DNA of 64,000 nucleotides from Bdellovibrio sp. (GCA_036676395.1 JAKFCY010000002.1:448001-512000); one strand, 5' to 3'. Counted from the first letter of the stretch, positions 1 through 64,000 are shown. Notes: generated from the letters alone by a model not told the origin. Numbers and translations are program-made.

Positions 1-783
1 GAATACGTTAATGCAAAACGTAAAGTGTTTAAAAACACAAACCAAGCTACGACTTCGATTTTAAATGCTGATGATAACGCGGTTGTTGAATTAGCCCGTG
101 ATCCTTCGGTTCAGCGCGGCCGCATTTTTTACTTCTCTAGAAAACCAGCTTTAGAACCACAAATCATGAATATCGGCGGAGCGGTTAATATCGGTGACGA
201 AATCAAGGTTCGCACTGGTCCAGATATCGAATCTTTCAGCGTCAAAGGCATTAAAATGAAAGGTAAACATTCTGTTGAAAACGTAATGGCTGCCTTACTT
301 TTAGCCCGTGAATACGGCGCAACACATGATCCGATTCAACGTGCGATCGATAATTTCGCAGGCCTTAAGCACCGTTTGGAGTACGTTCGCAAAGTGGGCG
401 GAGTTTTATTCTACAACGACTCAAAAGCCACTAACGTGCACGCTGTATTACGTTCATTAGACTGTTTTGATGAAAACGTAATTTTGATTGCTGGTGGTAA
501 AGACACTAATCTTAACTACGAACCTTTACGTAACATGATCAAACGTAAGGTAAAATGTTTAATTCTAGTGGGTGAGGCCAAAGAGCGCATCAACCGTGAT
601 TTAGGTGATTTTACTGAAACTTACCTGATCGGGACGTTTGAAGAGGCAGTTTTGATCGCTTATCAAAAATCTCGTATCGCTGACATCGTTCTACTTTCTC
701 CGGCTTGCTCAAGCTTTGATATGTTTGACAGTTACGAAGAGAGAGGCGACTATTTTAAAGAGATCGTCAAAAAATTCAGATAA
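1..783 (+). CDS. murD: UDP-N-acetylmuramoyl-L-alanine--D-glutamate ligase, C-terminal part (5' truncated by window)
   Basis: Frame open from base 1; motifs HRLE, YNDSKATN, LIAGG, LLSPACSSFDMF; directly upstream of ftsW. Confidence 0.95.
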   Translation, partial: EYVNAKRKVFKNTNQATTSILNADDNAVVELARDPSVQRGRIFYFSRKPALEPQIMNIGGAVNIGDEIKVRTGPDIESFSVKGIKMKGKHSVENVMAALLLAREYGATHDPIQRAIDNFAGLKHRLEYVRKVGGVLFYNDSKATNVHAVLRSLDCFDENVILIAGGKDTNLNYEPLRNMIKRKVKCLILVGEAKERINRDLGDFTETYLIGTFEEAVLIAYQKSRIADIVLLSPACSSFDMFDSYEERGDYFKEIVKKFR

Positions 784-835
784 GTTAACTTCGGTTTGCT
801 CCGTCTGGATTCATAATCTTTCGACGGAGTAGACT

Positions 836-1945
836 TTGAAAAACATCAAGCTTCAGACAAAATTTTTATCTTCTAGTCTTTTTCTATCTATTTTTGCGCT
901 TTTGGGCGTGGGATTAGTTCAGGTTTACAGTTCAAGTTACATTTTCGCGATCGAATCTTACGGCGATGGCCTTTACTTTTTTAAACGCCAAGCGATTTTT
1001 ACAGTTCTAGGTATTATCGCTTTAGTTATAGCTGTGCAAATTCCTTTCGAAAAAATTCGCAAATGGGGTTGGGCTTTGTGGGTCGCAGCTGCAGTGTTAT
1101 TGTTTGCGACATTTATCCCGGGTCTTGGGGTTCGCGTGGGTGGAGCTCTTCGTTGGATACAGTTACCTTTGGGTTTTCGTTTTGAGCCTTCTGAGTTATT
1201 AAAAATTGCTTTTAGTTTTTTGGTGGCAAGTATTGTGTGTAAACACCAAAACTCTTTACGCAATGTAAAAGCTGGCTGGCTTGGATTAATTTTATTGGTT
1301 CCGATTTTAATTTTATTGAAACAACCAGATTTTGGAAGTTTTGCAATTATCATAGCGGTGGGTGTTGCGCTGTTATTTACTTTTGGTTTGTCGATTAAAT
1401 ATTTATTCGCAGGCGGACTAGCTGCAATTCCGGCATTTTACTTTCTGGTATGGAACGTAGCTTATCGTAAAGCGCGTGTTCAGGCCTTTATAGACCCGTG
1501 GTCAGATCCTGCAAAAAAAGGATTTCAGGTTATTCAAAGTATGTTGGCAATCCATTCAGGTGGTTTGACTGGAGAAGGCTTAGGGCAAAGTCAGGGTAAA
1601 TTATTTTTCTTACCCGAAGCTCACACTGATTTTACCATGGCCATTTTAGGTGAAGAAAATGGTTTCTTGGGAATCTGTGCTGTCTTAATCTTATTTGGGT
1701 TTGTAGTGTTTCGTGGGTTTCGCATCGCCATCAAAACAGAAGATTTATTTAAAAAAACTTTAGCCCTTGGTTTAACAATCACTTTTGCGCTTTCGGTGTT
1801 TATTAATATGGGTGTAGTAATGGGGTTATTGCCAACTAAAGGTTTAACGATGCCATTTTTAAGTTACGGCGGTAGTTCGCTTGTGATTATTTGTTTTATG
1901 TTCGGCATTTTACTGAATATCGAAGCTTCAGAAAATTATCGGTAA
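836..1945 (+). CDS. ftsW: SEDS peptidoglycan polymerase FtsW
   Basis: Multi-TM; QPDFG, FLPEAHTDF, PFLSYGGSS motifs; between murD and murG. Confidence 0.95.
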   Translation: MKNIKLQTKFLSSSLFLSIFALLGVGLVQVYSSSYIFAIESYGDGLYFFKRQAIFTVLGIIALVIAVQIPFEKIRKWGWALWVAAAVLLFATFIPGLGVRVGGALRWIQLPLGFRFEPSELLKIAFSFLVASIVCKHQNSLRNVKAGWLGLILLVPILILLKQPDFGSFAIIIAVGVALLFTFGLSIKYLFAGGLAAIPAFYFLVWNVAYRKARVQAFIDPWSDPAKKGFQVIQSMLAIHSGGLTGEGLGQSQGKLFFLPEAHTDFTMAILGEENGFLGICAVLILFGFVVFRGFRIAIKTEDLFKKTLALGLTITFALSVFINMGVVMGLLPTKGLTMPFLSYGGSSLVIICFMFGILLNIEASENYR

Positions 1946-1951
1946 GAATCT

Positions 1952-3046
1952 ATGTCAGCGAAACAAAATAAAATTATCATTGCAGGTGGGGGAACCGGTG
2001 GACACATCTATCCGGCGATTTCAATTGCTGAGGCCATCTTAAAAAAAGATGCCACTGCTGATATTTTATTTGTGGGCACGCCCCAGGGTATGGAATCCCG
2101 TATTATTCCTAAAGCCGGATACAAATTAAAATTAATCCAAAGCGGAAAATTAAACATGAAGGGTCAGTTTTTTACTAAGCTAAGTACTTTAGTGAAAATC
2201 CCTTTCGGTATTTTGCAATCGTTCTGGATTATTTTAACTTATCGTCCGCAGTTTGTTCTGGGTGTTGGCGGTTATGCTTCTGCGCCCATGTTACTGGCGG
2301 CAATGCTTTGTGGTCGTAAGACAGCACTTTGGGAAGCCAATGCGCATCCCGGAATGGCCAATCGTTTATTATCTAAATTTATTTCTAAAGCTTACTTGGT
2401 TTTCGATGCAGCTAAAAAAGGAATGTCTTCAAAGCAAATTAGTGTTTGGGGTATGCCTTTACGTTCTGAAATTGAAAGAATTTGCGAAACCAAATCTATC
2501 AAGGCAAATTCGACATTCACCATCATTTGTACAGGCGGAAGCCAAGGCAGTATGTTTTTGAATGATCGGCTAAGTGATTTAATTCTGCAAAACCCGCAAT
2601 GGCATAACCAAATTAAAGTTTTTCATCAGACTGGGGTTCTGGATTTTAATCGCATTAAAGCTAAATACGCAGGTTTAGCCTGTGTTGAAGTGATGGATTA
2701 CATTTACGATATGCCAAGCTATTACCAGCAAGCTGATATGCATTTTTGCCGGGGCGGGGCCGGGTCGATTACAGAAACAGCAGCTTTTGGCGTTGTTCCG
2801 GTGGTTGTACCTCTTCCTGCAGCCGATAATCACCAGCAGCATAATGCTGAAGCGTTAGTGCGTGCCGAAGCAGGTTACATGTTATTACAAAAGCAATTTG
2901 ATCAAGAGCAATTTAAAAAAATTATCACTGAATTAATGCAAAATTCTTTACTTAAAAGTAAAATGTCAAAAAATCTAAAGCAATTGGTTCCACTAAAAGC
3001 CTCTCATAAAATTGCGAATGATATTTTAGAAAGTATTCAACTATGA
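1952..3046 (+). CDS. murG: Undecaprenyl-PP-MurNAc-pentapeptide GlcNAc transferase
   Basis: GGGTGGH, GGYAS, GGSQG motifs. Confidence 0.97.
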   Translation: MSAKQNKIIIAGGGTGGHIYPAISIAEAILKKDATADILFVGTPQGMESRIIPKAGYKLKLIQSGKLNMKGQFFTKLSTLVKIPFGILQSFWIILTYRPQFVLGVGGYASAPMLLAAMLCGRKTALWEANAHPGMANRLLSKFISKAYLVFDAAKKGMSSKQISVWGMPLRSEIERICETKSIKANSTFTIICTGGSQGSMFLNDRLSDLILQNPQWHNQIKVFHQTGVLDFNRIKAKYAGLACVEVMDYIYDMPSYYQQADMHFCRGGAGSITETAAFGVVPVVVPLPAADNHQQHNAEALVRAEAGYMLLQKQFDQEQFKKIITELMQNSLLKSKMSKNLKQLVPLKASHKIANDILESIQL

Positions 3047-4392
3047 AAATAGAAAAAGCCAAGTTTCATTTTATCGGTATCGGCGGCATCGGCATGTGCG
3101 GGTTAGCCGAATTACTTCACAATTCTGGAGCCGTAGTTACTGGGTCTGATGCCGGTGAAAATGCAAATACAGAACGCCTAAAAAACCTGGGTGTTAAAGT
3201 TTACAAAGGTCATCAGGCTGAAAATATTGTTGATATTGATGTGGTTGTTTATTCAAGTGCGATTCCATTTACGAATCCTGAAATTCGCGAAGCTAAAGCC
3301 AGATCAATTCCGTTAATTCCTCGGGCTGAAGCTTTAGCTGAAATCATGCGTATTCGCCGCGGTATTGCGGTTGCTGGAACACACGGTAAAACTACAACGA
3401 CATCTATGATTTCTTCAATCTTTCTTGAAGCCGGTCAAAGCCCTACAATTGTTGTGGGTGGTCGTTTTGAAAGAATTAAATCTACAGCTATTTTAGGTAA
3501 AGGTGATTGGTTAATCGCTGAAGCCGATGAATCAGACGGAAGTTTTAATAAACTTTCTCCCGAAATTTCAATTATCACAAATATTGATTCAGACCATATG
3601 GATCATTACAAAACTTTTGAAAATCTTAAAAAAGCGTTTTTAGAGTTTGCTTACCGTGTTCCGTTTTACGGCGCAGTAGTTGTATTTGGTGATGATCCCA
3701 TCACGCGTCAGTTGTTTGATAATTTTAATAAAAGAATTTTATTCTACGGTTTTAATGAAAATAATGACTACGTTCTAAAAGGCGAAAAAGGTAATTACAC
3801 TTTATCTAAAGCCGGAAAACTTTTAGGCAGCTTTAAAATTCAATTGCCGGGGTTACATAATGCTTTAAATGCAACAGCTTCAATTGTTGCTGCGATGGCT
3901 GCGGGAATTGATTTTGAATCTTGCGCTAAAGGTATTGAGCAATTTGAAGGTGTCGATCGTCGGTTTCACTTTAAAGGCGAAACTCACGGTATTAAAGTTT
4001 ACGATGATTACGGTCATCATCCTACAGAAGTTCGTGCAACGCTGCAGGCTTTCAAAGAAAAATTCGATAAAAATAGGCTTGTGGTTTACTTTCAACCACA
4101 TCGTTATTCGCGCACCCAACACTGTTGGCAAGATTTTAAAACCTGTTTCGTGCAAACGGATGTTTTATTATTAGGTGATGTCTACGCCGCCGGCGAAGCA
4201 CCAATTCCAGGAATTTCTTCTGAAAAACTTATTGAAGAGATGAATCAAAAAAATACTGTTCATGCTCCTAAGGCTGATCAGTTGCAAATGATCTTAAAAG
4301 AACTGCGTACAGGTGATGTGTTTTTAACTCTGGGTGCCGGCGATGGCTGGAAATTAGGTTTAGATGTCCTTGAAAATCTCGCAAAACGTTAA
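3043..4392 (+). CDS. murC: UDP-N-acetylmuramate--L-alanine ligase
   Basis: GIGGIGM, GTHGKTTT, EADESDGSF, DDYGHHPTE, FQPHRYSRT. Confidence 0.97.
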   Translation: MKIEKAKFHFIGIGGIGMCGLAELLHNSGAVVTGSDAGENANTERLKNLGVKVYKGHQAENIVDIDVVVYSSAIPFTNPEIREAKARSIPLIPRAEALAEIMRIRRGIAVAGTHGKTTTTSMISSIFLEAGQSPTIVVGGRFERIKSTAILGKGDWLIAEADESDGSFNKLSPEISIITNIDSDHMDHYKTFENLKKAFLEFAYRVPFYGAVVVFGDDPITRQLFDNFNKRILFYGFNENNDYVLKGEKGNYTLSKAGKLLGSFKIQLPGLHNALNATASIVAAMAAGIDFESCAKGIEQFEGVDRRFHFKGETHGIKVYDDYGHHPTEVRATLQAFKEKFDKNRLVVYFQPHRYSRTQHCWQDFKTCFVQTDVLLLGDVYAAGEAPIPGISSEKLIEEMNQKNTVHAPKADQLQMILKELRTGDVFLTLGAGDGWKLGLDVLENLAKR

Positions 4393-5257
4393 GCTTGCTG
4401 AATACACATCATGGATGGTCGGTGGTAACGCCGATCATTTTTGTTTGCCACAAACTCTTGAAGAGTTAAAAGAGGCGATCAGCTATGCTAAAGAAAATAA
4501 TTTGGCGATCACCATCCTAGGCGGCGGCACTAATGTTTTAGTTTCTGACGATGGCGTAGCTGGGTTAACCATTTGTTTACGTAGGCTTTCTAAAATCGCT
4601 TCGGTTGAAAAAGATGGTAAACTCCATATCGAAGCTTTATCTGGTACGGCAAAATCTGAGTTATTAAAAACTTTTTTAAAACAGAAACTAGCCCCAGCAC
4701 TATTTTTAGCCGGTCTTCCGGGCGATGTCGGTGGTGGCGTGGTGATGAATGCAGGCGTTGCTGAAGCATTTGTACCGCGTGAATTTATGGATTTTGTCGA
4801 CTGGGTTGAAGTAATGACTTTAGATTTAGAAACTATTCGTCTTGAAAAAAATCAGCTCAACATTAAATACCGTCACACCGATGGCTGGCAGCCGCATATT
4901 ATCGTGAATGTCGGCATGAGCTGGCCTCTTGAAACAGATCCTACGATCTTAGATAAAGTGCGCGAGGCAAATAAAATTCGTCTGAGTAAGCAGCCTTTAG
5001 ATATGCCTAGCTGCGGTTCGGTTTTTAAAAATCCCGAAGGTCATAAGGCCGCACAGCTTATCGATAGCACGGGCCTAAAGGGGTTTCGTGTGGGAGATGC
5101 GCAGGTTTCTCTAAAACATGCAAATTTCATCGTGAATCTTGAAAACGCTACCGCAAAGAACATCTCTGATGTGATTGCTCATGTGCAAAAGACTGTTGAA
5201 AAAGACAAAGGCGTAAAGCTCACCACAGAAGTCGTTCGTTTGGGCCGCTGGTCGTAA
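4364..5257 (+). CDS. murB: UDP-N-acetylenolpyruvoylglucosamine reductase
   Basis: LGGGTN, MNAG, SCGSVFKNP, HANFIVN. Confidence 0.96.
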   Translation: MSLKISQNVKLAEYTSWMVGGNADHFCLPQTLEELKEAISYAKENNLAITILGGGTNVLVSDDGVAGLTICLRRLSKIASVEKDGKLHIEALSGTAKSELLKTFLKQKLAPALFLAGLPGDVGGGVVMNAGVAEAFVPREFMDFVDWVEVMTLDLETIRLEKNQLNIKYRHTDGWQPHIIVNVGMSWPLETDPTILDKVREANKIRLSKQPLDMPSCGSVFKNPEGHKAAQLIDSTGLKGFRVGDAQVSLKHANFIVNLENATAKNISDVIAHVQKTVEKDKGVKLTTEVVRLGRWS

Positions 5258-5374
5258 GCGCAAACCATCACACTAACGCAAAATTTAGCCGCGTCATTTG
5301 ATTATAGTGCAATCGCACTATGGATATTCGTTTCATCATGAGACATTTTTAATAATAATTTTTCACTTCTTAAC

Positions 5375-5402
5375 TCAACGTTGGTCGAGTTCGCGCCGAT
5401 AA
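5375..5402 (+). promoter_or_regulatory. Putative sigma28 (FliA)-type promoter of hpf
   Basis: TCAA-N16-GCCGATAA; the -10 matches the FliA consensus exactly. Confidence 0.55.
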
Positions 5403-5427
5403 ATAAGTAACTCAAAGGAGACGCTCT

Positions 5428-5799
5428 ATGAAGTCGAACTATACGTTCAAACATCTCGATTACTCTGAATCCCTGGTCAACTACACTAACGAGAAATTGG
5501 ACGAAATCGGTAAATTCTTGCTTAAAGAAGGACGTTGTACAGTTTATTACTGGAAGGACCATCACGAATTTCATTGTGAAGTGTCGATCAACTCTAAAGA
5601 AAAATTTTTTAAAGCTCATGGAACAGCTACCGACGTTTATGTCGCAGTTGATTTAATGATCGATAAAATGGAAAGACAATTCTTAAAAGTAAAAGAGATC
5701 TATCAAGATCATAAGAAATTTGATCTATCTAAAGAAGGTCGTATGAAAGAGATCAACGATCAAATGGAATACTTACCCAAAGGCCGCAAGGTCGCTTAG
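5428..5799 (+). CDS. hpf: Ribosome hibernation promoting factor (HPF/RaiA family)
   Basis: N-terminal TFKHLDYSESLVNYTNEKL and C-terminal DVYVAVDLMIDKMERQ pattern; AAGGAG RBS. Confidence 0.85.
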   Translation: MKSNYTFKHLDYSESLVNYTNEKLDEIGKFLLKEGRCTVYYWKDHHEFHCEVSINSKEKFFKAHGTATDVYVAVDLMIDKMERQFLKVKEIYQDHKKFDLSKEGRMKEINDQMEYLPKGRKVA

Positions 5800-5824
5800 G
5801 TCTAAATTGCAGAAACCAAAACCC

Positions 5825-5861
5825 AGCCCCGTCGGACCTAAAGCGAACGGGGCTTTTTTTT
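5825..5861 (+). terminator. Rho-independent terminator
   Basis: AGCCCCGT...ACGGGGCT stem followed by T-run. Confidence 0.8.
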
Positions 5862-5883
5862 AACCCAGGCTACGGGAATTTTC

Positions 5884-6438
5884 ATGCATATTAAGAATAT
5901 AATTCTGACAAGTTTAATCGTTATAACAGCCACAGTTTCGTATGCCACCGATACGCGCGATATCGGCGAACAAGAAGGTGAGTTTGTTGTTGAATTGCGC
6001 CAACGGTCTGTAGAAGATATGGCCGAATCAACGGATAAGACTCAAAAATACATTCTTATTGTCGGTCAAAATAAAGATCTGACTAAAGATGATCTTATAG
6101 CAATTAAAGACTGTGTACTAGAAGTCCCGGCCACTGAAAAAAATAAACTGCTTCAGATGTTTGATGCCGAAGGTTCAACGGTTAGTGCACTTGCAGATAA
6201 TCTTCAGGCGCTTGCTTGCCAGAATTTCACCGCAGAACGTGAAAAAAAGGATCAGGTCGCATCAGTAACAACACCAAATTTCACCGGACTAAATGACTTT
6301 ATCTCAGAACATATGTTTAAATGCATTGCCGATCAGGTTGATAAATCTAATTGGACAAAAGTTGAAGATCGCGGTTTTAAAATTCCCAATTCATATTCGT
6401 TAGAAACAATTAAAAGATATTGTCCCAAGGGTTCATAG
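5884..6438 (+). CDS. Hypothetical secreted protein
   Basis: 184-aa ORF with Sec-type signal peptide (VSYA|T) and 4 Cys. Confidence 0.65.
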   Translation: MHIKNIILTSLIVITATVSYATDTRDIGEQEGEFVVELRQRSVEDMAESTDKTQKYILIVGQNKDLTKDDLIAIKDCVLEVPATEKNKLLQMFDAEGSTVSALADNLQALACQNFTAEREKKDQVASVTTPNFTGLNDFISEHMFKCIADQVDKSNWTKVEDRGFKIPNSYSLETIKRYCPKGS

Positions 6439-6639
6439 CCTGAACTCGTCTTTATATCTACGGGGGCTTTTTTTGTCTCACTCTGAGATATTTAGCGCTC
6501 TTATTCACACAACATAATTATTGTAATGAAACATCGACTTGTTATTCGCTTGTCGCGACCAAAGGCCTAGTATTCTGTTATCAAGTTGCAGAGTGATCTG
6601 CATCAGAGAAGAATTAAGGTATTCACGAAGGAGTGTTAC

Positions 6640-7179
6640 ATGAAAAATTTAATTATGATTTGTTCTTTAGTATTAGTTGGTCAAATTGCAAATGCTGGTG
6701 GGTTTGTTGAGCCGTATATTGGTTATGCTAACAGCAAGCTTGAAGGTACATTCATTCCAGCTCTCGGTGGCACAAGTACTGAGTCAAAAGTTAAAGGACC
6801 TGTTTTAGGTTTACGTGCTGGTTATCAATTCGTATTGCCTTGGGTTGCATTAGAGGTCTCTCAATTTAACGGCGAAGATGATAGCAGTCCATCGAACGAT
6901 GTAAAAGGTACTGATATCGGCGTAACGGCTGGATTAAGCTTACCAATCGTACGCCCGTATGCAGGCTATGTTTTTTCATCTAAAACTGAAGTTGGGTCTA
7001 CTGAGTATACAGGTACAGCTATGAAAGTTGGCGTTGGTTTCGGATTCTTGCCATTAGTTCACTTAAATGTTGAGCTTATCAACACTGAGTTCAAAGAAAT
7101 TAATGGTAATGATATTGGCGTATTCTTTTCAGATCTTAAATCTAAAACGACAGCTTTCACAATCAGTTACGTATTCTAA
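6640..7179 (+). CDS. Small outer-membrane beta-barrel protein
   Basis: ATG 6640 after AAGGAG; signal peptide (ANA|G); alternating beta strands with G-x-Y patterns; C-terminal SYVF beta-signal. Confidence 0.8.
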   Translation: MKNLIMICSLVLVGQIANAGGFVEPYIGYANSKLEGTFIPALGGTSTESKVKGPVLGLRAGYQFVLPWVALEVSQFNGEDDSSPSNDVKGTDIGVTAGLSLPIVRPYAGYVFSSKTEVGSTEYTGTAMKVGVGFGFLPLVHLNVELINTEFKEINGNDIGVFFSDLKSKTTAFTISYVF

Positions 7180-7206
7180 TCTAAATTTGATTGCGAATTT
7201 AAAAAC

Positions 7207-7238
7207 AAAAAAGCCAGGCTCAACACCTGGCTTTTTTT
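7207..7238. terminator. Bidirectional intrinsic terminator
   Basis: AAAAAAGCCAGG...CCTGGCTTTTTTT between convergent genes. Confidence 0.85.
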
Positions 7239-7263
7239 ATTCCTAAAATCGAATTTCAAGAAA

Positions 7264-7731
7264 CTATTTAAAAATACAAGATAACGTGCGCTCATCACCA
7301 GCGATGTATTCAACGAAAGTAAGTTGTACTGAATCTTTAGAATTCTTCTCAATCTTAACATCTTGGTAGCTGTCAGAAAAATCCTGTTTAATTGTAATAC
7401 CTTTTTCAGTTTCACTAACGTTGAATAAGATATCGCTTACGTATTCTTCAAAAATTAAGGCTTGAGCATATTCATCAGCTGATGATTTCATCGAAAGCTC
7501 TTCTTCGCCGGTTTTAGTGTTAATTGCCAATTCGCAGGCATTACCTTCGGTAGACACGCCCTGTTGGATACCTTCAGGTAGGCCACCTTCACGTAATAGC
7601 TGCATGAGTTGGCTTTTGTTCAATAATTTATCGCTTGGAGTTGCATCTGCTGCAAAAGAAACAGAATTTACTCCATAAACTAAAGTTAAACTTACGGTAA
7701 GCGTTTTAAGCGTTTGGGCTAATATTTTCAC
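7264..7731 (-). CDS. Hypothetical secreted protein
   Basis: GTG start with AAGGAG RBS; signal peptide (SFA|A); two Cys. Confidence 0.65.
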   Translation of the reverse strand: MKILAQTLKTLTVSLTLVYGVNSVSFAADATPSDKLLNKSQLMQLLREGGLPEGIQQGVSTEGNACELAINTKTGEEELSMKSSADEYAQALIFEEYVSDILFNVSETEKGITIKQDFSDSYQDVKIEKNSKDSVQLTFVEYIAGDERTLSCIFK

Positions 7732-7914
7732 TCGAGAACTCCTTTGGGGTTAAGGTATTAAACACTGCCAAGATACTATGCAAAAACGGTTTTGGGTGGG
7801 AATACTGCAACCCTTGAAGAAAAGTTAGAACTGTCCAAACCTTAGACATTGATTCCGCTCTAAAAATGCAGTAATTTTCAATAGTTTTTAACGAAGTATA
7901 AGGAATAGAAAAAG

Positions 7915-9084
7915 ATGAAAAATTATATTTTTACTAGCGAGTCAGTTTCTGAAGGTCACCCAGATAAAATGGCGGATCAAATCAGTGATTCAATTCTTGA
8001 TGCTATCTTAGCGCAAGATCCGAAAGGCCGCGTTGCCTGTGAAACATTATTAACAACTGGTCTTATTGTTGTTGGCGGCGAAATTTCGACTTCTGCAAAA
8101 ATTAATTTTACAGATATCGCCCGTGATGCTGTTAGACGCATTGGTTATGATCACTCTGATAAAGGTTTTGATTACAAAACTTGTGCGGTGATGATTGCTG
8201 TTGGTCAACAGTCTCCAGATATCGCTCAGGGTGTTAAAGACACTGGTTCTGATGAACAAGGTGCTGGCGATCAAGGTTTAATGTTTGGTTATGCAACGAA
8301 TGAAACTCCTGAGTTCATGCCGTTATCTTTATCTTTATCTCACAAATTAGTTAAAGACTTAGCAGCGCTTCGTAAAGAAGGTCGCGTTAACTGGTTACGT
8401 CCTGATGCTAAATCTCAAGTTTCTATTCAGTATGAAAATGGAGTTGCTAAGCGTATTGATACAATCGTTTTATCTACTCAGCATGCTGATTCAGTTTCAA
8501 ATGCTGATCTTAAAGCTTTCATCATGGAAGAACTTGTTCAAAAATCTATTCCATCTAAATGGGTTGATAGCAAAACTAAATTTCACATCAATCCAACTGG
8601 CCGTTTCGTAACGGGTGGTCCGATGGGTGATGCAGGTCTTACAGGTCGTAAGATCATCGTAGATACTTACGGTGGTCACGGTGCCCACGGTGGTGGTGCA
8701 TTCTCTGGTAAAGATCCTTCTAAAGTAGATCGTTCAGCGGCATATGCTGCTCGTCACGTAGCTAAAAATATCGTAGCTGCTGGCTTAGCTGAGAAATGTT
8801 TAGTTCAGGTATCATATGCAATTGGTGTTGCTGAACCAGTTTCTATCGCCGTAAATGATTACGGAACTTCAGTTGTTGGATCTGAAAGATTAGCTGAAGC
8901 GGTTAAAAAAGTTTGGGATCTACGCCCATCTCGTATTGTAAAAGAATTTGATTTATTAAAACCAATTTATGTTCCGACAGCGGCTTATGGTCACTTCGGT
9001 CGCGAAGAAAACTTAGATAAAGGTTTCTTCTCTTGGGAAAAAGTAAACAAAATCGAACAACTAAAAGAAGCTGTAAAGTCTTAA
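7915..9084 (+). CDS. metK: S-adenosylmethionine synthetase
   Basis: [35 protein letters not shown]. Confidence 0.98.
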
Positions 9085-9108
9085 TGAGTATTGAGCCGGA
9101 GGCTTATT

Positions 9109-10917
9109 TTGAGTACAGATCCTAAGTACATTAGAAATTTTTCGATCATCGCCCACATCGACCACGGTAAATCTACTTTGGCCGATGCGCTGCTATCGTA
9201 TACGGGTTCATTATCTGACCGTGAACAGAAAGATCAATTTCTAGATAATATGGATCTTGAGCGCGAGCGCGGAATCACGATTAAGGCGCAAACTGTGTGC
9301 CTAAGTTACCGTTCAACGGTTGATAAACAATTGTATCAATTAAATTTAATCGATACGCCGGGGCACGTGGATTTCTCGTACGAAGTTTCTCGTTCTTTGG
9401 CAGCTTGTGAAGGCGCAATTCTAGTCGTTGATGCCGCACAAGGTGTTGAAGCGCAAACATTGGCTAACGTTTATTTAGCGTTAGAAAATAATTTAGAAAT
9501 TATTCCTGTTTTAAATAAAGTCGATCTTCCTACCGCTGATCCGGTGGGCGTAGCTAAACAAATCGAAGACACTGTTGGTCTTGATTGTACTGACATCGTG
9601 CACGCGTCGGCGAAAGAAAAGATCGGTATTGCTGAAATTCTTGAAGCGGTGATTGCAAAAGTTCCACCTCCTAAAGAAAATCGTTCTTCAATTTTACGCG
9701 GCTTAATTTTCGATTCATGGTTCGATGCTTATCAAGGCGTTGTAATCCTGGTGCGCGTAATGGAAGGCATGATCAAAAAAGGCGATAAAATTAAATTCAT
9801 GGCCACTGATCGTGATTATGAAGTTTTACGTATGGGTAAATACACTCCATTTCCAGATTTCGTTGATAATCTAGATTCAGGCGAAGTGGGCTTTATCATT
9901 TGCGGTATTAAAGATATTCGCGATGTTAAAGTGGGCGATACTGTGACATCGGCTAAAAATGGCGCGACTGAACAATTGCCTGGTTTCCAAAAAGTTAAAC
10001 CGATGGTTTTCGCAGGTATTTTTCCTGTCGTAGCCAGCGAATATCAAAACTTAAAAGATGCATTAGATAAATTATGTCTTAACGATTCTTCATTATCATT
10101 CGAAGTCGAAAAATCATTAGCTCTTGGTTTTGGATACCGTTGCGGCTTCTTAGGTCTTCTGCATATGGAGATCGTGCAAGAACGCTTAGAGCGCGAATTT
10201 AACTTAAATTTAATCACGACTGCTCCAACGGTTGTTTATCGTATTACTAAAAACGACGGCACTGTTTTAATGTTAGAAAATCCATCAGGAATGCCTGATG
10301 AAACGCAGATTCAGTTAATGGAAGAGCCTTATGTTAAAGTCACTCTCCATACGCCAACTGATTACATCGGAAGTCTTATCAAACTTTGTGAAGATAAGCG
10401 CGGTATTCAGCAAAGAATGGAATACGTAAACGAGAAAAAAGTGATCATTGAATATCATCTGCCGATGAATGAAATGGTTATGGATTTCTATGATCGTTTA
10501 AAATCAATTACTAAAGGTTATGCCTCATTAGAGTATGAATTTTTAGATTTCCGTGAAGCTGATCTGGTTAAGATGGATATCTTAATCAATAGCGAACCGG
10601 TTGATGCTTTATCTATTATTATTCACCGCTCTAAAGCTGTGACGCGTGGTCGTCAGCTAGCTGAAAAGATGAAAGAGCTTATCCCTCGTCAACAATACCA
10701 AGTGAATATTCAAGCTTCATTAGGAGCTAAGATTATTGCACGCGAGACATTAGGGGCCATCAGAAAAGACGTGACGGCGAAATGTTATGGTGGTGACATA
10801 TCTAGGAAGCGTAAATTATTAGAAAAACAAAAAGAGGGTAAAAAACGCATGAAGCAAATCGGCTCTGTCGATGTGCCTCAGGAAGCCTTCTTAGCAATTC
10901 TAAAAATCGAAGACTAG
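9109..10917 (+). CDS. lepA: Elongation factor 4
   Basis: [34 protein letters not shown]; probable TTG start 9109 after GGAGG. Confidence 0.97.
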
Positions 10918-10940
10918 GGGCTACTACGCCCGGGATTTTT

Positions 10941-11747
10941 ATGTCTGAAAAAAGCAAAGCCGAAAAGTATAATGGCTGGGATTTCACAAATAAACTTTTT
11001 TGGACCGAAGGTTGGGGCTCAATGGCTCTGGCCATCTTGGCCGCTTTAACAATTCGTTGGTTATTATTAGAAGCGTATGTGATTCCATCAGGTTCAATGC
11101 TTCCCACACTATTAGTTAATGATCATATTTTCGTAAACAAAATCACTTATGGTGTGCGTGTACCTTTTAGCGAAAACTGGTTAGTGAAATTTCGCGAACC
11201 AGAACGTGGCGAAATCGTAGTTTTTAAATATCCCGTAGATCCAAGCACATTTTTCATTAAACGAATTGTTGGTTTATCTGGTGATCGTATTAAGTTTGAT
11301 AACGGTGCTTTATTTATTAACGGTGAATTACAAGAAAAAATCGTTCCAAAAACGAATTGGAATTTCGACTGGCTTCGTGAAGAGGATTTTTCAAGTAGCG
11401 ATGGCATGTATAAAGATTCAAAATCAAATTACATCCATTTTTTCGAAGAACTTAACGACGGAAAAAGCGGTAAAATCGAACACAGTATTCTGATGAAAAA
11501 ATCGCAAGTGATGGGTTTTTCAGGTGATGGTGAATGGGTTGTGCCTGAAGATAGTTTATTTGTGATGGGTGATAACCGTTACAATTCTCATGATTCACGT
11601 TTTTGGGGTTATATGCCTAAGAAAAACATCTTAGGCCGTGCAAGTTTTGTTTGGTTAAGCTGCGACGAAATGGTGCCGTTCATTCCAGTTATTTGTAATC
11701 CTTTAACAATCCGTTGGCGCAGATTCTTCCATAATGTCACTCATTAG
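10941..11747 (+). CDS. lepB: Signal peptidase I, copy 1
   Basis: IPSGSMLPTL (catalytic Ser), FIKR (Lys), GDNRYNSHDSR. Confidence 0.95.
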   Translation: MSEKSKAEKYNGWDFTNKLFWTEGWGSMALAILAALTIRWLLLEAYVIPSGSMLPTLLVNDHIFVNKITYGVRVPFSENWLVKFREPERGEIVVFKYPVDPSTFFIKRIVGLSGDRIKFDNGALFINGELQEKIVPKTNWNFDWLREEDFSSSDGMYKDSKSNYIHFFEELNDGKSGKIEHSILMKKSQVMGFSGDGEWVVPEDSLFVMGDNRYNSHDSRFWGYMPKKNILGRASFVWLSCDEMVPFIPVICNPLTIRWRRFFHNVTH

Positions 11748-12471
11748 GCCTAAAAAAGGCCAGCAAGGTCGCTGGCCCAATGCGCTTTTACTGTTCTTTT
11801 TACCTCTGATTTTATTTTTTTCATTTCGTTGGCTCGTGCTTGAGACGTTTGTAATTCCGTCTGAAAGCATGGTGCCGAATTTATTAATTCATGATCACAT
11901 TTTGGTGCAAAAGTATGTTTACGGTTTAAAGCCCCTCATGGGCGATGGCTGGCTGATTAATTGGTCAGAACCTAAACGTGGTGAAGTCGTGGTTTTTCGC
12001 TATCCAGATAATCGGGATGTCTTTTTTATTAAACGCTTAGTGGGTTTACCGGGTGATAAAATCGAAATTAACGGTATGAATGTCAAAGTTAACGGCGAAC
12101 TTTTAGATCTAAAAACTGTCGATAAACCTGAAAAAGAAATTACTTTTCGCGTCGCTTTCCAGCCTCCGGCAGAATATTACCGCGAAACTTTAGACGATCA
12201 TACTCACTTTGTGCGTTTTGAAGGTGAAGCCGCTTCCGCTATAGAATTACAGCCGAAAACTTTCGAAGTCGGTAAAGATAGCTATTTTGTGATGGGCGAT
12301 AATCGTTACAATTCGCAAGATTCTCGTTTTTGGGGCAATTTACCTAAAGATTTGTTGGTGGGGCGTGCGCGCTATATCTGGTTTAGCTGCGAAAAGATGT
12401 TAGAAGCGGCACCTTATATTTGTGATCCGTTAAGCTTGCGTCTTGAGCGATTATTCAAGACAATAAATTAA
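11734..12471 (+). CDS. lepB: Signal peptidase I, copy 2
   Basis: IPSESMVPNL, FIKR, GDNRYNSQDSR. Confidence 0.92.
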   Translation: MSLIRPKKGQQGRWPNALLLFFLPLILFFSFRWLVLETFVIPSESMVPNLLIHDHILVQKYVYGLKPLMGDGWLINWSEPKRGEVVVFRYPDNRDVFFIKRLVGLPGDKIEINGMNVKVNGELLDLKTVDKPEKEITFRVAFQPPAEYYRETLDDHTHFVRFEGEAASAIELQPKTFEVGKDSYFVMGDNRYNSQDSRFWGNLPKDLLVGRARYIWFSCEKMLEAAPYICDPLSLRLERLFKTIN

Positions 12472-13104
12472 ATGAATAAAAAAATGTCGACTTTTTCATG
12501 GATCATCGGGGCTATCATTTTAGCTATCTTTTTGCGTGTGGTTTTCATCGGTGTTTTCAAAGTTCCAACAATCACGATGGCGCCGACCTTGTTAGCTGGT
12601 GATTTTATTATTTCAAATAAGTTAGCTTACGGTATAAAAGAAAAAAAACCTGAACGTGGTGACGTGATTGTTTTTACCCGTACTGAAAAGCTTGGGCAGT
12701 ATTTTATTAAACGGGTTGTGGGTATACCGGGAGATGTAGTTTCCATTGGAGCCGGCGAACTTTCGGTAAACGGCGAAAAGTGTAGTTATACGTCTGAACA
12801 AAAGATCGAAAACTTCGAAATTTTCAAAGAAACTTGTTTAAATTCTGAGCGTCGTATTTTGCGAGCCCTCACTGGCCAGTTAAAAACTCCCGATATGGCG
12901 ACGGTTACCTTAAAAGAGGGTGAATTTTTTGTTTTGGGTGATAATCGCGATGCCAGCGAAGACTCTAGAGATTGGGGGCCGATCGGCTCTGATCAAGTTT
13001 CTGGCAAGGCTCAGTTGATCTGGCTTTCGGTGGGTTCAACGCAAGACTCCATTTCTCAAGAAAAAGGGCTTAGACTCAGTCGTTTTTTGACAACGATTCA
13101 CTAA
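12472..13104 (+). CDS. lepB: Signal peptidase I-like protein, copy 3 (catalytic Ser replaced by Thr)
   Basis: VPTITMAPTL in place of IPSGSM; FIKR and GDNRDASEDSR retained. Confidence 0.85.
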   Translation: MNKKMSTFSWIIGAIILAIFLRVVFIGVFKVPTITMAPTLLAGDFIISNKLAYGIKEKKPERGDVIVFTRTEKLGQYFIKRVVGIPGDVVSIGAGELSVNGEKCSYTSEQKIENFEIFKETCLNSERRILRALTGQLKTPDMATVTLKEGEFFVLGDNRDASEDSRDWGPIGSDQVSGKAQLIWLSVGSTQDSISQEKGLRLSRFLTTIH

Positions 13105-13116
13105 ATTTGTTACCGT
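13087..13116 (+). promoter_or_regulatory. Putative sigma70 promoter of pyrB, probably leaderless transcript
   Basis: TTGACA-N18-TACCGT ending 8 nt before the ATG; no SD sequence. Confidence 0.45.
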
Positions 13117-13124
13117 AAATTTCA

Positions 13125-14051
13125 ATGTCTACGAGCTCGCCAAAAAACATTATCCGCTCTGTCATTGATCTGAAGTCAGCAACATCCACTGAAATTTACT
13201 CTCTATTTGAATCAGCCATGAAATTGAAAAACGATTTCTCGGCAGTCAAAGATATTCCGCAAAAAGGAATTGCTGCACTTTTATTTTTTGAACCCAGCAC
13301 GCGCACAAGGTTCAGCTTCGAAGCGGCTTGTGCAAGATCCGGTGTTTACCCGTTGGTCTTAAGCGGCTCTGTGGGTACCAGTCTTGAAAAAGACGAAACA
13401 CTAGAAGACACGGTTTTGAATATAGAGGCTATGAAGCCTCTTTTTTTTGTAATCCGCGCTCCTGACAGTTTAGATCTTCGCCAGATGGCCGAAAACATCC
13501 ACACGCCGATTATCAATGCTGGTTGGGGTAAGCAAGGTCATCCGACTCAGTCTTTGCTTGATATGTTAACGGTTTATGAAAACTTCAAAGGCGTCGAAGG
13601 TAAAAAAATTCTTTTCGTCGGAGATGTTAAGCATTCTCGCGTAGTTAGCTCGCACCTAGAACTTGCAAAAATTCTGGGTTATAAAATTGGTTATGCTTGC
13701 CCAGCAAGCTTTCTACCCGAATCTTTAGATCGCGAAGTCATGTACTTTAGCCAACTTAAAGACGGTATGCAGTGGGCAGATGCGGTTGTTGCCCTAAGAG
13801 TTCAAAAAGAACGTCATCAGAACACTAAATTTTCAGTTGAAGAATACAGAAAACAATTCAGCATTAATAACTCTACGCTTGAGTATTTTCGAGCAGATGG
13901 TTTATTAATGCATCCAGGACCCATCAATTACGGTATTGAATTGGAAAAAGAAGTGTTACAAGATTCACGTTCGCAAGTATTAAAATTAGTTGAAAATGGA
14001 GCCTTCATCCGTGAAGCGCTTATTCGTCAAGTTTTACAGAGGATTTCATAA
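13125..14051 (+). CDS. pyrB: Aspartate carbamoyltransferase catalytic subunit
   Basis: FFEPSTRTRFSF, HPTQ, RVQKER, MHPGP. Confidence 0.96.
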   Translation: MSTSSPKNIIRSVIDLKSATSTEIYSLFESAMKLKNDFSAVKDIPQKGIAALLFFEPSTRTRFSFEAACARSGVYPLVLSGSVGTSLEKDETLEDTVLNIEAMKPLFFVIRAPDSLDLRQMAENIHTPIINAGWGKQGHPTQSLLDMLTVYENFKGVEGKKILFVGDVKHSRVVSSHLELAKILGYKIGYACPASFLPESLDREVMYFSQLKDGMQWADAVVALRVQKERHQNTKFSVEEYRKQFSINNSTLEYFRADGLLMHPGPINYGIELEKEVLQDSRSQVLKLVENGAFIREALIRQVLQRIS

Positions 14052-15163
14052 TGCTAAACAGATATTTAGTTTTAGAAGATGGAAAAGTTTTCAGCGGTGA
14101 AGCCTTAGCTGCACAAAAAGAATTCCCTGAAATGGCAGGAGAAGTTGTTTTCAATACCACTCACTCAGGTTACGAAGAAATTGCGACAGATCCATCCTAC
14201 ATGAATCAAATCATCGTCATGACTGCACCTATGCAAGGGAACTACGGGGTTGATGACACGGTTTGGGAATCTAAAAAAATCTGGATCAAAGGTTTTGTTT
14301 GCCTACAAATGCAATATAGCAAGGGCAATTCATCTTGGGCGCAACGCCTGATGGATCATCAAGTTCCAATCTTAACTGAAGTTGATACCAGAAAATTAGT
14401 GATCGAATTACGCCAGCAAGGCACTCCTTGGGGAGCACTTGTGCAAGCGGCTAATGAATCAGCGGCTCGTGAGCGCGCCAACACTTTAATTACAAAAGCT
14501 AAACAAGTCGATAATGACTGGGTTTGGGAAGCTTCTCGTAAAGAAGCGCAAGAAATTATCGGCGATAATTTAAATGGTCCGCGTGTAGCGGTTTTAGATT
14601 TCGGAGCCAAAGAAAATATTTTACGTGAATTAAAAAAGCGCTGCAGCCACTTAAAAGTTTTTCCATCACGCGCTGATGCTAAAACGATTGAAGCTTATAA
14701 GCCAGATGGCCTTATGTTAACGAATGGTCCGGGTGATCCAGCAGAAGTAAAACAAGCACCAGAAACAATTCGCCATTTTATCGGAAAACTTCCGGTGTTT
14801 GGAATTTGCATGGGGCACCAAGTTTTATCTATCGCTTTGGGAGCAAAAACTTACAAACTTAAATTCGGGCATCGCGGGGCTAATCATCCAATTCAAGATC
14901 GCATTTTAGATTCAATCTACATGTCGAGCCAAAATCACGGTTACGCCGTCGACATGAAAACTCTTCCAGAACATGTTTTAGTAACACATGTAAATTTAAA
15001 CGATCAAACAGTCGCCGGATTTTTCTCAGAAAAACAAAATTGTCTTGGTATTCAATATCATCCAGAAAGTCATCCCGGCCCACATGATGCCGTTAAGTTA
15101 TTTGATTTCTTTGTGAATAAAATGATCCAAAAAAAGGAAAAATCCACCCATGCTCACCATTGA
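14051..15163 (+). CDS. carA: Carbamoyl-phosphate synthase small subunit
   Basis: GEVVFNT, TDPSY, NGPGDP, GICMGHQ, QYHPE. Confidence 0.97.
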   Translation: MLNRYLVLEDGKVFSGEALAAQKEFPEMAGEVVFNTTHSGYEEIATDPSYMNQIIVMTAPMQGNYGVDDTVWESKKIWIKGFVCLQMQYSKGNSSWAQRLMDHQVPILTEVDTRKLVIELRQQGTPWGALVQAANESAARERANTLITKAKQVDNDWVWEASRKEAQEIIGDNLNGPRVAVLDFGAKENILRELKKRCSHLKVFPSRADAKTIEAYKPDGLMLTNGPGDPAEVKQAPETIRHFIGKLPVFGICMGHQVLSIALGAKTYKLKFGHRGANHPIQDRILDSIYMSSQNHGYAVDMKTLPEHVLVTHVNLNDQTVAGFFSEKQNCLGIQYHPESHPGPHDAVKLFDFFVNKMIQKKEKSTHAHH

Positions 15164-15806
15164 ACTATTTGAGAGCTCATACAATAAATTAGTCGGGCAA
15201 TTTGCTTCTGCTAAATTCCAAGACGAGCTCAACATGGCTCGTAAAGAGTTTTTTGAAAATGCCGGCACGTTGGATGAAAATAAACCCAACTACAGTTTAA
15301 GAATGAATCAGTTTTATGACTGGTACTTTTTAACTCGGCCGCTAAAGGGCCATATGCAAACTCCGCTTATGGTTTGCAGCATTCAGCGTGAACTGCGCTT
15401 AACTGAAGAAGACGAACAAGTGATCGAGATTCTTAAAAAAGCCCGCCATTCATTATTTGAAATTGTTAAAGTAAAAAAAGATGAAATCACTTTAAAAGAT
15501 TTATTCAAAAACGAAAAAGTGACGGTGAATGCCGACCAACATATTTTTGAATTCGACGAAAAAGAAATTTTTGAAGCCCGCATTGTTGAAATTGGCGGAA
15601 AAAAATTTTTCTTAAAAGGTTTCTGCTTTCACCCAGAATCAGCACAAAAATTTATTTTGTCTGAAGTGAAGGTGTACCAAAAAAATCCAGATTTAGATCC
15701 GTCTGATTTTATGCTTCGTTTGGTTAAAATGCGTTACAAGTTTGAACAGTACCGTCATGTAAAACCAGACATGATTTACACGAACGATAACAAATTAGGA
15801 TTGTAA
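15150..15806 (+). CDS. Hypothetical protein between carA and carB
   Basis: 218-aa ORF overlapping the carA end; no motif recognised. Confidence 0.75.
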   Translation: MLTIELFESSYNKLVGQFASAKFQDELNMARKEFFENAGTLDENKPNYSLRMNQFYDWYFLTRPLKGHMQTPLMVCSIQRELRLTEEDEQVIEILKKARHSLFEIVKVKKDEITLKDLFKNEKVTVNADQHIFEFDEKEIFEARIVEIGGKKFFLKGFCFHPESAQKFILSEVKVYQKNPDLDPSDFMLRLVKMRYKFEQYRHVKPDMIYTNDNKLGL

Positions 15807-15844
15807 GCAAATTATGCGTGTCATAGACACGACAGGAGTTAACG

Positions 15845-18800
15845 GTGCCTCGTTTAGAAAAGTTTAAAAGAGTTTTGATCATCGGTAGCGGTCCAATTAA
15901 AATTGGCCAAGCTTGTGAGTTCGATTATTCAGGAACTCAAGCCTGTAAAGCTTTAATGGCTGAAGGTTTAGAAGTCATTCTGGTAAACTCGAATCCAGCA
16001 ACAATCATGACCGACCCAGATATTGCTACTCGCACTTACGTTGAACCTCTTGAGCCTGAATTCTTAGAAAAAATTCTCGCCATCGAAAAACCAGACGCAG
16101 TTATTCCAACACTAGGTGGCCAAACAGCTCTGAATTTAGCACTGGCTTTAGATAAAATGGGAATTCTAAAGAAGCATAACGTTCAGCTTCTAGGTGCAAC
16201 TCCAGAAGTGATCGAAGCTGCCGAAGATCGCGAAAAATTTCGTGCGATCCTTGATGAAGTGGGCGCAAAATACCCAAAATCTGAAATGGTTAAAAATTTC
16301 GAACAGGGTTTAGCAGCAGCTGATGTTTTAGGTTACCCTTTAATTCTTCGTCCAAATTACACTTTAGGCGGCGGTGGCGGCGGGGTCGCGTATTCGCCAG
16401 AAGAGTACAAACAAATGTTAGTGCAAGCTCTTCATGAAAGTCCAACCTCAGAAGTTTTGGTTGAAGAATCAATCTTAGGCTGGAAAGAATTCGAATTAGA
16501 AGTGATGCGCGATTCAAACGGCACTTTCGTTGTCGTCTGTTCAATTGAAAATATAGACCCTTGCGGAGTCCACACGGGTGATTCAATCACCGTGGCCCCG
16601 CAACAAACTTTATCTGATCGCGAATACCAAGCGATGCGTGACGAAGCCTGCAAGATTATTAACAGAGTTGGTATTCAAACCGGCGGCGCCAATGTTCAGT
16701 TTGCAACACACCCAAAAACTGGTGAGCGCGTAGTTATTGAAATGAATCCACGCGTATCGCGCTCTTCAGCTTTAGCCAGCAAAGCGACAGGCTTTCCGAT
16801 CGCAAAAATTGCAGCCTTGCTTGCAATTGGTTACCAATTACACGAATTAAAAAATGATATCACACAAGTAACACCAACATGTTACGAACCAGCGTTAGAT
16901 TACGTTGTAACTAAAATTCCACGTTTTGCTTTCGAAAAGTTTCAGGGTTCAAAAGATATTCTAACGACACAAATGAAATCTGTCGGCGAAGTGATGGCCA
17001 TCGGCCGCACTTTCCAAGAATCATTTATGAAAGCCTTAGCCGCGTTAGAAAAAAATAACGAAGCCATTCCAGATGTAGCTTTTGATTTAGAAAAAGTTTC
17101 GTACCCGAACTCTCAAAGAATCTGGCATATCTTTCAAGGATTTCGCCATAATTTAGGCTTAAATATGATCTGGGAGCTCACTCAAATTACACCATGGTTT
17201 TTAGAGCAAATTGAAACCATCGTTAAATTTGAAGCTACTTTTAAAAACTCAGAATTATCGACAGAGCTTTTATTAAAAGCCAAACGTTTAGGTTTTACAG
17301 ATGCACGTTTAGCAAAACTAAAAGATTTCTCTACTGCAAACTTAAAAAATATTCGTCATAAATTCGGGATTCGCCCAGCATTTTTCCAGGTCGATACTTG
17401 TGCCGGTGAATTTGCTTCATCAACTCCATATTACTATTCAACCTACTGGAGTAAACCCGAAGGCAGCATCGCTTTACCTAAAACGATAGCTGTGATTGGC
17501 AGCGGTCCAAATCGCATTGGCCAAGGCATCGAATTTGATTATTCATGTGTGCGCGGGGTAAAAGCCTTACAAAAATTAGGCTATAAAGTGGCTATGCTTA
17601 ATTCAAATCCTGAAACCGTATCAACAGATTACGACACTTCAGATTTATTATTTTTTGAACCATTAACTTTAGAACACTTAACCGAAGTGTTTAATGTGAT
17701 TAAGCCTGAAGGCTTCATCGCGCAATTAGGTGGACAAACTCCGATTAACTTAGCGCGCCCTTTAACTGAAGAAGGTTTTAAATTATTAGGCTCTTCGTTA
17801 ACTTCGATTGATTTAGCTGAAGACCGCAAAAAATTCGCTGAAGCCTGCCGTGAATTAAATTTATCAATTCCAAATTCAGCCATGGCTGGAAACATCGGCG
17901 AAGCTTTACAAAAAGAAGCTGAAGTCGGTTACCCAATGATTTGCCGTCCAAGTTACGTCATCGGTGGCCGCCGTATGGAGGTTATCGAAAGCCGTTCTGA
18001 ATTAGAATCTTACTTTGAACGTCATAAAGATTTCATCGGCGGAAAAAATCCATGTTTAATGGATCAATTCTTATCAGGAGCCCTAGAAGTCGACGTTGAT
18101 TTAGTGCGTGGTAAAAACTGGATCTTAAGTGGCGGTATCATCGAACATATCGAACAAGCTGGGGTTCACTCAGGCGACAGTATGGGTGTTGTCCCTCCAC
18201 AACGTTTAAAAGAAGAAACATTAGAAAAAATCGAAAAGTTAAGTTTTCAGTTAGCGCATAAATTAAATGTTGAAGGACACTTAAACTTACAATTAGCGAT
18301 TAAAAACGATGTGATTTATGTTCTGGAAGCTAATCCAAGAAGCTCGCGTTCGGTTCCATTCTTAGCTAAGGCTACAGGTATTCCACTTGTTGATTTAGGT
18401 ATGAAAGGCCAACTTGGCTTAGAATTAACTCCTCAAGAGCAAGCTTACGACTGGAAAAAGATCAAACAGGTCTGCGTAAAGGGCGTTGTGTTTCCGTTTA
18501 AAAAATTCCAAGAATCAGATTCAGTGCTTGGCCCTGAAATGAAATCAACGGGCGAATCAATGGGCAGAGCTGATACTTATCCTGAAGCACTAGTAAAAGC
18601 TTTCGTATCAAGTTCACTGGCATTGCCAAAATCGGGCGAAGTGTTCTTGTCATTACGTGATAAAGACAAAGAGCCAATGCTTCCGCTTTTAAGTAATTTG
18701 CAAAAAATGGGATTTACTTTTTCTGGAACACGCGGAACTTCTGAATTTTTAAAAGAAAACGGCGTTCACTGTTTAAGTTTAAATAAAGTTCACGAGGGTC

Positions 18801-19018
18801 GTCCACACTGTGTCGATCGCATTCGTTCTGGTCAGGTGCACTTTGTTATTAATACAACGGCAGGTCGTCATGCTCTTGAAGCCAGTTTTGCGATTCGCCG
18901 CGCATGTACTGATTACAGTATCCCATGTTTGACGGAAAGCGATGCGGCCGAGGCTTTTGTCCTAGCCCTAGAAAAAGCAAAGACTGGACGATTCGAGGTT
19001 AGTCATTTAAGCTTTTAG
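15845..19018 (+). CDS. carB: Carbamoyl-phosphate synthase large subunit
   Basis: [10 protein letters not shown], duplicated ATP-grasp halves, GVHSGDS, C-terminal MGS domain. Confidence 0.98.
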
Positions 19019-19023
19019 GCTAG

Positions 19024-19908
19024 ATGACTACATTTAAAAGTTTAGTTTTATTTTCTATATTATTTTGCCAGTTATTTCTCGGTGCTTCGGTTTTTGCCGC
19101 CGAGGCAGCGCCTAAATCTATCACGCTTGGTTTAATTCCAGGCGGGCATCCCGAAGCAATTAAAACCGAATCTAAAATCATTGCCGAACAGCTGCAAAAA
19201 AAGTTTAATGTTCCAGTTAATATCTATATCTCTAAAAATTACGCAGGCCTTGCGACCGCTTTAAAAAATAAAAAAGTCGATTACGCTTTTTTATCGGCAT
19301 TAAGCTTAGTTGAAGCTGAAAAACAAGTGCCCGTAAAAGTACTACTTAAAAAAACCTACAATGGACCATATTATTTTTCGGGTTTAGTCGTGCGTGCCGA
19401 TAGTAAAATCAAATCAATCAAAGACTTAAAAGATAAATCGATTATCTACGTTGATCCGCAATCTACTTCTGGCTATTTATACCCACAGGTTTATTTACGT
19501 AAGAACAATATCACCGATGCAAATTTTAAATCCGTTAGTTTTTCTGGAAGCCATAAGGCTTCTGTCGAAAAACTAGAAAACAAAGAAGCTGATATTGCGG
19601 CCGTATTTGTGGATGACGAAAAAACGAACGACGGAGCTTGGGAAAGATTCAAAAAAAATCCAAAAACTAAATTTCGTCTGCTATGGGTGAGTGATCCGAT
19701 TCCGAATGATCCGATCGTCGTCCGTCAGGATTTTTATGATCAATACCCGAAATTAACCCATGAATTAATGTATGAATTAATTGAAATGCAAAGCGATGCA
19801 GGCACAAAAAAGCTGATCTCTGAAGTGATGGGTAAGGGTGAGCTCATGCCAGCTACTTCAAAACAGTACGACCCCGTTCGCGAAGTTAATAAGGTGTTTA
19901 ATAAATAA
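19024..19908 (+). CDS. Phosphate/phosphite/phosphonate ABC substrate-binding protein (PhnD-like)
   Basis: Signal peptide; DPQSTSGYLYP, GSH, PIPNDP motifs. Confidence 0.85.
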   Translation: MTTFKSLVLFSILFCQLFLGASVFAAEAAPKSITLGLIPGGHPEAIKTESKIIAEQLQKKFNVPVNIYISKNYAGLATALKNKKVDYAFLSALSLVEAEKQVPVKVLLKKTYNGPYYFSGLVVRADSKIKSIKDLKDKSIIYVDPQSTSGYLYPQVYLRKNNITDANFKSVSFSGSHKASVEKLENKEADIAAVFVDDEKTNDGAWERFKKNPKTKFRLLWVSDPIPNDPIVVRQDFYDQYPKLTHELMYELIEMQSDAGTKKLISEVMGKGELMPATSKQYDPVREVNKVFNK

Positions 19909-19909
19909 T

Positions 19910-20656
19910 ATGAATATTATTAAAGTCAGTGGCATTCAGAAATCATTTCAGCCAGATTTCTACAAAAAACCAACCCAGGTTTTAAAGAATGTGTCGTTTA
20001 CCATTCCTAAAGGTAAATTTGTGGGCCTGATCGGTCCTAATGGCGCCGGTAAAACCACATCGATTAAGTGTTTATTGCAGTTTATTTTTCCCGATAGCGG
20101 AACGATTGAATTCGGCGAAAATCAAAGCTTTTTAGAATTTAAAAAGCTAATTGGTTATTTGCCTGAGCGCCCATTTTTTCAAGAATTTTTATCAGGCGAA
20201 GAATTTTTAAGACTTCACTGGGATTTATCCGGCACTAAAAAAGATAATTTCAAGCATCGCGCCGCCGAAGTTCTAGAATTAGTAAAACTTACGCATGCTA
20301 AAGATAAAAAATTAAAAGATTATTCAAAAGGAATGTTACAACGGATCGGGATTGCGCAAGCTCTGATCGCGTTTCCTGAATTTTTAATTTTGGATGAGCC
20401 CATGTCAGGTTTAGACCCTGATGGCCGTATTTTAATTAAAGATATTCTTAAAGATTTAAAAAAAACCAACATCACTGTATTAATGAGTAGCCATTTATTG
20501 GAAGATATCGATGAACTGTGCGAAGAGCTTATTGTTATTCATGAAGGTGAATGTTTTTACAATGCATCGACAGCAGAATTTAAAAAGAACTACAGTACCT
20601 TACAAGAGGCCTACAAGGCTTTTAAAGGTCAATTTCAGGCGAATTACAACGTATGA
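19910..20656 (+). CDS. ABC transporter ATP-binding protein (PilH-like, pilus-associated)
   Basis: GPNGAGKTT, YSKGMLQRIGIAQAL, LDEPMSGLDP; likely ATG at 19910. Confidence 0.9.
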   Translation: MNIIKVSGIQKSFQPDFYKKPTQVLKNVSFTIPKGKFVGLIGPNGAGKTTSIKCLLQFIFPDSGTIEFGENQSFLEFKKLIGYLPERPFFQEFLSGEEFLRLHWDLSGTKKDNFKHRAAEVLELVKLTHAKDKKLKDYSKGMLQRIGIAQALIAFPEFLILDEPMSGLDPDGRILIKDILKDLKKTNITVLMSSHLLEDIDELCEELIVIHEGECFYNASTAEFKKNYSTLQEAYKAFKGQFQANYNV

Positions 20657-21411
20657 TCAGATTAATATGGGTCAACACGCAAGAGTGGTTTCGTCTTAAG
20701 TTTTTCCAGATTGTGTTATTTTTATCATTTTTATTTGTTTGTTTTAGTCAGCTTCTGGGGTCACTTAGTTTTACCGAACAACAGCGTTTAGTCGTCGATT
20801 TTGGTTTAGCCGGAATCGAAATCGCACTTATTTTCATTGCCTGTTTTTTCTCAACTCATTCCTTGGCCAAAGAAATTGAGCGTAAAACTATTCTCGTGGT
20901 GTTGGCGCGTCCTATTCAGCGTTGGAAAATTATCATCGGATTTTTTGGTAGCTTAGCTATTTTAAATTTAATCGCGGCGATTGTTTTAAGTGCGACGTTA
21001 TATATGTTTATTAAAAGCACCGGCCCTATGTTTATGATTAATTACATTTTAGCTATTGGCTTTATTTATTTAAAGTCATTAGTGATTGGCTCTATTGGTC
21101 TTTGTATCAGCGTGATCGCACGTCCAATGTTTGCTTTCGTATTAACATTCACAATGTGGCTAATGAGTTATTCAATCATCGAAGTGCAATTTTTTATGGA
21201 AAAAGCCCAGATTGAAAACAGCAAACAAATTTTCACTGTTCTAAGCACTATATTTCCACAATTTTATAAATTTAACTGGAAAAGTTATGGTTTTTTAAGA
21301 GCTATTGTTAATCCATATGATGTGAGCTGGGCATTACTACATAGTGCCGGTTGGATTTTGCTCTGTCTGTATATAGCGGCGATGCTATTTAGAAAGAAAG
21401 AAATTGTCTGA
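20653..21411 (+). CDS. ABC transporter permease (PilI-like)
   Basis: About 6 TM segments; EIERKTI...LARPI motif; overlaps the ATPase gene, precedes pilD. Confidence 0.85.
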   Translation: MIRLIWVNTQEWFRLKFFQIVLFLSFLFVCFSQLLGSLSFTEQQRLVVDFGLAGIEIALIFIACFFSTHSLAKEIERKTILVVLARPIQRWKIIIGFFGSLAILNLIAAIVLSATLYMFIKSTGPMFMINYILAIGFIYLKSLVIGSIGLCISVIARPMFAFVLTFTMWLMSYSIIEVQFFMEKAQIENSKQIFTVLSTIFPQFYKFNWKSYGFLRAIVNPYDVSWALLHSAGWILLCLYIAAMLFRKKEIV

Positions 21412-22189
21412 TTTAATGCCTTTTTTCTATTTCGTAGTGTTTTTGTTCGGAGCTTGTTTTGGCAGCTTCGGTAACGTTCTGATTTATCGCATGCCTACAG
21501 GTGAAAAAATCACCGGACGCAGCCACTGCAAAGAGTGTGGTAAAACAGTTGCCTGGTATCACAACATTCCAATGCTTTCTTATTTTTTATTAAAAGGCCA
21601 ATGTGCCAATTGCAAAGCTAAATTCTCAATTCGTTATCCGTTCGTAGAATTTTTGATGGCCACGTTATGGTTAGTTGTTTTTCATCTTTATGGTGTTAGC
21701 TGGTTAACGTTAGAATACTTTATTTTAGTTTTCGGCTTAGTTGTTGGCAGTTTTATTGATTTAGATCATATGATTTTACCTGATGAAATCACTTTGGGCG
21801 GCTGTGCTTTGGCACTTATCGGGGCAGCTATTAATCCCGAGAGAGACTTTTTGGAATCTTTTTTAGGATTTTTATTCGGCGGCGGCGTTTTATGGTTAGT
21901 CGCTTATGTTTATTTTGTTTTCACCGGGCGCGAAGGCTTAGGCGGCGGCGACATAAAACTTTTAGCCTGGATTGGCGCTCTATTGGGATGGCGTGCGATT
22001 CCATTTGTGATTTTGTCTTCATCAATTACCGGCAGTATTATTGGTCTTTATGTTTCACGCCACAGTGAAGATAAATTAAAAGCTGTTATCCCATTCGGCC
22101 CATTCATCGCCTTAGGGGCAATATTATATATTTTAGGACTTAAGTCGGTGGGTAATTGGTATATAGATTTGTTTTTCCCACAGTTTTAA
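21404..22189 (+). CDS. pilD: Type IV prepilin peptidase / N-methyltransferase
   Basis: GSFGNVLIYR, two CxxC, IDL, GGGDIKL, PFGPF. Confidence 0.95.
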   Translation: MSDLMPFFYFVVFLFGACFGSFGNVLIYRMPTGEKITGRSHCKECGKTVAWYHNIPMLSYFLLKGQCANCKAKFSIRYPFVEFLMATLWLVVFHLYGVSWLTLEYFILVFGLVVGSFIDLDHMILPDEITLGGCALALIGAAINPERDFLESFLGFLFGGGVLWLVAYVYFVFTGREGLGGGDIKLLAWIGALLGWRAIPFVILSSSITGSIIGLYVSRHSEDKLKAVIPFGPFIALGAILYILGLKSVGNWYIDLFFPQF

Positions 22190-22245
22190 TAATAACTAAC
22201 ACTGCAGAAAACACCTAGACCCGACCTCTAGAACGTGTTCAAACT

Positions 22246-22275
22246 TTGACAAGACTCAACCATAGAACTGATAAT
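22246..22275 (+). promoter_or_regulatory. Putative sigma70 promoter of pilMNOPQ
   Basis: TTGACA-N18-GATAAT upstream of GGGAG RBS and ATG 22297. Confidence 0.5.
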
Positions 22276-22296
22276 TTAGGTTGGGAGTCTGGCAGC

Positions 22297-23346
22297 ATGT
22301 TATTTTCATCAAAAAAAGTGATTGGATTAGATCTAGGATCAAGTTCAATCAAAATGGCCGAATTAAAACTCAACGGTAACTCCGCTGAGCTTGAAAACTT
22401 TGCATCGGTGCAAACACCGCCGCAAGCCATGACCAATGGTGAAATCACAGATTCTTTCTTACTTGGCGAAGCCATTAAATCCTTACATAAAGAACAACGT
22501 TTTACCCGTAATGTAGTCAACGTTGGTATGTGGGGAAACTCAGCGATCGTTAAAAAAATCTCACTTCCAAAGCGCGATCCAAAAGAATTGCGTGAACAGA
22601 TTAAATTCGAAGCGCAGCAGTACCTCCCATTTGATATTTCACAAGTGACGTTAGAGCATCACATTCTGCCATTTTCCACGACTCCGGATATGATGGATGT
22701 ATTAATCATCGCAGCTCAAAATGACTTCATCGGCAAGTACGTTGAGGTAACAACTTTTTCTGGCTTAAAATGTAAAATCATCGATGTCGCAAGTTTAGCG
22801 TTAGCCAATATTTTTGAATTCAACTACGGCAGATTCAATGAGCCTGTGGCGTTATTTAACTTCGGTGCGAACTCGACACAATTTCTGGTGATTCTTCAGG
22901 GCGAAGTTTTGTTCGTGCGTGATATTCCCGTTGGCGGATTTCACTTTACCAATGAGATCAGTAAAAACATGGGTATCACCCTTGAAGAGGCCGAAGTTTT
23001 AAAGCTGACTCAGCAAGATCAAACCGAGCAACCCGAGAACACTAAAACATTCATGAATATCGCGCTTGATTACGTGACTGAAGAAATCCGTAACAGTATT
23101 GATTTCTATTCGGCATCGGGCGGCGATTTGCAAATTACTAAAGCTTACTTTACCGGCGGAGCAAGTTTAACTGAAGGTATGATAGATCATTTGCAAGATG
23201 TTCTAAAAATCCCGTTTGAACAGTTAAACCCACTACTTCGTATTAAGCCCGCGAATAAAAAATTAACTCCAGCTTATCTGAATCAAATCACGCCATTTTT
23301 ATCGACGACGTTAGGTTTAGCGTTACGCCAAGTGGGTGACTCGTGA
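22297..23346 (+). CDS. pilM: Type IV pilus assembly protein PilM
   Basis: Actin-like IGLDLGSSSIK, EAQQYLPF, GGFHFT, TGGAS; first gene of the MNOPQ array. Confidence 0.93.
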   Translation: MLFSSKKVIGLDLGSSSIKMAELKLNGNSAELENFASVQTPPQAMTNGEITDSFLLGEAIKSLHKEQRFTRNVVNVGMWGNSAIVKKISLPKRDPKELREQIKFEAQQYLPFDISQVTLEHHILPFSTTPDMMDVLIIAAQNDFIGKYVEVTTFSGLKCKIIDVASLALANIFEFNYGRFNEPVALFNFGANSTQFLVILQGEVLFVRDIPVGGFHFTNEISKNMGITLEEAEVLKLTQQDQTEQPENTKTFMNIALDYVTEEIRNSIDFYSASGGDLQITKAYFTGGASLTEGMIDHLQDVLKIPFEQLNPLLRIKPANKKLTPAYLNQITPFLSTTLGLALRQVGDS

Positions 23347-23957
23347 TTAAGGTAAATCTCCTTAAGTCATATTCACAGGTAGAGGCTGATTTTTCTACAG
23401 AGTTTGATGACTTTAAACAGGTCAGAATAGACTTTGCAAAAAGAGTTATGATGTTTTTAATCGGGCCTTTAGGTCTTATTGGTTATGAGATGTATAATAT
23501 TCCTGAGCTGGACGGGCAAAAGATGGCCTTAGCTTCGGATCTGGCAACGTTAACTGAGTTTAACCAACGTAAAGAAGCCATTGCTGCCGAGATCTCTAAA
23601 TATGAAGAAGATAAAAAACGTTTAAATCGTCAAACGCAATTCTTAGAACGTATATCACGAGAACGCTTATTCCCTTTAGAATTAGTGAATCGTCTTAAAG
23701 ACGCCATTCCGGCAGGCGTTTGGCTAACGAGTTTAAACACAGTAGGTAATCGTTTAGAGTTTGCGGGCGGCGGAGACACTGAAAAAGCAATTTCTGACTT
23801 TGAAGGCCGGCTAACAAGCACGCAGATTTTAAAAAATGTTAAATTACAAAGTATTGATGTAATGCCAACACCAGAACTTAAATCCAGTGATTTAAGAATT
23901 CGTTCATTCATGATCTCGGCTGAATACGCAACTAACGAAGGAGCCAAAAGTGAATGA
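23343..23957 (+). CDS. pilN: Type IV pilus assembly protein PilN
   Basis: MIKVNLL N-terminus, TM, coiled coil, IPAGVWLTSL. Confidence 0.9.
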   Translation: MIKVNLLKSYSQVEADFSTEFDDFKQVRIDFAKRVMMFLIGPLGLIGYEMYNIPELDGQKMALASDLATLTEFNQRKEAIAAEISKYEEDKKRLNRQTQFLERISRERLFPLELVNRLKDAIPAGVWLTSLNTVGNRLEFAGGGDTEKAISDFEGRLTSTQILKNVKLQSIDVMPTPELKSSDLRIRSFMISAEYATNEGAKSE

Positions 23958-24609
23958 CTTAGTGGCTAAGGTATCAACCCTATCGGTGAATCGTATTGCG
24001 TTTTTTGGATTGTTGTTGACGATGTTTTATTACTTTATGGGTTACAACAATGGTGACGCCATCGTTGCAGAAATTACCAGCTTAAATGCTCAAATTGCAG
24101 AAGAGACGACTAAAAAAGTCGAAACTGAACGTGTTCTTAAAAAAGAAGAAGAAATGCGTGCTGACGTAGCTTCGCTGGCTAAAACTTATGAAGCCGTAAA
24201 ATCAAAAATCCCGATTGATTTTGAAACTTCAGAATTGCGCATTATTGTAGAACAAATTAGTGCGGCTACAGATTTAAAAATCGCTAAACTAAGTAACTCC
24301 GACATGCAGCAAGTGAATAGCCCAGAGGCTACTGAAAATGCTGAAGAAGCCAATCTTGTGCAAAAGGTCGCGATTAACTATGTTTTTCAGGGCAATTTTG
24401 CGCAGATTCAAACTTTTATGACTCAGATCGCAGCCGTTGAAAAAGTTATTAAAGTCTCTGAGTTAAAAATCAAAACAGAAGATTCACAAAATCCTGGGCC
24501 AAGTAAATATTTAACAGTCGAAGCCGTGTTAGTTGGGTATCGTCAGGCGGCAGTTGCCGCAGCGAAAACTCCAGCTATTCCGATAGCCCCAAAAGAGGAA
24601 GTGCAATAA
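23950..24609 (+). CDS. pilO: Type IV pilus assembly protein PilO
   Basis: TM plus coiled coil; GNFAQIQTF pattern; position in operon. Confidence 0.87.
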   Translation: MNDLVAKVSTLSVNRIAFFGLLLTMFYYFMGYNNGDAIVAEITSLNAQIAEETTKKVETERVLKKEEEMRADVASLAKTYEAVKSKIPIDFETSELRIIVEQISAATDLKIAKLSNSDMQQVNSPEATENAEEANLVQKVAINYVFQGNFAQIQTFMTQIAAVEKVIKVSELKIKTEDSQNPGPSKYLTVEAVLVGYRQAAVAAAKTPAIPIAPKEEVQ

Positions 24610-25307
24610 TGAAAAACATTATCTCACTTATCAAAAACTCTTCATTATACTTGGTGGCGATGGTGACGGCATTGGCTGCAACTTATTATTTAGGTTTAGC
24701 TCCACTATTGCATGCTCAAGCTGATTTTCCTGATATGCCCGCATTTCCTGAAGTGAAACCAACTGCACCACCAGCCAACGTAAACACGCCTCCGCCTGCA
24801 GAAAAACCTGCAGATGTTCCTGAGTTACCGGCGCAGAGTGATATGCCGCCGACACCTCCACCAGCAAAAGCGCCGGCACCACCAGTCAGTCGTCCAAGTA
24901 TTTCTCCGGCATCTGGAATTTTATTTAAACACACTAAATCTTATGTCGGCGAATTAAGTAACCCGGATCGCGATCCATTTCGTAAGCCTTTGTATATTTT
25001 AGAATTAGAAGAAAAAAGTTTAAAACCACAAAAAACTGAAGAAATTCGTATTGATGATAAAATCGAAGCGATCCGCCGCTGGCCACTGCGTGATTACCGC
25101 CTAGTAGGTGTTATTTGGGATGTTCGTAATCCTAAGGCGATGATCGTAGACCCTTCAAACACAATGCATTTATTAAAAAGAAATTATCGAATCGGTGATA
25201 AAGATGGAATTATATCAGCGATTTCAGAGGGAACAATCACTGTCATCCAAGACAACATTCCGGTGGTGATTGATATCTCAGGTAGTAGTAGCAATAGTAA
25301 TAATTAG
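24609..25307 (+). CDS. pilP: Type IV pilus assembly protein PilP
   Basis: Pro-rich linker, RDPF motif, LVGVIWD...KAMI. Confidence 0.87.
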   Translation: MKNIISLIKNSSLYLVAMVTALAATYYLGLAPLLHAQADFPDMPAFPEVKPTAPPANVNTPPPAEKPADVPELPAQSDMPPTPPPAKAPAPPVSRPSISPASGILFKHTKSYVGELSNPDRDPFRKPLYILELEEKSLKPQKTEEIRIDDKIEAIRRWPLRDYRLVGVIWDVRNPKAMIVDPSNTMHLLKRNYRIGDKDGIISAISEGTITVIQDNIPVVIDISGSSSNSNN

Positions 25308-25325
25308 TTCGATTAGGAGGATTGA

Positions 25326-27398
25326 ATGATTAAAAAACGACTGACCTCAATGGTGTTAGTTTTGAGTCTTATATCGTTTTCTTGTTCAACAAAGAAAAAA
25401 GTCGTAGATGATGATTTCGGTGTCGAAGATGAAACTGGCACAGAGCTATCGCTAGATGATACAGCTGAAAGCGCAAGCGATCCTAATGCTAAAGATGAAT
25501 TTGCTGAATTTGATAAACCAGTTCAGGACGAAGCACCTCCAGAACAAGTGGCTGAAGCAACTCCTCCGCCGGAAGAAACTATCGAAGTTCCTCCGCAACC
25601 CCAAGAGGTCGCGGCAGAGCCTCCTCCAATTGATCAGCCAACAGCAAAAATCAGTGATGTTAAATTTTTGGGTAATAGCAATGGCGGCACTTTAGTTATT
25701 AATGCGGATTATCCTCTGCAGTACAAAACACGCATGAATTCAAACACCAATCAATTAGTGGTTGAAGTTCAAAATGCTATCGTACCGGATCGTTTAAAAA
25801 GAGCCTTAAACACTAAAGATATGACTTCTAATATCGGTAGCATTGATATTTACCAAAACGCGAATTCAAACGTAGCTCGTTTTGTTGTGCAATTACGTTC
25901 TGGGGCGCAAGAGCCTCTAGTGCAACCTGAAGGTAACACTTTATTGATTGTTGGCAGCCCAAGCGGAATTACCGATAAAACTCCAGAGGCTATGGCCGCA
26001 GCAGAAGGCGGCGAATCAGACGATGCTGCAAGTCTTGGTATTATGAACTCTGAAAGTATTGAAGAATTCTTAGCGAATAATAATAAGTTTTATGGCCGTA
26101 AGATCTCAATTGAAACTACGGATATGGATGTTCGCGATGTTTTAAAATTTATCTCTGAAGAGTCAGGGATAAATATGATTTTCGACGATAATATTGCAGG
26201 TCGCGTAAGTTTAAAACTTCGCAAAGTCCCTTGGGATCAGGCTTTAGTTACGATTTTAAAGTCAAAAAAGTTAGCTTACCGTCGCCAAGGCCAAGTTTTA
26301 CGTATCGGTCCTGTCGAAGCATTGGCTAAAGAAGAAGAAGACGCGATCCGTCTGAAAGAGGCTAAACTTAAGACTGAATCTTTAGTCGTAAGAAATTTCT
26401 CAATTAACTATGCCGACGTGGCAGCTCTTGAAGCCAAGATTAAAGACTTTATCGCTGACGGAGCAGGGGCGGCAGCAACAACGCGCGGAAAAGTAACAGT
26501 TGATACAAGAACAAATTCACTGATTGTAACTGAGACAAATACAAAGCTGGCTCAAGTTGAAAAACTAATCTTGCTTCTGGACTCTCAGCCACAACAGGTT
26601 CTTATCGAAGGCCGCGTGGTTGAAGCCTCTGAAACTTACGCTCGTACAATTGGTGTAAACTTTGGTTTTAATTTACCGCAAACAGGGGATGCGAACTTAG
26701 TGATCCCAGGTCGTGACCGTGTTTCTACGGGTAGTTTAAGTCGGTTTTACAGTCCATCAGCAACATTTAATCCCGCAGCAACAGGTTCATTCACCGGCTC
26801 ATTGTGGGTAGGCCAATTCGGCGCTTTCGGGGATTTGTCAACTCGCTTAGCTCTGGATGAAGTCGAGGAAAAAGTTAAGATCTTATCTTCGCCTCGCATC
26901 GCGGTTTTACATAATAGCCAAGCTACTATTAAGCAGGGTTCAATCATCCAGGTTCCATCTACAGAGACTCAAACGGCCGGAACCACGACGGTTACGCAAA
27001 CGTTTAAAGAAGTTGAAGTGGGCGTGAATTTAGACGTGAAACCCCTAATTTCAAGCATTGGGACTGTAAATTTAGATCTAAAAATCGAGCGTTCAGCAAC
27101 AACAGCTACTGGCGGAAGAACTCAGCGTGAAATCAAAACCAATATCATCGTAAAAAGCGGTGAAACAGCGGTTATCGGCGGGGTATTTACTTCAGATGTG
27201 ACAAATCGTCGTACGGGAATCCCAGGATTAAAAGATATTCCTATCTTAGGAACATTATTTAGAACTGATTCTAATTCGAGCCAAAAAACAGAGTTAATGT
27301 TTTTTATCTCTCCAAGAATTCTTAAGACGCTACAAGCTCCTACATTCAAGGCGGATAGCCAAGATTTAGAAGCAGGTGGCAGCACGAGTGAGCAATAG
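25326..27398 (+). CDS. pilQ: Type IV pilus secretin PilQ (lipoprotein signal, AMIN domain)
   Basis: Lipobox SFSC; VPWDQAL; secretin C-domain IPGLKDIPILGTLF, ELMFFISPRI. Confidence 0.95.
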   Translation: MIKKRLTSMVLVLSLISFSCSTKKKVVDDDFGVEDETGTELSLDDTAESASDPNAKDEFAEFDKPVQDEAPPEQVAEATPPPEETIEVPPQPQEVAAEPPPIDQPTAKISDVKFLGNSNGGTLVINADYPLQYKTRMNSNTNQLVVEVQNAIVPDRLKRALNTKDMTSNIGSIDIYQNANSNVARFVVQLRSGAQEPLVQPEGNTLLIVGSPSGITDKTPEAMAAAEGGESDDAASLGIMNSESIEEFLANNNKFYGRKISIETTDMDVRDVLKFISEESGINMIFDDNIAGRVSLKLRKVPWDQALVTILKSKKLAYRRQGQVLRIGPVEALAKEEEDAIRLKEAKLKTESLVVRNFSINYADVAALEAKIKDFIADGAGAAATTRGKVTVDTRTNSLIVTETNTKLAQVEKLILLLDSQPQQVLIEGRVVEASETYARTIGVNFGFNLPQTGDANLVIPGRDRVSTGSLSRFYSPSATFNPAATGSFTGSLWVGQFGAFGDLSTRLALDEVEEKVKILSSPRIAVLHNSQATIKQGSIIQVPSTETQTAGTTTVTQTFKEVEVGVNLDVKPLISSIGTVNLDLKIERSATTATGGRTQREIKTNIIVKSGETAVIGGVFTSDVTNRRTGIPGLKDIPILGTLFRTDSNSSQKTELMFFISPRILKTLQAPTFKADSQDLEAGGSTSEQ

Positions 27399-27533
27399 CC
27401 CGAACAGTAACTCTGAGAAGTAGAACTCTCAGAGTGGATGATCCAAAAAAACCAGAATTTAATTATAATAGAACAGAGAAATAAAAAAGGGGCAGAAAAG
27501 CCGCCGAGAGTTGAAGGGGGCTGAAAAGCCCCT

Positions 27534-27836
27534 TTAGATTTTTTGCGCTGAGAACATCGTGCTGTCCTCGTTTTTAATGTTACTAAATGAGTAGGCCGTA
27601 TTCGCCGGCATTTCTAATTTATCGCCGGCACGCAATACAAATTGAGTACCTGATAGGTTAAAAATAAGTTCACCTTCAGCGATTTGAATAATTTCATTTA
27701 AATGAGTTCTCTGGTTCGCTAAGCGCGAGCCAGACTTGATTTGAAAAGGTCTTGGTTCAAGTCCTTCAGCTTCAAAAAGCTTAATAATGATGTCTTTGTT
27801 TACTGGAATTTCTGCAGTCCAACGAGTAATTTTCAT
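27534..27836 (-). CDS. Cupin-domain protein
   Basis: Cupin-like E..QIAEGEL...LRAGDKLEMPAN; metal-binding His residues largely absent. Confidence 0.65.
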   Translation of the reverse strand: MKITRWTAEIPVNKDIIIKLFEAEGLEPRPFQIKSGSRLANQRTHLNEIIQIAEGELIFNLSGTQFVLRAGDKLEMPANTAYSFSNIKNEDSTMFSAQKI

Positions 27837-27885
27837 AATAAACCTAATATTTCACACAGATTCTTAATTTGATACAAAAATATTT

Positions 27886-27913
27886 TAAAGACTCACTCTC
27901 ATTAGGACGATAA
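27886..27913 (+). promoter_or_regulatory. Putative sigma28-type promoter
   Basis: TAAA-N16-GACGATAA upstream of the 27954 ORF. Confidence 0.45.
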
Positions 27914-27953
27914 AAAAAATGATATAGAGCGCTAGATAAGTACCGGCAATATT

Positions 27954-28487
27954 GTGGAGGCCACCTTGAAGAAGCCAAATGAGAGTGTAAGTTCTAACAA
28001 CAACATGAATGAGATTATTAATTTTTTAGAAAACACTCGCTATGTGAAATTTGAATTCGATCAAACTTCACTGCGCGTAACACAGAATGAAGATCAAAAA
28101 GCTATTAGCTTTAGATTTGCTGACGTTGAAAAAGTATTAGCTCGCACAGACTTCGATGGTTCACAATTCATTCAGATTAATTTTCATAATAAGACTAAGA
28201 TTTTAATTACAAAAAACTTAATCGGCTTCAAACCACTTGAATTAGTGGGCTTTGATGCTGGCAAAATTCCAAAAGTAGTGACGACAGTAGATCTAAATAG
28301 CGTTTTCAAGGCGATTGAAGATCTTACAGATGGTGAAGACACGTACCAAACAGCCACGGAATTGGAAGTTTTGAAAAAAGTATATCAAAGTATTATGATG
28401 GGAGCCGAGCAAGTCGGCTTTGAGATGAAGGCCGAGAAACTATGGTTTTCAGCATTTCTGCTGAATCCACTCGCAGCGACTGCTTAA
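27954..28487 (+). CDS. Hypothetical protein
   Basis: 177-aa ORF; start uncertain (GTG 27954 or ATG 28005). Confidence 0.7.
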   Translation: MEATLKKPNESVSSNNNMNEIINFLENTRYVKFEFDQTSLRVTQNEDQKAISFRFADVEKVLARTDFDGSQFIQINFHNKTKILITKNLIGFKPLELVGFDAGKIPKVVTTVDLNSVFKAIEDLTDGEDTYQTATELEVLKKVYQSIMMGAEQVGFEMKAEKLWFSAFLLNPLAATA

Positions 28488-28614
28488 ACACTTTGCTGTC
28501 ACGCCTAAAAAAATAACAACTAGTTTGAAAAAACCAGCTTTTTAACTTTTTTTTAAAAAAAGTATTGCAAACCCGTTTGGTATAAGCGACAAACGTCGAA
28601 CAGCAAAAGACGTC

Positions 28615-28690
<76 letters not shown>

Positions 28691-28736
28691 AATCAAGACT
28701 TTAGATATTTTATTTAAAAATAAAATAAAAAAAGTA

Positions 28737-28766
28737 TTGACGAGGGTAACTCAACTGAATTACAAC
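28737..28766 (+). promoter_or_regulatory. Putative rRNA operon promoter with A-rich UP element
   Basis: TTGACG-N18-TACAAC preceded by A tracts; boxB-like hairpin and boxA-like TTCTTTGAAAA downstream (~28789-28835). Confidence 0.55.
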
Positions 28767-29047
28767 TGACGTCCTTGTAGAAATGAAAACGCTTAGCGAA
28801 AGCGAAGCAAATGTTAATGATCGGTTCTTTGAAAACTGAATAGCTAAAAGATTTTGGAACTAATAGAACAGCTACTTTAATGTAGCATCTAACGTAACCT
28901 TGGTTGCTTAGAGTAATATTATTAATTTCTAGGTTTCTTTATATATAAATGAAATCATTTAAAAACTAACGTTTTTATCTCAATGATTGTCATCTTCGGA
29001 TGGCAATACAAAAATGAACAGATTTTTAAACTTTTTTAGTTTTTTTT

Positions 29048-30558
<1,511 letters not shown>

Positions 30559-30662
30559 TTCGTGATCAGCACTTTGAATTTATTCAAAGAAAGCAATCAC
30601 TTCTCTTAGGTCAAACCAAAATCTTTTAATAGCTATTCAGTTTTGATGGAACTACTGGTCAT

Positions 30663-30739
<77 letters not shown>

Positions 30740-30988
30740 ACTAAGAAATTTTTCGTTCTTTGACAATTGAATATGTAAACTAAGAAGTTTCGAACAAATA
30801 TTTTCGGGAATTAAACCTAAAATATCGAAATGAAGTATAGAGTTTTTATTTGTATTAATTTTTTACTAAAAATGATCGCAAGATATTTTTGAGTAAAACA
30901 ATTATTTAATTTACGAATAGTTCATTGAACTAATTCAGTAGATTGTATTAATTGATTTTTAGCGAGGTTAGATTCATATATAATATAA

Positions 30989-33918
<2,930 letters not shown>

Positions 33919-33985
33919 AATAATTCTCGGTCGCAAGACCAAATTTCGAATCTAACGTAATCGCTAAAAATCAATTAATACAATT

Positions 33986-34103
33986 TGCTGGTGTCTATAG
34001 CAGAGAGGTCACACCTGATCCCATTCCGAACTCAGAAGTTAAGCTCTCTTGCGGCGATGGTATTGCACGGGTAACTGTGTGAGAGAGTAGCACGATGCCA
34101 GCT
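33986..34103 (+). rRNA. rrf: 5S rRNA
   Basis: CACCTGATCCCATTCCGAACTCAGAAGTTAAG core; GCTGG...CCAGC terminal stem. Confidence 0.97.
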
Positions 34104-34113
34104 CTATTTTAGT

Positions 34114-34149
34114 AAACCCCGAGTACGCAAGTATTCGGGGTTTTTTTTT
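34114..34149 (+). terminator. rRNA operon terminator
   Basis: CCCCGAGTAC-GCAA-GTATTCGGGG followed by T9. Confidence 0.9.
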
Positions 34150-34302
34150 GCCCAAAATCAATTGGGTTTCGTTTCTTTTCCTGCGCATTTTGAGCCTATG
34201 TCAATTCGTTAGACAGCTCGAATTAAGCTAACCCATTTATATTTCATTTTAGTAAATTTTTGACGGGCACTTTTATTGTAACAAGTCAGGTAGAGGTGTT
34301 CT

Positions 34303-35490
34303 ATGAAACTGAAACAACTTTACTATGCTCACGTCTTTTTGCTTTCCGCATTGGGCTCAGTCATAGCTTGTTCGCCAACTAAGTTTACTCCGGCAGTTGC
34401 TGTAAATGCAGACTGTACTACTGGGTGCGTGGTTAATCCTGATGGAACTAAAAAATGGGATGAAACACACAAAGTTGGAACGGGTAAGGTTGATATCTTA
34501 TTTGTTAATGATAATTCGGCTTCAATGTCAGTGGTTCAACATCGTTTAGCTCAAGCTTTTGGTGGATTTATCGAAAGACTTGATTCTCGCGAAATCGATT
34601 ATAAAATTGCAATGACAACAACTGATGCAACTAAGCTTTCTTCGACTCCATTATTATCTTTTGGCAATGGAACTACATTTTTAACCAAAGCTGATTCTAA
34701 TCGTGTTGCTCTTTTTAATGGTTCAATCGTTAGAACTGAAACTACAAATTGCGAAAATGTGATTAAATCTTTCTATAATACATATGGTCCTAGTTTTCAA
34801 ACTCGCAATGACTATGTTGCTGCTTACAATAATGCTTGTGCTTCAGGCGATGAACGTGGAATTTTAGCAGCTAACCATATTTTGAAAAATAATTCTGGTA
34901 GTTTTGTACGTGCAGATGCTCATTTAAATATTATTGTGATTTCAAATGAAGATGTTCGCAGTGGAAATACTGGATCTTTTACAACGGAAGATCGCGCGTC
35001 AAATTTAACTGCTACTGTTAACTCTGCTTTTGCGAGCAAATACTGGGAATTTAATTCAATTATTACTAAAGATGCGGTTTGTGCTCAGACGCAAAAATCA
35101 CAATTTAGAACTGCATCTGGCCAAGAAATCAAAGATCAGAACGGTAACTATGTAATTGGTGCTAACCCAGGTATAGAATACGCAGCTTTATCTGCATCTG
35201 CATCACAAGATATTGATGGTAATGCACAACCTCGCGGTCAAATTATTGATATTTGCCAAACGAACTACTCAGCTCACTTTAACAATATGGCAACCAAGGT
35301 TGCGGACTCTGCTCGTATGTTCAATTTAAAATGTAATCCTGCAGTAGCGCCAATAGTTGAAATCGTTGGTAACCCAGCGGCGACAGTTCCGCACACTTGG
35401 AATGGAAATCACATCGTGTTCAACCGTGGCTCTGAAGGTATTAATGTTCGCGTAAAATACAACTGTCCACAAACAGGTGGAGTTCAGTAA
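34303..35490 (+). CDS. Lipoprotein with vWA-like (MIDAS) domain
   Basis: Lipobox VIAC; DILFVNDNSASM (DxSxS); IAMTTTD; IIVISNED; several Cys. Confidence 0.7.
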   Translation: MKLKQLYYAHVFLLSALGSVIACSPTKFTPAVAVNADCTTGCVVNPDGTKKWDETHKVGTGKVDILFVNDNSASMSVVQHRLAQAFGGFIERLDSREIDYKIAMTTTDATKLSSTPLLSFGNGTTFLTKADSNRVALFNGSIVRTETTNCENVIKSFYNTYGPSFQTRNDYVAAYNNACASGDERGILAANHILKNNSGSFVRADAHLNIIVISNEDVRSGNTGSFTTEDRASNLTATVNSAFASKYWEFNSIITKDAVCAQTQKSQFRTASGQEIKDQNGNYVIGANPGIEYAALSASASQDIDGNAQPRGQIIDICQTNYSAHFNNMATKVADSARMFNLKCNPAVAPIVEIVGNPAATVPHTWNGNHIVFNRGSEGINVRVKYNCPQTGGVQ

Positions 35491-35551
35491 GAAACAGCAT
35501 AATGGATAAAGTTATCCATTGAGTCATCGCAAAATTATTCTAAGTTCGATC

Positions 35552-35582
35552 AAAGAGCGTCTTAAGTTGAGACGCTCTTTTT
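35552..35582 (+). terminator. Intrinsic terminator
   Basis: AAAGAGCGTC...GACGCTCTTTTT. Confidence 0.75.
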
Positions 35583-35619
35583 ATTTTTGCTAATTACTCT
35601 CGTAAAATTCATAAAAAAT

Positions 35620-35647
35620 TCAATTTTACGAATTCAACAACCGATCA
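35620..35647 (+). promoter_or_regulatory. Putative sigma28-type promoter, probably leaderless transcript
   Basis: TCAA-N16-ACCGATCA ending 8 nt before ATG 35656. Confidence 0.45.
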
Positions 35648-35655
35648 TTTGTCAT

Positions 35656-36345
35656 ATGGCAATGGTAGACAGATACAAAAAATCAGGTGGCTTCATTCAA
35701 CTATTACAAGTTATTGAAACTTGTGGTCCTAAAAAGCGTGAGCAATTTATGAAAATCATAAATGAGGAAACTCCAAGATGGGGAGAAGCGATCGTAGCTA
35801 AAATGCTAAGCTTTGAAAAAATTCTTTCGTGGAAGCCAGAAGCCATCATGGAAATTACAGCACAAATGAATCCATTAGCTTTTGGTACAGCTTTAAAATC
35901 GTTACCTCAAGAGAAGTTCGATGAGTTTGCGGCGAAGCTTGGTCCTCAAGAGCGTCGTAAGTTCGAACAACTTTATAAAGAAGGTACTCCTGCGCCGAAT
36001 GAAATTTCTGCGTGCTTAGTGAAAGTGATTAATGAAACTCGTTTGTTATTCGCAGCAGGTACATTAAAATTTGATAAGATTGATCCTGATCTAACTATTC
36101 CTGACGAAATCGAAAGTAAATTAGAAAAAGGCAGCTTAGGAAGCGGTCCATCTTCTGGTGGTAATCGTACGGCTGAAGATGTAGTTAAAGAAGCTTCCGC
36201 TTCTTCAGGTATCCAATTAGGTAACCCGAATGAGGTCGATTCTTTACGTCGGAAAATTGTTGAGCTCAATAACGTGGTGATGGCTCTTAAAAAAGACAAC
36301 ACCTCGATGAAAGATAAGCTCGATAAAATCAAAAAGATCGCTTAA
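35656..36345 (+). CDS. FliG C-terminal-domain-like protein with C-terminal coiled coil
   Basis: Helical pattern MLSFEKI...IMEI...ALKSL resembling the FliG C-domain; terminal heptad repeat; start inferred at MAMVDRY. Confidence 0.5.
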   Translation: MAMVDRYKKSGGFIQLLQVIETCGPKKREQFMKIINEETPRWGEAIVAKMLSFEKILSWKPEAIMEITAQMNPLAFGTALKSLPQEKFDEFAAKLGPQERRKFEQLYKEGTPAPNEISACLVKVINETRLLFAAGTLKFDKIDPDLTIPDEIESKLEKGSLGSGPSSGGNRTAEDVVKEASASSGIQLGNPNEVDSLRRKIVELNNVVMALKKDNTSMKDKLDKIKKIA

Positions 36346-36369
36346 ATAGCTTTATTTTGTAGCAACGTT

Positions 36370-36395
36370 AAAGAGAGGCGCCTAGCCTCTCTTTT
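36370..36395 (+). terminator. Intrinsic terminator
   Basis: AAAGAGAGGC-GCCTA-GCCTCTCTTTT. Confidence 0.8.
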
Positions 36396-36567
36396 GCTTT
36401 TTGAGGGCTTGAAGAGCCATTTATGGAGCTTCTAGAGGCTAAAAGCTTGGCAAATCAGCTAACCCGACGAATTCAAACTTAAAATTGGGTGGAATTTTAG
36501 CTTTTGCTGCGAATTATTTGACAACACAAGCCTGTCAGGATTAATTTGTTTCTTCTTACGAAGTCGT

Positions 36568-36644
<77 letters not shown>

Positions 36645-36689
36645 ATTATTAAAAATCCCAAAAAAATCAATAGCTTAAAAATCCCAGAT

Positions 36690-36960
36690 CCATTTACCCT
36701 GCTTTACCCCTGCCGCTTTTTATTTTTCCCTAAAGATTTAACAACATTATCAAATGTAGATCGATCTCGTTGAGCATTTACCATTTTTGTTTTCACACTT
36801 GAGTTACAAGATGTTGCTGTGAAATAGTTAAGTCGCCAGTCATATTTAAAATCTCTTTAGTGCCTCCGTGACGTAAGATATGCGTGCCGGTGTAGTCGAA
36901 GCCAGCTTTCTTATATGCAGTCGTGTAGATGTTGTAGGCCACTTTGTATTTCAAAGTGTT
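36690..36960 (-). pseudogene. Tyrosine recombinase/integrase C-terminal remnant
   Basis: Minus-strand translation AYKKAGFDYTGTHILRHGGTKEILNMTGDLTISQQHL, then after a 1-nt frameshift NSSVKTKMVNAQRD; HxLRH motif at 36868-36882; Asn at the expected catalytic Tyr position. Confidence 0.8.
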
Positions 36961-36981
36961 TCTTATGTGATGACCTAAGAA

Positions 36982-38262
36982 TTAATCGTCCACCAGTGGA
37001 ATCCGAATTTCAATATTAGTTCCAACGCCTATTTTGGATTGGATCGCCAAAGTCCCGCCGGCACTTTCTAAAGTTTTTCGTGCATGAAAGATGCCGAGAC
37101 CATTACCTGCAGCTTTTGAGTCTTGCTTTCCGAAGCTAATTTCGCGAGACCCAAGTACTTCTAAGATATGATCAGGAATTCCTATTCCATTATCCATAAT
37201 TGAAATGAGAGCAAGCTTATCAAAATATCTCAGGTTAACTCTAACTTCACCGACTGACTCAATGGATTCAATAGCGTTGTTTAAAATGTTGGACAAAATT
37301 CGACCGATATCTCCATCGTTAATATTTGTCGAAACAAGTTTGGCGTCTAGGTCCAAGCTTAGCTGGATTTTGTTCCCAACTAAGCCTTGCGCTTCTTTTT
37401 CTTTAGCTATGTTACTAATGATTTGATCGAGCTGTGAGTGTCCGTTGGCTTGAGTACTTTGATAACGCTCACTTCGCGATTTTGCATTGTTTAGCAAATC
37501 ATCTGCAATTTGATTAATTCTATTAACAGAGTTTTCTATAAGTTCTTTTTGTTCGTGCGGCAGACTGTTATCTAAAGTGCTCAATACGACATTTAATGTA
37601 GAGAGTGGAGATCGAATATCATGTGCCACTTGCTTACTTAAAGAAACGATTGCCTTATCTTTTTCTACAGCGATTGCTTGTTGTTGGTAAGCTTTAAAAC
37701 GATCTGCCATCTCCCAAGCTAAAGCCCAAGCGGCAGAAAAATTTAACGATAATGGATGTGGAATATTCGCTGTGGAAAATAGTTTTTTAAAAGACAGAAC
37801 CATTTCGGAGCTTAAGTATCTTAAAACTATTATCGAAATAAAAATTATACCTACAAAACAAAGTGAAACGACTTTTAAAAAATCCCAGGGTATCGGATTT
37901 GGTCTGCAAAAATCTATGTCGAACTCAAAATACTGCTGAGTAACACACTGTCCGTCGGCTTGAAGTTTTTTATTTCCGCTTACGAATCTATCGGGATTGT
38001 TTAGCTCAGAAATAGCTACATAATATTCTTCATCCTTAAGTGATATCTTTTGAGTGAAGTCTCGTTTGTTTGTGCTTTTTAAGTAATGTCCATTCCCTTC
38101 TAAAATTAGACGGAACTCATAGTTAACTAGATCTTTATTTTTTTGATTAGTAATAGAGATGATACCGAAAACAGTGATGGCAAAAAGTATGATAGCTGTG
38201 GAGATGATGACACCCGAAATTAATTCAGGATTTACGCGAGTTAGGCGAGAGGATGAGGCCAT
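36982..38262 (-). CDS. Membrane sensor histidine kinase
   Basis: Two TM helices around a ~90-aa periplasmic domain; H-box VAHDIRSPL; N-box NILNNAIES; DNGIG; GNGLGI. Confidence 0.93.
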   Translation of the reverse strand: MASSSRLTRVNPELISGVIISTAIILFAITVFGIISITNQKNKDLVNYEFRLILEGNGHYLKSTNKRDFTQKISLKDEEYYVAISELNNPDRFVSGNKKLQADGQCVTQQYFEFDIDFCRPNPIPWDFLKVVSLCFVGIIFISIIVLRYLSSEMVLSFKKLFSTANIPHPLSLNFSAAWALAWEMADRFKAYQQQAIAVEKDKAIVSLSKQVAHDIRSPLSTLNVVLSTLDNSLPHEQKELIENSVNRINQIADDLLNNAKSRSERYQSTQANGHSQLDQIISNIAKEKEAQGLVGNKIQLSLDLDAKLVSTNINDGDIGRILSNILNNAIESIESVGEVRVNLRYFDKLALISIMDNGIGIPDHILEVLGSREISFGKQDSKAAGNGLGIFHARKTLESAGGTLAIQSKIGVGTNIEIRIPLVDD

Positions 38263-39167
38263 GAATTTATTCCTTTAATAGATTGAGTGCCCCAAGTTAA
38301 TTTATCCCAAGCAGGATTTGATGCGTATGCAACGGCAGGAAAATTTTGTGCTGGGGTCAATAAATTGATACTTATTTTATCTAGATTAAACAACTTTACT
38401 GGTGCTTTTGTAAAATCACCCTTTATTAAAAACTGAAAGGCTTCTAAATTTGCAGGTACCGAATAAAACTGTCTGTGGTCTTCAGGAATACCAACTGATG
38501 GCAATTTGACTGAGTCGACAATTTTTTGAAAATAAGAATTTTTCGCTAAAGAGATTAACAGTTTTTCTTCAGCGAGGTCGTTAAGAAAGCATGAATCAAA
38601 AATTGCTCCTAATTGTTTATGAATTATGAAACAAGTTAATACGTTGCCGGCACTGGAACTGACTTCGAACATGTAGGTTTTCCAACCATTTAAAGCCAAG
38701 CCAACACACAAAAGCTTATTTTTAAAACGTTGTACTTTAACTTTTTTCCAACCCGTTTTTTGCTGCCATGCTTGAATCAAGACGGCACGCTCTATAAGTT
38801 CTTCTCTAGATTTTTCTTGAGCCATAGAGTTAGTAGCACCAGCAGCAAATCCATTTGAGTTTTCCACTTGTGAAAAAGCAGGATTGCTACTATTTAAATG
38901 CTTTAACCACAGTCTTTCCCAAGCTTCTGCAAAAGCTTTTTGCATGGCTTTTAAATTAGATCGGTCAACACTATGGCCGATAGCTGTTTGATTAAATCCG
39001 CTAATTGTACATTCGTAAAAGTTAAAAGGAAAAAGGCCACCTGTATATTGGGCAAACTCCCAAACGATGGGAACCGTAAAACCATTTGAATCCTTCAATA
39101 AAGAAGTTTTGGACATCAGAAAATCTAGATCCCCAGGCCAGGTGAAATTATTTTCGGCGTAGGTCAT
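38241..39167 (-). CDS. YcaO-family protein (compact)
   Basis: KAFAEAWER (ExxER), NSNGFAAG followed by ELIER, C-terminal WPHPLA (PxP tail); probable start MTYAENN overlapping the upstream gene. Confidence 0.78.
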   Translation of the reverse strand: MTYAENNFTWPGDLDFLMSKTSLLKDSNGFTVPIVWEFAQYTGGLFPFNFYECTISGFNQTAIGHSVDRSNLKAMQKAFAEAWERLWLKHLNSSNPAFSQVENSNGFAAGATNSMAQEKSREELIERAVLIQAWQQKTGWKKVKVQRFKNKLLCVGLALNGWKTYMFEVSSSAGNVLTCFIIHKQLGAIFDSCFLNDLAEEKLLISLAKNSYFQKIVDSVKLPSVGIPEDHRQFYSVPANLEAFQFLIKGDFTKAPVKLFNLDKISINLLTPAQNFPAVAYASNPAWDKLTWGTQSIKGINSWPHPLA

Positions 39168-40554
39168 AAATACGAATTCGAGCGTCAAATTGATTCCAGT
39201 TAGAGGCATCGATATTTTCGCTTAACAAATATCGTTGTGTTCCAGTCATAAAAGGAATGGCGATAATTTTTCTCAGAATCGTTTCATGAAGGTTTAGCAG
39301 ATGTTGTTGTCGATTTTTTAGATCAACAGCATTAAATACTTGATCGTATTCTTTTTGAAAATTTACGCTCCAGGTGCTGAGTTGTCCAAACGGAGGGCTA
39401 GCTAAAAATGACCACGAGCCAGAAGCATCCTGTTGATTGCCTAAAAAAGAATAAACTCCTGCAAATTCATCATTATTAAAGGTCAAGCGATCTGTGTATT
39501 CAAACTCAGCCTTGATGTCATGATCTAAAAAAATCTGCTGCATTTTTTCTGTTAATTTTGGCATTTCTTTAAAGTTTGCACCTAATCTTATTTTGATAAT
39601 CAAAGTTGAAATGGCTTTTAATGGCTTTACATTCGGAGTGACATTTAAGCGCCCGTTGAAGCCCTTAGGGATCATCTGATCTTCCAGGAATAGTGAATTA
39701 TCAGGATCCGTTAACACCGAGACATAATCTCTGATTTCTTTTATAGCAGAAGCAAAAATTTGTCTGTTATTAATATCAAGGGCTTGTTTGTCTTGAGAAT
39801 TAAAGTGGAAAAATGTAATACTCATGGGATGCGATGACCAGATCTGTCTTGCGTTTGGTAAAACCATTTTTGTGTTTTTTAGGCTTGCTGCTGCGACGAT
39901 AGGAACAACATCGAAATGAATAGTTTTAAAAATCTGATTTCTTAAAGAAGGGTCCTTTAATTGTGTTAAAACAGCACTCATCGGCATTTCATCATTAAAG
40001 AGTGGGGAAAGTTTATTTGCAGAAAGCAATAGGGCACGTTCTGCATAGTTCCATGACTCAACAAAGTATGGTCCGACCGTTTTTGACCAACCAACCGTTT
40101 TATAATTAGAAGGGAACAAGCCTGAGTCTGCTAAAGAAAGCTCGTGAAGAATAGTAGTATCCATTTCAATTGGAAAATGAATTTTTAAAACACGCTCAGC
40201 TTCTAAAAACGTCACCTTATCAGCTAAGCTTAAATATTTAATATGCCTTTTGCTTCCAGTTCGAAGTGATTCTATCCATCCTAAAATTTCTTCTGAAGTA
40301 ACAGGGGTCCCATCAGACCATTTTCTTTGTGGCAAATGAAACACCCAAGTTTTTGGATCTTCTTGATAAAACCGATCAGCAAGACACCCTTCATAACCTG
40401 TCGCTGAAAACTTAGAATCTCGCACCAGTCCACAAGAAATATTTTCAAGTAAGTAATATTCCCAAATAGTTTCTGTATTATCGGGATCAAGGAGAGCTGG
40501 GGTTTCCTTTAGAAGCACAACTGGGAATAAAATTTTTATTGATGGCTTAGACAT
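39148..40554 (-). CDS. Family-5 (OppA/DppA-like) solute-binding protein without obvious signal peptide
   Basis: LDP...LADRF...WVFHL...KWSDGTPVTSEEI signature; TVGPY; C-terminal IPF; AAGGA RBS. Confidence 0.8.
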   Translation of the reverse strand: MSKPSIKILFPVVLLKETPALLDPDNTETIWEYYLLENISCGLVRDSKFSATGYEGCLADRFYQEDPKTWVFHLPQRKWSDGTPVTSEEILGWIESLRTGSKRHIKYLSLADKVTFLEAERVLKIHFPIEMDTTILHELSLADSGLFPSNYKTVGWSKTVGPYFVESWNYAERALLLSANKLSPLFNDEMPMSAVLTQLKDPSLRNQIFKTIHFDVVPIVAAASLKNTKMVLPNARQIWSSHPMSITFFHFNSQDKQALDINNRQIFASAIKEIRDYVSVLTDPDNSLFLEDQMIPKGFNGRLNVTPNVKPLKAISTLIIKIRLGANFKEMPKLTEKMQQIFLDHDIKAEFEYTDRLTFNNDEFAGVYSFLGNQQDASGSWSFLASPPFGQLSTWSVNFQKEYDQVFNAVDLKNRQQHLLNLHETILRKIIAIPFMTGTQRYLLSENIDASNWNQFDARIRIYDLRRK

Positions 40555-40635
40555 AATTTCCTTTTTAACAAAGATAGCAAAAAAAAATGCTATAGTTAAA
40601 AAAAAACTGCTAAAGATGATTTTAGCCTAGGAGTT

Positions 40636-40857
40636 TTAATCATTTTTTTTAATCGCTGTACAGTCCGTCGGTCCACAGTTTACGAGCGCACTATTTTCTT
40701 TCAAGTCTTTAATATCTATTTTTTTAATGTCGTTAACCTGATTTTTTTTATGTTCAGTTTTTAAGTCTTGGTTAATTGGACCAATTTGCAATTTAAATGC
40801 AGATGCTGTTCCAGCAAACATCACAATCGAACCAAGTAAAGATAAAAGCATTTTCAT
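40636..40857 (-). CDS. Small secreted peptide, putative RiPP/signal precursor (73 aa)
   Basis: AAGGGG RBS then MKMLLSLLGSIVMFAGTASA| signal peptide, charged spacer, C-terminal SALVNCGPTDCTAIKKND; first gene of the operon. Confidence 0.7.
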   Translation of the reverse strand: MKMLLSLLGSIVMFAGTASAFKLQIGPINQDLKTEHKKNQVNDIKKIDIKDLKENSALVNCGPTDCTAIKKND

Positions 40858-41122
40858 AAATAGCCCCTTTTTTGTCAAAAAATACCACGCTGTTGCCAGA
40901 TTTTCCATATTCATTTCGTTAGTAAGTCTTAAAATAGAAAACTATTTACTTTTTACAATTAAATCCGGTTATCGGATTTATGTATGAGTAATTTTGTTGT
41001 GGCAGCCGCTATAAAAGACTGTCTATAAGGATTGAGTCAGAGTTTGCTCATCTCAATCAGGATCCAAACAACTTAAGTACTAACTAGCTGACTTTACTTG
41101 TTATTTATTCTCAAAATAGGAC

Positions 41123-41152
41123 TTTACTTAGGTGTACACCAAGTGGTACTAT
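41123..41152 (+). promoter_or_regulatory. TA operon promoter with palindromic operator
   Basis: TTTACT-N18-TACTAT with a GTGTACAC palindrome in the spacer, resembling the TGTACA core of YefM-type operators. Confidence 0.5.
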
Positions 41153-41171
41153 CTAAATTAGAGGTATTTAT

Positions 41172-41429
41172 ATGCAAAATACAAATCCAAAACAATTTCG
41201 TGCTGAAATGAAAGATTACCTAGAGCTTGCAGCTAAGGAACCTATCCGCATTCAGCGTCGTGCCGGTGATTCTTATATCTTAGTTAAAGAAGAAGCTTAT
41301 CAAGAAATGCAGAACGAGATTTTATCTCTGCAAAGACGCTTACTTGGTATGTCACAGGCTGTTTCTGGACAGACTCAAGAATATAAAATTGGTGATCGAT
41401 CTAGATTAAAAAGACTTACACGAAAGTAA
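41172..41429 (+). CDS. Phd/YefM-family antitoxin
   Basis: N-terminal FRAEMKDYLELA..EPIRIQR..SYILV pattern; 85 aa; precedes a toxin-sized ORF. Confidence 0.8.
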   Translation: MQNTNPKQFRAEMKDYLELAAKEPIRIQRRAGDSYILVKEEAYQEMQNEILSLQRRLLGMSQAVSGQTQEYKIGDRSRLKRLTRK

Positions 41430-41432
41430 TCT

Positions 41433-41768
41433 GTGACCAAATTTATTTTAACAGACCAGTACAATAGCTCACTTGAGCGTATTGAAGACCATATTCTTAC
41501 AACAGCAGATATTTCTCATGTAGAAAAGTTCTTAGATGAACACGATCGCTTATTAAAGTTTATCGAACAAAACCCTGCAACTGCCGCAGTTCATCCACTC
41601 ACAGGAGACCAAACTTGGGTCTTTGCTAGTGGGCGATATCGCGTATTTTATAAAGCTGTTGATATTAGTGCCACGCTAACAATCTTCATGACCGATATTA
41701 TCGACAATCGTGAATTAAATAAGAAAATCTATCCTGCGAATAGTATTCCGACTTACGATGAAGATTAG
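41433..41768 (+). CDS. RelE/ParE-like toxin
   Basis: 111 aa, 3 nt downstream of the antitoxin; RYRVFY...IFMTDIIDNR pattern. Confidence 0.65.
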   Translation: MTKFILTDQYNSSLERIEDHILTTADISHVEKFLDEHDRLLKFIEQNPATAAVHPLTGDQTWVFASGRYRVFYKAVDISATLTIFMTDIIDNRELNKKIYPANSIPTYDED

Positions 41769-41929
41769 AAATTTTTAAAAGCGCAGTGAGTTGATAAAAC
41801 TCATTTACCCCTGCCGAACATGCACCTCGATAGATTTTAGTGGATTTTCGTGGACCTCGACATCTTCTAAGTTGTTGATGACACTGAAATCCGTAATCTT
41901 TTTAAGAGCTTGAAACAGGGGTGTAAGAG

Positions 41930-41950
41930 CCTATCGCCCCGACCAATTAT
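41930..41950 (+). repeat. att direct repeat, right copy
   Basis: CCTATCGCCCCGACCAATTAT. Confidence 0.92.
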
Positions 41951-42056
41951 CTAAAATATTTCATTTTACAAACTACATAAAAGCCTAAGTCGCAAAATTT
42001 ATAGCTAAATTTTTGTTATATTCGATAGCTAAAACTCGAGAGCTGATTCAATAAAA

Positions 42057-43940
42057 TTATTGTAAACGTAGTTTCTTACGAAAATACCAAATCAATAAAT
42101 TCTTTGAATAGTTTTGATCTAAGTTTTTTTCTGACAACGCATTAGAACTTTCAGCCACACGTAATGAAATCATAAATGAGATCGTAAGATTTAATAGGCC
42201 AGTTACGACAACTCCAAGTAAGGCCAAATAAATCGCTGGCTCAGAAAAAATTCCAAAGCCTAACGTATAAATGGCTGCAGCAAGTGTTCCCGAGGATAGC
42301 GTAACATGGCGAACATCTATTGGCAGACCTAAAAATTCTCCCATGATTGGAACAATTCCAAGTGTAAAACCAAGAGCCGCATTTCCACAAAGTGCGCCAA
42401 AATTATTTTTTATAAAATTCACCCAGGCTGCTTTTTTTACATGCGACAGAAATGGAAATATTTTTGGTGAGTTCATAATGATTTCATCAAACTTGTAAAC
42501 CTTAAAAAAGTTATCTGCAGCTCCCGTGATGAAAGTTGAAAACCATAAAATATAACCCGTAAGGAAAGCATAAAATGGTGTAAAACTAAAAATAGACATG
42601 GAGGCGATTTGCGCCTGAGCTTTTTCAGCACTCATAAAGCTCTGACTAAATACAATTTGGGATAGGAACGAAATGAGTAATACTGTAGGTATAACAATTC
42701 CTACATTGCCCAGCACAGCCAAGAACTGAGATTTAAATACGGAATCAATTTCAGCTAAAATCTCTTTTTTCGATAATTTATCCCATTGATAATTTAAATG
42801 CGCCGCGATTGCTGCCGGTTGTTTGGTGGCTAAAGTAAAACCTAATAAGTAAATAACGATAAAACTTAAGGCGTAATTTAAACTGTAAATAAAGCCCAGC
42901 AGAAATGGCGCTACATGCAAATACGATGAAAGGGTTTTTAATAAAACAGTGAATCCAGTGATAAAGCCGCCACCACAAGCGCTGGTAAAAAGTTTGGTGA
43001 TCGCCTGACGTGAACGGCCGACATAATAGTCACCTTTTTCTGCGCTGGTGAGCGATACGACCTCAATAAGTTGGCTGCTGTAATGAAAAAATTGAAATTT
43101 AAGAGAATAGAAGTTTTTTCGTTCAATAAGAATAGCGGCCAAATATTTAAAACTAAAACCGTCATAAAGTTTTATTAAATTTTGGAGTCTAATTAGCCGT
43201 GATTTTACTTTTTTAATTCGAAATAGTGAATTTAGCTGGACACCAGTTTCGCGAAAATCATCAACGATTGAATCGATGCCCTTCAAATTGTTTGCAGTTA
43301 ACTGGATAAGTAATTCTGTATCTCTGATCTCTGTGAGGCTAATAACTTGCAGTGTTTTTACAAAGTCTGAATTAAATTTACCAGAGGATGTCATTTTAAA
43401 GACCGATGAATAAATGTCGGACATGTTTTTGTTAGCCAGAATATAAATGGCCCGTATTAAAGACTGTCTGATTTCATTTTTTAAATAAATGATTTTATCA
43501 GGCGGGAAGTAGCTAAGAATTTTGTTAAGTTGAGATTGGTCTACATTTAAAGATTCATCAAAGTGAAAATCCAGCTGTAACGCCTCATCAACTAAATGCG
43601 AAATTTCACAGTCATTCGATGGAACAGTTATAAATTTTTGACAAAACGCCCAAATCACTTCGTGAATAAATGAGTCTGATTCGCCACTGAAGGTATGCAC
43701 CAGCAGCGAATCAAATTGTATGTTCTCAATAAAAACCAGCCATTGCTGGACAAAAACCTCTCGAAACAATGGGTCTTTTTCAAGTAAATTATTGAGGTCA
43801 TCAATTCTTTGATTAAGAGTAGTTTTACCATTGGTGTTTAATAACCAAGTGGCAAACATAATGTACCAATTCCAATCCCACTCTTTGCCCTGATGTGTTC
43901 CGAACGAAAGTAATTCAGGCAGGCTTATTTTTTGAGACAT
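42057..43940 (-). CDS. Multi-TM protein of the family commonly labelled 'putative site-specific recombinase' (SpecificRecomb/Gcr-like)
   Basis: GDYY, SACGGG, SLNYA, FTLATKQPA, DVRHVTLSSG motifs; hydrophobic C-terminal half. Confidence 0.75.
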   Translation of the reverse strand: MSQKISLPELLSFGTHQGKEWDWNWYIMFATWLLNTNGKTTLNQRIDDLNNLLEKDPLFREVFVQQWLVFIENIQFDSLLVHTFSGESDSFIHEVIWAFCQKFITVPSNDCEISHLVDEALQLDFHFDESLNVDQSQLNKILSYFPPDKIIYLKNEIRQSLIRAIYILANKNMSDIYSSVFKMTSSGKFNSDFVKTLQVISLTEIRDTELLIQLTANNLKGIDSIVDDFRETGVQLNSLFRIKKVKSRLIRLQNLIKLYDGFSFKYLAAILIERKNFYSLKFQFFHYSSQLIEVVSLTSAEKGDYYVGRSRQAITKLFTSACGGGFITGFTVLLKTLSSYLHVAPFLLGFIYSLNYALSFIVIYLLGFTLATKQPAAIAAHLNYQWDKLSKKEILAEIDSVFKSQFLAVLGNVGIVIPTVLLISFLSQIVFSQSFMSAEKAQAQIASMSIFSFTPFYAFLTGYILWFSTFITGAADNFFKVYKFDEIIMNSPKIFPFLSHVKKAAWVNFIKNNFGALCGNAALGFTLGIVPIMGEFLGLPIDVRHVTLSSGTLAAAIYTLGFGIFSEPAIYLALLGVVVTGLLNLTISFMISLRVAESSNALSEKNLDQNYSKNLLIWYFRKKLRLQ

Positions 43941-43966
43941 ACTTATTCCACCATTAAAGCTAAAGA

Positions 43967-44962
43967 CTATAAGTTATTGTTAAGTACCTGCCACATCGGC
44001 TTTGTTGACGGGACCATGTCTTGCATGAAGTACCACCAAAAATATCCTCCGATAAAACGGTCTTGCGAAATATTCATTCTATAATAACGTTCAATCATAT
44101 CTGTTTTCGCGGCTTGTGATTTAATTGTTCCGATTTCGCCAAAACCAATTTTAGAATTTGGAAACATTTGTGCAAGTTTTGCAAATACATCTTCCCAGTT
44201 AGGACGTAAGCCGTTGCAATCATCTTCGTAGTAACTGACAAACACATATTCAAGACCTGACTTCATTCTTGCGGGAACATTTTTACCGGCCCATGTAAAC
44301 ATCTCTTCGCTTGGATACATCCAGCAGGCTTCGTTATAGTATAAAGTGAGGGCTGTGGTTTTACCTTTTGATTTAATAAAATCATAGGCGCTCGTCATTT
44401 TCTGCGCGACTTCAGCGGCGTTACCTAGCCATTCTCCGTTAATTTCATTACCGATTTCCCAGATATCAACATAGGCATTAAGTGCGTTGTAATACTCTTC
44501 TGTGCGGGCTAAGTACTGCGCCGGTGTCACGTTTTTTACGTAGAAAGAATCTAACAATTCACCCATGACATAACTTACGCCGTGAATTTTTTGTGTAGGA
44601 CTTACGTAGTACGAAGCACTCATACCTTCATCAAACACAATTCGTGTGGTGGGTTTTTGTGACAGAGTTTTTAATGAGTTAACCGTATCATTGATATTTG
44701 CGACAGAATCAATGGTTACTCCATACATTTTTGTTGAGGGTGTTGGGTTAGGAGTTGGCGTTTGCGAAACCGGTGGGGTTTGTGAAACTGTAGGTGTTCC
44801 GGAAGTTATAGGTGTTGTTGGATCTTCAGGAGTTGAATCTGCGGTCTGGTTATTTGAACCAGACGAGCTTGTAGAATCTTTTTTGCAAGAAAAAGACGTT
44901 AAGGTTAAGATTAATAATAGAGAAATGACTATATTTTTTTTTGTTTTATTTCTTTTTTGCAT
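43967..44962 (-). CDS. Lipoprotein with putative glycoside hydrolase (clan GH-A-like) domain
   Basis: Lipobox SFSC; S/T/P-rich linker; WEIGNE and IGFGE motifs; GGYFWW. Confidence 0.6.
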   Translation of the reverse strand: MQKRNKTKKNIVISLLLILTLTSFSCKKDSTSSSGSNNQTADSTPEDPTTPITSGTPTVSQTPPVSQTPTPNPTPSTKMYGVTIDSVANINDTVNSLKTLSQKPTTRIVFDEGMSASYYVSPTQKIHGVSYVMGELLDSFYVKNVTPAQYLARTEEYYNALNAYVDIWEIGNEINGEWLGNAAEVAQKMTSAYDFIKSKGKTTALTLYYNEACWMYPSEEMFTWAGKNVPARMKSGLEYVFVSYYEDDCNGLRPNWEDVFAKLAQMFPNSKIGFGEIGTIKSQAAKTDMIERYYRMNISQDRFIGGYFWWYFMQDMVPSTKPMWQVLNNNL

Positions 44963-45201
44963 AGTCCTGCGAGAATAAGGAACATGCGTGCTGATTAAAA
45001 CCTTAGCGAGCTAAACAAAGACGAAAACTAATCATTGGTCTGGGAGAAAAAAACTCCCTGAAATTTAATCGGCTCGTTTAAAACGCGTAAAGGTTTATTC
45101 GAAAACATTGCGCTTGAAAAATTTGATAGTGAAAGATTTGATGGGTATCGCGGATATTAATATGCCAAGTGATGTGTCAGGTTTGAATTTAATGGCCACG
45201 A

Positions 45202-45555
45202 TTATTTGGCAGCTACGATTTCGCTGAGCTCTAAACTAACTTGTTTAAATTCTTGATCTAATGACTGCGCGATGGGTTTTGCCTGAGTTAAATCTTTAGC
45301 TTGTCCCATTTTTTCTAATTGCAGACAAAGTTGTGAAAGTCGCAAAGCGCCCATATTGCCAGAGCTTGATTTTAAGCTATGAGCTTTGTCTTGAACGCCA
45401 AGGGCATCGCCTGCAGCGATCGCATTATGAAGATCAGTTATAATTGTTTCGCTGGTTGAAATGAAAACGGTGTGTAGTTCTGCTAATAATTCCAAGCCAC
45501 CTAAAGCTTTTAGATTTTCAATGACATCTGCATCCACACTTTTTACCTGATTCAT
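45202..45555 (-). CDS. Stand-alone Hpt phosphotransfer protein
   Basis: AHSLKSSSGNMGA motif. Confidence 0.9.
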   Translation of the reverse strand: MNQVKSVDADVIENLKALGGLELLAELHTVFISTSETIITDLHNAIAAGDALGVQDKAHSLKSSSGNMGALRLSQLCLQLEKMGQAKDLTQAKPIAQSLDQEFKQVSLELSEIVAAK

Positions 45556-45693
45556 GAGAATATTAAAGCCTAAGTCTGCAAAAGCGTCATTAGTTTTTTT
45601 GTTTTGTCTGCCTTGCTGGACGAGCTCATTATAATTTTATTTAATTTGGAGATTTCTTGAAATTATTAAATATTTCGTCACAATAATTACAGG

Positions 45694-46407
45694 ATGTCGA
45701 AACTAGATGATGCAATAGCAAATGCCGTAGCAAAGATGCCAAGACCATTGTTGGTGTTTCTCGTATTAGCGGGAGCCTTAGGTTTTATTATTTCGCAAAA
45801 TCCTTTATCTGATGGTTGTGAAGTTGAAGTGAGTAATTTTGGCCGTGAAGTCGCTGGAATTATCACACGTGTAAAGAACAGTAAAAAGCTGGAGCAATAC
45901 CCTAAACTTGATTATGCCCGCGAGCAGTGTAAAGAAGGCAATAGCCAAGGCAGTTGCGAAGATTATTTTAAAGCCGTGAAGCGTGTTGCCGATGCAACGC
46001 GAGTCGTATCACCAAAGTGTTACATCAAGCTTAAAGAAGAATATAAAAGTTTAACTAATGTCTTGGCGACCGGAATAAAAATCATGGCGCTTGCTGCCTG
46101 GGGTGAGAAGCCACCCGAAGGCATTGGCCAACGTATGGGTTGGCTAACAGAAGGCGATATTTACGGTTTTTGCCGCGCTAAAAACGGTTTAGTGCTGTTG
46201 ACCAGTCTTGAGGAATACAAAGTTTTACGAGCTGCGGTCTATCGTGAGTTTCCTGACCGCTGGCCCGAGACGTTACCCCTGGAAAAGCGTGCGGAGATAC
46301 CTCGTCCAAGAGCCCTGCAGTCGTTAGCGAACGTAACAGGCTCTTTAAAAGAGAGCGATGTCTATGAGCGCAGTTTGTTTTCGCTTCGTTGTGATTTGTA
46401 CCAGTAG
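45694..46407 (+). CDS. Hypothetical membrane-anchored Cys-containing protein
   Basis: N-terminal TM; 6 Cys; 237 aa. Confidence 0.7.
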   Translation: MSKLDDAIANAVAKMPRPLLVFLVLAGALGFIISQNPLSDGCEVEVSNFGREVAGIITRVKNSKKLEQYPKLDYAREQCKEGNSQGSCEDYFKAVKRVADATRVVSPKCYIKLKEEYKSLTNVLATGIKIMALAAWGEKPPEGIGQRMGWLTEGDIYGFCRAKNGLVLLTSLEEYKVLRAAVYREFPDRWPETLPLEKRAEIPRPRALQSLANVTGSLKESDVYERSLFSLRCDLYQ

Positions 46408-46410
46408 TCA

Positions 46411-46623
46411 TTATAAACCTGCCACTTGAATAAAGCGCCATTGATTACTGTTCTTGTCTTGAACTTCTCCGATAAAGTAAAAATCCTCTGCTGTAATGCT
46501 CTGAATAACAAAGCGTGATTTGGATTTTTTGACCACGCGCCAGTCAACTGGTTGAAGGCCGAACTCGCGTAGACCTAATTGTAAACTTACTAACTGTGTG
46601 TTTGCCGATAAAAACTTTAACAT
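46411..46623 (-). CDS. Small hypothetical protein
   Basis: 70-aa ORF with AGGGGG RBS, convergent with the 45694 gene. Confidence 0.5.
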   Translation of the reverse strand: MLKFLSANTQLVSLQLGLREFGLQPVDWRVVKKSKSRFVIQSITAEDFYFIGEVQDKNSNQWRFIQVAGL

Positions 46624-46750
46624 TTGTTCCCCCTAATTTTTGTTTGCGTGCCTTCAGCACATCTTGTTGCTTGAGGTCTATTGCAAGACGAGGTGACAAG
46701 TTTAAAGTACTGGCTTTACGATATATTGAAGTTGGCCTTAGGAGGACTCC

Positions 46751-47206
46751 ATGGTTTCGGAAAAGTTCCAAAAAATAGGATTGTTAAGAGTTTTGAAACA
46801 AGTATTTACAATAGAATTATTGGTTCTGTTGCTTTGGATTCCTTGTGTAATTTTTATATTTAAATTTATTCAAGATCGAAAGATTGCAGGGCTTGTTGCG
46901 GGAGCTGGTTTTTTGCTGATTCCAGTGTTTAATATTTTTCGTGAGCGAAAAAGCACAGCGAGTTCGTCATCACGTTTAGCGCGTGTTTTTGCGAGTGGCG
47001 CTTTTTTTCTTTTATCAGCGATGCCGATTTTTTTATTTCGTGTATTTAACTGGGAGAAAAGTTTAGAAGAGATTTCAATCTTCGGGGCGCTATCAGGCCG
47101 TGAGCTTCATAGCTTATCGAATATCTTATATGTCGTGATGATTGCAGTGTATTTTTTGACGAATATCTTAGACGCAAAAAAAACGGCGCCGTTTAAAGCG
47201 CCGTAA
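46751..47206 (+). CDS. Hypothetical 4-TM membrane protein
   Basis: AGGAGG RBS; hydrophobic segments. Confidence 0.65.
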   Translation: MVSEKFQKIGLLRVLKQVFTIELLVLLLWIPCVIFIFKFIQDRKIAGLVAGAGFLLIPVFNIFRERKSTASSSSRLARVFASGAFFLLSAMPIFLFRVFNWEKSLEEISIFGALSGRELHSLSNILYVVMIAVYFLTNILDAKKTAPFKAP

Positions 47207-47249
47207 GGGATCACAACAACAAGTTGTAACGTCTTATTAGTATATCAGA

Positions 47250-47546
47250 TTAGTACTCAAAAGGAACTGCGCTGATAAGTTCTGGACGTGAACTTGTATC
47301 ATAAGCATCTGTACCATTAGGTAATAAGCCTAGTGTACGAGCCTTTTTTACTGCTCCAGCTACTTTCTTTTGTTGAGAAAGACTTAGCTTAGAGATACGA
47401 GCTGGAGTGATCTTACCCGCATCGGCAATAAAGCGGCTTAATGAAGCTGGGTCTTTATAGTCAAAAACGTGATCGCCAGTGTATTCTGTGCGGTATTTGT
47501 TGCGAACTGATTTGCGGTTTTCTTTACCGTTATTTTCTTTTTCCAT
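47250..47546 (-). CDS. rpsR: 30S ribosomal protein S18 (no Zn-ribbon Cys)
   Basis: DYKD...GKITPAR...QQKKVAGAVKKARTLGLLP. Confidence 0.93.
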   Translation of the reverse strand: MEKENNGKENRKSVRNKYRTEYTGDHVFDYKDPASLSRFIADAGKITPARISKLSLSQQKKVAGAVKKARTLGLLPNGTDAYDTSSRPELISAVPFEY

Positions 47547-47644
47547 TTAAACCTCTTGCCAATTGAAGAATATCTGAATATACCAGATATCTCGGTTTTG
47601 GAAGTACTATTTGTACTTGTGATGTAAATAATTAGGAGTAATAA

Positions 47645-47938
47645 ATGAGCCGTTGTGAATTATCAGGCAAATCGCCTGTTGTTAAAAATTTAGTGAGCCA
47701 CTCGAATATCAAAACTAAATCGACGGCTATGCCAAATGTGCAAAGAAAACGCATATTTAGCAAGACTTTGAACCAGATGGTGCGCCTTTATATGGCAACT
47801 AGCACTATTAGAGATATGGAACACACTGGTGGTTTTGATAAATTTATCATCAATCAAGATGATAAAGTTTTATCTCAACGCGCTTTAGACGTTAAAGCCC
47901 GTATCCGTCGTAAAATGAACAAAGCTAAAAAAGCGTAA
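47645..47938 (+). CDS. rpmB: 50S ribosomal protein L28
   Basis: MSRCELSGK...VSHSNIKT...PNVQ. Confidence 0.93.
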   Translation: MSRCELSGKSPVVKNLVSHSNIKTKSTAMPNVQRKRIFSKTLNQMVRLYMATSTIRDMEHTGGFDKFIINQDDKVLSQRALDVKARIRRKMNKAKKA

Positions 47939-47951
47939 TTAGGGACTATAT

Positions 47952-48227
47952 ATGTTAAAATTAAAAATCAAAAAAGGCGACAAAGTACAAGTTATTGCTG
48001 GCGCTGATAAAGGTAAAAAAGGTTCTGTATTAGAAGTTAGCCCGACAGCGATGAAAGTCAAAGTTGAAGGCGTTAAAGTACAAACTCACTACGATAAAAA
48101 AGACGGTCTTCTTAAAAAAGAAGGTTTCATCGATTACTCAAACGTTAAGTTAGTTGAAGCGAAAGCTAAAGCTGCTAAAGCGACTGAGAAAAAAGCGACT
48201 AAAAAAGCTTCTGCTAAAGCAAAGTAA
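47952..48227 (+). CDS. rplX: 50S ribosomal protein L24 (short form)
   Basis: KOW motif KIKKGDKVQVIAGADKGK; KEGFIDYSNV. Confidence 0.88.
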   Translation: MLKLKIKKGDKVQVIAGADKGKKGSVLEVSPTAMKVKVEGVKVQTHYDKKDGLLKKEGFIDYSNVKLVEAKAKAAKATEKKATKKASAKAK

Positions 48228-48261
48228 TTAAAGTCTAGAGAACGTTAAGTTCTTTAATATG

Positions 48262-48293
48262 AAAGGCAATTTGTTGATTCAAATTGCCTTTTG
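48262..48293 (+). terminator. Intrinsic terminator
   Basis: AAAGGCAATTTG...CAAATTGCCTTTT. Confidence 0.75.
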
Positions 48294-48431
48294 TCGTTTA
48301 GGCCTAATATTCCTAAATCGAATACGGTCTGGGAAGCTCCTTCCCAGACTTGATCTGACAAAGATTCGGTAATTGTCCAGTCGGACTTCTGCTTAGTGAC
48401 CAATCAAAAATAACCACCGAAACTAATCCAT

Positions 48432-48734
48432 ATGCGTCATGCTATTATAATTATCAGCTTATGGTTGGGTTCAGTTCAAACACTGGCCGCAGACAAAAAC
48501 AATATGTTCGTTTTCTGCGAACGCCAGCGCGATGTTCGTTGGATTCGGGTCTTTTCATCAAGTGATGGCAAGTGTAAAACCGTTTATTCTAAAGATGGCT
48601 ACTCACAAGTCGTGAGCTCTGCAACATTCTATTCGTCGTGCGAGGCGGTACTGCTTAATGTGAAGAGGAATGTTGAAGGCGGCGGCTTTAAATGTCGTGA
48701 GGCTGTTTTAGCAAACTTTGTCGAAATCGAATAA
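48432..48734 (+). CDS. Small secreted protein with 4 Cys
   Basis: Signal peptide; C-C-C-GGFKC pattern. Confidence 0.65.
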   Translation: MRHAIIIISLWLGSVQTLAADKNNMFVFCERQRDVRWIRVFSSSDGKCKTVYSKDGYSQVVSSATFYSSCEAVLLNVKRNVEGGGFKCREAVLANFVEIE

Positions 48735-48736
48735 GA

Positions 48737-49570
48737 ATGAAAATCACTCTGCTTCAGTTAAACTCATCAGATGATATCTCTAAAAATTTAGAGCGAATTA
48801 TTACTCTGATGGAGTCACATTTGGCGGAGCAAGCGACACAAGCTCTTAAGAGATCTCGCCTATTTGTACTTCCGGAAAACAGCTTGTATTTTCGCATTAT
48901 CGAAGGTGAATCTTTAAAAGCGTTAACTTTAGATTCTGTCGAAATTCAAACCTTACAAAAACTATGCGACACGCATAAAGTAGATTTGCATTTTACAACA
49001 GCGATGTCAGACCAAGGTAAAGTTTGGAATGCGTCGGTGCTGATTAGTCCGAATGAACCCGCGAAAATAATTTATAAAAAAATTCATCTTTTCGATATTC
49101 AGCTCGAGGGGCAAAAGGCCATTCGGGAATCAGATTTTTTCACTCACGGTGAAGAGGTCACAGGTTTTGAAGTAGAGGGCCTAAGATTTGGCTCGTCGAT
49201 TTGTTATGACATACGATTTTCTGAGCTCTATCACCAATTGGCCAAAAACCAAGTGGATGTGATTTTAGTGCCTGCGGCCTTTTTGGTAAAAACTGGGCAA
49301 GCCCATTGGGAGACTCTTTTGCGAGCCCGTGCGATTGAATCGCAGGCCTACGTTTTAGCTCCGGCTCAGGTTGGTGAGCATCAAAGTACCCAAGCTGGCA
49401 AAACTGCAGCACGCTTTACTTATGGGCATTCCATGGCCATCGATCCGTGGGGCCAAGTGGTTGAGTGTAGAGCTGAAGGTGTGGGCTGTTTAGATATAGA
49501 AATCAGTTTAGATCTTGTTCGATCGGTGCGTCGACAAATCCCCATGATCAATCACAGACGCCTTAAGTGA
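48737..49570 (+). CDS. Carbon-nitrogen hydrolase (Nit1-like amidase)
   Basis: Catalytic triad LPE, YKKIHLFD, ICYDIRF; RARAIE; YGHS. Confidence 0.92.
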   Translation: MKITLLQLNSSDDISKNLERIITLMESHLAEQATQALKRSRLFVLPENSLYFRIIEGESLKALTLDSVEIQTLQKLCDTHKVDLHFTTAMSDQGKVWNASVLISPNEPAKIIYKKIHLFDIQLEGQKAIRESDFFTHGEEVTGFEVEGLRFGSSICYDIRFSELYHQLAKNQVDVILVPAAFLVKTGQAHWETLLRARAIESQAYVLAPAQVGEHQSTQAGKTAARFTYGHSMAIDPWGQVVECRAEGVGCLDIEISLDLVRSVRRQIPMINHRRLK

Positions 49571-49612
49571 TTTCTCCTTTATTTTTCATTTAGAAATATA
49601 TAAAGTTGAGAG

Positions 49613-49903
49613 ATGAAAAAATCTTCTTCTATCTCTAAGAAAAAGCCCGTTATGCGTGCAGTTCTATTTATTTGTTTATCATTGTTTGTTTTAGGTTTGG
49701 TGATGACGATTCATCAAGCCGCACAAGCCGCAGATCGTGGCATAGCTGCGTCTGGTGATAGTACAGAGTTTCAACTGTTAGATATGTACCGTGAGAAAAA
49801 ATACAAAGGCGCTTTGGATGAAGAGGAGTTAAAAGTTTTAACAGATCTTCAAACATCAGATTCAAAAAAGAAAAAATCGCAAGAATCTGAAGAGGGGTTT
49901 TAG
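49613..49903 (+). CDS. Hypothetical exported protein
   Basis: Signal/TM segment followed by RGIA motif; directly abuts ETF-QO. Confidence 0.6.
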   Translation: MKKSSSISKKKPVMRAVLFICLSLFVLGLVMTIHQAAQAADRGIAASGDSTEFQLLDMYREKKYKGALDEEELKVLTDLQTSDSKKKKSQESEEGF

Positions 49904-51637
49904 ATGGTTCATGATCATTTACCTGAAGGTGTGACTAGAGACACTATGGAAGTTGACGTTCTTATCGTGGGTGGCGGTGCTGCCGGACTTTCTTGTGCTT
50001 ATAAAATTGCAACTGATATTGAAAAACATAATCAAGCTATCGCTGATGGCAAACTTAATGCTGAACCGATTCCGGAACAAATGATTGTTGTTCTTGAGAA
50101 AGCCACAGAAATCGGTGCGCACAGTTTTTCTGGTGCGGTATTAAAGCCAACAGCTTTAAAAGAATTAATTCCGAACTACTTGGAACTTGGTTGCCCGTTA
50201 GATTCAGAAGTTAAAAAAGATGCGGTTTATTATTTAAGTAATAATTCAGCAATTAAACTTCCGATCACTCCGCCGCCATTTCATAATGTCGGTAATTATA
50301 TTGTTTCACTATCTAAACTTAATCGTTGGTTAGCTGGGCAGTGTGAAGCTAAAGGGATTAATATTTTTCCAGGTTTTGCTGCTGTAGAAGCTCTTTATGA
50401 AGGCGATCGCATCGTTGGTGTTCGCACTGGCGATAAAGGCCGTGATAAAGAAGGTAACCCAAAAGCAAACTTTGAACCGGGTTTAATCTTAAAAGCAAAA
50501 ACAACTGTGTTTGCTGAAGGAACGCGTGGAAGTTTATTTAAACAAGTTTCTAAAAAATTAGATCTTCGCGCAGGAAAAAATCCTGAAGTGTTCGAAGAAG
50601 GTGTTAAAGAAGTTATTCAAATGCCTGCGGGCACTGTTGAGCCTGGACAAGTCATTCATACGATGGGGTTTCCGTTAAAGAAATCTATCGGTGGAACTTT
50701 TATTTACACGATTCCTGGAGATAAAATTATCTTAGGGTTAGTGGCGTACTTAGACACTAAAGATCCATTACTTGATCCACATAAAGAATTACAAAAATTA
50801 AAAACTCATCCATTTATTGCCAACATGATCAAGGGCGGAAAAGTTTTAGCTTACGGTGGTAAGACTCTTCCTGCCGGTGGTTGGTATTCGATGCCAAAAC
50901 TTTATGGTGATGGTTGGATGGTGTGTGGTGATTCTGCCAGCATGGTGGATGTGCAAAAATTAAAAGGAATTCATTTGGCGATGAAATCGGGAATGGCTGC
51001 TGCAGAAGCTGCTTTTACCGCGATTCAAAAACAGGATTCGTCGCATGAAGTATTAAAAGCTTATGAAGATAAAGTGCATGCTTCATATGTAAAATCTGAA
51101 TTATACAGAGTCAGAAACTTTCACCAAACTTTATCATTAGGTTTTGTGAAATCATTACCGTTAATCGCACTGCAAGAAATCACGGGTGGCCGTGGCTTAG
51201 TTGATAATATGAAAAGCCACGAGGATGCCGATGTCACAGCTTCGGTAAAAGAAGTTTGGGGTACGGATGATGCCCTAACTTCGACGCCTGAAAACAGGCT
51301 GCCGAAGCCTGATGGCGTATTGATGTTTGATAAATTAGGAAGCGTTTACTTAACGGGGACCATGCATGACGAGGATTCGCCAAATCACCTTTTATTAGGG
51401 GATGCGAGTATCTGTCGTAATGTTTGTGAGCCTAAGTATAAGTCTCCTTGTGTGCAGTTCTGCCCAGCTAGCGTATATGAGATGCTACCGTCACAAGTTG
51501 AAGCCGGTAAGTACGATTTACAAATTAATTATACGAACTGTATTCACTGTAAGACCTGTGATATTAAATGCCCAACAAAGAACATTGATTGGACAGTTCC
51601 CGAAGGCGGGGGCGGTCCGAAATACACAGAAACCTAA
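49904..51637 (+). CDS. Electron transfer flavoprotein-ubiquinone oxidoreductase
   Basis: GGGAAG FAD motif; KGIHLAMKSG; FCPA...NCIHCKTCDIK 4Fe-4S; WTVPEGGGGP. Confidence 0.95.
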   Translation: MVHDHLPEGVTRDTMEVDVLIVGGGAAGLSCAYKIATDIEKHNQAIADGKLNAEPIPEQMIVVLEKATEIGAHSFSGAVLKPTALKELIPNYLELGCPLDSEVKKDAVYYLSNNSAIKLPITPPPFHNVGNYIVSLSKLNRWLAGQCEAKGINIFPGFAAVEALYEGDRIVGVRTGDKGRDKEGNPKANFEPGLILKAKTTVFAEGTRGSLFKQVSKKLDLRAGKNPEVFEEGVKEVIQMPAGTVEPGQVIHTMGFPLKKSIGGTFIYTIPGDKIILGLVAYLDTKDPLLDPHKELQKLKTHPFIANMIKGGKVLAYGGKTLPAGGWYSMPKLYGDGWMVCGDSASMVDVQKLKGIHLAMKSGMAAAEAAFTAIQKQDSSHEVLKAYEDKVHASYVKSELYRVRNFHQTLSLGFVKSLPLIALQEITGGRGLVDNMKSHEDADVTASVKEVWGTDDALTSTPENRLPKPDGVLMFDKLGSVYLTGTMHDEDSPNHLLLGDASICRNVCEPKYKSPCVQFCPASVYEMLPSQVEAGKYDLQINYTNCIHCKTCDIKCPTKNIDWTVPEGGGGPKYTET

Positions 51638-51742
51638 AAGTCTTTGCGTATTTAAAGGCGTAGAAGTAGTCTGCGCCTTCATTAAAAACAAAGAGTATTC
51701 ACAAGCGGAAGTGAACGCTCTAACGGATAAAGGGAGAACCAG

Positions 51743-52939
51743 ATGGCTCGTTTTTTTGCGTCATGTCCAATCGGCATGGTCGATCTAGTAGAACAAGAAT
51801 TAAAAGACTTAGGATTAAAAACCGGTGATAAAACTATCGGCGGCGTTTTATTTGAATCGAACTGGGAAGGTTGTTACAAAGCCAATCTTCATTCTCGTTA
51901 CGCAAGTCGTATTTTAAAACCACTTTTAGATTTTAACGCTTACAGCGGCGAAGAACTTTATAACAACGTTCGTAAGCACGATTTCACAAAATACATTTCT
52001 GCGGATCAAACTATGACAATCGATGCAGTTGTTAAAGAATGTTCGATTCCAGATCAACGCTTTTTAGCTATGAAGACTAAAGATGCGATTGTAGATCAAT
52101 TTCGCGATAAATTCGGTAAACGCCCAGACGTTGCGAAAGATAATCCATCAATGCGTATTCATATCAAAGGTTATAAAAATAAATACCACATGGCTTTAGA
52201 CACTTCAGGTAGTTCGCTGTTCATGCGTGGCTATCGCACGATGACTGGTGAAGCTCCATTAAAAGAAAACTTAGCAGCGGGTCTTTTAGGCTTAACTGAA
52301 TGGGATCGCAAGTCTCCGTTAGTGGATCTATTTTGCGGTTCGGGAACAATCTTGATTGAAGCGGCGATGATGGCGGCAAACATGGCGCCTGGAATTCACC
52401 GTAATCATTTCGGATTTATGAACTTAGCAGACTACAACGAAGACACTTGGTTAAAAGTGATCAACGAAGCAGAGTCTCAGGAAAAAGACACTTTAGATTT
52501 TAAATTATACGGTTATGACCATGATAAAAAAGTTCTTCAATTTGCAAAAGACAATGCCCGCAATGCAGGTGTCAGCAAATTTATCGAATTTAAAGGAACT
52601 TCAATTGCTGTAGCAGCTCCGCCAGTGACTGGCGAAGATAATACTGAAGTTAAGGGAACAGTTATTTGTAATCCTCCGTACGGCGCTCGTATCGGTGATG
52701 AAGATAACTTAAAAGACGTTTACCGTGATTTAGGTTTCACTTTAAAAAATCGCTTTCAAGGTTGGGATGCTTGGTTATTATCAGGCAGTAAAGACTTATT
52801 GGGCGAGATGAAATTAAAATCAACGCGTAAGTATTATTTAATGAACGGAAACATCGAATGCCGTTTCTTAAAATATGAAATGTACACTGGTTCTAAGCGC
52901 ACACCGAAAGCGGTTGTTGCGACGACGACAGAGCAGTAA
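51743..52939 (+). CDS. rlmL: THUMP-domain rRNA m2G methyltransferase (RlmL-like)
   Basis: RGYR, APLKENLAA, FCGSGTILIEA, NPPYG. Confidence 0.85.
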   Translation: MARFFASCPIGMVDLVEQELKDLGLKTGDKTIGGVLFESNWEGCYKANLHSRYASRILKPLLDFNAYSGEELYNNVRKHDFTKYISADQTMTIDAVVKECSIPDQRFLAMKTKDAIVDQFRDKFGKRPDVAKDNPSMRIHIKGYKNKYHMALDTSGSSLFMRGYRTMTGEAPLKENLAAGLLGLTEWDRKSPLVDLFCGSGTILIEAAMMAANMAPGIHRNHFGFMNLADYNEDTWLKVINEAESQEKDTLDFKLYGYDHDKKVLQFAKDNARNAGVSKFIEFKGTSIAVAAPPVTGEDNTEVKGTVICNPPYGARIGDEDNLKDVYRDLGFTLKNRFQGWDAWLLSGSKDLLGEMKLKSTRKYYLMNGNIECRFLKYEMYTGSKRTPKAVVATTTEQ

Positions 52940-52993
52940 TTGCGTTTGAGTCTTAAGCCGGAAGTTTGCCGTCGTCGGGCGGTGTCATTTTCA

Positions 52994-53039
52994 CAAAACA
53001 AAAAAAGGCAGAGTTAATAACTCTGCCTTTTTTGTTTTG
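52994..53039. terminator. Bidirectional terminator (twin of 55494-55525)
   Basis: AAAAAAAGGCAGAGT-TAATA-ACTCTGCCTTTTTT. Confidence 0.85.
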
Positions 53040-53061
53040 CTACATATTGGTGGATCGTTAA

Positions 53062-53562
53062 TTACATACGGTCTTGATCAAGAGCGATGTTAAGTTTTTC
53101 TAAACCTAAGTTAACTCCGAAACCTTTTGTAAATTGTAATGATAAGTTCACAGTTAAAGCTGGGATATCAGTGTGAGCTGCAGCTAAAACACCTACGCCA
53201 CGGATTACAGAAGCTTGTCCTTGAACTAATAAGTAGTTACCTAATAGATCTTTTGGGTTGTTAGTAAATAAAGCGATGTTAGCTGCGGTGCCTACGAATG
53301 CCATTTTACCGAAAGCCACTTGTGGTCCGATGAAGTGAGACTTCGCTTTTAAAGTGATTGGGTAAGACTCTGTAACACCAGATGCGCTAATGCAACGTAA
53401 GCTGCCTTTTGCTTCTAATTTGTATTTACCTACGATAACTTTTAAGCCTGACGCTTGACCTTTAAAAGTCATGTTACAAGCCCATGCAGGGATATCTGCT
53501 TTTGCTTGAGTTGTAAGACCTAATCCGAACACCATTGCCATTGCTACTAATACTGATTTCAT
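53062..53562 (-). CDS. Secreted protein, DUF992-like
   Basis: AGGAGG RBS; signal peptide (AKA|D); two Cys and Gly-rich beta pattern reminiscent of DUF992. Confidence 0.55.
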   Translation of the reverse strand: MKSVLVAMAMVFGLGLTTQAKADIPAWACNMTFKGQASGLKVIVGKYKLEAKGSLRCISASGVTESYPITLKAKSHFIGPQVAFGKMAFVGTAANIALFTNNPKDLLGNYLLVQGQASVIRGVGVLAAAHTDIPALTVNLSLQFTKGFGVNLGLEKLNIALDQDRM

Positions 53563-53663
53563 TAAAACCTCCTAAGGTTTGTTATTTGTTGTTGAAACCA
53601 GAGATAAATACTTTTTGGTCTGCCGTCTAGAGGGGGTCAGTGTCTTCCTGTTCCGATATTTTA

Positions 53664-53686
53664 AATCGGGACACTATGTCCCGATT
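53664..53686. promoter_or_regulatory. Perfect palindromic operator candidate
   Basis: AATCGGGACA-CTA-TGTCCCGATT between divergent genes. Confidence 0.6.
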
Positions 53687-53725
53687 AGCTTGCGTTTTTT
53701 ACACACTAGAGTTATAGATCTAGTT

Positions 53726-54499
53726 ATGAAAATGACAATTAAGAGCTTTCTTTTGCTGGAGTTAACAAAACGTCAGACGCGTAACTCGGCGTATTCATTA
53801 CGTGCGTTCGCTCGTGATTTGGGTATTGGCGTGACTACATTATCAGATGTATTAGCTGACAAGCGCAGCCTATCTAAAACGAATTTAGAAAAAGTGTCGA
53901 TTAAGCTGATGTTGTCGCCGATGGAGCTTGAGCAAGTTTGGCAAGAGTACAAACAGAACTATCAAAAAGATTTAGAAATTGATGAACATGCCTTAGTTGA
54001 TGAAGACACTTTTCGTCTTATTGGTGATTGGAAGCATTTAGCCATTTTAAATTTAGCAAAGATTCCTGCAAATCAGGCGGGAAAGCCCAGTTGGATTGCG
54101 AGGCGTTTAGGGACAACTACTGAAGAAGCAGCAGCTACACTAGAGCGTTTACTCAGACTTAAACTTGTTAAAAAACAAGAAAGTAAACTGGTGAGAACAT
54201 CTAAGCCCATTGTAACGTCTAATAACATTCCGTCGATGGCAATTCGTAAATATCACGCTGAAAATCTTTGGTTAGCCGAAAAAACTTTACACGAAGAGGA
54301 CGTTTCTCGGCGCCAATTTGTCTCGACAACTTTGGCGATTAACCCTGAAAATTTGCCACGTGCGACTGAATTAATGATTAAGACTCGAAATAAAATCGAA
54401 GCGATGCTAGAAGAGGGGCCAGTCACAGAAGTATATACGGTTTCTTTTCAAATGTTTCCGCTCACTAAACTTCAAGCGACTAAAGGAGATAAAAAATGA
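53726..54499 (+). CDS. TIGR02147/DUF4423-like HTH protein
   Basis: NSAYSLRAFARDLGI HTH; WKHLAIL; IARRLG; AIRKYH; QMFPLT; probable ATG 53726. Confidence 0.82.
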   Translation: MKMTIKSFLLLELTKRQTRNSAYSLRAFARDLGIGVTTLSDVLADKRSLSKTNLEKVSIKLMLSPMELEQVWQEYKQNYQKDLEIDEHALVDEDTFRLIGDWKHLAILNLAKIPANQAGKPSWIARRLGTTTEEAAATLERLLRLKLVKKQESKLVRTSKPIVTSNNIPSMAIRKYHAENLWLAEKTLHEEDVSRRQFVSTTLAINPENLPRATELMIKTRNKIEAMLEEGPVTEVYTVSFQMFPLTKLQATKGDKK

Positions 54500-55485
54500 A
54501 AACAACTTTAACTAAATTAGTAGTTCTTTTCACAGTTCTTTCAACTCAATCTGTTTTTGCTGGTGGCGACCGTGTTAATAACGGCGGCGGCTTAGCAGAA
54601 AAAAATGTGATGTACGCTTACGAGAAATTAGGAAGCTATATTAAGCTTTGCCTAGATTCAGATACATGTAAGTTGAATTCAACTCAGTATTATATCTTAC
54701 AGAAAATCTATAACGGATTACCTACAGATAAAAATTCAAACCAATTGTCTTTTTCTTCTGAGCAGGCAAATCCAGGAAGATTTATTATCGATGGAAATGT
54801 TCGTGTTGCTAAAACGGGAAGTCTGCCTGGTAGCGCGATCATGATTAATACAGATCTATTATATAATAAGAATCAAAGCGGCGTTTATGAGGCGATGAGC
54901 ATCCCTGAGGCTGTGGCAGTACTGGTGCATGAGTTCGGTCATCACTACGGTAACAACAGCCATGAAGAGTTAGACTTAATTGGCGTGCGTATTTCTTTAT
55001 TGCTACAATCAAAAGTAATCACAACGCCGTTAGTGCCATGGAGATCTGATATCGCAATGACGGTCTTGAATCAGGATGCGACAGGTTCGTTTCCTGAGGT
55101 TATCTTGTACGTAGGCAATGACATTATCGATATCAGCCATTTCTACAAAGCTGAAATTGAATGTACAGGATTTAAAATTCCGATTCCTTTATTGCCTGTT
55201 CCGGATATCAACATTAACGGCAAAACTCCAAAAGCTTCAATTTTTCATAACCTTCACTGGGATAAAATCAAAGATAAAGACACATCTTTAGAAGTGCAGA
55301 TTACGGGTAATGTGTCGAATCGTTGTAAAGTACAGAGCGATACTGAAATTCGTAGCAATTCATCTCAGTTATCAATTAAATTTAAAATGAATAAAGGTAT
55401 AGACACTTGGGTTTATGACAAATCGTCACTAAGCCTGAAACAGTTTGAAGACCAATGGTGGAAAATCATTAAACTTCCGAACTAA
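54496..55485 (+). CDS. Secreted protein with HExxH zinc-metallopeptidase motif
   Basis: Signal peptide then GGDRVNNGGG; LVHEFGHH; ATGA overlap with the upstream gene. Confidence 0.7.
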   Translation: MKTTLTKLVVLFTVLSTQSVFAGGDRVNNGGGLAEKNVMYAYEKLGSYIKLCLDSDTCKLNSTQYYILQKIYNGLPTDKNSNQLSFSSEQANPGRFIIDGNVRVAKTGSLPGSAIMINTDLLYNKNQSGVYEAMSIPEAVAVLVHEFGHHYGNNSHEELDLIGVRISLLLQSKVITTPLVPWRSDIAMTVLNQDATGSFPEVILYVGNDIIDISHFYKAEIECTGFKIPIPLLPVPDININGKTPKASIFHNLHWDKIKDKDTSLEVQITGNVSNRCKVQSDTEIRSNSSQLSIKFKMNKGIDTWVYDKSSLSLKQFEDQWWKIIKLPN

Positions 55486-55493
55486 GAAGAAAT

Positions 55494-55525
55494 AAAAAAA
55501 GGCAGAGTGAAGACTCTGCCTTTTT
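55494..55525. terminator. Bidirectional terminator
   Basis: AAAAAAAGGCAGAGT-GAAG-ACTCTGCCTTTTT. Confidence 0.85.
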
Positions 55526-55550
55526 AGTTTTTAGGATATTTTTAATTTTC

Positions 55551-55922
55551 TTACGACGGTTTATATACGCCAAAGTAAGCTGCGGTGATAAAGATTGCCA
55601 TTAATAAGAAATACATAGGCCAGCCAAGTTGGCCTTTTCTTTTTAATAACGAGATGATTCCGCCCATGATTAACCAGATCACTAGTTTTACGTAGATCCA
55701 AGAAGGCAAGCCACTACTGTGCATGAAGCCCATGCGCGCTAATAAACCGAAACCACTGACTAACATAAATAATAAACCCACGCCGTGAGTGACGAAGGCG
55801 AAAATTTTTACTTTGCCAGCGATTTGGTGGCCTGACCAAGCAAGCACTAACATTCCCACTAACCCTGACGTCAGCAAGAAGATTCCTGTTAAGTGAAGCA
55901 TTTTATAAATTTCGTATGGCAT
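55551..55922 (-). CDS. Small 4-TM membrane protein (SirB2-like)
   Basis: YKMLHL, HGVGL, WIYVKL, C-terminal YKP. Confidence 0.65.
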   Translation of the reverse strand: MPYEIYKMLHLTGIFLLTSGLVGMLVLAWSGHQIAGKVKIFAFVTHGVGLLFMLVSGFGLLARMGFMHSSGLPSWIYVKLVIWLIMGGIISLLKRKGQLGWPMYFLLMAIFITAAYFGVYKPS

Positions 55923-55926
55923 GGTG

Positions 55927-57009
55927 TTAGTCTCCTTCGTTGAGTCCTAAGTGTTTTAGAATTTTCGCAACTTGTTTACGTATTTTTGGTAAACTTTGTT
56001 GCGACATCATAATCTTTAAATTTTCTTTGTGATCTATTTGCGGGTAACCGCCGTAGACGCCTGATTTTTCGATCGAGCTGACTACGCCAGTGCGTCCAGT
56101 TAGAATTACATTATCGGCTACAGTTAAGTGGCCTAGAACGCCAACGCTTCCGGCTGCGGTGACTTGGCGGCCGATTTTTGTAGAGCCTGCCACGATAAAC
56201 CCAGCGGCGATGAGAGCGTTTTCGCCGATGTCGCAGTTATGTGCGATGTGAATAAAGTTATCAAACTTTGAACCTTTGCGGATACGGGTTTCGGTCATCG
56301 TTGCGCGATCAACCGCACATTGAGCGCCGAATTCACAATTGTCTTCGATGATCACTTGGCCGATTTGGGCAATCTTATGATGAGTGCCTTGTTTATCAGT
56401 TACGAAACCAAAACCGTCAGAGCCAAAAACATTTTGTGGGCCGATCACACAGTTTTTGCCGATATGACAGTTGAAACCCAGAAAAACTTGGGCTGATAAT
56501 TTTGTGTTGTCGCCAATTGTAGAATCATTTTCTAAAATAGTTTGGGCGCCGATAATACAATTATCGCCGATCACCACGTTTTTTCCGATTACGGCAAAAG
56601 GTTCGATGGTGACGTTTTTTCCAACACGAGCGGTGGGGTCAACAAAAGCTTGCGGGTGGATTCCGGAATTAACTGGTTTGTAGCCGTTAAAATTTTTTAA
56701 CACTTCAGCCATTGCGGTGTGCACATTTGCGGTTGTCCAAACGGATTTACTTTTATCGATAACGTTTTGAACGAGTGGGAGTAGTTTTTCAGGAATGATA
56801 TAACCTAGAGCATTTTGTTTAATGGCAATTTGTAAAAGCTCATCTGTGTTGGCGAAAACTAAACTAGTGGCATTCGCCTGTGCCGGGGGCGCCACTTGAG
56901 TAAATAAGCTGCTTTGCGATTGGACGAGTTTAAGTGAAGGGCAAGCTGCTGTAAGGGTCTCTGAAGAGACTGACGTCATAAGAGGTCTTTGATTCGCTTG
57001 TAAATTCAT
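55927..57009 (-). CDS. lpxD: UDP-3-O-acylglucosamine N-acyltransferase
   Basis: Hexapeptide repeats; GSDGFGF, DRAT, HIAHNC. Confidence 0.95.
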   Translation of the reverse strand: MNLQANQRPLMTSVSSETLTAACPSLKLVQSQSSLFTQVAPPAQANATSLVFANTDELLQIAIKQNALGYIIPEKLLPLVQNVIDKSKSVWTTANVHTAMAEVLKNFNGYKPVNSGIHPQAFVDPTARVGKNVTIEPFAVIGKNVVIGDNCIIGAQTILENDSTIGDNTKLSAQVFLGFNCHIGKNCVIGPQNVFGSDGFGFVTDKQGTHHKIAQIGQVIIEDNCEFGAQCAVDRATMTETRIRKGSKFDNFIHIAHNCDIGENALIAAGFIVAGSTKIGRQVTAAGSVGVLGHLTVADNVILTGRTGVVSSIEKSGVYGGYPQIDHKENLKIMMSQQSLPKIRKQVAKILKHLGLNEGD

Positions 57010-57120
57010 GCTGTTAGAGTAATGCTTTGCAACAGAAAAGACAGCATTTTACTTGTCCGAGACATGGCGCAGGATATACATAAATAGTTGATTAGATAAA
57101 TAAGACATTATTTCACGGAG

Positions 57121-57744
57121 ATGATAATGGCTAAAAAAGCAACTGCATCAAAAAAAGCAACTAAACCTGTAGCTAAACCTGCAGCCAAAGCTGCAGCAAA
57201 AAAACCGGAAGCTAAAAAAGCGGCTCCGGCGGTAAAGGCATCAGCTAAACCAATAGCTAAGCCTGCACCTGCAAAAGCGAAAGCAGCTGCCCCTAAAGTC
57301 GCAAAACCTGCAGCAAAACCAACAAAAGCCACTCCAGTTTCTAAAAGTGAAGCAGTTAAACCTGCTTTGATGACTAAAAAAGGTAAAGCTGAAGAGGTTG
57401 TAGAGCCAAAAGATCAGGGCGATCTGCTTATTGAAAAAGCCAAAGAAGAAATGGCGAACATCAACAGCGCGAAAAATGCCGCTGAAAAAAACGCTAAAGT
57501 TAAACCAATTAAAATTGAACGTGGAAATGCTGCTGATGAAAAAGCTAAATGGCAGGAGCTGTTTAAACGTCACGGAAAAGACAAAGCGAACTCTTATAAA
57601 ATGACAGATAGTTTTGACGCTATGAAGCCTCTACAGCATAAAGTATTGGGTTGGGGATTTATTTTAAGCAATGAAAATAACCGCCTAGAAGTTCTGTTTG
57701 AAAACGGAATAAAAATGTTGATTAGTAACTACAAGCCCTCTTAA
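57121..57744 (+). CDS. Protein with histone H1-like A/K/P-rich N-terminus and Tudor-like C-terminal domain
   Basis: KPAAK-type repeats over ~80 aa; C-terminal HKVLGWGFI...LEVLFENGIKML. Confidence 0.7.
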   Translation: MIMAKKATASKKATKPVAKPAAKAAAKKPEAKKAAPAVKASAKPIAKPAPAKAKAAAPKVAKPAAKPTKATPVSKSEAVKPALMTKKGKAEEVVEPKDQGDLLIEKAKEEMANINSAKNAAEKNAKVKPIKIERGNAADEKAKWQELFKRHGKDKANSYKMTDSFDAMKPLQHKVLGWGFILSNENNRLEVLFENGIKMLISNYKPS

Positions 57745-57755
57745 TATATTCGTGC

Positions 57756-57977
57756 ATGTCAAAAGATGATTTAGTTACTTTAGATGGAAAAGTGGTGGAT
57801 GCTCTTGCTGGAGGCCTGTACAAGGTAGAGTTAGAGTCAAACAAAGTTGTGGTGAGTGCCAAACTTTGCGGAAAAATGCGCCGATTTAATATCCGAATCG
57901 TCGTTGGAGATCGTGTGAGTGTCGGAGTTTCTCCGTACGATCCAACCCACGGCCTCATCATGTACCGTCATAAATAA
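57756..57977 (+). CDS. infA: Translation initiation factor IF-1
   Basis: GKMRR..IRI..GDRV....SPYD. Confidence 0.95.
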   Translation: MSKDDLVTLDGKVVDALAGGLYKVELESNKVVVSAKLCGKMRRFNIRIVVGDRVSVGVSPYDPTHGLIMYRHK

Positions 57978-58055
57978 TATAACTAAGAAATTTCTCGTCA
58001 CAGCCCCACAACACAGATAAAATTATCAAAAACATAAAAGAGTCACAGAGGTTTT

Positions 58056-60449
58056 ATGGATCAAATGTTAGGTCAGTATTTAACTCGTTTTGTAACTTCA
58101 GTTCCGTTAAAATCGGCGGCTGCAGTATTAGAACTAGCAGCAGAAGGCGGTACAGTTCCGTTTATCGCCCGTTACCGTAAAGAAAAAACAGGTAACTTGG
58201 ATGAAGTGCAAATTCGCGCAGTTATCGAAGCAGCAGAAACTTTTGCTGAAGTTGTAAAGCGTAAAGCTTTCTTAGTAAAAGAGATCGGCGAGCAAAAGAA
58301 TTTAACGCCGGAAATCGAAAAGCGTATTACTCTTTCTTGGGATCTTAATGAACTTGAAGAGATCTATAAACCATTCAAGAAAAAGAAAAAAACCAAAGCT
58401 ACAGTAGCCCGCGATGCTGGTTTAGAACCCCTTGCGAACTGGATTTGGGATATGGGTCACGCAACTATTAAAGATCCTGCGACGATGGAAATCAAAGCAA
58501 AGTCTTTCTTAAACCCAGATCAAAAAATCGTAACTTACGAAGATGCTCTTAAAGGCGCTCAGGATATTATCGTTGAGAGAATTGCCAATGAGCCTTCATT
58601 GCGTGAAAAAGTTGTACAAAATTATTTTGAAAAAGGAAAAGTGGGCGCAAAAGCTGCGAAAGGCTTTAAACCAAATTCGAAATACGAAATGTACGCTAAA
58701 GACTACAGCGATTCTGTTAAAAATTTATTAGAAGAAAAAGCATCGCACAGATACATGGCGATGAAACGTGGTTGGGAAGAAGAAGAGTTAACTGTAGAGA
58801 TTTCTGCAGAAGACGACATCTTGTTAATGATGTACGAAAAATTCGCGACATCGACTCCAGAAAATGCTTTTGGAACTTATTTAAAAGAATCAGCTCGTTT
58901 AGCGATGAACGTTTATGTTGTTCCTTCGGTTAAAAATGAAGTGCATGCAAAACTTAAAGAAAAATCTGATGAACATGCGATTAAAGTTTTCGCTGAAAAC
59001 GTTCGCCGTGTATTATTAGGTTCTCCGTTCGGGCCACGTTGTGTACTTGGAGTCGATCCAGGTTTACGTACAGGTTGTAAGATTGCACTTATTGATAAAG
59101 GCGGAAACTTTGTGTCTCACACTGTGATGTACACATTAGGTGATAACGCTGAGCAAGCAGCTAAAACTTTGGTTAACGAGGTGACTAAGCAAATTAAAAT
59201 TGAAGCGATCGCAGTCGGTAACGGTACAGGCGGACGCGAAACTGAAATTTTCTTGAAAAAAGTTTTAAAAGATATCGGTAAAGCTGAAATTCCAGTTGTT
59301 ATGGTGAATGAATCAGGCGCTTCAGTGTATTCAGCTTCTGATGTGGCTCGTACGGAATTTCCGGATTTAGATATTACGGTAAGAGGCGCGATCTCGATTG
59401 CTCGTCGTTTACAAGATCCTTTAGCTGAGCTTGTGAAAATTGATCCGAAATCTATCGGTGTTGGCCAGTACCAACATGACGTTAATCAAACTCAACTAAA
59501 AAAAGGCCTGGAAGGCGTTGTTGAAAGTTGTGTGAATAACGTAGGTGTTGATGTGAATACAGCATCATCTTCATTATTAGCTCATGTTTCTGGTATCGGC
59601 CCAGGATTAGCTACTGCCATCGTTGAACACAGAAAGAAAAACGGTTTATTCACTGAACGTTCTGAATTATCTAAAGTTCCAAGATTTACGCCTAAAGTTT
59701 TTGAACAAGCTGCGGGTTTTTTAAGAATTTTAAATGGTAAAGTATTTCTAGATTCTACAGGCATTCATCCTGAGCGTTACTCTGCTGTTCGTGATATGGC
59801 TCAAGATTTAAATGTAAATTTAAATGAATTAGTCGGCGAAGGCGCAAAAAAACTTGTAGCAACAAGAACTAAATGGGCAAAAATCGTTGGTGAATTCACG
59901 TTCGATGATATTTATAAAGAATTAGAAAAACCAGGTCGTGATCCACGTGACCCATATAAAGTTTTCCAATTTAAAGATGATATTTTTGAAGTAAAAGATC
60001 TTAAAGAAGGAATGATTTGTCCGGGTATCGTGACAAATGTTACTAACTTTGGAGCTTTCGTTGATATCGGCGTTCACCAAGATGGTTTAGTGCATATCTC
60101 TGAACTTGCACACAAGTTCGTTGAAGATCCACGTAAAGTTGTTAATCCGGGTGATCAAGTGACTATTCGCGTATTAAAAGTTGATTTAGCGAAAAACCAA
60201 ATTGCTTTATCGATGAAACTCGAAGCTGCTCCAGATCATAAATCTTTCAGAGATATGAAAGAAGGGAATCCACGTCCTCAAGGCGATCGCCCACAAAATC
60301 GTGATGGCGGGCGCCCTCAAGGTGACCGTGGCGGGCAAAGACCGGGTGGTTTTGGTGGCGGTAACCGTGATCAACAACCTCGCGGCGGACAAGGCGGCAA
60401 CGGGTTTACAAATAATCCATTTGCGGCGTTGTTAACGAACAAAAAGTAA
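58056..60449 (+). CDS. tex: Tex-family transcription accessory protein
   Basis: TVPFIARYRKEKTG, DPGLRTGCK, ARRLQDPLAELVKIDPKSIGVGQYQHD, S1 domain, RG-rich tail. Confidence 0.96.
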   Translation: MDQMLGQYLTRFVTSVPLKSAAAVLELAAEGGTVPFIARYRKEKTGNLDEVQIRAVIEAAETFAEVVKRKAFLVKEIGEQKNLTPEIEKRITLSWDLNELEEIYKPFKKKKKTKATVARDAGLEPLANWIWDMGHATIKDPATMEIKAKSFLNPDQKIVTYEDALKGAQDIIVERIANEPSLREKVVQNYFEKGKVGAKAAKGFKPNSKYEMYAKDYSDSVKNLLEEKASHRYMAMKRGWEEEELTVEISAEDDILLMMYEKFATSTPENAFGTYLKESARLAMNVYVVPSVKNEVHAKLKEKSDEHAIKVFAENVRRVLLGSPFGPRCVLGVDPGLRTGCKIALIDKGGNFVSHTVMYTLGDNAEQAAKTLVNEVTKQIKIEAIAVGNGTGGRETEIFLKKVLKDIGKAEIPVVMVNESGASVYSASDVARTEFPDLDITVRGAISIARRLQDPLAELVKIDPKSIGVGQYQHDVNQTQLKKGLEGVVESCVNNVGVDVNTASSSLLAHVSGIGPGLATAIVEHRKKNGLFTERSELSKVPRFTPKVFEQAAGFLRILNGKVFLDSTGIHPERYSAVRDMAQDLNVNLNELVGEGAKKLVATRTKWAKIVGEFTFDDIYKELEKPGRDPRDPYKVFQFKDDIFEVKDLKEGMICPGIVTNVTNFGAFVDIGVHQDGLVHISELAHKFVEDPRKVVNPGDQVTIRVLKVDLAKNQIALSMKLEAAPDHKSFRDMKEGNPRPQGDRPQNRDGGRPQGDRGGQRPGGFGGGNRDQQPRGGQGGNGFTNNPFAALLTNKK

Positions 60450-60510
60450 TTTTAAATAGAAGTATATAAATAAGACCGGGATAAACCGGTCTAAAATAAA
60501 GGAAGACACC

Positions 60511-60621
60511 ATGGCATTAAAAGTTGGCGGAAAAAGCAAAACTAAGAAAAATAAATCAGCTCGTCACAAAGCTAAAAGAATCACTAAGAAAAAACGTATG
60601 ATCAAAGCTAATAAAAAGTAG
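60511..60621 (+). CDS. Unannotated 36-aa highly basic protein
   Basis: AAGGA RBS; MALKVGGKSKTKKNKSARHKAKRITKKKRMIKANKK; fills the tex-phosphatase gap. Confidence 0.7.
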   Translation: MALKVGGKSKTKKNKSARHKAKRITKKKRMIKANKK

Positions 60622-60637
60622 TTTTGAACTGTCGATT

Positions 60638-61249
60638 TTGAAAACTAAGAATCTTTTTCTTATTCGACATGGTGAAACGGATTGGAATCGTGCTAAACGG
60701 TTCCAAGGCCGCACCGATATCCCCTTAAATGATGAGGGGCGTGTACAAGCTCTTGGCTTGTGTTCACGTATGATAGAACTAAAAATTGATTTGGTTGTAT
60801 CTAGTTCTTTGTCGCGGGCTTATGAAACCGCTTTAATCGCGATCCAAGATGTTAAACTTCCGATCCAAAAAGATGATCGTCTGCAAGAAACCAATATTGG
60901 TGAAGCCGAAGGTCTTACGCATGAAGAAATTTCTGAAAAATTTGGCATTGGCCATATCGAACGTTGGCGTTCGTATGAAGAACGTGATTTGGATTTTAGA
61001 TACCCTAGCGGGGAGTCGAAAAGACAGATGATGGTCCGTGTGCGTGAGGCTGTTTTGGACATTGCGCAAAACAATTCACACCAAAATATAGCGGTGTTTG
61101 CTCATGGAATGGTTATGCGCGCTTTAACCTTCGCTTTTCACCAAGGTGTTGCATGGGATTTGTCGCAATTTCACAATGGCTGTATTCACCATTTTGTGTG
61201 GGACGACAAAAGGCCAGAACACATGAAATACATTGGTAAAGTAAATTAA
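60638..61249 (+). CDS. Histidine phosphatase family protein
   Basis: LIRHGETDWN, RAYETA, GES, AHG. Confidence 0.92.
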   Translation: MKTKNLFLIRHGETDWNRAKRFQGRTDIPLNDEGRVQALGLCSRMIELKIDLVVSSSLSRAYETALIAIQDVKLPIQKDDRLQETNIGEAEGLTHEEISEKFGIGHIERWRSYEERDLDFRYPSGESKRQMMVRVREAVLDIAQNNSHQNIAVFAHGMVMRALTFAFHQGVAWDLSQFHNGCIHHFVWDDKRPEHMKYIGKVN

Positions 61250-61276
61250 TCGTTTAAAATATCAGCAGGAGAATCT

Positions 61277-63097
61277 ATGCCTGCGTACTTTAAAAAAGTC
61301 TTTCTTAATTCAACCGGATCATTTTTACCAGGACCTGCCGTCAATAATGACGAAATGGATTCTTACATCGGTTCAATCAATACCCAGTCTAACCGAATCA
61401 AGCGCCGTATCTTAGCTGAAAATGGAATTAAATCACGTCACTACGGCATCGATAAAGAAGGCCGTACTATGTTTTCTTCTGCTGATATGGCAATCAAAGC
61501 GATCGAACATACTTTAGAAAATACCGGCGTAAAAATGGATGACGTTCAATTTTTAAGTACTGGCACCGTTGGTGCTGATATGGCCGCACCGGGTTTTGCG
61601 AATCTTGTGCAAGGGCAGTTGCGTGCAGCTCCAATGCAAACGATGAGTTTTCAAGGGATTTGTGCTTCGGGCGTAGCCGCTATGAAAGCTGCAGCTTCAG
61701 TTGTTGAGCTTGGTGAATTTGATAGATCAATGGCGGTAGCGACAGAGTTTCCGTCACGTTTATTTAAAGCATCTCGTTTTCAACAAGTTGAAGAAAACTT
61801 AGATTTTGATTCTCACTTTTTACGTTGGATGTTGTCTGATGGATCAGGTGCAGTGCTCATGGAAAATAAGCCGCGTGAGACGGGTATTTCATTAAAGCTA
61901 GATTGGATTCATTTAAAATCTTTCAGTGGTGATTACCCAACCTGTATGCAAATCGGTGCTCCATGGGGCAGTGGCAATAATAAAAGTTATTTAGATTATT
62001 CGTCATTAGCTGAAGCTGAAAAAGCTGGTTCATTTTTACTTCGCCAGGATATTCGCTTATTACCAAATTTATTTGATGTGGGTATCAGTGAATTTATTGA
62101 TTTAGTTTTAAAAAATGAAATTCAACCAAATGAAGTGGATCATTTCTTATGTCATTACTCTTCAGAGAGATTTTCTGGTGTTGTAAATACTTTGATGGAT
62201 AAAGCGGGTCTTCGCATTCCGCCAGAAAAATGGTTTAGCAACTTAACCAGTAAAGGCAATACAGGAGCTGCTTCAATTTTTATTATGCTTGATGAATTTA
62301 TGAAGACTAAAAAGCCTAAAATTGGTGAAAAGATTCTTTGTTTTATTCCTGAGTCTGGCCGCTTTACTGTTTCATTTATGTTGTTTGAAGTTATGGAAGA
62401 CGGAAAGTCTAAAAAAATTGAAAGACAAAAGCCAGAACGCAAATTAGTGGAAAACTTATTGTTAGAGCTAGGCAGTGTTTGGCACAGCTACCGCTCTAGT
62501 GTATTTCGCACAGAATTTGCGAATAAGATTTTTAATAATAATTTTTCTGTCGAAGATTACCAACAGTGGATGGAAAACTGGATTCCGCAGGTGCGCGAAG
62601 GTAGTATTTGGATGCGCACAGCGATTAAGAATTTATCGAATAAGTTTGAAGGCATTCAAGAATTAATTGAAGAGCATGCCGGCGAAGAGCAATTCGATTT
62701 TAAAGTATTATATGCCGATTACCAAAATTCAGGCGGAAAAAAAGATATTGACGATTTAAAGCGTAACCCAGGTGGCGAGGCTTTAAATAAATATATGTAC
62801 GAGCGCGCTAATGGCGTAAACCCGCTAGGGTTATTAGGTGGTATCTTTATCATTGAAGGAACAGGCCAAAAGATTATTCCGACGATGTTACCGTTCTTGA
62901 AAAAGAGCTTAAATTTGCAAATGAATGTCTTTAAGTTCTTAGAGTATCACGGTGAAAATGACGTGAAACATTTAGAACGTTGGGCAAATGCGGTTGAATT
63001 GGCTTTAACACTAGAGCCAGAAGCTTATCATGACATCTTAGCTACCGCTAAAGAAGTAGCTAGGCTTTACCACGCACAATGGGAGCAAGTACTATGA
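61277..63097 (+). CDS. KAS III-like (DarB/StlD-type) ketosynthase fused to a heme-oxygenase-like diiron domain
   Basis: GICASG (Cys), LCHYSS (His), GNTGAAS (Asn), FLRWMLSDG, PESGRF; C-terminal EHAGEE, IIEGTG, YHGENDVKH. Confidence 0.8.
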   Translation: MPAYFKKVFLNSTGSFLPGPAVNNDEMDSYIGSINTQSNRIKRRILAENGIKSRHYGIDKEGRTMFSSADMAIKAIEHTLENTGVKMDDVQFLSTGTVGADMAAPGFANLVQGQLRAAPMQTMSFQGICASGVAAMKAAASVVELGEFDRSMAVATEFPSRLFKASRFQQVEENLDFDSHFLRWMLSDGSGAVLMENKPRETGISLKLDWIHLKSFSGDYPTCMQIGAPWGSGNNKSYLDYSSLAEAEKAGSFLLRQDIRLLPNLFDVGISEFIDLVLKNEIQPNEVDHFLCHYSSERFSGVVNTLMDKAGLRIPPEKWFSNLTSKGNTGAASIFIMLDEFMKTKKPKIGEKILCFIPESGRFTVSFMLFEVMEDGKSKKIERQKPERKLVENLLLELGSVWHSYRSSVFRTEFANKIFNNNFSVEDYQQWMENWIPQVREGSIWMRTAIKNLSNKFEGIQELIEEHAGEEQFDFKVLYADYQNSGGKKDIDDLKRNPGGEALNKYMYERANGVNPLGLLGGIFIIEGTGQKIIPTMLPFLKKSLNLQMNVFKFLEYHGENDVKHLERWANAVELALTLEPEAYHDILATAKEVARLYHAQWEQVL

Positions 63098-63987
63098 TAG
63101 AAACGAATGACATGTTTGCGAATATGCAGCATGACCCGGATGATCCAAGTCCGTGGCAGGCCATGTATTTAGATCAAAGCACGCCACTTCGTCCGTCTTC
63201 AAAAACAATGTGGCTGATCAATTCGAGTTCGAATTCGCGCCAGTTTGTTCTGCCATTCGCAAGATTTATTGCGAAAATTATGATTATTACTTTTCAGATT
63301 ATTAAAGCGTTATCGCCGATTGATTGGCGTGCTTCACGTTTGTTGCATCAATTAATTTATTGGGGCTTAAAATATTTTGTTAAAAAAGAAGCGAACTATC
63401 TTATTTTACGACATTTTCATGCTGGCTCTGAGCTTTTAGGATTTATCGCAGGCAATGTGCCTGGTGCAAATATTCCGATGAATCCTTTAAAGCCTAAAAA
63501 TTTAGAAGCCCTTAAAGATAATTTATTTTTAACCCATGATCTGAATTTATATAATTTTGTGATTAATTTAAATCGCGAACTTAGAGAGAAAAATTTAAAA
63601 ATTAAACCGATTGCTTCACCGAATTTTTCAATGGTCACTGAAGGTGAATTTGATATCGAGATGCCTAAAGAAGGTTTATTTAATTTTATTGATTTAGAAA
63701 CGGCGATTGAAATTTATACTCCGGTGTATCAGTTCTTTTTAACGGATAATGATTTTTGGCGTGCCACAAATTCATTGCAACTAGATGAAACGATCGGCCT
63801 TTATGGTTCGACGATTTTAGGTTCGGATAAACATTTGTTATTGGTAAATAATAAACATCCGTTAGTGTCGCTGATCACCTTAAGTGCTGGATTTCGATTA
63901 GTGCTACATGGTTTATCAACTGAGATGGGGCATTGGCTATTAGTATCGAAAAAACTTGAACAGCGCGAAAAAGAGAAAACGGCTTAG
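63094..63987 (+). CDS. Hypothetical protein coupled to the KAS III fusion (DUF6999-like)
   Basis: ATGA overlap at 63094; DPSPW, ANYLILRHFH, HDLNLYNF, NSLQLDET motifs. Confidence 0.65.
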   Translation: MIETNDMFANMQHDPDDPSPWQAMYLDQSTPLRPSSKTMWLINSSSNSRQFVLPFARFIAKIMIITFQIIKALSPIDWRASRLLHQLIYWGLKYFVKKEANYLILRHFHAGSELLGFIAGNVPGANIPMNPLKPKNLEALKDNLFLTHDLNLYNFVINLNRELREKNLKIKPIASPNFSMVTEGEFDIEMPKEGLFNFIDLETAIEIYTPVYQFFLTDNDFWRATNSLQLDETIGLYGSTILGSDKHLLLVNNKHPLVSLITLSAGFRLVLHGLSTEMGHWLLVSKKLEQREKEKTA

Positions 63988-64000
63988 ATCATGAATTTAG

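Follow-up and report, generated by a model that had tools for sequence, protein, structure and literature searches.

A mobile cassette in Bdellovibrio linking a minimal YcaO enzyme to an Asn-Cys peptide, a family-5 binding protein and a histidine kinase: a candidate peptide-signalling operon

A stretch of Bdellovibrio sp. DNA of 64,000 nucleotides (GCA_036676395.1 JAKFCY010000002.1:448001-512000; the window) carried a mobile island in which a small peptide gene was followed by genes for a family-5 solute-binding protein (SBP), a minimal YcaO enzyme and a sensor histidine kinase. We consider it moderately probable that the YcaO modifies the amide of an Asn-Cys pair in the peptide, probably to a thiazoline, that the peptide exits via Sec, and that the SBP and the kinase sense the product. 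The gene content, the fold and motifs of the YcaO, the synteny, the invariant Asn-Cys and the mobility of the island were observed directly, as were signal peptides on the precursors and most of the SBPs.

The four reading frames, identified by ORF calls and translations, lay on the minus strand in the order peptide, SBP, YcaO and kinase (Table 1). An earlier, sequence-only reading of the window had described four co-oriented genes with the last three overlapping by about 20 nt, and this was confirmed: the SBP and YcaO genes shared 20 nt and the YcaO and kinase genes 22 nt, with 81 nt separating the peptide gene from the SBP gene. The SBP, YcaO and kinase genes adjoined one another in 22 loci from Bdellovibrionota, Elusimicrobiota, Armatimonadota and others (at least 4 phyla by MAG labels), and the hosts of related cassettes were mainly Bdellovibrionota. 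Since the gene set recurred in 22 other loci, the arrangement was far beyond chance. The 20- and 22-nt overlaps were preserved in related loci such as L010 and L012. More distant paralogous cassettes had the same architecture of a small ORF with a signal peptide, an SBP, a YcaO and a kinase, with different core sequences. Nothing further was conserved in the flanks of related loci, and no description of this four-gene system was found in print.

Table 1. Coordinates of the cassette and its mobile island, counted from the first nucleotide of the window.
Feature	Position	Strand	Basis or remark
tRNA-Pro	36568-36644		Insertion target
attL, left copy of 28-bp direct repeat	36629..36656	+	Overlaps tRNA-Pro 3' end
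Sensor histidine kinase, 426 aa	36982..38262	-	Pfam HisKA 2.3e-7, HATPase_c 1.6e-16
Minimal stand-alone YcaO, 308 aa	38241..39167	-	Both ExxER motifs, SNGFAAG, C-terminal WPHPLA
Family-5 solute (peptide)-binding protein, 468 aa	39148..40554	-	Pfam SBP_bac_5
Precursor peptide gene, 73 aa	40636..40857	-	ORF and translation
Sigma-54-like -24/-12 near-match, TGGCAA-N5-TGGTA	40883..40898	-	GG-N10-GT, not GC; weak lead only
Phd/YefM-like antitoxin	41172-41429	+	Pfam PhdYeFM_antitox 5.7e-6, just below cut-off
ParE/RelE-like toxin	41433-41768	+	Pfam ParE_toxin 1.3e-4, just below cut-off
attR, right copy of 28-bp repeat, right island end	41930..41957	+	Direct repeat

The cassette is a horizontally acquired mini-island that moves as a unit. 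Together with the Phd/ParE pair, for which PHROG also gave antitoxin and RelE-like matches, it was inserted in tRNA-Pro between two repeats that were identical at 26 of 28 positions (repeat family D1). In a relative (G018) the site was empty, position 36656 being joined to 41930 with one repeat copy and flanks 95% identical; the insert was also missing from G209, and a metagenome contig of 5495 nt spanned exactly 36607-41952. Like other tRNA-gene genomic islands, it had entered the 3' end of the tRNA gene, was bounded by direct repeats, had an exact empty counterpart in a near relative and carried a toxin-antitoxin pair; unlike them, it measured only 5.3 kb and held no integrase recognised by Pfam or PHROG. 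A 53-aa ORF at 36796-36954 looked integrase-like by eye only and matched neither Pfam nor PHROG. The mobile nature of the region had gone unseen in the first reading of the sequence.

The YcaO call was weak at this locus and firm across the family. Pfam YcaO (PF02624) scored 18.7-18.8 bits (E 1.2e-3) against a cut-off of 25.7, and 44 of 44 family members matched it at E<=0.01, the best at 7e-16; as homologues scored better here and likewise for the SBP, both calls were rescued. The protein consisted of a single YcaO domain; a further ATG lay upstream of its start, at 39209. Foldseek paired an AF2 model (pLDDT 94.3, pTM 0.90) with seven distinct YcaO proteins at probability 1.0, the top matches being partner- or TfuA-independent enzymes. 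VIA-align of the model gave Z scores of 12-19.6 against YcaO structures over residues 3-308. The YcaO identity proposed from the sequence was thus supported by the model, Foldseek, VIA-align and motifs alike: the predicted structure confirmed the fold, and the nucleotide/Mg motifs were intact in the sequence. In the alignment of 44 sequences (A1), E81, E84, R85, G106-G110, E123, R127, D191, P304 and P306 were invariant. The two ExxER motifs and SNGxAxG aligned with those of TruD and MJ1094, motifs that Dunbar reportedly found in 2014 to bind ATP/Mg. The nearest structural neighbours were McbD, which aligned over 266 residues at Z 19.6, and LynD (17.8), both of them cyclodehydratases that form azolines. 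MusD (17.4), M. kandleri YcaO (16.9) and E. coli YcaO (14.5) came next, with thioamide-forming archaeal YcaOs at 16-17; the gap between azoline- and thioamide-forming enzymes is small, so the Z values leave the chemistry undecided. The family C-terminus W-P-H-P-L-A retained both prolines of a P-x-P and missed the third of PxPxP, a motif described as typical of azoline-forming YcaOs in passages of bioRxiv 10.1101/2025.07.11.664356.

Compared with the microcin B17 (McbBCD) and cyanobactin (LynD/TruD) enzymes, the YcaO fold was common over the whole domain, as were the two ExxER and SNGxAAG motifs, a Pro-rich C-terminus and a Cys right after the presumed target carbonyl. In contrast to these systems, the protein had 308 aa against about 400 for their YcaO domain, and the cassette came without an E1-like protein, Ocin-ThiF, RRE, dehydrogenase, dedicated protease or exporter. 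Its putative leader would be a Sec signal peptide followed by one conserved target site, and the linked genes were an SBP and a kinase instead of immunity genes. The archaeal YcaOs that thioamidate McrA (M. kandleri, M. jannaschii) and E. coli YcaO are likewise compact and stand-alone with no recognisable partner. However, the substrates of those enzymes are large proteins and their products thioamides, whereas here a dedicated small, putatively secreted Asn-Cys peptide was encoded, with no sulfur-transfer partner.

The earlier reading had also listed partner, tailoring, transport and regulator genes as absent, and indeed the island held only the four genes and the Phd/ParE pair. No E1/RRE partner, TfuA, dehydrogenase, exporter or protease lay alongside the cassette, and an E1-like or Ocin-ThiF partner with an RRE was absent from the flanks of related loci as well. 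The genome, which was 99.3% complete, gave no match for TfuA (PF07812; a control genome did), for a SagB-type dehydrogenase or for a second YcaO elsewhere. The absence of TfuA is compatible with TfuA-independent thioamidation.

Azoline formation requires a Cys adjacent to the activated carbonyl. The precursor started at an ATG at 40857 with a ribosome-binding site (aagggg) 8 nt ahead; an alternative longer frame of 92 aa started at 40914. Judged by eye, its N-terminus was a Sec-type signal peptide with an n-region, a hydrophobic core and then ...TASA|FKL. The part that followed was rich in Lys, and the C-terminal core, ...VNCGPTDCTAIKKND, contained the family-invariant Asn-Cys. The 73-aa peptide had no match in Pfam, NCBIfam or PHROG. 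The suggested neighbourhood search for YcaO, SBP, kinase and small ORF gave a combination that recurred across phyla: among the 19 loci with upstream DNA, 17 had directly upstream a small ORF whose N-terminus was hydrophobic and signal-like and which carried an Asn-Cys 4-14 residues before its C-terminus. The exceptions were L054, with Asn-Arg for Asn-Cys, and L014, which had no upstream precursor. We consider it very improbable that the YcaO instead modifies a protein (SBP, kinase or some other protein of the host), as E. coli YcaO does with uL16, with the small ORF an unrelated secreted or membrane accessory. Such a role would fit the lack of a leader-recognition domain, and PMC13063428 and PMC5589413 document stand-alone YcaOs that act on proteins. 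However, the closest folds were peptide cyclodehydratases, and in small ORFs that were otherwise hypervariable Asn-Cys was the sole residue pair kept, a pattern that marks a site of modification or recognition.

The sigma-54-like near-match preceded the ATG of the peptide gene by 25 nt. In related loci, proper GG-N10-GC elements scoring at least 8 of 11 preceded the precursor in 5 of 22, compared with about 1 expected.

The family-5 identity of the binding protein, suggested from the sequence, was substantiated through its relatives. Pfam SBP_bac_5 (PF00496) scored 27.9 bits (E 1.6e-6) for this protein, below the cut-off of 32.4, and 71-81 bits for homologues, above it; the profile of alignment A2 matched structures of OppA, MppA, NikA, AgaA and SapA, the best at 2.7e-15. 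Neither the island nor the flanks of related loci held ABC permease or ATPase genes for the SBP. The SBP of this genome had no signal peptide, lipobox or anchor and opened directly at the first beta-strand, and the spacer upstream was too small to encode an N-terminal extension. Without an export signal on this SBP, periplasmic sensing in this genome is not straightforward. A hydrophobic N-terminus was missing in 21 of 41 clusters of database relatives (by eye) and in 19 of 48 rows of A2 (by hydropathy), and a quick tree indicated that the trait had switched at least 5-8 times.

These observations bear on an alternative in which the SBP is an intracellular substrate-recognition partner of the mini-YcaO, holding the C-terminal core in place of an E1-like/RRE protein, while the kinase either does no more than control the operon in response to some other cue, or detects the peptide itself. 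In its favour, this SBP and many relatives lacked an export signal yet stayed intact over deep divergence, and the SBP/YcaO gene overlap of about 20 nt was present in nearly all loci. Moreover, most azoline-forming YcaOs depend on a peptide-binding partner according to passages of PMC5589413 and PMC4603692, and none was encoded here. However, SBP N-termini were read at 24 other loci and all were classical signal peptides or N-in anchors, which places most SBPs outside the cytoplasm, apart from the ATP-dependent enzyme. Residues C40 and C57 were either both present or both absent, a pairing in the sequences that hints at a disulfide in the SBP. We regard the intracellular-partner role as unlikely.

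The HisKA and HATPase_c domains that the first reading had assigned to the kinase were clearly above the Pfam cut-off, and NCBIfam histidine kinase models matched too. Read by eye from the translation, two transmembrane segments flanked an external loop of about 90 aa; the H-box was at H214, N and G boxes were present, and there was no receiver domain. An alignment of 17 cassette kinases (A3) had R67, H214, N325, N329 and the G boxes invariant, and the external-loop cysteines C106 and C119 were kept in 17 of 17, which on sequence grounds fits an oxidising, extracytoplasmic sensor. No response regulator lay within the island, and none of the genome's 12 sigma-54 activators stood out as a kinase partner. 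Some related cassette kinases were hybrids with REC-like extensions; of 17 related loci, 4 had an NtrC-type regulator next to the cassette and 1 had another REC protein there. This genome offered no clear equivalent of these regulators. The central proposal of the sequence-only reading, that one cassette both makes and senses the peptide, accordingly stands as the best-supported reading of the genes, and is weakened in this genome by the signal-less SBP and the missing linked regulator.

These same features, with the lack of a detectable integrase, could mark the cassette as a decaying passenger that no longer signals in this genome, and degraded copies did occur elsewhere (L061, L062 and a truncated YcaO in L014). 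We find decay distinctly unlikely, in that all four reading frames were intact, relatives with identities as low as about 44% had retained the same signal-less SBP form, and YcaO homologues of 72-91% identity were found in other samples. A further alternative is a secreted azoline-containing antimicrobial or predation-related peptide, with the SBP and kinase serving self-protection or induction by prey or competitors and not self-sensing. The mobility of the cassette beside toxin-antitoxin genes and the largely bdellovibrionotal hosts would suit this role, as would the commonness of antibiotics among YcaO products (PMC7136475, PMC10128002). However, no immunity transporter, exporter or extra tailoring enzyme was conserved in related loci, the cores were very short and variable except for Asn-Cys, and the tight coupling of SBP, YcaO and kinase is typical of sensing modules and not of bacteriocin loci. 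An antimicrobial role thus appears quite improbable.

Returning to the favoured reading, in which the cassette itself produces a modified peptide and senses it, we infer its chemistry, export, binding and signalling logic (autoinduction) as follows, quorum sensing in particular being conjectural. The 73-aa precursor would be translated with a Sec signal peptide that apparently doubles as the RiPP leader. The cytoplasmic, ATP-dependent YcaO would activate the Asn-Cys backbone amide before or during export, most likely yielding an Asn-derived thiazoline by cyclodehydration (-18 Da); since there is no dehydrogenase, an azoline is expected and not an azole. The peptide would then be exported by Sec and signal peptidase I would cut off the leader, which would explain the missing dedicated exporter and protease. 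Outside the cytoplasm, the OppA-like SBP would capture the modified C-terminal core and hand it to the presumed disulfide-containing external loop of the two-TM kinase. The kinase would in turn phosphorylate an unlinked regulator, whose counterpart in related cassettes is either a receiver fused to the kinase or an NtrC-type activator encoded next door. Against this reading, a cytoplasmic SBP would be unable to contact the external kinase loop, and no RRE or partner is present for substrate recognition. We know of no precedent for a cytoplasmic YcaO acting on a Sec substrate before export.

In the agr (AIP/AgrC) and nisin/NisK systems, an encoded, modified and exported peptide is sensed by a membrane kinase, and in LuxP-LuxQ and TorT-TorS a periplasmic binding protein passes its ligand to a kinase. 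The proposed circuit would share the logic of both. Several features would set it apart: modification by a YcaO, apparent export via Sec, a family-5 (OppA-like) receptor that lacks ABC permease genes, a regulator either unlinked, fused or of the NtrC type, and diderm bacterial hosts. The cassette may, somewhat tentatively, be the founding example of a new pheromone class, in which a Sec signal peptide serves as leader, a partner-less YcaO of about 300 aa makes a single Asn-Cys modification, a transporter-less OppA-like SBP signals to a histidine kinase, and the whole moves between phyla as a 4-5 kb plug-in cassette. The four-gene set, found in several bacterial phyla, looks like a so far undescribed means of producing a modified peptide signal and detecting it.

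The sequence-only reading had described four co-oriented genes, the last three overlapping by about 20 nt, as a candidate undescribed RiPP-type peptide signalling operon composed of a precursor peptide, a family-5 binding protein (SBP), a YcaO protein, and a histidine kinase. Coordinates, overlaps, and Pfam searches agreed with this description; the gene set was real, and the SBP5, YcaO, and histidine kinase domains had been called correctly. The SBP and YcaO genes overlapped by 20 nt and the YcaO and kinase genes by 22 nt, and a gap of 81 nt separated the peptide gene from the SBP gene. In the Pfam searches, HisKA and HATPase_c were found above cut-off in the kinase, SBP_bac_5 matched the binding protein with E 1.6e-6 (27.9 bits, under the cut-off of 32.4), and YcaO matched its protein with E 1.2e-3 (18.7 bits, under the cut-off of 25.7). 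The peptide had no Pfam match. Its N-terminus was by eye that of a Sec signal peptide (Lys, hydrophobic core, TASA|FKL), followed by a Lys-rich stretch and then the C-terminal part ...VNCGPTDCTAIKKND. A promoter and terminator scan of 36600-42000 gave counts equal to those of shuffled sequences, and an attenuator after the peptide gene was dropped, as its hairpin and T-run were no better than shuffles (z -0.92).

Coordinates of the cassette, its surroundings, and related genes (window positions, or locus:positions for cassette loci of other genomes and metagenomes, designated by L numbers)
Feature	Coordinates	Strand	Remarks
Precursor small ORF	40636-40857	-	73 aa from ATG at 40857, RBS aagggg before ATG
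SBP5 protein	39148-40554	-	468 aa
YcaO protein	38241-39167	-	308 aa
Histidine kinase	36982-38262	-	426 aa
Phd/YefM-like antitoxin and ParE/RelE-like toxin	41172-41768	+	Pfam scores just under cut-offs
28-bp direct repeat, left and right copies	36629-36656 and 41930-41957		26/28 identical
tRNA-Pro	36568-36644		3' end overlapped by left repeat copy
PF10136 protein	42057-43940	-	627 aa
rRNA operon and following ORFs	28615-34103 and 35587-36345		
SBP, YcaO, and kinase genes of L010	L010:5527-6996, 6977-7933, 7912-10161		example of the usual order
Kinases with receiver-like extensions	L010:7912-10161, L011:7912-9957, L012:7930-9966, L008:814-2547, L017:5291-7060		
Cassette-adjoining regulators	L057:471-1826, L063:4279-5658, L069:131-1570, L072:103-1479, L068:7506-8000		

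The YcaO family of the window is small but real. A word-indexed search of 5.8 billion proteins collected its homologues in 53 clusters, nearly all of 290-330 aa and mostly unnamed, and the YcaO profile matched 126 proteins at E<=1e-30, 268 at E<=1e-10, and 1802 at E<=1e-3 among 1.84 billion representatives; close relatives among the matches listed were unfused proteins of ~300 aa. The nearest homologues (P0001-P0004) were 72-91% identical to the window YcaO. Across an alignment of 44 family members, all 44 of which matched Pfam YcaO at E<=0.01, the invariant positions were E81, E84, and R85 of the AEAWER motif, S-N-G-F-A-A-G (106-110), E123 and R127 of the ELIER motif (E126 nearly so), D191, and P304 and P306 of the C-terminal W-P-H-P-L-A. 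Both ExxER motifs and SNGxAxG aligned in the profile with the same motifs of TruD and M. jannaschii YcaO, and the ExxER motifs reportedly take part in ATP/Mg binding. The AlphaFold2 model was confident (pLDDT 94.3, pTM 0.90), and a Foldseek search with it returned only YcaO proteins at probability 1.0. VIA-align matched the model to McbD (Z 19.6, rmsd 3.6 Å over 266 residues, model 14-308), LynD (Z 17.8), MusD (Z 17.4), the YcaOs of M. kandleri (Z 16.9), M. jannaschii (Z 16.0), and E. coli (Z 14.5), and TruD (Z 12.1), and the next matches were unrelated folds at Z about 7. These matches confirmed the YcaO fold that had been proposed from the sequence, and the model indicated a genuine but minimal YcaO, holding the whole domain in about 100 residues fewer than usual. 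Its nearest structures, as judged from the model, were azoline-forming cyclodehydratases, by a margin of only 2-3 Z units. A section of one preprint gives a PxPxP C-terminus as typical of azoline-forming YcaOs (bioRxiv 10.1101/2025.07.11.664356), whereas the window YcaO has P-x-P only; MusD, according to an excerpt of another source, is a YcaO able to cut a peptide bond (PMC10885120). Searches of the 99.3%-complete assembly for TfuA, a SagB-type dehydrogenase, and a second YcaO gave no match, and control genomes gave matches for each. As none of the three was found, the expected product would be an azoline and not an azole, or else a thioamide formed without TfuA.

The grouping of SBP5, YcaO, and kinase seen in the window recurred across Bdellovibrionota and in other phyla. 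Scans with the YcaO alignment gave 12 loci from one genome per species and 8 loci from JGI metagenomes; in a phylum sample of 401 genomes, 24 had a match at E<=1e-15 (12 of these at E<1e-30), and 20 regions were taken. BLAST and HMM searches with the window proteins and two alignments found the three genes adjacent in 22 distinct close-family loci (L007, L009-L015, L017, L019, L022-L026, L054, L057-L060, L063, and the window), usually in the order SBP-YcaO-kinase with the overlaps of roughly 20 nt and 22 nt kept. The kinase was divergently oriented in L014, L054, L058, and L063, two further loci were cut by contig ends (L008 with L006, and L018), and two more were degraded (L061 and L062). The MAG labels of the loci were Bdellovibrionota, Elusimicrobiota (four), Armatimonadota, and a 'Deltaproteobacteria'/Myxococcota bin. 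Signs of decay were present in the copies L054 (genome G231), L061 (G351), L062 (G124), and L014/L056 (G249), and consisted of a precursor with Asn-Arg, a YcaO broken by stop codons, a lone 189-aa YcaO fragment, and a truncated 224-aa YcaO ORF. The trio was also found in 9 of 10 loci of a paralogous family further removed from the close one (E 1e-17 to 1e-21 to the profile), at times arranged as YcaO-SBP-kinase. The paralogous loci (L064-L073 and L003-L005) carried YcaOs of about 320-360 aa with an SBP5, a kinase, and a small ORF with a signal peptide. Nothing besides the trio was conserved in the flanks of related loci, where EF-Tu, LepA, transposases, HipA, BREX, and resolvase were encoded, and these flanks held no E1/ThiF-like protein, dehydrogenase, exporter, or dedicated protease. 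A description of the four-gene cassette was not found among the papers listed in literature searches on YcaO with kinases, binding proteins, Sec precursors, quorum sensing, or Bdellovibrio, and the 2015 TOMM landscape paper mentions neither 'histidine kinase' nor 'Bdellovibrio'. As a module, the four-gene combination is both conserved and portable.

In the window, the cassette lay on a mobile mini-island of about 5.3 kb that was inserted into the 3' end of tRNA-Pro and held its four genes and a Phd/ParE-like pair, with the direct repeat at the two ends. A relative of the same genus (G018; L079, G018:C4) matched window 34427-36656 and 41930-43415 contiguously with 95% identity, the single repeat copy being common to both alignments, and thereby shows a precise empty site. 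The insert was also absent from a 76%-identical relative (G209), and a 5495-nt metagenome contig spanned exactly 36607-41952. A metagenome joint of 36656 to 42070 (run X6) was weak, with only 39 letters on one side, and was superseded by the G018 empty site. No integrase was detected in the island by Pfam or PHROG, and an integrase remnant considered at 36796-36954 was dropped for want of a match in either. Just outside the island, the PF10136 protein ('site-specific recombinase', E 8e-104) looks by sequence like a multi-pass membrane protein and is part of the conserved chromosome, as it adjoins the empty site in G018. The DNA 5' of the island held an ordinary rRNA operon (tRNA-Ala, 16S, tRNA-Ile, 23S, 5S); next came an ORF of 395 aa without annotation and a protein of 252 aa that matched FliG_C weakly. 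Any match to a protein query was limited to 5 of 61 relatives, and the one found among 36 genomes of the genus was a distant paralogue. Toxin-antitoxin or mobile neighbours were seen at other loci, such as HipA in L009 and transposases in L010. The patchy occurrence of the cassette and its frequent toxin-antitoxin, transposase, and recombinase neighbours fit horizontal spread.

The precursor was counted in 19 distinct loci with at least about 150 nt of DNA 5' of the SBP gene. In 17 of the 19, a same-strand small ORF with a hydrophobic, signal-like N-terminus (masked by N in one) had its end 0-95 nt before the SBP gene, and each of the 17 carried Asn-Cys at a distance of 4-14 residues from the C-terminus. 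Examples were ...LVNCGPTDC... in the window, ...DSNCGGSI in L010, ...GLNCTGGGGTSC... in L009, ...LDNCIHGGSC... in L019, ...DSNCNECSC... in L023, ...IDNCTGGGSSC... in L057, and ...AGNCGIGG... in L063. Apart from Asn-Cys the peptides were not alignable, and BLAST with the window peptide recovered none of the other loci's precursors. The exceptions were L054, with Asn-Arg at the position homologous to the dipeptide of its near relative L058, and L014, with no precursor candidate upstream and a 31-aa ORF ending ...LLTNCTA behind the kinase. In the paralogous cassettes, the signal-peptide ORF in front had a Ser/Thr/Gly-rich C-terminus without Asn-Cys. The small ORF is real, with one invariant feature, and a lone conserved X-Cys junction matches exactly the requirement of a cyclodehydrating YcaO. 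The Asn before the Cys could be a recognition determinant or a participant in the chemistry; the Asn-Cys junction is also the C-terminal cleavage site of inteins.

A cytoplasmic location of the YcaO follows from its lack of a signal and its need for ATP. By their N-termini, the precursors look like Sec substrates, and Sec export with signal peptidase removing the 'leader' would explain the absent exporter and protease. The kinases had two TM segments flanking an external loop, and R67, C106, and C119 of this loop were invariant in 17 of 17 sequences, likewise H214 and the N and G boxes; such a conserved pair of Cys is in keeping with a disulfide formed in an oxidising compartment. In 24 other loci, the SBPs were read at their N-termini and started with either a signal peptide or an anchor of the N-in type. 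Together, these predicted topologies would amount to the classical arrangement in which a periplasmic binding protein presents its ligand to a kinase. The window SBP has nothing in front of the first strand of its mature domain, and an anchor cannot be encoded in the 81-nt spacer before the gene. A hydrophobic N-terminus was absent by our own count in 21 of 41 database clusters of SBP homologues, and by hydropathy in 19 of 48 rows of an SBP alignment (A2). The signal-less SBPs included the window's whole clade, to roughly 57% identity, and the trait changed at least 5-8 times in a quick tree. That they stayed intact over such wide divergence suggests that they are functional, possibly inside the cell, and keeps alive the alternative that the SBP is a peptide-holding partner of the YcaO; a complex prediction for the two proteins (score 0.00) carries no weight on either side. 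Residues C40 and C57 of the SBP were present together in Bdellovibrionota-type and replaced together in Elusimicrobiota-type proteins, which hints that they may form a disulfide, an odd feature for signal-less variants.

The window kinase is without a receiver domain, and no regulator was present in the island. The kinases of more distant cassettes were 530-750 aa long, with C-terminal extensions that by eye were like divergent receiver domains. One or two such extensions (DDD...D...T...K by eye) were seen in the kinases of many loci, and Pfam barely recognised Response_reg in them (E 5e-6 in L011 and 0.07 in L008). A search of the window's genome for the receiver counterpart of these hybrid kinases gave only matches of E about 0.14. 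Sigma-54 activators of the NtrC type (REC and Sigma54_activat) were direct neighbours of the cassette at L057, L063, L069, and L072, and at L068 the neighbour was a receiver protein, making 5 of 17 loci examined. The adjoining NtrC-type regulators may provide the kinase family with its missing output; among the 12 sigma-54 activator genes of the window's own genome, none was distinctive as the cognate regulator. In 5 of 22 loci, versus about 1 expected, the 200 nt 5' of the precursor contained GG-N10-GC elements (at least 8 of 11), two of the five loci being close kin, and the window had only a GG-N10-GT near-match 25 nt before the peptide ATG. Sigma-54 control of the cassette, as suggested by these elements, is only a lead.

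As the most likely mechanism, we lean slightly towards a reading in which the YcaO would modify the Asn-Cys amide of the precursor, Sec would export the peptide, and the SBP5 protein and the kinase would sense it. RiPP maturation and binding-protein-assisted two-component sensing are the known kinds of process here, and the cassette stands out by a partner-less YcaO of about 300 residues and a signal peptide as leader. If this reading is true, neither a known partner nor a recognition element is required for a YcaO of only about 300 residues to work. Substrate recognition by YcaO enzymes could then be studied conveniently on this minimal enzyme with its one-site substrate as a model, and the enzyme would offer a compact tool for peptide backbone editing. 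Family-5 binding proteins would moreover act as co-receptors of kinases. Diderm bacteria, in which little is known of peptide signalling, would gain a new chemical type of signal in the YcaO-modified, Sec-exported peptide, and the cassette would provide Bdellovibrio-like and other uncultured bacteria with a portable module for cell-cell or cell-environment sensing.
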